Below, one piece after another: positions 1 to 64,000 of a stretch of DNA of 64,000 nucleotides (positions are counted from its first letter, which is position 1; every line of letters begins with the position of its first letter). The DNA lies in NCBI GenBank assembly GCA_964016885.1, contig CAXHJY010001327.1, forward strand, positions 62,001-126,000. Reading direction: 5' to 3'. The notes beneath the pieces were generated by a model. The model had not been told where the DNA came from, ran no database searches, and saw only the letters and a list, made by a program, of their open reading frames with translations. Source of the DNA: Eledone cirrhosa. Its lineage: Eukaryota. Both the position numbers and the translations under genes were made by a program.

Positions 1-406
1 AAAATAGTATTATAATACTGTGGAACTTTGGTGAACCTATTTGGTTAACCAAACTTAATAAAATACTATTTATAATACTGTGGAACTTTGGTTAACCTCA
101 CTTAATAAAATAGCAACATAAAACTGTGGAATTTGGTTAACCTAACTTAATAAAATACCAATATAATACTGTGGAACTTTTGTTAACCTAACTTAATAAA
201 ATACTATTATAATACTGTGGAACTTTTGTTAACCTAACTTAATAAAATACTATTATAATACTGTGGAACTTTTGTTAACCTAACTTAATAAAATACTATT
301 ATAATACTGTGGAACTTTTGTTAACCTAACTTAATAAAATACTATTATAATACTGTGGAAGTTTGGTTAACCAAACTTAATAAAATACCATTATAATACT
401 GTGGAA

Positions 407-576
407 CCACAGTATTATAATGGTATTTTATTAAGTTAGGTTAATCAAAGCTCCAGAGTATTATAATTGTTTCCACTTTTGGCACAAGGCCATCAATTAC
501 CCAGTACATTACTGATAAAATAAAGTACAAGTAATGTACTGAGTATTTGATGGCCTTGTGCCAAAAGTGGAAACAA
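407..576. repeat. Fold-back/palindrome cassette copy 1 (subtype A): 60-bp inverted satellite 407-466 plus 110-bp palindromic core 467-576
   Basis: GTGG-AA-CCAC turn. Core left arm TTGTTTCCACTTTTGGCACAAGGCCATCAATTACCCAGTACATTACT (467-513) pairs with 530-576 with 2 mismatches. Subtype marker AAAGCTCCAGAG. Confidence 0.97.
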
Positions 577-1789
577 TTATAATACTGTGGAACTCTGGTT
601 AACCTAACTTAATAAAATACTATTATAATACTGTGGAACTTTGGTTAACCTAACTAAATAAAATACTATTATAATACTGTGGAACTTTGGTTAACCTAAC
701 TTAATAAAATACCATTATAATACTGTGGCACTTTGGTTAACCTAACTTAATAAAATACTATTATAATACTGTGGAACTTTGGTTAACCTAACTTAATAAA
801 ATACTATAATAATACTGTGGAACTTTGGTTAACCTAACTTAATAAAATACCATTATAATACTGTGGCACTTTGGTTAATCTAACTTAATAAAATACTATT
901 ATAATACTGTGGAACTTTGGTTAACCTAACTTAATAAAATACTATTATAATGCTGTGGAACTTTCGTTAACCTATCTTAATAAAATACCAATATAATACT
1001 GCGGAACATTGGTTAACCTAACTTAATAAAATATTATTATAATACTGTGGAACTTTGGTTAACCTAACTTAATAAAATACTAATATAATACTGCGGAACA
1101 ATGGTTAACCTAACTTAATAAAATACGAATATAATACTGCGGAACTTTGGTTAACCTAACTTAATAAAATATTAATATAATACTGCGGAACATTGGTTAA
1201 CCTAACTTAATAAAATACCAATATAACACTGCGGAACTTTGGTTAACCTAACTTAATAAAATACTAATATAATACTGCGGAACATTGGTTGATGTAACTT
1301 AATAAAATACTATTTATAATACTGTGGGACCTTGTTTAACCTAACTTAATAAAATACTATTATAATACTGTGTAACTTTGGTTAACCTAACTTAATAAAA
1401 TACCAATATAATACTGTGCAACCTTGGTTAACCTAACTTAATAAAATACTATTATAATACTGTGGAACTTTGGTTAACCTAACTTAATAAAATACTATTA
1501 TAATACTGTGGAACTTTGGTTAACCTAACTTAATAAAATATCAATATAATACTGTGGAATGTTGGTTAACCTAACTTAATAAAATACTATTATAATACTG
1601 TGGAACTTTGGTTAACCGAACTTAATAAAATACTATTATAATACTGTGGAACTTTTGTTAACCTAACTTAATAAAATACTATTATAATACTGTGGAACAT
1701 TGGTTAACCTAACTTAATAAAATACTATTATAATACTGTGGAAGTTTGGTTAACCAAACTTCATAAAATACCATTATAATACTGTGAAA

Positions 1790-1959
1790 CCACAGTATTA
1801 TAATGGTATTTTATTAAGTTAGGTTAATGAAAGTTCCACAGTATTATAATTGTTTCCACTTTTGGCACAAGGCCATCAATTACCCAGTACATTACTGATA
1901 AAATAAAGTACAAGTAATGTACTGAGTATTTGATGGCCTTGTGCCAAAAGTGGAAACAA
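1790..1959. repeat. Cassette copy 2 (subtype B)
   Basis: Same structure. Markers GTGAAACCAC turn and TAATGAAAGTTCC. Confidence 0.96.
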
Positions 1960-3474
1960 TTATAATACTGTGGAACTTTGGTTAACCTAACTTAATAAAA
2001 TACCATTATAATGCTGTGGCACTTTGGTTAACCTAACTTAATAAAATACTATTACAATACTGCGGAACCTTGGTTAACCTAACTTAATAAAATACCATTA
2101 TAACACTGTGGAACTTTGGTTAACATAACTTAATAAAATACGAATATAAAACTGCGGAACTTTGGTTAACCTAACTTAATAAAATACTAATATAATACTG
2201 CGGAACTTTGGTTAATCTAACTTAATAGAATACCATTCTAATACTGTGGAACTTTGGTTAACCTAACTTAATAAAATGCTATCATAATACTGTGGAACCT
2301 TGGTTAACCTAACTTAATAAAATACCATTATAATACTGTGGAACTTTGGTTAACCTAACTTAATAAAATACCAATATAATACTGTGCAACCTTGGTTAAC
2401 CTAACTTAATAAAATACTATTATAATACTGTGGAACCTTGGTTAACCTAACTTAATAAAATACTCTTATAATACTGTGGAACTTTGGTTAACCTAACTTA
2501 ATAAAATACCAATATAATACTGTGGAACTTTGGTTAACCTAACAATAAAATACTATTATAATACTGTGGAACTTTGGTTAACCTAACTTAATAAAATACT
2601 ATTATAATACTGTGGAACTTTGGTTAACCTAACTTAATAAAATACCATTATAATACTGTGGAACTTTGGTTAACCTAACTTAATAAAATACTATCATAAT
2701 ACTGTGGAACTTTGGTTAACCTAACTTAATAGAATACCATTCTAATACTGTGGAACTTTGGTTAACCTAACTTAATAAAATACTATAATAATACTGTGGA
2801 ACTTTGGTTAACCTAACTTAATAAAATACCATTATAATACTGTGGAACCTTGATTAACCTAACTTAATAGAATACCATTCTAATACTGTGGAACTTTGGT
2901 TAATCAAATTAATAAAATACTATTTATAATACCGTGGAACCTTTTTGGTTAACCTAACTTAATAAAATACTATTATAATACTGTGGAACTTTAGTTAACC
3001 TATTTGGTTAACCTAACTTAATAAAATACTATTATAATAGTGTGGAACCTTGGTTAACCTAACTTAATAAAATACTATTATAATACTGTGGAAGTTTGGT
3101 TAACCAAACTTAATAAAATAGTATTATAATACTGTGGAACTTTGGTGAACCTATTTGCTTAACCAAACTTAATAAAATACTATTTATAATACTGTGGAAC
3201 TTTGGTTAACCTCACTTAATAAAATAGCAACATAAAACTGTGGAATTTGGTTAACCTAACTTAATAAAATACCAATATAATACTGTGGAACTTTTGTTAA
3301 CCTAACTTAATAAAATACTATTATAATACTGTGGAACTTTTGTTAACCTAACTTAATAAAATACTATTATAATACTGTGGAACTTTTGTTAACCTAACTT
3401 AATAAAATACTATTATAATACTGTGGAAGTTTGGTTAACCAAACTTAATAAAATACCATTATAATACTGTGGAA

Positions 3475-3644
3475 CCACAGTATTATAATGGTATTTTATT
3501 AAGTTAGGTTAATCAAAGCTCCAGAGTATTATAATTGTTTCCACTTTTGGCACAAGGCCATCAATTACCCAGTATATTACTGATAAAATAAAGTACAAGT
3601 AATGTACTGAGTATTTGATGGCCTTGTGCCAAAAGTGGAAACAA
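3475..3644. repeat. Cassette copy 3 (subtype A)
   Basis: Same structure. AAAGCTCCAGAG marker and private CAGTATATT change. Confidence 0.96.
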
Positions 3645-4812
3645 TTATAATACTGTGGAACTTTGGTTAACCTAACTTAATAAAATACCATTCTAATACT
3701 GTGGAACTTTGGTTAACCTAACTTAATAAAATACTATTATAATACTGTGGAACTTTGGTTAACCTAACTTAATAAAATACTATTATAATACTGTGGAACT
3801 TTGGTTAACCTAACTAAATAAAATACTATTATAATACTGTGGAACTTTGGTTAACCTAACTTAATAAAATACCATTATAATACTGTGGCACTTTGGTTAA
3901 CCTAACTTAATAAAATACTATTATAATACTGTGGAACTTTGGTTAACCTAACTTAATAAAATACTATTATAATACTGTGGAACTTTGGTTAACCTAACTT
4001 AATAAAATACCATTATAATACTGTGGCACTTTGGTTAACCTAACTTAATAAAATACTATTATAATACTGTGGAACTTTGGTTAACCTAACTTAATAAAAT
4101 ACTATTATAATGCTGTGGAACTTTCGTTAACCTATCTTAATAAAATACCAATATAATACTGCGGAACATTGGTTAACCTAACTTTAATAAAATATTATTA
4201 TAATACTGTGGAACTTTGGTTAACCTAACTTAATAAAATACTAATATAATACTGCGGAACAATGGTTAACCTAACTTAATAAAATACGAATATAATACTG
4301 CGGAACTTTGGTTAACCTAACTTAATAAAATATTAATATAATACTGCGGAACATTGGTTAACCTAACTTAATAAAATACTAATATAATACTGCGGAACAT
4401 TGGTTGATGTAACTTAATAAAATACTATTTATAATACTGTGGGACCTTGGTTTACCTAACTTAATAAAATACTATTATAATACTGTGTAACTTTGGTTAA
4501 CCTAACTTAATAAAATACCAATATAATACTGTGCAACCTTGGTTAACCTAACTTAATAAAATACTATTATAATACTGTGGAACTTTGGTTAACCTAACTT
4601 AATAAAATATCAATATAATACTGTGGAATGTTGGTTAACCTAACTTAATAAAATACTATTATAATACTGTGGAACTTTGGTTAACCGAACTTAATAAAAT
4701 ACTATTATAATACTGTGGAACTTTTGTTAACCTAACTTAATAAAATACTATTATAATACTGTGGAACATTGGTTAACCAAACTTCATAAAATACCATTAT
4801 AATACTGTGAAA

Positions 4813-4982
4813 CCACAGTATTATAATGGTATTTTATTAAGTTAGGTTAATGAAAGTTCCACAGTATTATAATTGTTTCCACTTTTGGCACAAGGCCATC
4901 AATTACCCAGTACATTACTGATAAAATAAAGTACAAGTAATGTACTGAGTATTTGATGGCCTTGTGCCAAAAGTGGAAACAA
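4813..4982. repeat. Cassette copy 4 (subtype B)
   Basis: GTGAAACCAC and TAATGAAAG markers. Confidence 0.96.
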
Positions 4983-7900
4983 TTATAATACTGTGGAACT
5001 TTGGTTAACCTAACTTAATAAAATACCATTATAATGCTGTGGCACTTTGGTTAACCTAACTTAATAAAATACTATTACAATACTGCGGAACCTTGGTTAA
5101 CCTAACTTAATAAAATACCATTATAACACTGTGGAACTTTGGTTAACATAACTTAATAAAATACCAATATAATACTGTGGAACTTTGGTTAACCTAACTT
5201 AATAAAATACTAATATAATACTGCGGAACATTGGTTAACCTAACTTAATAAAATACGAATATAAAACTGCGGAACTTTGGTTAACCTAACTTAATAAAAT
5301 ACTAATATAATACTGCGGAACTTTGGTTAATCTAACTGAATAGAATACCATTCTAATACTGTGGAACTTTGGTTAACCTAACTTAATAAAATGCTATCAT
5401 AATACTGTGGAACCTTGGTTAACCTAACTTAATAAAATACCATTATAATACTGTGGAACTTTGGTTAACCTAACTTAATAAAATAATATTATAATACTGT
5501 GGGACCTTGGTTAACCTAACTTAATAAAATACTATTATAATACTGTGTAACTTTGGTTAACCTAACTTAATAAAATACCAATATAATACTGTGCAACCTT
5601 GGTTAACCTAACTTAATAAAATACTATTATAATACTGTGGAACCTTGGTTAACCTAACTTAATAAAATACTCTTATAATACTGTGGAACTTTGGTTAACC
5701 TAACGTAATAAAATACCATTATAATACTGTGGAACTTTGGTTAACAAAACTTAATAAAATACTATTATAATAATGTGGAACTTTGGTTAACCTAACTTAA
5801 TAAAATACCATTATAATACTGTGGAACCTTGATTAACCTAACTTAATAGAATACCATTCTAATACTTTGGAACTTTGGTTAATCAAACTTAATAAAATAC
5901 TATTTATAATACCGTGGATCCTTTTTTGTTAACCTAACTTAATAAAATACTATTATAATACTGTGGAACTTTAGTTAACCTATTTGGTTAACCTAACTTA
6001 ATAAAATACTATTATAATAGTGGAACTTTGGTTAACCTAACTTAATAAAATACTATTTATAATACTGTGGAACCTTTGTTAACCTAACTTAATAAAATAC
6101 TATTATAATACTGTGGAACTTTGGTTAACCTAACTTAATAAAATACCAATATAATACTGTGGAACTTTGGTTAACCTAACAATAAAATACTATTATAATA
6201 CTGTGGAACTTTGGTTAACCTAACTTAATAAAATACCATTATAACACTGTGGAACTTTGGTTAACATAACTTAATAAAATACCAATATAATACTGTGGAA
6301 CTTTGGTTAACCTAACTTAATAAAATACTAATATAATACTGCGGAACATTGGTTAACCTAACTTAATAAAATACGAATATAAAACTGCGGAACTTTGGTT
6401 AACCTAACTTAATAAAATACTAATATAATACTGCGGAACTTTGGTTAATCTAACTGAATAGAATACCATTCTAATACTGTGGAACTTTGGTTAACCTAAC
6501 TTAATAAAATGCTATCATAATACTGTGGAACCTTGGTTAACCTAACTTAATAAAATACTATTATAATACTGTGTAACTTTGGTTAACCTAACTTAATAAA
6601 ATACCAATATAATACTGTGCAACCTTGGTTAGCCTAACTTAATAAAATACTATTATAATACTGTGGAACTTTGGTTAACCTAACTTAATAAAATACCATT
6701 ATAATACTGTGGAACTTTAGTTAACCTAACTTAATAAAATACTATTATAATACTGTGGAACATTGGTTAACCTAACTTAATAGATTACCATTCTAATACT
6801 GTGGAAGTTTGGTTAAACAAACTTAATAAAATACTATTTATAATACCATGGAACCTTTTTGGTTAACCTAACTTAATAGAATACTATTATAATACTGTGG
6901 AACTTTGGTTAACCTATTTGGTTAACTTAACTCAAAATTCTAATACAATACTGCGGAACCTTGGTTAACCTAACTTAATAAAATACTATTATAATACTGT
7001 GGAACCTTGGTTAACCTAACTTAATAAAATACTATTGTAATACTGTGGAACTTTGGTTAACTTAACGTAATAAAATACTATTTATAATACCATGGAACCT
7101 TTTTGGTTAATCTAACTTAATAAAATACTATAATAATACTGTGGAACTTTGGTTAACCTAACTTAATAAAATACCATTATAATACTGTGGAACCTTGATT
7201 AACCTAACTTAATAGAATACCATTCTAATACTGTGGAACTTTGGTTAATCAAATTAATAAAATACTATTTATAATACCGTGGAACCTTTTTGGTTAACCT
7301 AACTTAATAAAATACTATTATAATACTGTGGAACTTTAGTTAACCTATTTGGTTAACCTAACTTAATAAAATACTATTATAATAGTGTGGAACCTTGGTT
7401 AACCTAACTTAATAAAATACTATTATAATACTGTGGAACTTTGGTTAACCTAACTTAATAAAATACCAATATAATACTGTGGAACTTTGGTTAATCTAAC
7501 AATAAAATACTATTATAATACTGTGGAACTTTGGTTAACCTAACTTAATAAAATACTATTATAATACTGTGGAACTTTGGTTAACCTAACTTAATAAAAT
7601 ACCATTATAATACTGTGGAACCTTGGTTAACCTAACTTAATAAAATACTATCATAATACTGTGGAACTTTGGTTAACCTAACTTAATAGAATACCATTCT
7701 AATACTGTGGAACTTTGGTTAACCTAACTTAATAAAATACTATCATAATACTGTGGAACTTTGGTTAACCTAACTTAATAAAATACTAATATAATACTGC
7801 GGAACATTGGTTAACCTAACTTAATAAAATACGAATATAATACGGTGGCACTTTGGTTAACCTAACTTAATAAAATACCATTATAATACTGTGGAACTTT

Positions 7901-8508
7901 AGTTAACCTAACTTAATAAAATACCATTATAATACTGTGGAACATTGGTTAACCTAACTTAATAGATTACCATTCTAATACTGTGGAAGTTTGGTTAAAC
8001 AAACTTAATAAAATACTATTTATAATACCATGGAACCTTTTTGGTTAACCTAACTTAATAGAATACTATTATAATACTGTGGAACTTTGGTTAACCTATT
8101 TGGTTAACTTAACTCAAAATTCTAATACAATACTGCGGAACCTTGGTTAACCTAACTTAATAAAATACTATTATAATACTGTGGAACCTTGGTTAACCTA
8201 ACTTAATAAAATACTATTTATAATACTGTGGAACTTTGGTTAACCTCACTTAATAAAATAGCAATATAAAACTGTGGAATTTGGTTAACCTAACTTAATA
8301 AAATACCAATATAATACTGTGGAACTTTTGTTAACCTAACTTAATAAAATACTATTATAATACTGTGGAACTTTTGTTAACCTAACTTAATAAAATACTA
8401 TTATAATACTGTGGAACTTTTGTTAACCTAACTTAATAAAATACTATCATAATACTGTGGAAGTTTGGGTAACCAAACTTAATAAAATACCATCATAATA
8501 CTGTGGAA

Positions 8509-8678
8509 CCACAGTATTATAATGGTATTTTATTAAGTTAGGTTAATCAAAGCTCCAGAGTATTATAATTGTTTCCACTTTTGGCACAAGGCCATCAATT
8601 ACCCAGTACATTACTGATAAAATAAAGTACAAGTAATGTACTGAGTATTTGATGGCCTTGTGCCAAAAGTGGAAACAA
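8509..8678. repeat. Cassette copy 5 (subtype A)
   Basis: AAAGCTCCAGAG marker. Confidence 0.96.
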
Positions 8679-10917
8679 TTATAATACTGTGGAACTCTGG
8701 TTAACCTAACTTAATAAAATACTATTATAATACTGTGGAACTTTGGTTAACCTAACTTAATAAAATACTATTATAATACTGTGGAACTTTGGTTAACCTA
8801 ACTAAATAAAATACTATTATAATACTGTGGAACTTTGGTTAACCTAACTTAATAAAATACCATTATAATACTGTGGCACTTTGGTTAACCTAACTTAATA
8901 AAATACTATTATAATACTGTGGAACTTTGGTTAACCTAACTTAATAAAATACTATTATAATACTGTGGAACTTTGGTTAACCTAACTTAATAAAATACCA
9001 TTATAATACTGTGGCACTTTGGTTAACCTAACTTAATAAAATACTATTATAATACTGTGGAACTTTGGTTAACCTAACTTAATAAAATACTATTATAATG
9101 CTGTGGAACTTTCGTTAACCTATCTTAATAAAATACCAATATAATACTGCGGAACATTGGTTAACCTAACTTAATAAAATATTATTATAATACTGTGGAA
9201 CTTTGGTTAACCTAACTTAATAAAATACTAATATAATACTGCGGAACAATGGTTAACCTAACTTAATAAAATACGAATATAATACTGCGGAACTTTGGTT
9301 AACCTAACTTAATAAAATATTAATATAATACTGCGGAACATTGGTTAACCTAACTTAATAAAATACCAATATAACACTGCGGAACTTTGGTTAACCTAAC
9401 TTAATAAAATACTAATATAATACTGCGGAACATTGGTTGATGTAACTTAATAAAATACTATTTATAATACTGTGGGACCTTGGTTAACCTAACTTAATAA
9501 AATACTATTATAATACTGTGTAACTTTGGTTAACCTAACTTAATAAAATACCAATATAATACTGTGCAACCTTGGTTAACCTAACTTAATAAAATACTAT
9601 TATAATACTGTGGAACTTTGGTTAACCTAACTTAATAAAATACTATTATAATACTGTGGAACTTTGGTTAACCTAACTTAATAAAATATCAATATAATAC
9701 TGTGGAATGTTGGTTAACCTAACTTAATAAAATACTATTATAATACTGTGGAACTTTGGTTAACCGAACTTAATAAAATACTATTATAATACTGTGGAAC
9801 TTTTGTTAACCTAACTTAATAAAATACTATTATAATACTGTGGAACATTGGTTAACCTAACTTAATAAAATACTATTATAATACTGTGGAACTTTGGTTA
9901 ACCTAACTTAATAAAATACTATCATAATACTGTGGAACTTTGGTTAACCTAACTTAATAAAATACTAATATAATACTGCGGAACATTGGTTAACCTAACT
10001 TAATAAAATACGAATATAATACGGCGGCACTTTGGTTAACCTAACTTAATAAAATACCATTATAATACTGTGGAACTTTAGTTAACCTAACTTAATAAAA
10101 TACCATTATAATACTGTGGAACATTGGTTAACCTAACTTAATAGATTACCATTCTAATACTGTGGAAGTTTGGTTAAACAAACTTAATAAAATACTATTT
10201 ATAATACCATGGAACCTTTTTGGTTAACCTAACTTAATAGAATACTATTATAATACTGTGGAACTTTGGTTAACCTATTTGGTTAACTTAACTCAAAATT
10301 CTAATACAATACTGCGGAACCTTGGTTAACCTAACTTAATAAAATACTATTATAATACTGTGGAACCTTGGTTAACCTAACTTAATAAAATACTATTTAT
10401 AATACTGTGGAACTTTGGTTAACCTCACTTAATAAAATAGCAATATAAAACTGTGGAATTTGGTTAACCTAACTTAATAAAATACCAATATAATACTGTG
10501 GAACTTTTGTTAACCTAACTTAATAAAATACTATTATAATACTGTGGAACTTTTGTTAACCTAACTTAATAAAATACTATTATAATACTGTGGAACTTTT
10601 GTTAACCTAACTTAATAAAATACTATTATAATACTGTGGAAGTTTGGTTAACCAAACTTAATAAAATAGTATTATAATACTGTGGAACTTTGGTGAACCT
10701 ATTTGGTTAACCAAACTTAATAAAATACTATTTATAATACTGTGGAACTTTGGTTAACCTCACTTAATAAAATACCAATGTAATACTGTGGAACTTTGGT
10801 TAACCTAACTTAATAAAATACCAATATAATACTGTGGAACTTTGGTTAACCTAACTTAATAAAATACTATTATAATACTGTGGAACTTTTAACCTAACTT
10901 AATAAAATACTGTGGAA

Positions 10918-11087
10918 CCACAGTATTATAATGATATTTTATTAAGTTAAGTTAATCAAAGTTCCACAGTATTATAATTGTTTCCACTTTTGGCACAAGG
11001 CCATCAATTACCCAGTACATTACTGATAAAATAAAGTACAAGTAATGTACTGAGTATTTGATGGCCTTGTGCCAAAAGTGGAAACAA
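10918..11087. repeat. Cassette copy 6 (subtype C)
   Basis: ATGATATTTTATTAAGTTAAGTT marker in the inverted arm. Confidence 0.96.
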
Positions 11088-11380
11088 TTATAATACTGTG
11101 GAACTTTGGTTAACCTAACTTAATAAAATACTATTTATAATACTGTGGGACCTTGGTTAAGCCAACTTAATAAAATACTATTACAATACTGTGGAACTTT
11201 GGTTAACTTAACTTAATAAAATACTATTATAATACTGTGGAACTTTGGTTAACCTAACTTAATAAAATACTAATATAATACTGTGGAACATTGGTTAACC
11301 TAACTTAATAAAATACCATTATAATACTGTGGAACTTTGGTTAACATAACTTAATAAAATACCATTATAATACTGTGGAA

Positions 11381-11550
11381 CCACAGTATTATAATGATAT
11401 TTTATTAAGTTAAGTTAATCAAAGTTCCACAGTATTATAATTGTTTCCACTTTTTGCACAAGGCCATCAATTACCCAGTACATTACTGATAAAATAAAGT
11501 ACAAGTAATGTACTGAGTATTTGATGGCCTTGTGCCAAAAGTGGAAACAA
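11381..11550. repeat. Cassette copy 7 (subtype C)
   Basis: Same marker as copy 6, 463 bp downstream of it. Confidence 0.96.
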
Positions 11551-13317
11551 TTATAATACTGTGGAACTTTGGTTAACCTAACTTAATAAAATACTATTTA
11601 TAATACTGTGGGACCTTGGTTAAGCTAACTTAATAAAATACTATTACAATACTGTGGAACTTTGGTTAACTTAACTTAATAAAATACTATTATAATACTG
11701 TGGAACTTTGGTTAACCTAACTTAATAAAATACTATTATAATACTGTGGAACATTGGTTAACCTAACTTAATAAAATACCAATATAATACTGTGGAACCC
11801 TGGTTAACCTAACTTAATAAAATATGAATATAATACTGCGGAACTTTGGTTAACCTAACTTAATAAAATACTAATATAATACTGCGGAACATTGGTTAAC
11901 CTAACTTAATAAAATACGAATATAATACTGCGGAACTTTGGTTAACCTAACTTAATAAAATACTAATATAATACTGCGGAACATTGGTTGATCTAACTTA
12001 ATAAAATACTATTTATAATACTGTGGGACCTTGGTCAACCTAACTTAATAAAATACTATTATAATACTGTGTAACTTTGGTTAACCTAACTTAATAAAAT
12101 ACCAATATAATACTGTGCAACCTTGGTTAGCCTAACTTAATAAAATACTATTATAATACTGTGGAACTTTGGTTAACCTAACTTAATAAAATACCATTAT
12201 AATACTGTGGAACTTTAGTTAACCTAACTTAATAAAATACCATTATAATACTGTGGAACATTGGTTAACCTAACTTAATAGATTACCATTCTAATACTGT
12301 GGAAGTTTGGTTAAACAAACTTAATAAAATACTATTTATAATACCATGGAACCTTTTTGGTTAACCTAACTTAATAGAATACTATTATAATACTGTGGAA
12401 CTTTGGTTAACCTATTTGGTTAACTTAACTCAAAATTCTAATACAATACTGCGGAACCTTGGTTAACCTAACTTAATAAAATACTATTATAATACTGTGG
12501 AACCTTGGTTAACCTAACTTAATAAAATACTATTGTAATACTGTGGAACTTTGGTTAACTTAACGTAATAAAATACTATTTATAATACCATGGAACCTTT
12601 TTGGTTAATCTAACTTAATAAAATACTATAATAATACTGTGGAACTTTGGTTAACCTAACTTAATAAAATACCATTATAATACTGTGGAACCTTGATTAA
12701 CCTAACTTAATAGAATACCATTCTAATACTGTGGAACTTTGGTTAATCAAATTAATAAAATAGTATTTATAATACCGTGGAACCTTTTTGGTTAACCTAA
12801 CTTAATAAAATACTATTATAATACTGTGGAACTTTAGTTAACCTATTTGGTTAACCTAACTTAATAAAATACTATTATAATAGTGTGGAACCTTGGTTAA
12901 CCTAACTTAATAAAATACTATAATAATACTGTGGAAGTTTGGTTAACCAAACTTAATAAAATAGTATTATAATACTGTGGAACTTTGGTGAACCTATTTG
13001 GTTAACCAAACTTAATAAAATACTATTTATAATACTGTGGAACTTTGGTTAACCTCACTTAATAAAATAGCAACATAAAACTGTGGAATTTGGTTAACCT
13101 AACTTAATAAAATACCAATATAATACTGTGGAACTTTTGTTAACCTAACTTAATAAAATACTATTATAATACTGTGGAACTTTTGTTAACCTAACTTAAT
13201 AAAATACTATTATAATACTGTGGAACTTTTGTTAACCTAACTTAATAAAATACTATTATAATACTGTGGAAGTTTGGTTAACCAAACTTAATAAAATACC
13301 ATTATAATACTGTGGAA

Positions 13318-13487
13318 CCACAGTATTATAATGGTATTTTATTAAGTTAGGTTAATCAAAGCTCCAGAGTATTATAATTGTTTCCACTTTTGGCACAAGG
13401 CCATCAATTACCCAGTACATTACTGATAAAATAAAGTACAAGTAATGTACGGAGTATTTGATGGCCTTGTGCCAAAAGTGGAAACAA
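13318..13487. repeat. Cassette copy 8 (subtype A)
   Basis: AAAGCTCCAGAG marker and private GTACGGAG change. Confidence 0.96.
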
Positions 13488-14700
13488 TTATAATACTGTG
13501 GAACTCTGGTTAATCTAACTTAATAAAATACTATTATAATACTGTGGAACTTTGGTTAACCTAACTTAATAAAATACTATTATAATACTGTGGAACTTTG
13601 GTTAACCTAACTAAATAAAATACTATTATAATACTGTGGAACTTTGGTTAACCTAACTTAATAAAATACCATTATAATACTGTGGCACTTTGGTTAACCT
13701 AACTTAATAAAATACTATTATAATACTGTGGAACTTTGGTTAACCTAACTTAATAAAATACTATTATAATACTGTGGAACTTTGGTTAACCTAACTTAAT
13801 AAAATACCATTATAATACTGTGGCACTTTGGTTAACCTAACTTAATAAAATACTATTATAATACTGTGGAACTTTGGTTAACCTAACTTAATAAAATACT
13901 ATTATAATGCTGTGGAACTTTCGTTAACCTATCTTAATAAAATACCAATATAATACTGCGGAACATTGGTTAACCTAACTTAATAAAATATTATTACAAT
14001 ACTGTGGAACTTTGGTTAACCTAACTTAATAAAATACTAATATAATACTGCGGAACAATGGTTAACCTAACTTAATAAAATACGAATATAATACTGCGGA
14101 ACTTTGGTTAACCTAACTTAATAAAATATTAATATAATACTGCGGAACATTGGTTAACCTAACTTAATAAAATACCAATATAACACTGCGGAACTTTGGT
14201 TAACCTAACTTAATAAAATACTAATATAATACTGCGGAACATTGGTTGATGTAACTTAATAAAATACTATTTATAATACTGTGGGACCTTGGTTAACCTA
14301 ACTTAATAAAATACTATTATAATACTGTGTAACTTTGGTTAACCTAACTTAATAAAATACCAATATAATACTGTGCAAACTTGGTTAACCTAACTTAATA
14401 AAATACTATTATAATACTGTGGAACTTTGGTTAACCTAACTTAATAAAATATCAATATAATACTGTGGAATGTTGGTTAACCTAACTTAATAAAATACTA
14501 TTATAATACTGTGGAACTTTGGTTAACCGAACTTAATAAAATACTATTATAATACTGTGGAACTTTTGTTAACCTAACTTAATAAAATACTATTATAATA
14601 CTGTGGAACATTGGTTAACCTAACTTAATAAAATACTATTATAATACTGTGGAAGTTTGGTTAACCAAACTTCATAAAATACCATTATAATACTGTGAAA

Positions 14701-14870
14701 CCACAGTATTATAATGGTATTTTATTAAGTTAGGTTAATGAAAGTTCCACAGTATTATAATTGTTTCCACTTTTGGCACAAGGCCATCAATTACCCAGTA
14801 CATTACTGATAAAATAAAGTACAAGTAATGTACTGAGTATTTGATGGCCTTGTGCCAAAAGTGGAAACAA
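14701..14870. repeat. Cassette copy 9 (subtype B)
   Basis: GTGAAACCAC and TAATGAAAG markers. Confidence 0.96.
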
Positions 14871-17157
14871 TTATAATACTGTGGAACTTTGGTTAACCTA
14901 ACTTAATAAAATACCATTATAATGCTGTGGCACTTTGGTTAACCTAACTTAATAAAATACTATTACAATACTGCGGAACCTTGGTTAACCTAACTTAATA
15001 AAATACCATTATAACACTGTGGAACTTTGGTTAACATAACTTAATAAAATACCAATATAATACTGTGGAACTTTGGTTAACCTAACTTAATAAAATACTA
15101 ATATAATACTGCGGAACATTGGTTAACCTAACTTAATAAAATACGAATATAAAACTGCGGAACTTTGGTTAACCTAACTTAATAAAATACTAATATAATA
15201 CTGCGGAACTTTGGTTAATCTAACTGAATAGAATACCATTGTAATACTGTGGAACTTTGGTTAACCTAACTTAATAAAATGCTATCATAATACTGTGGAA
15301 CCTTGGTTAACCTAACTTAATAAAATACTATTATAATACTGTGTAACTTTGGTTAACCTAACTTAATAAAATACCAATATAATACTGTGCAACCTTGGTT
15401 AGCCTAACTTAATAAAATACTATTATAATACTGTGGAACTTTGGTTAACCTAACTTAATAAAATACCATTATAATACTGTGGAACTTTAGTTAACCTAAC
15501 TTAATAAAATACTATTATAATACTGTGGAACATTGGTTAACCTAACTTAATAGATTACCATTCTAATACTGTGGAAGTTTGGTTAAACAAACTTAATAAA
15601 ATACTATTTATAATACCATGGAACCTTTTTGGTTAACCTAACTTAATAGAATACTATTATAATACTGTGGAACTTTGGTTAACCTATTTGGTTAACTTAA
15701 CTCAAAATTCTAATACAATACTGCGGAACCTTGGTTAACCTAACTTAATAAAATACTATTATAATACTGTGGAACCTTGGTTAACCTAACTTAATAAAAT
15801 ACTATTGTAATACTGTGGAACTTTGGTTAACTTAACGTAATAAAATACTATTTATAATACCATGGAACCTTTTTGGTTAATCTAACTTAATAAAATACTA
15901 TAATAATACTGTGGAACTTTGGTTAACCTAACTTAATAAAATACCATTATAATACTGTGGAACCTTGATTAACCTAACTTAATAGAATACCATTCTAATA
16001 CTGTGGAACTTTGGTTAATCAAATTAATAAAATACTATTTATAATACCGTGGAACCTTTTTGGTTAACCTAACTTAATAAAATACTATTATAATACTGTG
16101 GAACTTTAGTTAACCTATTTGGTTAACCTAACTTAATAAAATACTATTATAATAGTGTGGAACCTTGGTTAACCTAACTTAATAAAATACTATAATAATA
16201 CTGTGGAAGTTTGGTTAACCAAACTTAATAAAATAGTATTATAATACTGTGGAACTTTGGTGAACCTATTTGGTTAACCAAACTTAATAAAATACTATTT
16301 ATAATACTGTGGAACTTTGGTTAACCTCACTTAATAAAATAGCAACATAAAACTGTGGAATTTGGTTAACCTAACTTAATAAAATACCAATATAATACTT
16401 TGGAACTTTTGTTAACCTAACTTAATAAAATACTATTATAATACTGTGGAACTTTTGTTAACCTAACTTAATAAAATACTATAATAATACTGTGGAACTT
16501 TGGTTAACCTAACGTAATAAAATACCATTATAATACTGTGGAACCTTGATTAATCTAACTTAATAGAATACCATTCTAATACTGTGGAACTTTGGTTAAT
16601 CAAACTTAATAAAATACTATTTATAATACCGTGGAACCTTTTTGGTTAACCTAACTTGATAAAATACTATTATAATAGTGGAACTTTGTTTAACCTATTT
16701 GGTTAACCTAACTTAATAAAATACTATTTATAATACTGTGGAACTTTGGTTTAACCAAACTTAATAAAATACCAATATAATACTGTGGAACTTTGGTTAA
16801 TCAAATTAATAAAATACTATTATAATACTGTGGAACTTTGGTTAACCTAACTTAATAAAATACTATTATAATACTGTGGAACTTTGGTTAACCTAACTTA
16901 ATAAAATACTATTATAATACTGTGGAACTTTGGTTACCCTAACTTAATAAAATACTATTATAATACTGTGGAACTTTGGTTAACCTAACTTAATAAAATA
17001 CTATTATAATACTGTGGAAGTTTGGTTAACCTAACTTAATAAAATACTATTATAATACTGTGGAACTTTGGTTAACCTAACTTAATAAAATACTATTATA
17101 ATACTGTGGAAGTTTGGTTAACCAAACTTGATAAAATACCATTATAATACTGTGAAA

Positions 17158-17327
17158 CCACAGTATTATAATGGTATTTTATTAAGTTAGGTTAATGAAA
17201 GTTCCACAGTATTATAATTGTTTCCACTTTTGGCACAAGGCCATCAATTACCCAGTACATTACTGATAAAATAAAGTACAAGTAATGTACTGAGTATTTG
17301 ATGGCCTTGTGCCAAAAGTGGAAACAA
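17158..17327. repeat. Cassette copy 10 (subtype B)
   Basis: GTGAAACCAC and TAATGAAAG markers. Confidence 0.96.
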
Positions 17328-19336
17328 TTATAATACTGTGGAACTCTGGTTAACCTAACTTAATAAAATACTATTATAATACTGTGGAACTTTGGTTAAC
17401 CTAACTTAATAAAATACTATTATAATACTGTGGAACTTTGGTTAACCTAACTAAATAAAATACTATTATAATACTGTGGAACTTTGGTTAACCTAACTTA
17501 ATAAAATACCATTATAATGCTGTGGCACTTTGGTTAACCTAACTTAATAAAATACTATTACAATACTGCGGAACCTTGGTTAACCTAACTTAATAAAATA
17601 CCATTATAACACTGTGGAACTTTGGTTAACATAACTTAATAAAATACCAATATAATACTGTGGAACTTTGGTTAACCTAACTTAATAAAATACTAATATA
17701 ATACTGCGGAACATTGGTTAACCTAACTTAATAAAATACGAATATAAAACTGCGGAGCTTTGGTTAACCTAACTTAATAAAATACCAATGTAATACTGCG
17801 GAACATTGGTTAACCTAACTTAATAAAATATTATTATAATACTGTGGAACTTTGGTTAACCTAACTTAATAAAATACTAATATAATACTGCGGAACAATG
17901 GTTAACCTAACTTAATAAAATACGAATATAATACTGCGGAACTTTGGTTAACCTAACTTAATAAAATATTAATATAATACTGCGGAACATTGGTTAACCT
18001 AACTTAATAAAATACCAATATAACACTGCGGAACTTTGGTTAACCTAACTTAATAAAATACTAATATAATACTGCGGAACATTGGTTGATGTAACTTAAT
18101 AAAATACTATTTATAATACTGTGGGACCTTGGTTAACCTAACTTAATAAAATACTATTATAATACTGTGTAACTTTGGTTAACCTAACTTAATAAAATAC
18201 CAATATAATACTGTGCAACCTTGGTTAACCTAACTTAATAAAATACTATTATAATACTGTGGAACTTTGGTTAACCTAACTTAATAAAATACTATTATAA
18301 TACTGTGGAACTTTGGTTAACCTAACTTAATAAAATATCAATATAATACTGTGGAATGTTGGTTAACCTAACTTAATAAAATACTATTATAATACTGTGG
18401 AACTTTGGTTAACCGAACTTAATAAAATACTATTATAATACTGTGGAACTTTTGTTAACCTAACTTAATAAAATACTATTATAATACTGTGGAACATTGG
18501 TTAACCTAACTTAATAAAATACTATTATAATACTGTGGAACTTTGGTTAACCTAACTTAATAAAATACTATCATAATACTGTGGAACTTTGGTTAACCTA
18601 ACTTAATAAAATACTAATATAATACTGCGGAACATTGGTTAACCTAACTTAATAAAATACGAATATAATACGGTGGCACTTTGGTTAACCTAACTTAATA
18701 AAATACCATTATAATACTGTGGAACTTTAGTTAACCTAACTTAATAAAATACCATTATAATACTGTGGAACATTGGTTAACCTAACTTAATAGATTACCA
18801 TTCTAATACTGTGGAAGTTTGGTTAAACAAACTTAATAAAATACTATTTATAATACCATGGAACCTTTTTGGTTAACCTAACTTAATAGAATACTATTAT
18901 AATACTGTGGAACTTTGGTTAACCTATTTGGTTAACTTAACTCAAAATTCTAATACAATACTGCGGAACCTTGGTTAACCTAACTTAATAAAATACTATT
19001 ATAATACTGTGGAACCTTGGTTAACCTAACTTAATAAAATACTATTTATAATACTGTGGAACTTTGGTTAACCTCACTTAATAAAATAGCAATATAAAAC
19101 TGTGGAATTTGGTTAACCTAACTTAATAAAATACCAATATAATACTGTGGAACTTTTGTTAACCTAACTTAATAAAATACTATTATAATACTGTGGAACT
19201 TTTGTTAACCTAACTTAATAAAATACTATTATAATACTGTGGAACTTTTGTTAACCTAACTTAATAAAATACTATTATAATACTGTGGAAGTTTGGTTAA
19301 CCAAACTTAATAAAATACCATTATAATACTGTGGAA

Positions 19337-19506
19337 CCACAGTATTATAATGGTATTTTATTAAGTTAGGTTAATCAAAGCTCCAGAGTATTATAATTGT
19401 TTCCACTTTTGGCACAAGGCCATCAATTACCCAGTACATTACTGATAAAATAAAGTACAAGTAATGTACTGAGTATTTGATGGCCTTGTGCCAAAAGTGG
19501 AAACAA
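19337..19506. repeat. Cassette copy 11 (subtype A)
   Basis: AAAGCTCCAGAG marker. Confidence 0.96.
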
Positions 19507-20719
19507 TTATAATACTGTGGAACTCTGGTTAACCTAACTTAATAAAATACTATTATAATACTGTGGAACTTTGGTTAACCTAACTTAATAAAATACTATT
19601 ATAATACTGTGGAACTTTGGTTAACCTAACTAAATAAAATACTATTATAATACTGTGGAACTTTGGTTAACCTAACTTAATAAAATACTATTATAATACT
19701 GTGGAACTTTGGTTAACCTAACTTAATAAAATACTATTATAATACTGTGGAACTTTGGTTAACCTAACTTAATAAAATACCATTATAATACTGTGGCACT
19801 TTGGTTAACCTAACTTAATAAAATACTATTATAATACTGTGGAACTTTGGTTAACCTAACTTAATAAAATACTATTATAATGCTGTGGAACTTTCGTTAA
19901 CCTATCTTAATAAAATACCAATATAATACTGCGGAACATTGGTTAACCTAACTTAATAAAATATTATTATAATACTGTGGAACTTTGGTTAACCTAACTT
20001 AATAAAATACTAATATAATACTGCGGAACAATGGTTAACCTAACTTAATAAAATACGAATATAATACTGCGGAACTTTGGTTAACCTAACTTAATAAAAT
20101 ATTAATATAATACTGCGGAACATTGGTTAACCTAACTTAATAAAATACCAATATAACACTGCGGAACTTTGGTTAACCTAACTTAATAAAATACTAATAT
20201 AATACTGCGGAACATTGGTTGATGTAACTTAATAAAATACTATTTATAATACTGTGGGACCTTGGTTAACCTAACTTAATAAAATACTATTATAATACTG
20301 TGTAACTTTGGTTAACCTAACTTAATAAAATACCAATATAATACTGTGCAACCTTGGTTAACCTAACTTAATAAAATACTATTATAATACTGTGGAACTT
20401 TGGTTAACCTAACTTAATAAAATACTATTATAATACTGTGGAACTTTGGTTAACCTAACTTAATAAAATATCAATATAATACTGTGGAATGTTGGTTAAC
20501 CTAACTTAATAAAATACTATTATAATACTGTGGAACTTTGGTTAACCGAACTTAATAAAATACTATTATAATACTGTGGAACTTTTGTTAACCTAACTTA
20601 ATAAAATACTATTATAATACTGTGGAACATTGGTTAACCTAACTTAATAAAATACTATTATAATACTGTGGAAGTTTGGTTAACCAAACTTGATAAAATA
20701 CCATTATAATACTGTGAAA

Positions 20720-20889
20720 CCACAGTATTATAATGGTATTTTATTAAGTTAGGTTAATGAAAGTTCCACAGTATTATAATTGTTTCCACTTTTGGCACAA
20801 GGCCATCAATTACCCAGTACATTACTGATAAAATAAAGTACAAGTAATGTACTGAGTATTTGATGGCCTTATGCCAAAAGTGGAAACAA
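20720..20889. repeat. Cassette copy 12 (subtype B)
   Basis: GTGAAACCAC and TAATGAAAG markers, with private CCTTATGCC change. Confidence 0.96.
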
Positions 20890-23800
20890 TTATAATACTG
20901 TGGAACTTTGGTTAACATAACTTAATAAAATACCAATATAATACTGTGGAACTTTGGTTAACCTAACTTAATAAAATACTAATATAATACTGCGGAACTT
21001 TGGTTAATCTAACTTAATAGAATACCATTCTAATACTGTGGAACTTTGGTTAACCTAACTTAATAAAATGCTATCATAATACTGTGGAACCTTGGTTAAC
21101 CTAACTTAATAAAATACCATTATAATACTGTGGAACTTTGGTTAACCTAACTTAATAAAATAATATTATAATACTGTGGGACCTTGGTTAACCTAACTTA
21201 ATAAAATACTATTATAATACTGTGTAACTTTGGTTAACCTAACTTAATAAAATACCAATATAATACTGTGCAACCTTGGTTAACCTAACTTAATAAAATA
21301 CTATTATAATACTGTGGAACCTTGGTTAACCTAACTTAATAAAATACTCTTATAATACTGTGGAACTTTGGTTAACAAAACTTAATAAAATACTATTATA
21401 ATAATGTGGAACTTTGGTTAACCTAACTTAATAAAATACCATTATAATACTGTGGAACCTTGATTAACCTAACTTAATAGAATACCATTCTAATACTTTG
21501 GAACTTTGGTTAATCAAACTTAATAAAATACTATTTATAATACCGTGGATCCTTTTTTGTTAACCTAACTTAATAAAATACTATTATAATACTGTGGAAC
21601 TTTAGTTAACCTATTTGGTTAACCTAACTTAATAAAATACTATTATAATAGTGGAACTTTGGTTAACCTAACTTAATAAAATACTATTTATAATACTGTG
21701 GAACCTTTGTTAACCTAACTTAATAAAATACTATTATAATACTGTGGAACTTTGGTTAACCTAACTTAATAAAATACCAATATAATACTGTGGAACTTTG
21801 GTTAACCTAACAATAAAATACTATTATAATACTGTGGAACTTTGGTTAACCTAACTTAATAAAATACTATTATAATACTGTGGAACTTTGGTTAACCTAA
21901 CTTAATAAAATACCATTATAATACTGTGGAACCTTGGTTAACCTAACTTAATAAAATACTATCATAATACTGTGGAACTTTGGTTAACCTAACTTAATAG
22001 AATACCATTCTAATACTGTGGAACTTTGGTTAACCTAACTTAATAAAATACTATCATAATACTGTGGAACTTTGGTTAACCTAACTTAATAAAATACTAA
22101 TATAATACTGCGGAACATTGGTTAACCTAACTTAATAAAATACGAATATAATACGGCGGCACTTTGGTTAACCTAACTTAATAAAATACCATTATAATAC
22201 TGTAGAACTTTAGTTAACCTAACTTAATAAAATACCATTATAATACTGTGGAACATTGGTTAACCTAACTTAATAGATTACCATTCTAATACTGTGGAAG
22301 TTTGGTTAAACAAACTTAATAAAATACTATTTATAATACCATGGAACCTTTTTGGTTAACCTAACTTAATAGAATACTATTATAATACTGTGGAACTTTG
22401 GTTAACCTATTTGGTTAACTTAACTCAAAATTCTAATACAATACTGCGGAACCTTGGTTAACCTAACTTAATAAAATACTATTATAATACTGTGGAACCT
22501 TGGTTAACCTAACTTAATAAAATACTATTATAAGACTGTGGAACTTTGGTTAACCTAACTTAATAAAATACTATCATAATACTGTGGAACTTTGGTTAAC
22601 CTAACTTAATAGAATACCATTCTAATACTGTGGAACTTTGGTTAACCTAACTTAATAAAATACTATCATAATACTGTGGAACCTTGATTAACCTAACTTA
22701 ATAAAATACCATTATAATACTGCGGAACCTTGGTTAACCTAACTTAATAAAATACTATTATAATACTGTGGAACCTTGGTTAACCTAACTTAATAAAATA
22801 CTCTTATAATACTGTGGAACTTTGGTTAACCTAACTTAATAAAATACTATTATAATACTGTGGAACTTTGGTTAACCTAACCTAATAAAATACTATTATA
22901 ATACTATGGAACTTTGGTTAACCTAACTTAATAAAATACTATCATAATACTGTGGAACTTTGGTTAATCTAACATAATAGAATACCATTCTAATACTGTG
23001 GAACTTTCGTTAACCTAACTTAGTAAAATACTATCATAATACTGTGGAACCTTGGTTAACCTAACTTAATAAAATACCATTATAATACTGTGGAACCTTG
23101 GTTAACCTAACTTAATAAAATACTATTATAATACTGTGGAAATTTAGTTAACCTATTTGGTTAACCTAACTTAATAAAATACTAATACAATACTGTGGTA
23201 CCTTGGTTAGCCTAACTTAATAAAATACTATTATAATACTGTGGAACCTTGGTTAACCTAACTTAATAAAATACTCTTATAATACTGTGGAACTTTGGTT
23301 AACCTAACGTAATAAAATACCATTATAATACTGTGGAACCTTGATTAATCTAACTTAATAGAATACCATTCTAATACTGTGGAACTTTGGTTAATCAAAC
23401 TTAATAAAATACTATTTATAATACCGTGGAACCTTTTTGGTTAACCTAACTTGATAAAATACTATTATAATAGTGGAACTTTGTTTAACCTATTTGGTTA
23501 ACCTAACTTAATAAAATACTATTTATAATACTGTGGAACTTTGGTTTAACCAAACTTAATAAAATACCAATATAATACTGTGGAACTTTGGTTAATCAAA
23601 TTAATAAAATACTATTATAATACTGTGGAACTTTGGTTAACCTAACTTAATAAAATACTATTATAATACTGTGGAACTTTGGTTAACCTAACTTAATAAA
23701 ATACTATTATAATACTGTGGAACTTTGGTTACCCTAACTTAATAAAATACTATTATAATACTGTGGAACTTTGGTTAACCTAACTTAATAAAATACTATT

Positions 23801-24616
23801 ATAATACTGTGGAAGTTTGGTTAACCTAACTTAATAAAATACTATTATAATACTGTGGAACTTTGGTTAACCTAACTTAATAAAATACTATTATAATACT
23901 GTGGAACTTTGGTTAACCTAACTTAATAAGATACTATTATAATACTGTGGAACTTTGGTTAACCTAACTTAATAAAATACTATTATAATACTGTGGAACT
24001 TTGGTTAACCTAACTTAATAAAATACTATTTATAATACTGTGGGACCTTGGTTAACCTAACTTAATAAAATACTATTATAATACTGTGGAACTTTGGTTA
24101 ACCTAACTTAATAAAATACTATTATAATACTGTGGAACTTTGGTTAACCTAACTTAATAAAATACTATTATAATACTGTGGAACTTTGGTTAACCTAACT
24201 TAATAAAATACTATTATAATACTGTGGAACTTTGGTTAACCTAACTTAATAAAATACTATTATAATACTGTGGAACTTTGGTTAACCTAACTTAATAAAA
24301 TACTATTATAATACTGTGGAACTTTGGTTAACCTAACTTAATAAAATATTATTATAATACTGTGGAACTTTGGTTAACCTAACTTAATAAAATACTATTT
24401 ATAATACTGTGGGACCTTGGTTAACCTAACTTAATAAAATACTAATATAATACTGTGGAACTTTGGTTAACCTAACTTAATAAAATACCATTCTAATACT
24501 GTGGAACTTTGGTTAACCGAACTTAATAAAATACTATTATAATACTGTGGAACTTTGGTTAACCGAACTTAATAAAATACCAATATAATACTGTGGAACT
24601 TTGCTTAACCTAACGT

Positions 24617-27600
24617 AATAAAATACTATTATAATACTGTGGAACTTTGGTTAACCTAACTTAATAAAATACTATTTATAATACTGTGGGACCTTGGTTA
24701 ACCTAACTTAATAAAATACCAATATAATACTGTGGAACTTTAGTTAACCTAACTTAATAAAATACCATTCTAATACTGTGGAACTTTGGTTAACCGAGCT
24801 TAATAAAATACTATTATAATACTGTGGAACTTTGGTTAACCGAACTTAATAAAATACCAATATAATACTGTGGAATCTTGGTTAACCTAACTTAATAAAA
24901 TACTATTATAATACTGTGGAACTTTGGTTAACCTAACTTAATAAAATACTATTATAATACTGTGGAACTTTGGTTAACCTAACCTAATAAAATACTATTA
25001 TAATACTATGGAACTTTGGTTAACCTAACTTAATAAAATACTATTATAATACTGTGGAACTTTAGTTAACCTAACTTAATAAAATACTAATACAATACTG
25101 TGGTACCTTGGTTACCCTAACTTAATAAAATACTATTATAATACTGTGGAACCTTGGTTAACCTAACTTAATAAAATACTCTTATAATACTGTGGAACTT
25201 TGGTTAACCTAACGTAATAAAATACCATTATAATACTGTGGAACATTGATTAATCTAACTTAATAGTATACCATTCTAATACTCTGGAACTTTGGTTAAT
25301 CAAACTTAATAAAATACTATTTATAATACCGTGGAACCTTTTTGGTTAACCTAACTTGATAAAATACTATTATAATAGTGGAACTTTGGTTAACCTAACT
25401 TAATAAAATACTATTATAATACTGTGGAACTTTGGTTAACCTAACTTAATAAAATACTATTATAATACTGTGGAACTTTGGTTAACCTAACTTAATAAAA
25501 TACTATTATAATACTGTGGAACTTTGGTTAACCTAACTTAATAAAATACTATTATAATACTGTGGAACTTTGGTTAACCTAACTTAATAAAATACTATTA
25601 TAATACTGTGGAACTTTGGTTAACCTAACTTAATAAAATACTATTATAATACTGTGGAACTTTGGTTAACCTAACTTAATAAAATACTATTATAATACTG
25701 TGGAACTTTGGTTAACCTAACTTAATAAAATACTATTATAATACTGTGGAACTTTGGTTAACCTAACTTAATAAAATACTATTTATAATACTGTGGGACC
25801 TTGGTTAACCTAACTTAATAAAATACCAATATAATACTGTGGAACTTTGGTTAACCTAACTTAATAAAATACCATTCTAATACTGTGGAACTTTGGTTAA
25901 CCTAACTTAATAAAATACTATTATAATACTGTGGAACATTCGTTAACCTAACTTAATAAAATACCAATATAATACTGCGGAACATTGGTTAACCTAACTT
26001 AATAAAATATTATTATAATACTGTGGAACTTTGGTTAACCTAACTTAATAAAATACTATTATAATACTGTGGAACTTTGGTTAACCTAACTTAATAAAAT
26101 ACGAATATAAAACTGCGGAATTTTGGTTAACCTAACTTAATAAAATACTAATATAATACTGCGGAACATTGGTTAACCTAACTTAATAAAATACCAATAT
26201 AATACTGCGGAACTTCGGTTAACCTAACTTATTAAAATACTAATATAATACTGCGGAACATTGGTTGATCTAACTTAATAAAATACTATTTATAATACTG
26301 TGGGACCTTGGTTAACCTAACTTAATAAAATACTATTATAATACTGTGGAACGTTGGTTAACCTAACTTAATAAAATACTATTATAATACTGTGGAACTT
26401 TGGTTTAACCTAACTTAATAAAATACTATTTATAATACTGTGAAACCTTTGTTAACCTAACTTAATAAAATACTATTATAATACTGTGGAACTTTGGTTA
26501 ACCTAACTTAATAAAATACCAATATAATACTGTGAAACTTTGGTTAACCTAACTTAATAAAATACCAATATAATACTGTGGAACTTTGGTTAACCTAACG
26601 TAATAAAATACTATTATAATACTGTGGAACTTTGGTTAACCTAACTTAATAAAATACTATTATAATACTGTGGAACTTTGGTTAACCTAACTTAATAAAA
26701 TACTATTATAATACTGTGGAACTTTGGTTAACCTAACTTAATAAAATACTATTATAAGACTGTGGAACTTTGGTTAACCTAACTTAATAAAATACTATCA
26801 TAATACTGTGGAACTTTGGTTAACCTAACTTAATAGAATACCATTCTAATACTGTGGAACTTTGGTTAACCTAACTTAATAAAATACTATTATAATACTG
26901 TGGAACTTTGGTTAACCTAACTTAATAAAATACTATTATAAGACTGTGGAACTTTGGTTAACCTAACTTAATAAAATACTATCATAATACTGTGGAACTT
27001 TGGTTAACCTAACTTAATAGAATACCATTATAATACTGCGGAACCTTGGTTAACCTAACTTAACAAAATACTATTATAATACTGTGGAACCTTGGTTAAC
27101 CTAACTTAATAAAATACTCTTATAATACTGTGGAACTTTGGTTAACCTAACGTAATAAAATACCATTATAATACTGTGGAACTTTGGTTAACCTAACTTA
27201 ATAAAATACCATTATAATACTGTGGAACCTTGATTAATCTAACTTAATAGAATACCATTCTAATACTGTGGAACTTTGGTTAATCAAACTTAAAATACTA
27301 TTTATAATACCGTGGAACCTTTTTGGTTAACCTAACTTGATAAAATACTATTATAATAGTGGAACTTGGGTTAACCTAACTTAATAAAATACTATTATAA
27401 TACTGTGGAACTTTGGTTAACCTAACTTAATAAAATACTATTATAATACTGTGGAACTTTGGTTAACCTAACTTAATAAAATACTATTATAATACTGTGG
27501 AACTTGGTTAACCTAACTTAATAAAATACTATTATAATACTGTGGAACTTTGGTTAACCTAACTTAATAAAATACTATTTATAATACTGTGGGACCTTGG

Positions 27601-30480
27601 TTAACCTAACTTAATAAAATACCAATATAATACTGTGGAACTTTAGTTAACCTAACTTAATAAAATACCATTCTAATACTGTGGAACTTTGGTTAACCGA
27701 GCTTAATAAAATACTATTATAATACTGTGGAACTTTGGTTAACCGAACTTAATAAAATACCAATATAATACTGTGGAATCTTGGTTAACCTAACTTAATA
27801 AAATACTATTATAATACTGTGGAACTTTGGTTAACCTAACTTAATAAAATACTATTATAATACTGTGGAACTTTGGTTAACCTAACCTAATAAAATACTA
27901 TTATAATACTATGGAACTTTGGTTAACCTAACTTAATAAAATACTATTATAATACTGTGGAACTTTAGTTAACCTAACTTAATAAAATACTAATACAATA
28001 CTGTGGTACCTTGGTTACCCTAACTTAATAAAATACTATTATAATACTGTGGAACCTTGGTTAACCTAACTTAATAAAATACTCTTATAATACTGTGGAA
28101 CTTTGGTTAACCTAACGTAATAAAATACCATTATAATACTGTGGAACATTGATTAATCTAACTTAATAGTATACCATTCTAATACTCTGGAACTTTGGTT
28201 AATCAAACTTAATAAAATACTATTTATAATACCGTGGAACCTTTTTGGTTAACCTAACTTGATAAAATACTATTATAATAGTGGAACTTTGGTTAACCTA
28301 ACTTAATAAAATACTATTATAATACTGTGGAACTTTGGTTAACCTAACTTAATAAAATACTATTATAATACTGTGGAACTTTGGTTAACCTAACTTAATA
28401 AAATACTATTATAATACTGTGGAACTTTGGTTAACCTAACTTAATAAAAGACTATTATAATACTGTGGAACTTTGGTTAACCTAACTTAATAAAATACTA
28501 TTATAATACTGTGGAACTTTGGTTAACCTAACTTAATAAAATACTATTATAATACTGTGGAACTTTGGTTAACCTAACTTAATAAAATACTTTTATAATA
28601 CTGTGGAACTTTGGTTAACCTAACTTAATAAAATACTATTATAATACTGTGGAACTTTGGTTAACCTAACTTAATAAAATACTATTTATAATACTGTGGG
28701 ACCTTGGTTAACCTAACTTAATAAAATACCAATATAATACTGTGGAACTTTGGTTAACCTAACTTAATAAAATACCATTCTAATACTGTGGAACTTTGGT
28801 TAACCTAACTTAATAAAATACTATTATAATACTGTGGAACATTCGTTAACCTAACTTAATAAAATACCAATATAATACTGCGGAACATTGGTTAACCTAA
28901 CTTAATAAAATATTATTATAATACTGTGGAACTTTGGTTAACCTAACTTAATAAAATACTATTATAATACTGTGGAACTTTGGTTAACCTAACTTAATAA
29001 AATACGAATATAAAACTGCGGAATTTTGGTTAACCTAACTTAATAAAATACTAATATAATACTGCGGAACATTGGTTAACCTAACTTAATAAAATACCAA
29101 TATAATACTGCGGAACTTCGGTTAACCTAACTTATTAAAATACTAATATAATACTGCGGAACATTGGTTGATCTAACTTAATAAAATACTATTTATAATA
29201 CTGTGGGACCTTGGTTAACCTAACTTAATAAAATACTATTATAATACTGTGGAACGTTGGTTAACCTAACTTAATAAAATACTATTATAATACTGTGGAA
29301 CTTTGGTTTAACCTAACTTAATAAAATACTATTTATAATACTGTGAAACCTTTGTTAACCTAACTTAATAAAATACTATTATAATACTGTGGAACTTTGG
29401 TTAACCTAACTTAATAAAATACCAATATAATACTGTGAAACTTTGGTTAACCTAACTTAATAAAATACCAATATAATACTGTGGAACTTTGGTTAACCTA
29501 ACGTAATAAAATACTATTATAATACTGTGGAACTTTGGTTAACCTAACTTAATAAAATACTATTATAATACTGTGGAACTTTGGTTAACCTAACTTAATA
29601 AAATACTATTATAATACTGTGGAACTTTGGTTAACCTAACTTAATAAAATACTATTATAAGACTGTGGAACTTTGGTTAACCTAACGTAATAAAATACTA
29701 TCATAATACTGTGGAACTTTGGTTAACCTAACTTAATAGAATACCATTCTAATACTGTGGAACTTTGGTTAACCTAACTTAATAAAATACTATTATAATA
29801 CTGTGGAACTTTGGTTAACCTAACTTAATAAAATACTATTATAAGACTGTGGAACTTTGGTTAACCTAACTTAATAAAATACTATCATAATACTGTGGAA
29901 CTTTGGTTAACCTAACTTAATAGAATACCATTATAATACTGCGGAACCTTGGTTAACCTAACTTAACAAAATACTATTATAATACTGTGGAACCTTGGTT
30001 AACCTAACTTAATAAAATACTCTTATAATAATGTGGAACTTTGGTTAACCTAACGTAATAAAATACCATTATAATACTGTGGAACTTTGGTTAACCTAAC
30101 TTAATAAAATACCATTATAATACTGTGGAACCTTGATTAATCTAACTTAATAGAATACCATTCTAATACTGTGGAACTTTGGTTAATCAAACTTAAAATA
30201 CTATTTATAATACCGTGGAACCTTTTTGGTTAACCTAACTTGATAAAATACTATTATAATAGTGGAACTTGGGTTAACCTAACTTAATAAAATACTATTA
30301 TAATACTGTGGAACTTTGGTTAACCTAACTTAATAAAATACTATTATAATACTGTGGAACTTTGGTTAACCTAACTTAATAAAATACTATTATAATACTG
30401 TGGAACTTGGTTAACCTAACTTAATAAAATACTATTATAATACTGTGGAACTTTGGTTAACCTAACTTAATAAAATACTA
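24617..30480 (+). repeat. Higher-order tandem duplication, period 2,903 bp (~63 monomers), two copies; boundaries approximate
   Basis: Rare variants recur at exactly +2903: CCGAGC 24794/27697, AATAGTATA (GT at 25266/28169), CTTATTAAAA (ATT at 26231/29134), AACTTGGG (GGG at 27368/30271). Confidence 0.92.
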
Positions 30481-33400
30481 TTATAATACTGTGGAACTTT
30501 GGTTAACCTAACTTAATAAAATACTATTATAATACTGTGGAACTTTGGTCAACCTAACTTAATAAAATACTATTATAATACTGTGGAACTTTGGTTAACC
30601 TAACTTAATAAAATACTATTTATAATACTGTGGGACCTTGGTTAACCTAACTTAATAAAATACCAATATAATACTGTGGAACTTTGGTTAACCTAACTTA
30701 ATAAAATACCATTCTAATACTGTGGAACTTTGGTTAACCTAACTTAATAAAATACTATTATAATACTGTGGAACATTCATTAACCTAACTTAATAAAATA
30801 CCAATATAATACTGCGGAACATTGGTTAACCTAACTTAATAAAATATTATTATAATACTGTGGAACTTTGGTTAACCTAACTTAATAAAATACTATTATA
30901 ATACTGTGGAACTTTGGTTAACCTAACTTAATAAAATACTATTATAATACTGCGGAACATTGGTTAACCTAACTTAATAAAATACGAATATAAAACTGCG
31001 GAATTTTGGTTAACCTAACTTAATAAAATACTAATATAATACTGCGGAACATTGGTTGATCTAACTTAATAAAATACTATTTATAATACTGTGGGACCTT
31101 GGTTAACCTAACTTAATAAAATACTATTATAATACTGTGTAACTTTGGTTAACCTAACTTAATAAAATACCAATATAATACTGTGCAACCTTGGTTAACC
31201 TAACTTAATAAAATACTATTATAATACTGTGGAACGTTGGTTAACCTAACTTAATAAAATACTATTATAATACTGTGGAACTTTGGTTAACCTAACTTAA
31301 TAAAATACCAATATAATACTGTGAAACTTTGGTTAACCTAACTTAATAAAATACCAATATAATACTGTGGAACTTTGGTTAACCTAACGTAATAAAATAC
31401 TATTATAATACTGTGGAACTTTGGTAAACCTAACTTAATAAAAAACTATTATAATACTGTGGAACTTTGGTTAACCTAACCTAATAAAATACTATTATAA
31501 TACTGTGGAACTTTGGTTAACCTAACTTAATAAAATACTATTATAAGACTGTGGAACTTTGGTTAACCTAACTTAATAAAATACTATTATAAGACTGTGG
31601 AACTTTGGTTAACCTAACTTAATAAAATACTATCATAATACTGTGGAACTTTGGTTAACCTAACTTAATAGAATACCATTCTAATACTGTGGAACTTTGG
31701 TTAACCTAACTTAGTAAAATACTATCATAATACTGTGGAACTTTGGTTAACTAACTTAATAAAATACCATTATAATACTGCGGAACCTTGGTTAACCTAA
31801 CTTAACAAAATACTATTATAATACTGTGGAACCTTGGTTAACCTAACGTAATAAAATACCATTATAATACTGTGGAACTTTGGTTAACAAAACTTAATAA
31901 AATACTATTATAATACTGTGGAACTTTGGTTAACCTAACTTAATAAAATACCATTATAATACTGTGGAACCTTGATTAATCTAACTTAATAGAATACCAT
32001 TCTAATACTGTGGAACTTTGGTTAATCAAACTTAATAAAATACTATTTATAATACCGTGGAACCTTTTTGGTTAACCTAACTTAATAAAATACTATAATA
32101 ATACTGTGGAACGTTGTTTAACCTAACTTAATAAAATACCATTATAATACTGTGGAACCTTGATTAACCTAACTTAATAGAATACCATTCTAATACTGTG
32201 GAACTTTGGTTAATCAAACTTAATAAAATACTATTTATAATACCGTGGATCCTTTTTTGTTAACCTAACTTAATAAATACTATTATAATACTGTGGAACT
32301 TTAGTTAACCTATTTGGATAACCTAACTTAATAAAATACTATTATAATAGTGGAACTTTGGTTAACCTATTTGGTTAACAAAACTTAATAAAATACTATT
32401 ATAATAATGTGGAACCTTGGTTAACCTAACTTAATAAAATACTATTTATAATACTGTGGAACCTTTGTTAACCTAACCTAATAAAATACTATTATAATAC
32501 TGTGGAACTTTGGTTAACCTAACTTAATAAAATACTATTATAATACTGTGGAACTTTGGTTAACCGAACTTAAAATACCAATATAATACTGTGGAACTTT
32601 GCTTAACCTAACGTAATAAAATACTATTATAATACTGTGGAACTTTGGTTAACCTAACTTAATAAAAAACTATTATAATACTGTGGAACTTTGGTTAACC
32701 TAACCTAATAAAATACTATTATAATACTATGGAACTTTGGTTAACCTAACTTAATAAAATACTATCATAATACTGTGGAACTTTGGTTAACCAAACTTAA
32801 TAGAATACCATTCTAATACTGTGGAACTTTGGTTAACCTAACTTAATAAAATACCATTATAATACTGTGGAACTTTGGTTAATCAAACTTAATAAAATAC
32901 TATTTATAATACCGTGGAACCTTTTTGGTTAACCTAACTTGATAAAATATTATTATAATAGTGGAACTTTGTTTAACCTATTTGGTTAACCTAACTTAAT
33001 AAAATACTATTTATAATACTGTGGAACTTTGGTTAACCTACCTTAATAAAATACTATTTATAATACTGTGGAACCTTTGTTAACCTAACTTAATAAAATA
33101 CTATTATAATACTGTGGAACTTTGGTTAACCTAACTTAATAAAATACTATTATAATACTGTGGAACTTTGGTTAACCTAACTTAATAAAATACTATTTAT
33201 AATACTGTGGGACCTTGGTTAACCTAACTTAATAAAAAACCAATATAATACTGTGGAACTTTGGTTAACCTAACTTAATAAAATACCATTCTAATACTGT
33301 GGAACTTTGGTTAACCTAACTTAATAAAATACTATTATAATACTGTGGAACATTCGGTAACCTAACTTAATAAAATACCAATATAATACTGCGGAACATT

Positions 33401-36400
33401 GGTTAACCTAACTTAATAAAATATTATTATAATACTGTGGAACTTTGGTTAACCTAACTTAATAAAATACTATTATAATACTGTGGAACTTTGGTTAACC
33501 TAACTTAATAAAATACTATTATAATACTGCGGAACATTGGTTAACCTAACTTAATAAAATACGAATATAAAACTGCGGAATTTTGGTTAACCTAACTTAA
33601 TAAAATACTAATATAATACTGCGGAACATTGGTTAACCTAACTTAATAAAATACCAATATAATACTGCGGAACTTTGGTTAACCTAACTTAATAAAATAC
33701 TAATATAATACTGCGGAACATTGGTTGATCTAACTTAATAAAATACTATTTATAATACTGTGGGACCTTGGTTAACCTAACTTAATAAAATACTATTATA
33801 ATACTGTGTAACTTTGGTTAACCTAACTTAATAAAATACCAATATAATACTGTGCAACCTTGGTTAACCTAACTTAATAAAATACTATTATAATACTGAG
33901 GAACGTTGGTTAACCTAACTTAATAAAATACTATTATAATACTGTGGAACTTTGGTTAACCTAACTTAATAAAATACCAATATAATACTGTGAAACTTTG
34001 GTTAACCTAACTTAATAAAATACCAATATAATACTGTGGAACTTTGGTTAACCTAACGTAATAAAATACTATTATAATACTGTGGAACTTTGGTTAACCT
34101 AACTTAATAAAATACTATTATAATACTGTGGAACTTTGGTTAACCTAACTTAATAAAATACTATTATAAGACTGTGGAACTTTGGTTAACCTAACTTAAT
34201 AAAATACTATTATAAGACTGTGGAACTTTGGTTAACCTAACTTAATAAAATACTATCATAATACTGTGGAACTTTGGTTAACCTAACTTAATAGAATACC
34301 ATTCTAATACTGTGGAACTTTGGTTAACCTAACTTAGTAAAATACTATCATAATACTGTGGAACTTTGGTTAACTAACTTAATAAAATACCATTATAATA
34401 CTGCGGAACCTTGGTTAACCTAACTTAACAAAATACTATTATAATACTGTGGAACCTTGGTTAACCTAACTTAATAAAATACTCTTATAATACTGTGGAA
34501 CTTTGGTTAACCTAACGTAATAAAATACTATTATAATACTGTGGAACTTTGGTTAACAAAACTTAATAAAATACTATTATAATACTGTGGAACTTTGGTT
34601 AACCTAACTTAATAAAATACCATTATAATACTGTGGAACCTTGATTAATCTAACTTAATAGAATACCATTCTAATACTGTGGAACTTTGGTTAATCAAAC
34701 TTAATAAAATACTATTTATAATACCGTGGAACCTTTTTGGTTAACCTAACTTAATAAAATACTATAATAATACTGTGGAACGTTGTTTAACCTAACTTAA
34801 TAAAATACCATTATAATACTGTGGAACCTTGATTAACCTAACTTAATAGAATACCATTCTAATACTGTGGAACTTTGGTTAATCAAACTTAATAAAATAC
34901 TATTTATAATACCGTGGATCCTTTTTTGTTAACCTAACTTAATAAAATACTATTATAATAGTGGAACTTTGGTTAACCTATTTGGTTAACAAAACTTAAT
35001 AAAATACTATTATAATAATGTGGAACCTTGGTTAACCTAACTTAATAAAATACTATTTATAATACTGTGGAACCTTTGTTAAACTAACCTAATAAAATAC
35101 TATTATAATACTGTGGAACTTTGGTTAACCGAACTTAATAAAATACCAATATAATACTGTGGAACTTTGCTTAACCTAACGTAATAAAATACTATTATAA
35201 TACTGTGGAACTTTGGTTAACCTAACTTAATAAAATACTATTATAATACTGTGGAACTTTGGTTAACCTAACCTAATAAAATACTATTATAATACTATGG
35301 AACTTTGGTTAACCTAACTTAATAAAATACTATCATAATACTGTGGAACTTTGGTTAACCTAACTTAATAGAATACCATTCTAATACTGTGGAACTTTGG
35401 TTAACCTAACTTAGTAAAATACTATCATAATACTGTGGAACCTTGGTTAACCTAACTTAATAAAATACCATTATAATACTGTGGAACTTTGGTTAATCAA
35501 ACTTAATAAAATACTATTTATAATACCGTGGAACCTTTTTGGTTAACCTAACTTGATAAAATATTATTATAATAGTGGAACTTTGTTTAACCTATTTGGT
35601 TAACCTAACTTAATAAAATACTATTTATAATACTGTGGAACTTTGGTTAACCTAACTTAATAAAATACTATTTATAATACTGTGGAACCTTTGTTAACCT
35701 AACTTAATAAAATACTATTATAATACTGTGGAACTTTGGTTAACCTAACTTAATAAAATACCAATATAATACTGTGGCACTTTGGTTAACCTAACTTAAT
35801 AAAATACTATTATAATACTGTGGAACTTTGGTTAACCGAACTTAATGAAATAATATTATAATACTGTGGAACTTTGGTTAACCGAACTTAATAAAATACC
35901 AATATAATACTGTGGAACTTTGGTTAACCTAACAATAAAATACTATTATAATACTGTGGAACTTTGGTTAACCTAACTTAATAAAATACTATTATAATAC
36001 TGTGGAACTTTGGTTAACCTAACTTAATAAAATACCATTATAATACTGTGGAACCTTGGTTAACCTAACTTAATAAAATACTATCATAATACTGTGGAAC
36101 TTTGGTTAACCTAACTTAATAGAATACCATTCTAATACTGTGGAACTTTGGTTGACCTAACTTAATAAAATACTATCATAATACTGTGGAACTTTGGTTA
36201 ACCTAACTTAATAAAATACTAATATAATACTGCGGAACATTGGTTAACCTAACTTAATAAAATACGAATATAATACTGCGGAACTTTGGTTAACCTAACT
36301 TAATAAAATACCATTATAATACTGTGGAACTTTAGTTAACCTAACTAAATAAAATACCATTATAATACTGTGGAACATTGGTTAACCTAACTTAATAGAT

Positions 36401-37297
36401 TACCATTCTAATACTGTGGAAGTTTGGTTAAACAAACTTAATAAAATACTATTTATAATACCATGGAACCTTTTTGGTTAACCTAACTTAATAGAATACT
36501 ATTATAATACTGTGGAACTTTGGTTAACCTATTTGGTTAACTTAACTCAAAATTCTAATACAATACTGCGGAACATTGGTTAACCTAACTTAATAAAATA
36601 CTATTATAATACTGTGGAACCTTGGTTAACCTAACTTAATAAAATACTATTATAATACTGTGGAACTTTGGTTAACCTAACGTAATAAAATACTATTTAT
36701 AATACCATGGAACCTTTTTGGTTAACCTAACTTAATAAAATACTATAATAATACTGTGGAACTTTGGTTAACCTAAGTTAATAAAATACCATTATAATAC
36801 TGTGGAACCTTGATTAACCTAACTTAATAGAATACCATTCTAATACTGTGGAACTTTGGTTAATCAAATTAATAAAATACTATTTATAATACCGTGGAAC
36901 CTTTTTGGTTAACCTAACTTAATAAAATACTATTATAATACTGTGGAACTTTAGTTAACCTATTTGGTTAACCTAACTTGATAAAATACTATTATAATAG
37001 TGTGGAACCTTGGTTAACCTAACTTAATAAAATACTATTATAATACTGTGGAAGTTTGGTTAACCAAACTTAATAAAATAGTATTATAATACTGTGGAAC
37101 TTTGGTGAACCTATTTGGTTAACCAAACATAATAAAATACTATTTATAATACTGTGGAACTTTGGTTAACCTCACTTAATAAAATAGCAATATAATACTG
37201 TGGAACTTTGGTTAACCTAACTTAATAAAATACCAATATAATACTGTGGAACTTTTGTTAACCTAACTTAATAAAATACTATTATAATACTGTGGAA

Positions 37298-37467
37298 CCA
37301 CAGTATTATAATGGTATTTTATTAAGTTAGGTTAATCAAAGTTCCACAGTATTATAATTGTTTCCACTTTTGGCACAAGGCCATCAATTACCCAATACAT
37401 TACTGATAAAATAAAGTACAAGTAATGTACTGAGTATTTGATGGCCTTCTGCCAAAAGTGGAAACAA
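37298..37467. repeat. Cassette copy 13 (subtype D)
   Basis: GGCCTTCTGCC and CCCAATAC markers. Confidence 0.96.
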
Positions 37468-37815
37468 TTATAATACTGTGGAACTCTGGTTAACCTAACT
37501 TAATAAAATACTATTATAATACTGTGGAACTTTGGTTAACCTAACTTAATAAAATACTATTATAATACTGTGGAACTTTGGTTAACCTAACTTAATAAAA
37601 TACTATTATAATACTGTGGAACTTTGGTTAATCTATTTGGTTAACTTAACTCAAAATACTATTACAATACTGCGGAACATTGGTTAACATAACTTAATAA
37701 AATACCAATATAATACTGTGGAACCCTGGTTAACCTAACTTAATAAGATACGAATATAATACTGCGGAACTTTGGTTAACCTAACTTAATAAAATACTAA
37801 TATAATACTGCGGAA

Positions 37816-37984
37816 CCACAGTATTATAATGGTATTTTATTAAGTTAGGTTAACCAAAGTTCCACAGTATTATAATTATTTCCACTTTTGGCACAAGGCC
37901 ATCAATTACCCAGTACATTACTGATAAAATAAAGTACCAGTAATGTACTGATAATTGATGGCCTTGTGCCAAAAGTGGAAACAA
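37816..37984. repeat. Cassette copy 14 (subtype E, 1-bp deletion)
   Basis: GCGGAACCAC turn, TTATTTCC core start, GTACCAGTAATGTACTGATAATTG. Confidence 0.96.
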
Positions 37985-38951
37985 TTATAATACTGTGGAA
38001 CTTTGGTTAACCTAACTTAAAAAAATACTATTTATAATACTGTGGGACCTTGGTTAACCTAACTTAATAAAATACCAATATAATACTGTGGAACTTTGGT
38101 AAACCTAACTTAATAAAATACCATTCTAATACTGTGGAACTTTGGTTAACCTAACTTAATAAAATACTATTATAATTCTGTGGGACTTTCGTTAACCTAT
38201 CTTAATAAAATACCAATATAATACTGCGGAACATTGGTTAACCTAACTTAATAAAATATTATTATAATACTGTGGAACTTTGGTTAACCTAACTTAATAA
38301 AATACTAATATAATACTGCGGAACATTGGTTAACCTAACTTAATAAAATACGAATATAATACTGCGGAACTTTGGTTAACCTAACTTAATAAAATACCAT
38401 TATAATACTGTGGAACCTTGATTAACCTAACTTAATAGAATACCATTCTAATACTGTGGAACTTTGGTTAATCAAATTAATAAAATACTATTTATAATAC
38501 CGTGGAACCTTTTTGGTTAACCTAACTTAATAAAATACTATTATAATACTGTGGAACTTTAGTTAACCTATTTGGTTAACCTAACTTAATAAAATACTAT
38601 TATAATAGTGTGGAACCTTGGTTAACCTAACTTAATAAAATACTATTATAATACTGTGGAAGTTTGGTTAACCAAACTTAATAAAATAGTATTATAATCC
38701 TCTGGAACTTTGGTGAACCTATTTGGTTAACCAAACTTAATAAAATACTATTTATAATACTGTGGAACTTTGGTTAACCTCACTTAATAAAATAGCAATA
38801 TAATACTGTGGAACTTTGGTTAACCTAACTTAATAAAATACTATTATAATACTGTGGAACTTTTGTTAACCTAACTTAATAAAATACTATTATAATACTG
38901 TGGAAGTTTGGTTAACCAAACTTAATAAAATACCATTATAATACTGTGGAA

Positions 38952-39121
38952 CCACAGTATTATAATGGTATTTTATTAAGTTAGGTTAATCAAAGTTCCA
39001 CAGTATTATAATTGTTTCCACTTTTGGCACAAGGCCATCAATTACCCAGTACATTACTGATAAAATAAAGTACAAGTAATGTACTGAGTATTTGATGGCC
39101 TTCTGCCAAAAGTGGAAACAA
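38952..39121. repeat. Cassette copy 15 (subtype D-like)
   Basis: GGCCTTCTGCC marker, but retains CCCAGTAC. Confidence 0.96.
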
Positions 39122-39930
39122 TTATAATACTGTGGAACTCTGGTTAACCTAACTTAATAAAATACTATTATAATACTGTGGAACTTTGGTTAACCTAACT
39201 TAATAAAATACTATTATAATACTGTGGAACTTTAGTTAACCTAACTTAATAAAATACCATTATAATACTGTGGCACTTTGGTTAACCTAACTTAATAAAA
39301 TACTATTATAATACTGTGGAACTTTGGTTAATCTATTTGGTTAACTTAACTCAAAATACTATTACAATACTGCGGAACCTTGGTTAACATAACTTAATAA
39401 AATACCAATATAATACTGTGGAACCCTGGTTAACCTAACTTAATAAGATACGAATATAATACTGCGGAACTTTGGTTAACCTAACTTAATAAAATACTAA
39501 TATAATACTGCGGAACATTGGTTAACCTAACTTAATAAAATACCAATATAACACTGCGGAACTTTGGTTAACCTAACTTAATAAAATACTAATATAATAC
39601 TGCGGAACATTGGTTGATCTAACTTAATAAAATACTATTTATAATACTGTGGGACCTTGGTTAACCTAACTTAATAAAATACTATTATAATACTGTGTAA
39701 CTTTGGTTAACCTAACTTAATAAAATACCAATATAATACTGTGCAACCTTGGTTAACCTAACTTAATAAAATACTATTATAATACTGTGGAACTTTGGTT
39801 AACCTAACTTAATAAAATACTATTATAATACTGTGGAACTTTGGTTAACATAACTTAATAAAATACCAATATAATACTGTGGAACCCTGGTTAACCAAAC
39901 TTAATAAAATACCATTATAATACTGTGGAA

Positions 39931-40100
39931 CCACAGTATTATAATGGTATTTTATTAAGTTAGGTTAACCAAAGTTCCACATTATTATAATTATTTCCAC
40001 TTTTGGCACAAAGCCATCAATTACCCAGTACATTACTGATAAAATAAAGTACCAGTAATGTACTGACTAATTGATGGCCTTGTGCCAAAAGTGGAAACAA
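39931..40100. repeat. Cassette copy 16 (subtype F)
   Basis: CCACATTATT, CAAAGCC and CTGACTAATTG markers, followed by CTGTTGAAC. Confidence 0.96.
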
Positions 40101-43100
40101 TTATAATACTGTTGAACTTTGGTTAACCTAACTTAATAAAATACTATTTATAATACTGTGGGACCTTGGTAAACCTAACTTAATAAAATACCAATATAAT
40201 ACTGTGGAACTTTGGTTAACCTAACTTAATAAAATACCATTCTAATACTGTGGAACTTTGGTTAACCTAACTTAATAAAATACTATTATAATACTGTGGA
40301 ACTTTCGTTAACCTAACTTAATAAAATACCAATATAATACTGCGGAACATTGGTTAACCTAACTTAATAAAATACTAATATAATACTGCGGAACATTGGT
40401 TAACCTAACTTAATAAAATACGAATATAAAACTGCGGAACATTGGTTAACCTAACTTAATAAAATACCAATATAATACTGCGGAACTTTGGTTAACCTAA
40501 CTTAATAGAATACCATTCTAATACTGTGGAACTTTGGTTAACCTAACTTAATAAAATACTATCATAATACTGTGGAACCTTGGTTAACCTAACTTAATAA
40601 AATACCATTATAATACTGTGGAACTTTGGTTAACCTAACTTAATAAAATACTATTATAATACTGTGTAACTTTGGTTAACCTAACTTAATAAAATACTAT
40701 TATAATACTGTGTAACTTTGGTTAACCTAACTTAATAAAATACTATTATAATACTGTAGAACCTTGGTTAACCTAACTTAATAAAATACTCTTATAATAC
40801 TGTGGAACTTTGGTTAACCTAACGTAATAAAATACCATTATAATACTGTGGAACTTTGGTTAACAAAACTTAATAAAATACTAGTATAATAATGTGGAAC
40901 TTTGGTTAACCTAACTTAATAAAATACCATTATAATACTGTGGAACCTTGATTAACCTAACTTAATAGAATACCATTCTAATACTTTGGAACTTTGGTTA
41001 ATCAAACTTAATAAAATACTATTTATAATACCGTGGATCCTTTTTTGTTAACCTAACTTAATAAAATACTATTATAATACTGTGGAACTTTAGTTAACCT
41101 ATTTGGTTAACCTAACTTAATAAAATACTATTATAATAGTGGAACTTTGGTTAACCTATTTGGTTAACAAAACTTAATAAAATACTATTATAATAGTGTG
41201 GAACCTTGGTTAACCTAACTTAATAAAATACTATTTATAATACTGTGGAACCTTTGTTAACCTAACTTAATAAAATACTATTATAATACTGTGGAACTTT
41301 GGTTAACCTAATTTAATAAAATACCAATATAATACTGTGGAACTTTGGTTAACCTAACTTAATAAAATACTATTATAATACTGTGGAACTTTGGTTAACC
41401 GAACTTAATAAAATACTATTATAATACTGTGGAACTTTGGTTAACCGAACTTAATAAAATACCAATATAATACTGTGGAACTTTGCTTAACCTAACGTAA
41501 TAAAATACTATTATAATACTGTGGAACTTTGGTTAACCTAACTTAATAAAATACTATTATAATACTGTGGAACTTTGTATAACCTAACTTAATAAAATAC
41601 CATTATAATACTGTGGAATCTTGGTTAACCTAACTTAATAAAATACTATTATAATACTGTGGAACGTTGGTTAACCTAACTTAATAAAATACTATTATAA
41701 TACTGTGGAACTTTGGTTAACCTAACCTAATAAAATACTATTATAATACTATGGAACTTTGGTTAACCTAACTTAATAAAATACTATTATAATACTGTGG
41801 AACTTTAGTTAACCTATTTGGTTAACCTAACTTAATAAAATACTAATACAATACTGTGGTACCTTGGTTATCCTAACTTAATAAAATACTATTATAATAC
41901 TGTGGAACCTTGGTTAACCTAACTTAATAAAATACTCTTATAATACTGTGGAACTTTGGTTAACCTAACGTAATAAAATACCATTATAATACTGTGGAAC
42001 CTTGATTAATCTAACTTAATAGAATACCATTCTAATACTGTGGAACTTTGGATAATCAAACTTAATAAAATACTATTTATAATACCGTGGAACCTTTTTG
42101 GTTAACCTAACTTAATAAAATACTATCATAATACTGTGGAACTTTGGTTAACTAACTTAATAAAATACCATTATAATACTGCGGAACCTTGGTTAACCTA
42201 ACTTAACAAAATACTATTATAATACTGTGGAACCTTGGTTAACCTAACTTAATAAAATACTCTTATAATACTGTGGAACTTTGGTTAACCTAACGTAATA
42301 AAATACCATTATAATACTGTGGAACTTTGGTTAACAAAACTTAATAAAATACTATTATAATACTGTGGAACTTTGGTTAACCTAACTTAATAAAATACCA
42401 TTATAATACTGTGGAACCTTGATTAATCTAACTTAATAGAATACCATTCTAATACTGTGGAACTTTGGTTAATCAAACTTAATAAAATACTATTTATAAT
42501 ACCGTGGAACTTTAGTTAACCTATTTGGTTAACCTAACTTAATAAAATACTATTATAATAGTGGAACTTTGGTTAACCTATTTGGTTAACAAAACTTAAT
42601 AAAATACTATTATAATAATGTGGAACCTTGGTTAACCTAACTTAATAAAATACTATTTATAATACTGTGGAACCTTTGTTAACCTAACCTAATAAAATAC
42701 TATTATAATACTGTGGAACTTTGGTTAACCTAACTTAATAAAATACTATTATAATACTGTGGAACTTTGGTTAACCGAACTTAATAAAATACTATTATAA
42801 TACTGTGGAACTTTGGTTAACCGAACTTAATAAAATACCAATATAATACTGTGGAACTTTGCTTAACCTAACGTAATAAAATACTATTATAATACTGTGG
42901 AACTTTGGTTAACCTAACTTAATAAAATACTATTATAATACTGTGGAACTTTGTATAACCTAACTTAATAAAATACCATTATAATACTGTGGAATCTTGG
43001 TTAACCTAACTTAATAAAATACTATTATAATACTGTGGAACTTTGGTTAACCTAACTTAATAAAATACTATTATAATACTGTGGAACTTTGGTTAACCTA

Positions 43101-43730
43101 ACTTAATAAAATACTATTATAATACTGTGGAACTTTGTATAACCTAACTTAATAAAATACCATTATAATACTGTGGAATCTTGGTTAACCTAACGTAATA
43201 AAATACTATTATAATACTGCGGAACATTGGTTAACCTAACTTAATAAAATACGAATATAATACTGCGGAATTTGGTTAACCTAACTTAATAAAATACTAA
43301 TATAATACTGCGGAACATTGGTTAACCTAACTTAATAAAATACCAATATAACACTGCGGAACTTTGGTTAACCTAACTTAATAAAATACTAATATAATAC
43401 TGCGGAACATTGGTTGATCTAACTTAATAAAATACTATTTATAATACTGTGGGACCTTGGTTAACCTAACTTAATAAAATACTATTATAATACTGTGTAA
43501 CTTTGGTTAACCTAACTTAATAAAATACCAATATAATACTGTGCAACCTTGGTTAACCTAACTTAATAAAATACTATTATAATACTGTGGAACTTTGGTT
43601 AACCTAACTTAATAAAATACTATTATAATACTGTGGAACTTTGGTTAACATAACTTAATAAAATACCAATATAATACTGTGGAACCCTGGTTAACCAAAC
43701 TTAATAAAATACCATTATAATACTGTGGAA

Positions 43731-43900
43731 CCACAGTATTATAATGGTATTTTATTAAGTTAGGTTAACCAAAGTTCCACATTATTATAATTATTTCCAC
43801 TTTTGGCACAAAGCCATCAATTACCCAGTACATTACTGATAAAATAAAGTACCAGTAATGTACTGACTAATTGATGGCCTTGTGCCAAAAGTGGAAACAA
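43731..43900. repeat. Cassette copy 17 (subtype F)
   Basis: Subtype F markers. Confidence 0.96.
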
Positions 43901-46900
43901 TTATAATACTGTTGAACTTTGGTTAACCTAACTTAATAAAATACTATTATAATAATGTGGAACTTTGGTTAACCTAACTTAATAAAATACCATTATAATA
44001 CTGTGGAACCTTGATTAACCTAACTTAATAGAATACCATTCTAATACTTTGGAACTTTGGTTAATCAAACTTAATAAAATACTATTTATAATACCGTGGA
44101 TCCTTTTTTGTTAACCTAACTTAATAAAATACTATTATAATACTGTGGAACTTTAGTTAACCTATTTGGTTAACCTAACTTAATAAAATACTATTATAAT
44201 AGTGGAACTTTGGTTAACCTATTTGGTTAACAAAACTTAATAAAATACTATTATAATAGTGTGGAACCTTGGTTAACCTAACTTAATAAAATACTATTTA
44301 TAATACTGTGGAACCTTTGTTAACCTAACTTAATAAAATACTATTATAATACTGTGGAACTTTGGTTAACCTAATTTAATAAAATACCAATATAATACTG
44401 TGGAACTTTGGTTAACCTAACTTAATAAAATACTATTATAATACTGTGGAACTTTGGTTAACCGAACTTAATAAAATACTATTATAATACTGTGGAACTT
44501 TGGTTAACCGAACTTAATAAAATACCAATATAATACTGTGGAACTTTGCTTAACCTAACGTAATAAAATACTATTATAATACTGTGGAACTTTGGTTAAC
44601 CTAACTTAATAAAATACTATTATAATACTGTGGAACTTTGTATAACCTAACTTAATAAAATACCATTATAATACTGTGGAATCTTGGTTAACCTAACTTA
44701 ATAAAATACTATTATAATACTGTGGAACTTTGGTTAACCTAACTTAATAAAATACTATTATAATACTGTGGAACTTTGGTTAACCTAACCTAATAAAATA
44801 CTATTATAATACTATGGAACTTTGGTTAACCCAACTTAATAAAATACTATTATAATACTGTGGAACTTTGATTAACCTAACGTAATAAAATACTATTATA
44901 ATACTGTGGAACCTTGATTAATCTAACTTAATAGAATACCATTCTAATACTGTGGAACTTTGGTTAATCAAACTTAATAAAATACTATTTATAATACCGT
45001 GGAACCTATTTGGTTAACCTAACTTAATAAAATACTAATACAATACTGTGGTACCTTGGTTACCCTAACTTAATAAAATACTATTATAATACTGTGGAAC
45101 CTTGGTTAACCTAACTTAATAAAATACTCTTATAATACTGTGGAACTTTGGTTAACCTAACGTAATAAAATACCATTATAATACTGTGGAACCTTGATTA
45201 ATCTAACTTAATAGAATACCATTCTAATACTGTGGAACTTTGGTTAATCAAACTTAATAAAATACTATTTATAATACCGTGGAACCTTTTTGGTTAACCT
45301 AACTTAATAAAATACTATCATAATACTGTGGAACTTTGGTTAACTAACTTAATAAAATACCATTATAATACTGCGGAACCTTGGTTAACCTAACTTAACA
45401 AAATACTATTATAATACTGTGGAACCTTGGTTAACCTAACTTAATAAAATACTCTTATAATACTGTGGAACTTTGGTTAACCTAACTTAATAAAATACCA
45501 TTATAATACTGTGGAACTTTGGTTAACAAAACTTAATAAAATACTATTATAATACTGTGGAACTTTGGTTAATCAAACTTAATAAAATACTATTTATAAT
45601 ACCGTGGAACCTTTTTGGTTAACCTAACTTAATAAAATACTATAATAATACTGTGGAACGTTGTTTAACCTAACTTAATAAAATACCATTATAATACTGT
45701 GGAACCTTGATTAACCTAACTTAATAGAATACCATTCTAATACTGTGGAACTTTGGTTAATCAAACTTAATAAAATACTATTTATAATACCGTGGAACTT
45801 TAGTTAACCTATTTGGTTAACCTAACTTAATAAAATACTATTATAATAGTGGAACTTTGGTTAACCTATTTGGTTAACAAAACTTAATAAAATACTATTA
45901 TAATAATGTGGAACCTTGGTTAACCTAACTTAATAAAATACTATTTATAATACTGTGGAACCTTTGTTAACCTAACCTAATAAAATACTATTATAATACT
46001 GTGGAACTTTGGTTAACCTAACTTAATAAAATACTATTATAATACTGTGGAACTTTGGTTAACCGAACTTAATAAAATACCAATATAATACTGTGGAACT
46101 TTGCTTAACCTAACGTAATAAAATACTATTATAATACTGTGGAACTTTGGTTAACCTAACTTAATAAAATACTATTATAATACTGTGGAACTTTGGTTAA
46201 CCTAACCTAATAAAATACTATTATAATACTATGGAACTTTGGTTAACCTAACTTAATAAAATACTATCATAATACTGTGGAACTTTGGTTAACCTAACTT
46301 AATAGAATACCATTCTAATACTGTGGAACTTTGGTTAACCTAACTTAGTAAAATACTATCATAATACTGTGGAACCTTGGTTAACCTAACTTAATAAAAT
46401 ACCATTATAATACTGTGGAACTTTGGTTAATCAAACTTAATAAAATACTATTTATAATACCGTGGAACCTTTTTGGTTAACCTAACTTGATAAAATATTA
46501 TTATAATAGTGGAACTTTGTTTAACCTATTTGGTTAACCTAACTTAATAAAATACTATTTATAATACTGTGGAACTTTGGTTAACCTAACTTAATAAAAT
46601 ACTATTTATAATACTGTGGAACCTTTGTTAACCTAACTTAATAAAATACTATTATAATACTGTGGAACTTTGGTTAACCTAACTTAATAAAATACCAATA
46701 TAATACTGTGGCACTTTGGTTAACCTAACTTAATAAAATACTATTATAATACTGTGGAACTTTGGTTAACCGAACTTAATGAAATACTATTATAATACTG
46801 TGGAACTTTGGTTAACCGAACTTAATAAAATACCAATATAATACTGTGGAACTTTGGTTAACCTAACAATAAAGTACTATTATAATACTGTGGAACTTTG

Positions 46901-48231
46901 GTTAACCTAACTTAATAAAATACTATTATAATACTGTGGAACTTTGGTTAACCTAACTTAATAAAATACCATTATAATACTGTGGAACCTTGGTTAACCT
47001 AACTTAATAAAATACTATCATAATACTGTGGAACTTTGGTTAACCTAACTTAATAGAATACCATTCTAATACTGTGGAACTTTGGTTGACCTAACTTAAT
47101 AAAATACTATCATAATACTGTGGAACTTTGGTTAACCTAACTTAATAAAATACTAATATAATACTGCGGAACATTGGTTAACCTAACTTAATAAAATACG
47201 AATATAATACAGCGGAACTTTGGTTAACCTAACTTAATAAAATACCATTATAATACTGTGGAACTTTAGTTAACCTAACTTAATAAAATACCATTATAAT
47301 ACTGTGGAACATTGGTTAACCTAACTTAATAGATTACCATTCTAATACTGTGGAAGTTTGGTTAAACAAACTTAATAAAATACTATTTATAATACCATGG
47401 AACCTTTTTGGTTAACCTAACTTAATAGAATACTATTATAATACTGTGGAACTTTGGTTAACCTATTTGGTTAACTTAACTCAAAATTCTAATACAATAC
47501 TGCGGAACCTTGGTTAACCTAACTTAATAAAATACTATTATAATAATGTGGAACCTTGGTTAACCTAACTTAATAAAATACTATTATAATACTGTGGAAC
47601 TTTGGTTAACCTAACGTAATAAAATACTATTTATAATACCATGGAACCTTTTTGGTTAACCTAACTTAATAAAATACTATAATAATACTGTGGAACTTTG
47701 GTTAACCTAACTTAATAAAATACCATTATAATACTGTGGAACCTTGATTAACCTAACTTAATAGAATACCATTCTAATACTGTGGAACTTTGGTTAATCA
47801 AATTAATAAAATACTATTTATAATACCGTGGAACCTTTTTGGTTAACCTAACTTAATAAAATACTATTATAATACTGTGGAACTTTAGTTAACCTATTTG
47901 GTTAACCTAACTTAATAAAATACTATTATAATAGTGTGGAACCTTGGTTAACCTAACTTAATAAAATACTATTATAATACTGTGGAAGTTTGGTTAACCA
48001 AACTTAATAAAATAGTATTATAATACTGTGGAACTTTGGTGAACCTATTTGGTTAACCAAACTTAATAAAATACTATTTATAATACTGTGGAACTTTGGT
48101 TAACCTCACTTAATAAAATAGCAATATAATACTGTGGAACTTTGGTTAACCTAACTTAATAAAATACCAATATAATACTGTGGAACTTTTGTTAACCTAA
48201 CTTAATAAAATACTATTATAATACTGTGGAA

Positions 48232-48401
48232 CCACAGTATTATTATGGTATTTTATTAAGTTAGGTTAATCAAAGTTCCACAGTATTATAATTGTTTCCA
48301 CTTTTGGCACAAGGCCATCAATTACCCAATACATTACTGATAAAATAAAGTACAAGTAATGTACTGAGTATTTGATGGCCTTCTGCCAAAAGTGGAAACA
48401 A
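48232..48401. repeat. Cassette copy 18 (subtype D)
   Basis: GGCCTTCTGCC and CCCAATAC markers. Confidence 0.96.
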
Positions 48402-48749
48402 TTATAATACTGTGGAACTCTGGTTAACCTAACTTAATAAAATACTACTATAATACTGTGGAACTTTGGTTAACCTAACTTAATAAAATACTATTATAAT
48501 ACTGTGGAACTTTGGTTAACCTAACTTAATAAAATACTATTATAATACTGTGGAACTTTGGTTAATCTATTTGGTTAACTTAACTCAAAATACTATTACA
48601 ATACTGCGGAACATTGGTTAACATAACTTAATAAAATACCAATATAATACTGTGGAACCCTGGTTAACCTAACTTAATAAGATACGAATATAATACTGCG
48701 GAACTTTGGTTAACCTAACTTAATAAAATACTAATATAATACTGCGGAA

Positions 48750-48919
48750 CCACAGTATTATAATGGTATTTTATTAAGTTAGGTTAACCAAAGTTCCACA
48801 GTATTATAATTATTTCCACTTTTGGCACAAGGCCATCAATTACCCAGTACATTACTGATAAAATAAAGTACCAGTAATGTACTGACTAATTGATGGCCTT
48901 GTGCCAAAAGTGGAAACAA
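48750..48919. repeat. Cassette copy 19 (subtype E)
   Basis: GCGGAACCAC turn and GTACCAGTAATGTACTGACTAATTG. Confidence 0.96.
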
Positions 48920-49765
48920 TTATAATACTGTGGAACTTTGGTTAACCTAACTTAAAAAAATACTATTTATAATACTGTGGGACCTTGGTTAACCTAACTT
49001 AATAAAATACCAATATAATACTGTGGAACTTTGGTAAACCTAACTTAATAAAATACCATTCTAATACTGTGGAACTTTGGTTAACCTAACTTAATAAAAT
49101 ACTATTATAATGCTGTGGGACTTTCGTTAACCTATCTTAATAAAATACCAATATAATACTGCTGAACATTGGTTAACCTAACTTAATAAAATATTATTAT
49201 AATACTGTGGAACTTTGGTTAACCTAACTTAATAAAATACTAATATAATACTGCGGAACATTGGTTAACCTAACTTAATAAAATACGAATATAATACTGC
49301 GGAACTTTGGTTAACCTAACTTAATAAAATACTAATATAATACTGCGGAACATTGGTTAACCTAACTTAATAAAATACCAATATAACACTGCGGAACCTT
49401 GGTTAACCTAACTTAATAAAATACTAATATAATACTGCGGAACATTGGTTGATCTAACTTAATAAAATACTATTTATAATACTGTGGGACCTTGGTTAAC
49501 CTAACTTAATAAAATACTATTATAATACTGTGTAACTTTGGTTAACCTAACTTAATAAAATACCAATATAATACTGTGCAACCTTGGTTAACCTAACTTA
49601 ATAAAATACTATTATAATACTGTGGAACTTTGGTTAACCTAACTTAATAAAATACTATTATAATACTGTGGAACTTTGGTTAACATAACTTAATAAAATA
49701 CCAATATAATACTGTGGAACCCTGGTTAACCAAACTTAATAAAATACCATTATAATACTGTGGAA

Positions 49766-49935
49766 CCACAGTATTATAATGGTATTTTATTAAGTTAGGT
49801 TAACCAAAGTTTCACATTATTATAATTATTTCCACTTTTGGCACAAAGCCATCAATTACCCAGTACATTACTGATAAAATAAAGTACCAGTAATGTACTG
49901 ACTAATTGATGGCCTTGTGCCAAAAGTGGAAACAA
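49766..49935. repeat. Cassette copy 20 (subtype F)
   Basis: Subtype F markers. Confidence 0.96.
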
Positions 49936-52128
49936 TTATAATACTGTTGAACTTTGGTTAACCTAACTTAATAAAATACTATTTATAATACTGTGGGACC
50001 TTGGTAAACCTAACTTAATAAAATACCAATATAATACTGTGGAACTTTGGTTAACCTAACTTAATAAAATACCATTCTAATACTGTGGAACTTTGGTTAA
50101 CCTAACTTAATAAAATACTATTATAATACTGTGGAACTTTCGTTAACCTAACTTAATAAAATACCAATATAATACTGCGGAACATTGGTTAACCTAACTT
50201 AATAAAATAGTAATATAATACTGCGGAACATTGGTTAACCTAACTTAATAAAATACGAATATAAAACTGCGGAACATTGGTTAACCTAACTTAATAAAAT
50301 ACCAATATAATACTGCGGAACTTTGGTTAAGCTAACTTAATAGAATACCATTCTAATACTGTGGAACTTTGGTTAACCTAACTTAATAAAATACTATCAT
50401 AATACTGTGGAACCTTGGTTAACCTAACTTAATAAAATACCATTATAATACTGTGGAACTTTGGTTAACCTAACTTAATAAAATACTATTATAATACTGT
50501 GGAACTTTGGTTAACCTAACTTAATAAAATACCAATATAATACTGTGCAACCTTGGTTAACCTAACTTAATAAAATACTATTATAATACTGTAGAACCTT
50601 GGTTAACCTAACTTAATAAAATACTCTTATAATACTGTGGAACTTTGGTTAACCTAACGTAATAAAATACCATTATAATACTGTGGAACTTTGGTTAACA
50701 AAACTTAATAAAATACTATTATAATAATGTGGAACTTTGGTTAACCTAACTTAATAAAATACCATTATAATACTGTGGAACCTTGATTAACCTAACTTAA
50801 TAGAATACCATTCAAATACTTTGGAACTTTGGTTAATCAAACTTAATAAAATACTATTTATAATACCGTGGATCCTTTTTTGTTAACCTAACTTAATAAA
50901 ATACTATTATAATAGTGGAACTTTGGTTAACCTATTTGGTTAACAAAACTTAATAAAATACTATTATAATAGTGTGGAACCTTGGTTAACCTAACTTAAT
51001 AAAATACTATTTATAATACTGTGGAACCTTTGTTAACCTAACTTAATAAAATACTATTATAATACTGTGGAACTTTGGTTAACCTAATTTAATAAAATAC
51101 CAATATAATACTGTGGAACTTTGGTTAACCTAACTTAATAAAATACTATTATAATACTGTGGAACTTTGGTTAACCGACTTAATAAAATACTATTATAAT
51201 ACTGTGGAACTTTGGTTAACCGAACTTAATAAAATACCAATATAATACTGTGGAACTTTGCTTAACCTAACGTAATAAAATACTATTATAATACTGTGGA
51301 ACTTTGGTTAACCTAACTTAAAATACTATTTATAATACTGTGGGACCTTGGTTAACCTAACTTAATAAAATACCAATATAATACTGTGGAACTTTGGTAA
51401 ACCTAACTTAATAAAATACCATTCTAATACTGTGGAACTTTGGTTAACCTAACTTAATAAAATACTATTATAATGCTGTGGGACTTTCGTTAACCTATCT
51501 TAATAAAATACCAATATAATACTGCGGAACATTGGTTAACCTAACTTAATAAAATATGATTATAATACTGTGGAACTTTGGTTAACCTAACTTAATAAAA
51601 TACTAATATAATACTGCGGAACATTGGTTAACCTAACTTAATAAAATACGAATATAATACTGCGGAACTTTGGTTAACCTAACTTAATAAAATACTAATA
51701 TAATACTGCGGAACATTGGTTAACCTAACTTAATAAAATACCAATATAACACTGCGGAACTTTGGTTAACCTAACTTAATAAAATACTAATATAATACTG
51801 CGGAACATTGGTTGATCTAACTTAATAAAATACTATTTATAATACTGTGGGACCTTGGTTAACCTAACTTAATAAAATACTATTATAATACTGTGTAACT
51901 TTGGTTAACCTAACTTAATAAAATACCAATATAATACTGTGCAACCTTGGTTAACCTAACTTAATAAAATACTATTATAATACTGTGGAACTTTGGTTAA
52001 CCTAACTTAATAAAATACTATTATAATACTGTGGAACTTTGGTTAACATAACTTAATAAAATACCAATATAATACTGTGGAACCCTGGTTAACCAAACTT
52101 AATAAAATACCATTATAATACTGTGGAA

Positions 52129-52298
52129 CCACAGTATTATAATGGTATTTTATTAAGTTAGGTTAACCAAAGTTCCACATTATTATAATTATTTCCACTT
52201 TTGGAACAAAGCCATCAATTACCCAGTACATTACTGATAAAATAAAGTACCAGTAATGTACTGACTAATTGATGGCCTTGTGCCAAAAGTGGAAACAA
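52129..52298. repeat. Cassette copy 21 (subtype F)
   Basis: Subtype F markers plus TTGGAACAAAGCC. Confidence 0.96.
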
Positions 52299-55200
52299 TT
52301 ATAATACTGTTGAACTTTGGTTAACCTAACTTAATAAAATACTATTTATAATACTGTGGGACCTTGGTAAACCTAACTTAATAAAATACCAATATAATAC
52401 TGTGGAACTTTGGTTAACCTAACTTAATAAAATACCATTCTAATACTGTGGAACTTTGGTTAACCTAACTTAATAAAATACTATTATAATACTGTGGAAC
52501 TTTCGTTAACCTAACTTAATAAAATACCAATATAATACTGCGGAACATTGGTTAACCTAACTTAATAAAATACTAATATAATACTGCGGAACATTGGTTA
52601 ACCTAACTTAATAAAATACGAATATAAAACTGCGGAACATTGGTTAACCTAACTTAATAAAATACCAATATAATACTGCGGAACTTTGGTTAACCTAACT
52701 TAATAGAATACCATTCTAATACCGTGGAACTTTGGTTAACATAACTTAATAAAATACTATTATAATACTGTAGAACCTTGGTTAACCTAACTTAATAAAA
52801 TACTCTTATAATACTGTGGAACTTTGGTTAACCTAACGTAATAAAATACCATTATAATACTGTGGAACTTTGGTTAACAAAACTTAATAAAATACTATTA
52901 TAATAATGTGGAACTTTGGTTAACCTAACTTAATAAAATACCATTATAATACTGTGGAACCTTGATTAACCTAACTTAATAGAATACCATTCTAATACTG
53001 TGGAAGTTTGGTTAATCAAACTTAATAAAATACTATTTATAATACCGTGGATCCTTTTTTGTTAACCTAACTTAATAAAATACTATTATAATACTGTGGA
53101 ACTTTAGTTAACCTATTTGGTTAACCTAACTTAATAAAATACTATTATAATAGTGGAACTTTGGTTAACCTATTTGGTTAACAAAACTTAATAAAATACT
53201 ATTATAATAGTGTGGAACCTTGGTTAACCTAACTTAATAAAATACTATTTATAATACTGTGGAACCTTTGTTAACCTAACTTAATAAAATACTATTATAA
53301 TACTGTGGAACTTTGGTTAACCTAATTTAATAAAATACCAATATAATACTGTGGAACTTTGGTTAACCTAACTTAATAAAATACTATTATAATACTGTGG
53401 AACTTTGGTTAACCGAACTTAATAAAATACTATTATAATACTGTGGAACTTTGGTTAACCGAACTTAATAAAATACCAATATAATACTGTGGAACTTTGC
53501 TTAACCTAACGTAATAAAATACTATTATAATACTGTGGAACTTTGGTTAACCTAACTTAATAAAATACTATTATAATACTGAGGAACTTTGTATAACCTA
53601 ACTTAATAAAATACCATTATAATACTGTGGAATCTTGGTTAACCTAACTTAATAAAATACTATTATAATACTGTGGAACTTTGGTTAACCTAACTTAATA
53701 AAATACTATTATAATACTGTGGAACTTTGGTTAACCTAACCTAATAAAATACTATTATAATACTATGGAACTTTGGTTAACCTAACTTAATAAAATACTA
53801 TTATAATACTGTGGAACTTTAGTTAACCTATTTGGTTAACCTAACTTAATAAAATACTAATACAATACTGTGGTACCTTGGTTACCCTAACTTAATAAAA
53901 TACTATTATAATACTGTGGAACCTTGGTTAACCTAACTTAATAAAATACTCTTATAATACTGTGGAACTTTGGTTAACCTAACGTAATAAAATACCATTA
54001 TAATACTGTGGAACCTTGATTAATCTGACTTAATAGAATACCATTCTAATACTGTGGAACTTTGGTTAATCAAACTTAATAAAATACTATTTATAATACC
54101 GTGGAACCTTTTTGGTTAACCTAACTTAATAAAATACTATCATAATACTGTGGAACTTTGGTTAACTAACTTAATAAAATACCATTATAATACTGCGGAA
54201 CCTTGGTTAACCTAACTTAACAAAATACTATTATAATACTGTGGAACCTTGGTTAACCTAACTTAATAAAATACTCTTATAATACTGTGGAACTTTGGTT
54301 AACCTAACGTAATAAAATACCATTATAATACTGTGGAACTTTGGTTAACAAAACTTAATAAAATACTATTATAATACTGTGGAACTTTGGTTAACCTAAC
54401 TTAATAAAATACCATTATAATACTGTGGAACCTTGATTAATCTAACTTAATAGAATACCATTCTAATACTGTGGAACTTTGGTTAATCAAACTTAATAAA
54501 ATACTATTTATAATACCGTGGAACCTTTTTGGTTAACCTAACTTAATAAAATACTATAATAATACTGTGGAACGTTGTTTAACCTAACTTAATAAAATAC
54601 CATTATAATACTGTGGAACCTTGATTAACCTAACTTAATAGAATACCATTCTAATACTGTGGAACTTTGGTTAATCAAACTTAATAAAATACTATTTATA
54701 ATACCGTGGATCCTTTTTTGTTAACCTAACTTAATAAATACTATTATAATACTGTGGGACCTTGGTAAACCTAACTTAATAAAATACCAATATAATACTG
54801 TGGAACTTTGGTTAACCTAACTTAATAAAATATCATTCTAATACTGTGGAACTTTGGTTAACCTAACTTAATAAAATACTATTATAATACTGTGGAACTT
54901 TCGTTAACCTAACTTAATAAAATACCAATATAATACTGCGGAACATTGGTTAACCTAACTTAATAAAATACTAATATAATACTGCGGAACATTGGTTAAC
55001 CTAACTTAATAAAATACGAATATAAAATTGCGGAACATTGGTTAACCTAACTTAATAAAATACCAATATAATACTGCGGAACTTTGGTTAACCTAACTTA
55101 ATAGAATACCATTCTAATACTGTGGAACTTTGGTTAACCTAACTTAATAAAATACTATCATAATACTGTGGAACCTTGGTTAACCTAACTTAATAAAATA

Positions 55201-56949
55201 CCATTATAATACTGTGGAACTTTGGTTAACCTAACTTAATAAAATACTATTATAATACTGTGTAACTTTGGTTAACCTAACTTAATAAAATACCAATATA
55301 ATACTGTGCAACCTTGGTTAACCTAACTTAATAAAATACTATTATAATACTGTAGAACCTTGGTTAACCTAACTTAATAAAATACTCTTATAATACTGTG
55401 GAACTTTGGTTAACCTAACGTAATAAAATACCATTATAATACTGTGGAACTTTGGTTAACAAAACTTAATAAAATACTATTATAATAATGTGGAACTTTG
55501 GTTAACCTAACTTAATAAAATACCATTATAATACTGTGGAACCTTGATTAACCTAACTTAATAGAATACCATTCTAATACTTTGGAACTTTGGTTAATCA
55601 AACTTAATAAAATACTATTTATAATACCGTGGATCCTTTTTTGTTAACCTAACTTAATAAAATACTATTATAATACTGTGGAACTTTAGTTAACCTATTT
55701 GGTTAACCTAACTTAAGAAAATACTATTATAATAGTGGAACTTTGGTTAACCTATTTGGTTAACAAAACTTAATAAAATACTATTATAATAGTGTGGAAC
55801 CTTGGTTAACCTAACTTAATAAAATACTATTTATAATACTGTGGAACCTTTGTTAACCTAACTTAATAAAATACTATTATAATACTGTGGAACTTTGGTT
55901 AACCTAATTTAATAAAATACCAATATAATACTGTGGAACTTTGGTTAACCTAACTTAATAAAATACTATTATAATACTGTGGAACTTTGGTTAACCGAAC
56001 TTAATAAAATACTATTATAATACTGTGGAACTTTGGTTAACCGAACTTAATAAAATACCAATATAATACTGTGGAACTTTGCTTAACCTAATGTAATAAA
56101 ATACTATTATAATACTGTGGAACTTTGGTTAACCTAACTTAAAATACTATTTATAATACTGTGGGACCTTGGTTAACCTAACTTAATAAAATACCAATAT
56201 AATACTGTGGAACTTTGGTAAACCTAACTTAATAAAATACCATTCTAATACAGTGGAACTTTGGTTAACCTAACTTAATAAAATACTATTATAATGCTGT
56301 GGGACTTTCGTTAACCTATCTTAATAAAATACCAATATAATACTGCTGAACATTGGTTAACCTAACTTAATAAAATATTATTATAATACTGTGGAACTTT
56401 GGTTAACCTAACTTAATAAAATACTAATATAATACTGCGGAACATTGGTTAACCTAACTTAATAAAATACGAATATAATACTGCGGAACTTTGGTTAACC
56501 TAACTTAATAAAATACTAATATAATACTGCGGAACATTGGTTAACCTAACTTAATAAAATACCAATATAACACTGCGGAACCTTGGTTAACCTAACTTAA
56601 TAAAATACTAATATAATACTGCGGAACATTGGTTGATCTAACTTAATAAAATACTATTTATAATACTGTGGGACCTTGGTTAACCTAACTTAATAAAATA
56701 CTATTATAATACTGTGTAACTTTGGTTAACCTAACTTAATAAAATACCAATATAATACTGTGCAACCTTGGTTAACCTAACTTAATAAAATACTATTATA
56801 ATACTGTGGAACTTTGGTTAACCTAACTTAATAAAATACTATTATAATACTGTGGAACTTTGGTTAACATAACTTAATAAAATACCAATATAATACTGTG
56901 GAACCCTGGTTAACCAAACTTAATAAAATACCATTATAATACTGTGGAA

Positions 56950-57119
56950 CCACAGTATTATAATGGTATTTTATTAAGTTAGGTTAACCAAAGTTCCACA
57001 TTATTATAATTATTTCCACTTTTGGCACAAAGCCATCAATTACCCAGTACATTACTGATAAAATAAAGTACCAGTAATGTACTGACTAATTGATGGCCTT
57101 GTGCCAAAAGTGGAAACAA
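56950..57119. repeat. Cassette copy 22 (subtype F)
   Basis: Subtype F markers. Confidence 0.96.
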
Positions 57120-59326
57120 TTATAATACTGTTGAACTTTGGTTAACCTAACTTAATAAAATACTATTTATAATACTGTGGGACCTTGGTAAACCTAACTT
57201 AATAAAATACCAATATAATACTGTGGAACTTTGGTTAACCTAACTTAATAAAATACCATTCTAATACTGTGGAACTTTGGTTAACCTAACTTAATAAAAT
57301 ACTATTATAATACTGTGGAACTTTCGTTAACCTAACTTAATAAAATACCAATATAATACTGCGGAACATTGGTTAACCTAACTTAATAAAATACTAATAT
57401 AATACTGCGGAACATTGGTTAACCTAACTTAATAAAATACGAATATAAAACTGCGGAACATTGGTTAACCTAACTTAATAAAATACCAATATAATACTGC
57501 GGAACTTTGGTTAAGCTAACTTAATAGAATACCATTCTAATACTGTGGAACTTTGGTTAACCTAACTTAATAAAATACTATCATAATACTGTGGAACCTT
57601 GGTTAACCTAACTTAATAAAATACCATTATAATACTGTGGAACTTTGGTTAACCTAACTTAATAAAATACTATTATAATACTGTGGAACTTTGGTTAACC
57701 TAACTTAATAAAATACCAATATAATACTGTGCAACCTTGGTTAACCTAACTTAATAAAATACTATTATAATACTGTAGAACCTTGGTTAACCTAACTTAA
57801 TAAAATACTCTTATAATACTGTGGAACTTTGGTTAACCTAACGTAATAAAATACCATTATAATACTGTGGAACTTTGGTTAACAAAACTTAATAAAATAC
57901 TATTATAATAATGTGGAACTTTGGTTAACCTAACTTAATAAAATACCATTATAATACTGTGGAACCTTGATTAACCTAACTTAATAGAATACCATTCTAA
58001 TACTTTGGAACTTTGGTTAATCAAACTTAATAAAATACTATTTATAATACCGTGGATCCTTTTTTGTTAACCTAACTTAATAAAATACTATTATAATACT
58101 GTGGAACTTTAGTTAACCTATTTGGTTAACCTAACTTAATAAAATACTATTATAATAGTGAAACTTTGGTTAACCTATTTGGTTAACAAAACTTAATAAA
58201 ATACTATTATAATAGTGTGGAACCTTGGTTAACCTAACTTAATAAAATACTATTTATAATACTGTGGAACCTTTGTTAACCTAACTTAATAAAATACTAT
58301 TATAATACTGTGGAACTTTGGTTAACCTAATTTAATAAAATACCAATATAATACTGTGGAACTTTGGTTAACCTAACTTAATAAAATACTATTATAATAC
58401 TGTGGAACTTTGGTTAACCGAACTTAATAAAATACTATTATAATACTGTGGAACTTTGGTTAACCGAACTTAATAAAATACCAATATAATACTGTGGAAC
58501 TTTGCTTAACCTAACGTAATAAAATACTATTATAATACTGTGGAACTTTGGTTAACCTAACTTAAAATACTATTTATAATACTGTGGGACCTTGGTTAAC
58601 CTAACTTAATAAAATACCAATATAATACTGTGGAACTTTGGTAAACCTAACTTAATAAAATACCATTCTAATACTGTGGAACTTTGGTTAACCTAACTTA
58701 ATAAAATACTATTATAATGCTGTGGGACTTTCGTTAACCTATCTTAATAAAATACCAATATAATACTGCGGAACATTGGTTAACCTAACTTAATAAAATA
58801 TTATTATAATACTGTGGAACTTTGGTTAACCTAACTTAATAAAATACGAATATAATACTGCGGAACTTTGGTTAACCTAACTTAATAAAATACTAATATA
58901 ATACTGCGGAACATTGGTTAACCTAACTTAATAAAATACCAATATAACACTGCGGAACTTTGGTTAACCTAACTTAATAAAATACTAATATAATACTGCG
59001 GAACATTGGTTGATCTAACTTAATAAAATACTATTTATAATACTGTGGGACCTTGGTTAACCTAACTTAATAAAATACTATTATAATACTGTGTAACTTT
59101 GGTTAACCTAACTTAATAAAATACCAATATAATACTGTGCAACCTTGGTTAACCTAACTTAATAAAATACTATTATAATACTGTGGAACTTTGGTTAACC
59201 TAACTTAATAAAATACTATTATAATACTGTGGAACTTTGGTTAACATAACTTAATAAAATACCAATATAATACTGTGGAACCCTGGTTAACCAAACTTAA
59301 TAAAATACCATTATAATACTGTGGAA

Positions 59327-59496
59327 CCACAGTATTATAATGGTATTTTATTAAGTTAGGTTAACCAAAGTTCCACATTATTATAATTATTTCCACTTTT
59401 GGAACAAAGCCATCAATTACCCAGTACATTACTGATAAAATAAAGTACCAGTAATGTACTGACTAATTGATGGCCTTGTGCCAAAAGTGGAAACAA
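59327..59496. repeat. Cassette copy 23 (subtype F)
   Basis: Subtype F markers plus TTGGAACAAAGCC, shared with copy 21. Confidence 0.96.
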
Positions 59497-62400
59497 TTAT
59501 AATACTGTTGAACTTTGGTTAACCTAACTTAATAAAATACTATTTATAATACTGTGGGACCTTGGTAAACCTAACTTAATAAAATACCAATATAATACTG
59601 TGGAACTTTGGTTAACCTAACTTAATAAAATACCATTCTAATACTGTGGAACTTTGGTTAACCTAACTTAATAAAATACTATTATAATACTGTGGAACTT
59701 TCGTTAACCTAACTTAATAAAATACCAATATAATACTGCGGAACATTGGTTAACCTAACTTAATAAAATACTAATATAATACTGCGGAACATTGGTTAAC
59801 CTAACTTAATAAAATACGAATATAAAACTGCGGAACATTGGTTAACCTAACTTAATAAAATACCAATATAATACTGCGGAACTTTGGTTAACCTAACTTA
59901 ATAGAATACCATTCTAATACCGTGGAACTTTGGTTAACCTAACTTAATAAAATACTATTATAATACTGTAGAACCTTGGTTAACCTAACTTAATAAAATA
60001 CTCTTATAATACTGTGGAACGTTGGTTAACCTAACGTAATAAAATACCATTATAATACTGTGGAACTTTGGTTAACAAAACTTAATAAAATACTATTATA
60101 ATAATGTGGAACTTTGGTTAACCTAACTTAATAAAATACCATTATAATACTGTGGAACCTTGATTAACCTAACTTAATAGAATACCATTCTAATACTTTG
60201 GAACTTTGGTTAATCAAACTTAATAAAATACTATTTATAATACCGTGGATCCTTTTTTGTTAACCTAACTTAATAAAATACTATTATAATACTGTGGAAC
60301 TTTAGTTAACCTATTTGGTTAACCTAACTTAATAAAATACTATTATAATAGTGGAACTTTGGTTAACCTATTTGGTTAACAAAACTTAATAAAATACTAT
60401 TATAATAGTGTGGAACCTTGGTTAACCTAACTTAATAAAATACTATTTATAATACTGTGGAACCTTTGTTAACCTAACTTAATAAAATACTATTATAATA
60501 CTGTGGAACTTTGGTTAACCTAATTTAATAAAATACCAATATAATACTGTGGAACTTTGGTTAACCTAACTTAATAAAATACTATTATAATACTGTGGAA
60601 CTTTGGTTAACCGAACTTAATAAAATACCAATATAATACTGTGGAACTTTGCTTAACCTAACGTAATAAAATACTATTATAATACTGTGGAACTTTGGTT
60701 AACCTAATTTAATAAAATACTATTATAATACTGTGGAACTTTGGTTAACCGAACTTAATAAAATACTATTATAATACTGTGGAACTTTGGTTAACCGAAC
60801 TTAATAAAATACCAATATAATACTGTGGAACTTTGCTTAACCTAACGTAATAAAATACTATTATAATACTGTGGAACTTTGGTTAACCTAACTTAATAAA
60901 ATACTATTATAATACTGAGGAACTTTGTATAACCTAACTTAATAAAATACCATTATAATACTGTGGAATCTTGGTTAACCTAACTTAATAAAATACTATT
61001 ATAATACTGTGGAACTTTGGTTAACCTAACTTAATAAAATACTATTATAATACTGTGGAACTTTGGTTAACCTAACCTAATAAAATACTATTATAATACT
61101 ATGGAACTTTGGTTAACCTAACTTAATAAAATACTATTATAATACTGTGGAACTTTAGTTAACCTATTTGGTTAACCTAACTTAATAAAATACTAATACA
61201 ATACTGTGGTACCTTGGTTACCCTAACTTAATAAAATACTATTATAATACTGTGGAACCTTGGTTAACCTAACTTAATAAAATACTCTTATAATACTGTG
61301 GAACTTTGGTTAACCTAACGTAATAAAATACCATTATAATACTGTGGAACCTTGATTAATCTGACTTAATAGAATACCATTCTAATACTGTGGAACTTTG
61401 GTTAATCAAACTTAATAAAATACTATTTATAATACCGTGGAACCTTTTTGGTTAACCTAACTTAATAAAATACTATCATAATACTGTGGAACTTTGGTTA
61501 ACTAACTTAATAAAATACCATTATAATACTGCGGAACCTTGGTTAACCTAACTTAACAAAATACTATTATAATACTGTGGAACCTTGGTTAACCTAACTT
61601 AATAAAATACTCTTATAATACTGTGGAACTTTGGTTAACCTAACGTAATAAAATACCATTATAATACTGTGGAACTTTGGTTAACAAAACTTAATAAAAT
61701 ACTATTATAATACTGTGGAACTTTGGTTAACCTAACTTAATAAAATACCATTATAATACTGTGGAACCTTGATTAATCTAACTTAATAGAATACCATTCT
61801 AATACTGTGGAACTTTGGTTAATCAAACTTAATAAAATACTATTTATAATACCGTGGAACCTTTTTGGTTAACCTAACTTAATAAAATACTATAATAATA
61901 CTGTGGAACGTTGTTTAACCTAACTTAATAAAATACCATTATAATACTGTGGAACCTTGATTAACCTAACTTAATAGAATACCATTCTAATACTGTGGAA
62001 CTTTGGTTAATCAAACTTAATAAAATACTATTTATAATACCGTGGATCCTTTTTTGTTAACCTAACTTAATAAATACTATTATAATACTGTGGAACTTTA
62101 GTTAACCTATTTGGTTAACCTAACTTAATAAAATACTATTATAATAGTGGAACTTTGGTTAACCTATTTGGTTAACAAAACTTAATAAAATACTATTATA
62201 ATAATGTGGAACCTTGGTTAACCTAACTTAATAAAATACTATTTATAATACTGTGGAACCTTTGTTAACCTAACCTAATAAAATACTATTATAATACTGT
62301 GGAACTTTGGTTAACCTAACTTAATAAAATACTATTATAATACTGTGGAACTTTGGTTAACCGAACTTAATAATATACCAATATAATACTGTGGAACTTT

Positions 62401-63515
62401 GCTTAACCTAACGTAATAAAATACTATTATAATACTGTGGAACTTTGGTTAACCTAACTTAATAAAATACTATTATAATACTGTGGAACTTTGGTTAACC
62501 TAACCTAATAAAATACTATTATAATACTATGGAACTTTGGTTAACCTAACTTAATAAAATACTATCATAATACTGTGGAACTTTGGTTAACCTAACTTAA
62601 TAGAATACCATTCTAATACTGTGGAACTTTGGTTAACCTAACTTAGTAAAATACTATCATAATACTGTGGAACCTTGGTTAACCTAACTTAATAAAATAC
62701 CATTATAATACTGTGGAACTTTGGTTAATCAAACTTAATAAAATACTATTTATAATACCGTGGAACCTTTTTGGTTAACCTAACTTGATAAAATATTATT
62801 ATAATAGTGGAACTTTGTTTAACCTATTTGGTTAACCTAACTTAATAAAATACTATTTATAATACTGTGGAACTTTGGTTAACCTAACTTAATAAAATAC
62901 TATTTATAATACTGTGGAACCTTTGTTAACCTAACTTAATAAAATACTATTATAATACTGTGGAACTTTGGTTAACCTAACTTAATAAAATACCAATATA
63001 ATACTGTGGCACTTTGGTTAACCGAACTTAATGAAATACTATTATAATACTGTGGAACTTTGGTTAACCGAACTTAATAAAATACCAATATAATACTGTG
63101 GAACTTTGGTTAACCTAACAATAAAATACTATTATAATACTGTGGAACTTTGGTTAACCTAACTTAATAAAATACTATTATAATACTGTGGAACTTTGGT
63201 TAACCTAACTTAATAAAATACCATTATAATACTGTGGAACCTTGGTTAACCTAACTTAATAAAATACTATCATAATACTGTGGAACTTTGGTTAACCTAA
63301 CTTAATAGAATACCATTCTAATACTGTGGAACTTTGGTTGACCTAACTTAATAAAATACTATCATAATACTGAGGAACTTTGGTTAACCTAACTTAATAA
63401 AATACTAATATAATACTGCGGAACATTGGTTAACCTAACTTAATAAAATACGAATATAATACTGCGGAACTTTGGTTAACCTAACTTAATAAAATACCAT
63501 TATAATACTGTGGAA

Positions 63516-63685
63516 CCACAGTATTATAATGGTATTTTATTAAGTTAGGTTAATCAAAGTTCCACAGTATTATAATTGTTTCCACTTTTGGCACAAGGCC
63601 ATCAATTACCCAATACATTACTGATAAAATAAAGTACAAGTAATGTACTGAGTATTTGATGGCCTTCTGCCAAAAGTGGAAACAA
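63516..63685. repeat. Cassette copy 24 (subtype D)
   Basis: GGCCTTCTGCC and CCCAATAC markers. Confidence 0.96.
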
Positions 63686-64000
63686 TTATAATACTGTGGA
63701 ACTCTGGTTAACCTAACTTAATAAAATACTATTATAATACTGTGGAACTTTGGTTAACCTAACTTAATAAAATACTATTATAATACTGTGGAACTTTGGT
63801 TAACCTAACTTAATAAAATACTATTATAATACTGTGGAACTTTGGTTAATCTATTTGGTTAACTTAACTCAAAATGCTATTACAATACTGCGGAACATTG
63901 GTTAACATAACTTAATAAAATACCAATATAATACTGTGGAACCCTGGTTAACCTAACTTAATAAGATACGAATATAATACTGCGGAACTTTGGTTAACCT

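Follow-up and report, generated by a model that had tools for sequence, protein, structure and literature searches.

A 46-bp satellite fills a 64,000-nt stretch of the 3.0-Gb Eledone cirrhosa genome (positions 1-64000, plus strand; G000:C1354:62001-126000, hereafter the window), and at 24 places the same 170-nt cassette, twice folded back on itself, interrupts it. Where does such a cassette come from, and does it have a role? An earlier note, made from the letters of the window alone, offered two answers, a selected structural element or a single fossil rearrangement carried along by amplification of the array.

The satellite belongs to a single 121-kb array (G000:C1354:50,946-172,050) bordered by ordinary repeat-rich flanks. 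Since all exact genome matches to a monomer 35-mer (553/553) fall in this array, all on the plus strand, the satellite is one locus in this assembly. A 15.4-kb block occurs twice in the cassette-free part with 99.98% identity (C1354:133,030-148,407 and 151,692-167,069) and is either a very recent duplication or an assembly duplication. Two long reading frames lie in the flanking DNA: an uninterrupted one of 970 codons with a short terminal inverted copy (C1354:17,478-20,390; L040, L041), presumably Penelope-like and with a C-terminal GIY-YIG motif, and an open one of 989 codons with a (GAT)n tail (C1354:10,001-12,970; L040), which we take to be RTE-like. The 46-bp monomer may also occur in a relative, as a 76-nt contig of organism B (run X4) matches window positions 601-676 with one difference.

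All 24 cores were located in the window, every one on the plus strand with starts from 467 to 63576, directly preceded by a 60-nt inverted satellite piece and followed by satellite that resumes at the identical monomer position. Besides the first copy, dissected below, plus-strand cassettes lie at 1790-1959, 3475-3644, 4813-4982, 8509-8678, 10918-11087, 11381-11550, 13318-13487, 14701-14870, 17158-17327, 19337-19506 and 20720-20889; after 16.4 kb free of cassettes they continue at 37298-37467, 37816-37984 (with a 1-nt deletion in the right arm, at 37876), 38952-39121, 39931-40100, 43731-43900, 48232-48401, 48750-48919, 49766-49935, 52129-52298, 56950-57119, 59327-59496 and 63516-63685. The outer turn, given in the note as one fixed junction, is indeed constant in position (24/24), whereas its wording varies (GTGGAACCAC in 17 of 24 copies, GTGAAACCAC in five and GCGGAACCAC in two). 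Window positions 400-640 form a single hairpin whose loop is 16 nt long (-98 kcal/mol, z -26.9), and none of 200 shuffles was equally stable. The 110-bp non-satellite palindrome that the note placed at the centre exists, but its foreign part measures 108 nt (468-575) and is SINE-derived. Non-satellite runs of at least 15 nt number 24 in the window, each of them a core, and 36 across the array, of which 35 are cores and the other is a full-length SINE that lies beyond the window. The 35 array copies have fixed junctions and a single orientation. The net insert, in which an 18-nt target-site duplication is counted once, comes to 186 nt; 34 units show this gain and the remaining one 185 nt. This insert (window 390-575) equals four monomers plus 2 nt, nearly keeping the 46-bp phase, a single case with a chance of about 1 in 10.

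An assembly artefact is not supported. Short-read contigs from two runs (X1 and X2) of one sample, possibly the source of the DNA, span the inner junction of the cassette, and junction words and monomer words reach similar depths per assembled copy (12.6-15.5 against 9.5-10.4 in X1; 6.0-7.5 against 6.4-7.0 in X2). Among the short-read contigs listed for these runs, none spanned the outer turn by 31 nt on both sides. Runs X4 and X5 gave no match to the cassette at 98%, which is no proof of absence. SINE reads swamped a first pass of read matching, and the RAD runs X7 and X8 barely cover the satellite.

What, then, is the core? The note had not recognised it as any described element and proposed a comparison with the source genome. 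This comparison places it in an abundant repeat family that also occurs outside the array, a tRNA-type SINE whose contribution the note had missed. The core matches five chromosomal places (5/40 scored candidates), and one of these adjoins a complete SINE, the 3′ part of which corresponds to the loop and right arm. The SINE is ~185 nt long, its 3′ end precedes ATTAT in 19 of 21 readable copies, and a 33-mer from it has at least 109,432 exact genome matches. A 185-nt copy carries an A-box-like motif at position 10 and a B-box-like motif at 73, scored with consensus sequences that we take to be those of Pol III promoter boxes. Among 55 unselected copies that reach the 3′ end, 25 are full length and the others are truncated along the body; direct repeats accompany many of 25 ordinary copies. 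A and B boxes, dispersed high copy number, a common 3′ end and variable 5′ truncation with duplications are, at the level of sequence, the marks by which the source of the core is assigned to the tRNA-derived SINEs. Rfam returned no match for it, neither to a tRNA nor to a hammerhead. Compared by description only, it resembles the tRNA-derived SINEs of molluscs, which include octopus OK, OR1 and OR2 (PMC4824008, PMC4758252), in its tRNA-type head, length of about 185 nt, short-repeat tail, variable duplications and very high copy number. The literature passages on SINEs that were consulted gave no support for membership of the MetaSINEs.

With the SINE identified, the first cassette copy can be read from left to right. 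The left copy of the 18-nt target-site duplication (390-407, plus strand) ends at the outer turn and has 1 nt in common with an inverted copy of 61 nt of target DNA (407-467, minus strand), which mirrors 576-636. The last 46 nt of the SINE follow in inverted orientation (468-513, minus strand), and then, in sense orientation, the last 62 nt of a 5′-truncated SINE (514-575, plus strand), in which 514-529 form the unpaired 16-nt loop. A tail hairpin with a 4-bp stem and a CTTGT loop (551-563, plus strand) lies 12 nt before the SINE end, and the right copy of the duplication (576-593, plus strand) starts with the ATTAT target motif. The direct repeat around the insert had escaped the earlier note. 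Both arms, the inverted copy included, have the two variants that define a minor SINE subfamily (139 matches, 31 inside the array and ~108 dispersed). Ten of ten subfamily copies fetched from outside the array are ordinary SINEs, eight of them near full length and two truncated. An origin from two independent head-to-head SINEs is rejected because both arms share this minor subfamily.

In all probability, the cassette goes back to one insertion of a 5′-truncated SINE with an 18-nt duplication, which likely primed its own fold-back and was then likely multiplied passively with the array. Directly visible are the truncation, the inverted duplication of the SINE end, its continuation into target DNA and the duplication at the outer junction. 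A LINE enzyme, probably L1/Tx1-like, would have nicked a monomer at ATTAT and reverse-transcribed SINE RNA from its 3′ end, with copying that would have stopped after the 62 nt seen in the cassette. The 3′ end of the cDNA could then have paired weakly with a stretch lying 16 nt back in the cDNA and started DNA-templated synthesis, in which first the SINE tail (46 nt) and then the target strand joined to it (61 nt) would have been copied. Joining of the fold-back end to the other target end with a 1-nt overlap would have left the duplication. Spread with the array would account for the 35 same-orientation copies, which lie in duplicated multi-monomer blocks and vary along with their flanks. Features of a snap-back are present in the cassette itself: an antisense copy of the element stands at the 5′ junction, with the two diagnostic variants in both arms, and the duplication ends where the arm ends, which points to formation during insertion. 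As the target is periodic, the 61-nt piece is not assignable to the downstream flank by its sequence, and each of the two consensus sequences, upstream and downstream, has one variant in common with it.

Fold-backs of the same SINE are also found outside the array. Head-to-head arm patterns occur genome-wide at 157 loci with gaps of up to 30 nt and at 123 with gaps of 31-60 nt, array copies accounting for 29 and 0 of these; the dispersed remainder (128 + 123 = 251) is a lower bound and corresponds to ~0.2% of the SINE family count. The 62 loci studied comprise the first 50 of those listed with gaps of up to 30 nt and 12 with the junction of the window (L031 was dropped because it failed the pattern). 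Among them are 28 different loop strings, the junction type of the window being present in seven of the first 50 listed, and arm lengths run from 11 to more than 200 nt. The arm ends within the SINE at 24 loci, near its end at 14 and within the locus's own downstream flank (25-218 nt) at 24, so that at these last a DNA template is indicated by a copy that enters the target. Twenty of the 24 are without simple-repeat flanks, and the cross-locus control for own-flank arms gave 21/2,196, mostly from four simple-repeat loci that belong to the 24. This stricter scoring replaced an initial laxer flank test (29/62, control 25/174). With 15 simple-repeat loci excluded from the 62, a 14-21-nt duplication at the arm end was seen in 18 of 47 loci (control 11/2,162), as expected of formation during insertion. 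Since it is absent in the other 29, some dispersed loci may go back to later rearrangement or to a loss of target DNA. The two arms of a locus resemble each other: in 29 loci (40 with full arms minus 11 with indels) they have 23 variants in common, against a shuffled mean of 8.0 and a maximum of 17 in 5,000. Five loci in unique DNA (L084, L086, L088, L140 and L141) read as duplication, inverted own 3′ flank, inverted tail, SINE end and duplication; the loop of L086 is that of the window, with about 60 nt of flank copied. The sequence duplicated at L074 is present once in an uninterrupted CR1 3′ UTR. Exact overlap at the inner junctions of the 62 loci is only 0-3 nt, which is weak for priming. 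Because their junctions differ and their arms reach into their own downstream flanks, the dispersed fold-backs are likely independent insertion accidents (cDNA snap-back) and not a mobile palindrome. L054, L090 and L203 are more complex SINE insertions with pieces repeated or internally inverted, which suggests several template switches.

Could the inverted arm have been copied from RNA instead? Two priming events on SINE RNA, either as twin priming or by extension of both cut ends from the 3′ end, might have made it, with the 61-nt piece arising as a separate fold-back of upstream target and with passive amplification thereafter. The target motif is palindromic and either strand could prime; L1 upstream-target inverted duplications and twin-priming duplications are both described in published passages (PMC10191854, PMC12350158), and the 38 of 62 dispersed loci that have no long flank copy are compatible with RNA priming. 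In unique DNA, however, it is the downstream flank that is found inverted, and it adjoins the inverted tail without a break; DNA-templated snap-back is favoured over twin priming because RNA cannot template a downstream flank. The inverted part also departs from L1 twin priming in that it fully overlaps the sense part and includes target DNA, and two rare events would be required where one is enough. An RNA-primed arm is thus unlikely. It is more improbable still that an ordinary SINE inserted here and was later converted into an inverted duplication by a replication or break-repair fold-back. Small microhomology inverted duplications are indeed reported as common in germline DNA, in the portions of that work consulted (PMC12350158), and absence of the arm-end duplication from 29 of 47 dispersed loci agrees with such a history, but the end of the cassette arm coincides exactly with that of the 18-nt duplication, as is also the case at 18 of 47 loci (control 0.5%). 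Later rearrangement is disfavoured on this ground, and it would need a deletion of exactly the 5′ part of the SINE and no flank.

Palindromic cores with an identical loop on several chromosomes might also bring to mind a MITE or other self-propagating palindromic element. Such an element should have fixed ends and length, a fixed short duplication and a single palindromic master, and the reading is refuted on each: junctions vary (28 loop strings at 62 loci, with the window type at seven of the first 50 listed), arms span 11 to more than 200 nt and duplications 14-21 nt, and an arm resembles its partner at the locus rather than arms elsewhere. Its probability is close to nil.

Self-primed fold-back of a truncated SINE is the likely origin, but might selection since have kept the product as a cruciform, protein-loading or recombination site? 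The hairpin is very stable as a single strand, there are 35 copies, the net length is close to four monomers, and a full-length SINE of the same family (L037; C1354:51,978-52,162) stayed single in the same array. That SINE lies on the minus strand, opposite to the cassettes, in the same palindromic monomer target and with a 17-nt duplication; its position near the array edge, however, weakens the comparison. The divergence of core and adjacent monomers, which the note had proposed to compare, is passenger-like. Across the 35 copies, the core has 21 variant alleles at 110 sites, the inverted piece nine at 60 sites (p=0.70 against the core) and the first 42 nt downstream eight at 42 (p=1.0). Variation is higher than in the core over the 62 nt that precede the turn (24 at 62 sites, p=0.02, two copies being dropped for indels in this comparison), as expected if forward monomers exchange with others. 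Decay of the arms is asymmetric: at 26 of 27 variable arm positions no copy is changed on both sides, and at the other a single copy is symmetric. Copies that are further apart in the core are also further apart in the flanks (rho 0.33 and 0.40; 0/1,000 permutations), cassettes are carried in blocks of 1.3-2.8 kb that are more than 99.5% identical, and other chance marks in the array are present in 2-52 copies each. Cassettes are spaced at 463-16,578 nt in the window, 49% of the array is free of them and the satellite is confined to one locus in the assembly; conservation above the flanks, regular spacing and presence across chromosomes, as expected of a functional (centromeric) satellite, were not found. 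Maintenance by selection is accordingly judged most improbable. Of the two answers in the note, a selected structural element finds no support in a core that shows no extra conservation and arms that decay asymmetrically, whereas a single fossil rearrangement carried by array amplification agrees with a core that comes from an abundant repeat family and varies as much as adjacent DNA. From its variation and placement, the cassette looks like a fossil accident and a passenger, not a functional site, and no function is needed to explain it. Transposon insertions can spread through satellite arrays by unequal exchange. The cassette is like them in being one insertion, in one orientation, with copies within duplicated blocks; unlike them, the passenger here is a 230-bp hairpin.

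Which LINE might have served the SINE? The tail of an L1/Tx1-like LINE (L219-L248, L218; 2,165 exact matches) carries a hairpin whose loop is that of the SINE but whose stem differs, 12 nt ahead of an ATT tail; the 13-nt hairpin, its spacing and the ATT tail are common to both elements, which have no extended identity. The reverse transcriptase of a related LINE copy has human L1 ORF2p as its best match, and the LINE family carries zf-RVT. These tail features are suggestive of the L1/Tx1-like LINE as a candidate partner or helper. Palindromes of its own tail are rare, with one found against 2,165 tail matches. This palindrome (L249, G000:C14:24,339,692-24,339,783) is placed after more LINE 3′ UTR and is possibly a fold-back within the LINE itself. 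Other candidates were rejected by their tails, which differ from that of the SINE: the best 30 reverse transcriptase loci, all of one family that we take from its motifs to be CR1-like, and the RTE-like and Penelope-like copies near the array. A search for the SINE tail behind foreign upstream bases gave 59 pattern matches, of which 30 were inspected and proved to be SINEs, variant or truncated.

Related structures have been described in other systems. Snap-back 5′ junctions are known from R2-mediated (PRINT) insertions, where, in the passages available, the 3′ end of the cDNA primes on cDNA or nearby target before the 5′ junction forms and antisense element is joined to upstream target (PMC11371274). 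Those insertions used engineered templates, the R2 protein, rDNA and cultured human cells (PMC11371274), whereas the fold-backs described here are natural germline SINEs with 14-21-nt duplications and arms that traverse the entire tail and extend as far as 218 nt into the target downstream. Penelope-like elements have inverted 5′-truncated copies (PMC8557442, PMC3846280), and the excerpts consulted describe an inverted element end at the 5′ side and a target-site duplication, with self-priming as the proposed route. In contrast, the present element is a tRNA-type SINE without a pseudo-LTR or an Rfam hammerhead, and the structure is rare (~0.2% of copies) and not the rule; no similarity was found between the SINE and the one Penelope-like element examined. 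L1 foldback inverted duplications lie upstream of the target and make up 0.3% of somatic L1 events in the relevant passages (PMC10191854; bioRxiv 10.1101/2024.12.14.628481). L1 twin priming and foldback resemble the present loci in an inversion or inverted duplication formed during insertion, a retained duplication, 1-2-nt microhomology and lengths of 52-220 bp (PMC10191854; bioRxiv 10.1101/2024.12.14.628481; PMC12350158). As far as those passages go, L1 duplicates upstream DNA or inverts another part of the RNA, whereas the duplicated parts here are the 3′ end of the element itself and its downstream flank. In a search of open-access full text, no description of natural SINE snap-backs with a copied downstream flank turned up, and the portions consulted of PMC11702581, PMC11167929, PMC12350158, PMC4824008, PMC5786205, PMC4758252 and PMC13282606 describe no fold-back SINE series. 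The type of accident behind the cassette is known; its natural setting is new.

As a feature of the satellite, the cassette matters little, except as a marker from which past duplications of one array can be read. For repeat annotators it holds a caution, since palindromes of fold-back SINEs can be mistaken for MITEs. Its wider interest lies in second-strand and 5′-junction synthesis of non-LTR insertions, which is an open question and for which published snap-backs come from engineered R2 insertions. The fold-back SINEs, as a natural series in which junction registers and arm lengths can be counted, offer a target for in vitro and reporter tests of LINE enzyme against host polymerases. It is conceivable, though we hold the idea tentatively and at somewhat less than even chances, that self-primed fold-back is a regular completion route for L1/Tx1-driven insertions in this germ line, in which a polymerase reads through the junction into the target. 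If so, at least 250 fossils would map where cDNA synthesis stopped, where it re-primed and how far it reached. Each fossil would be an almost perfect hairpin with arms of at most about 260 bp, unique host DNA included, and such hairpins, when transcribed, could feed RNA editing or small-RNA pathways.
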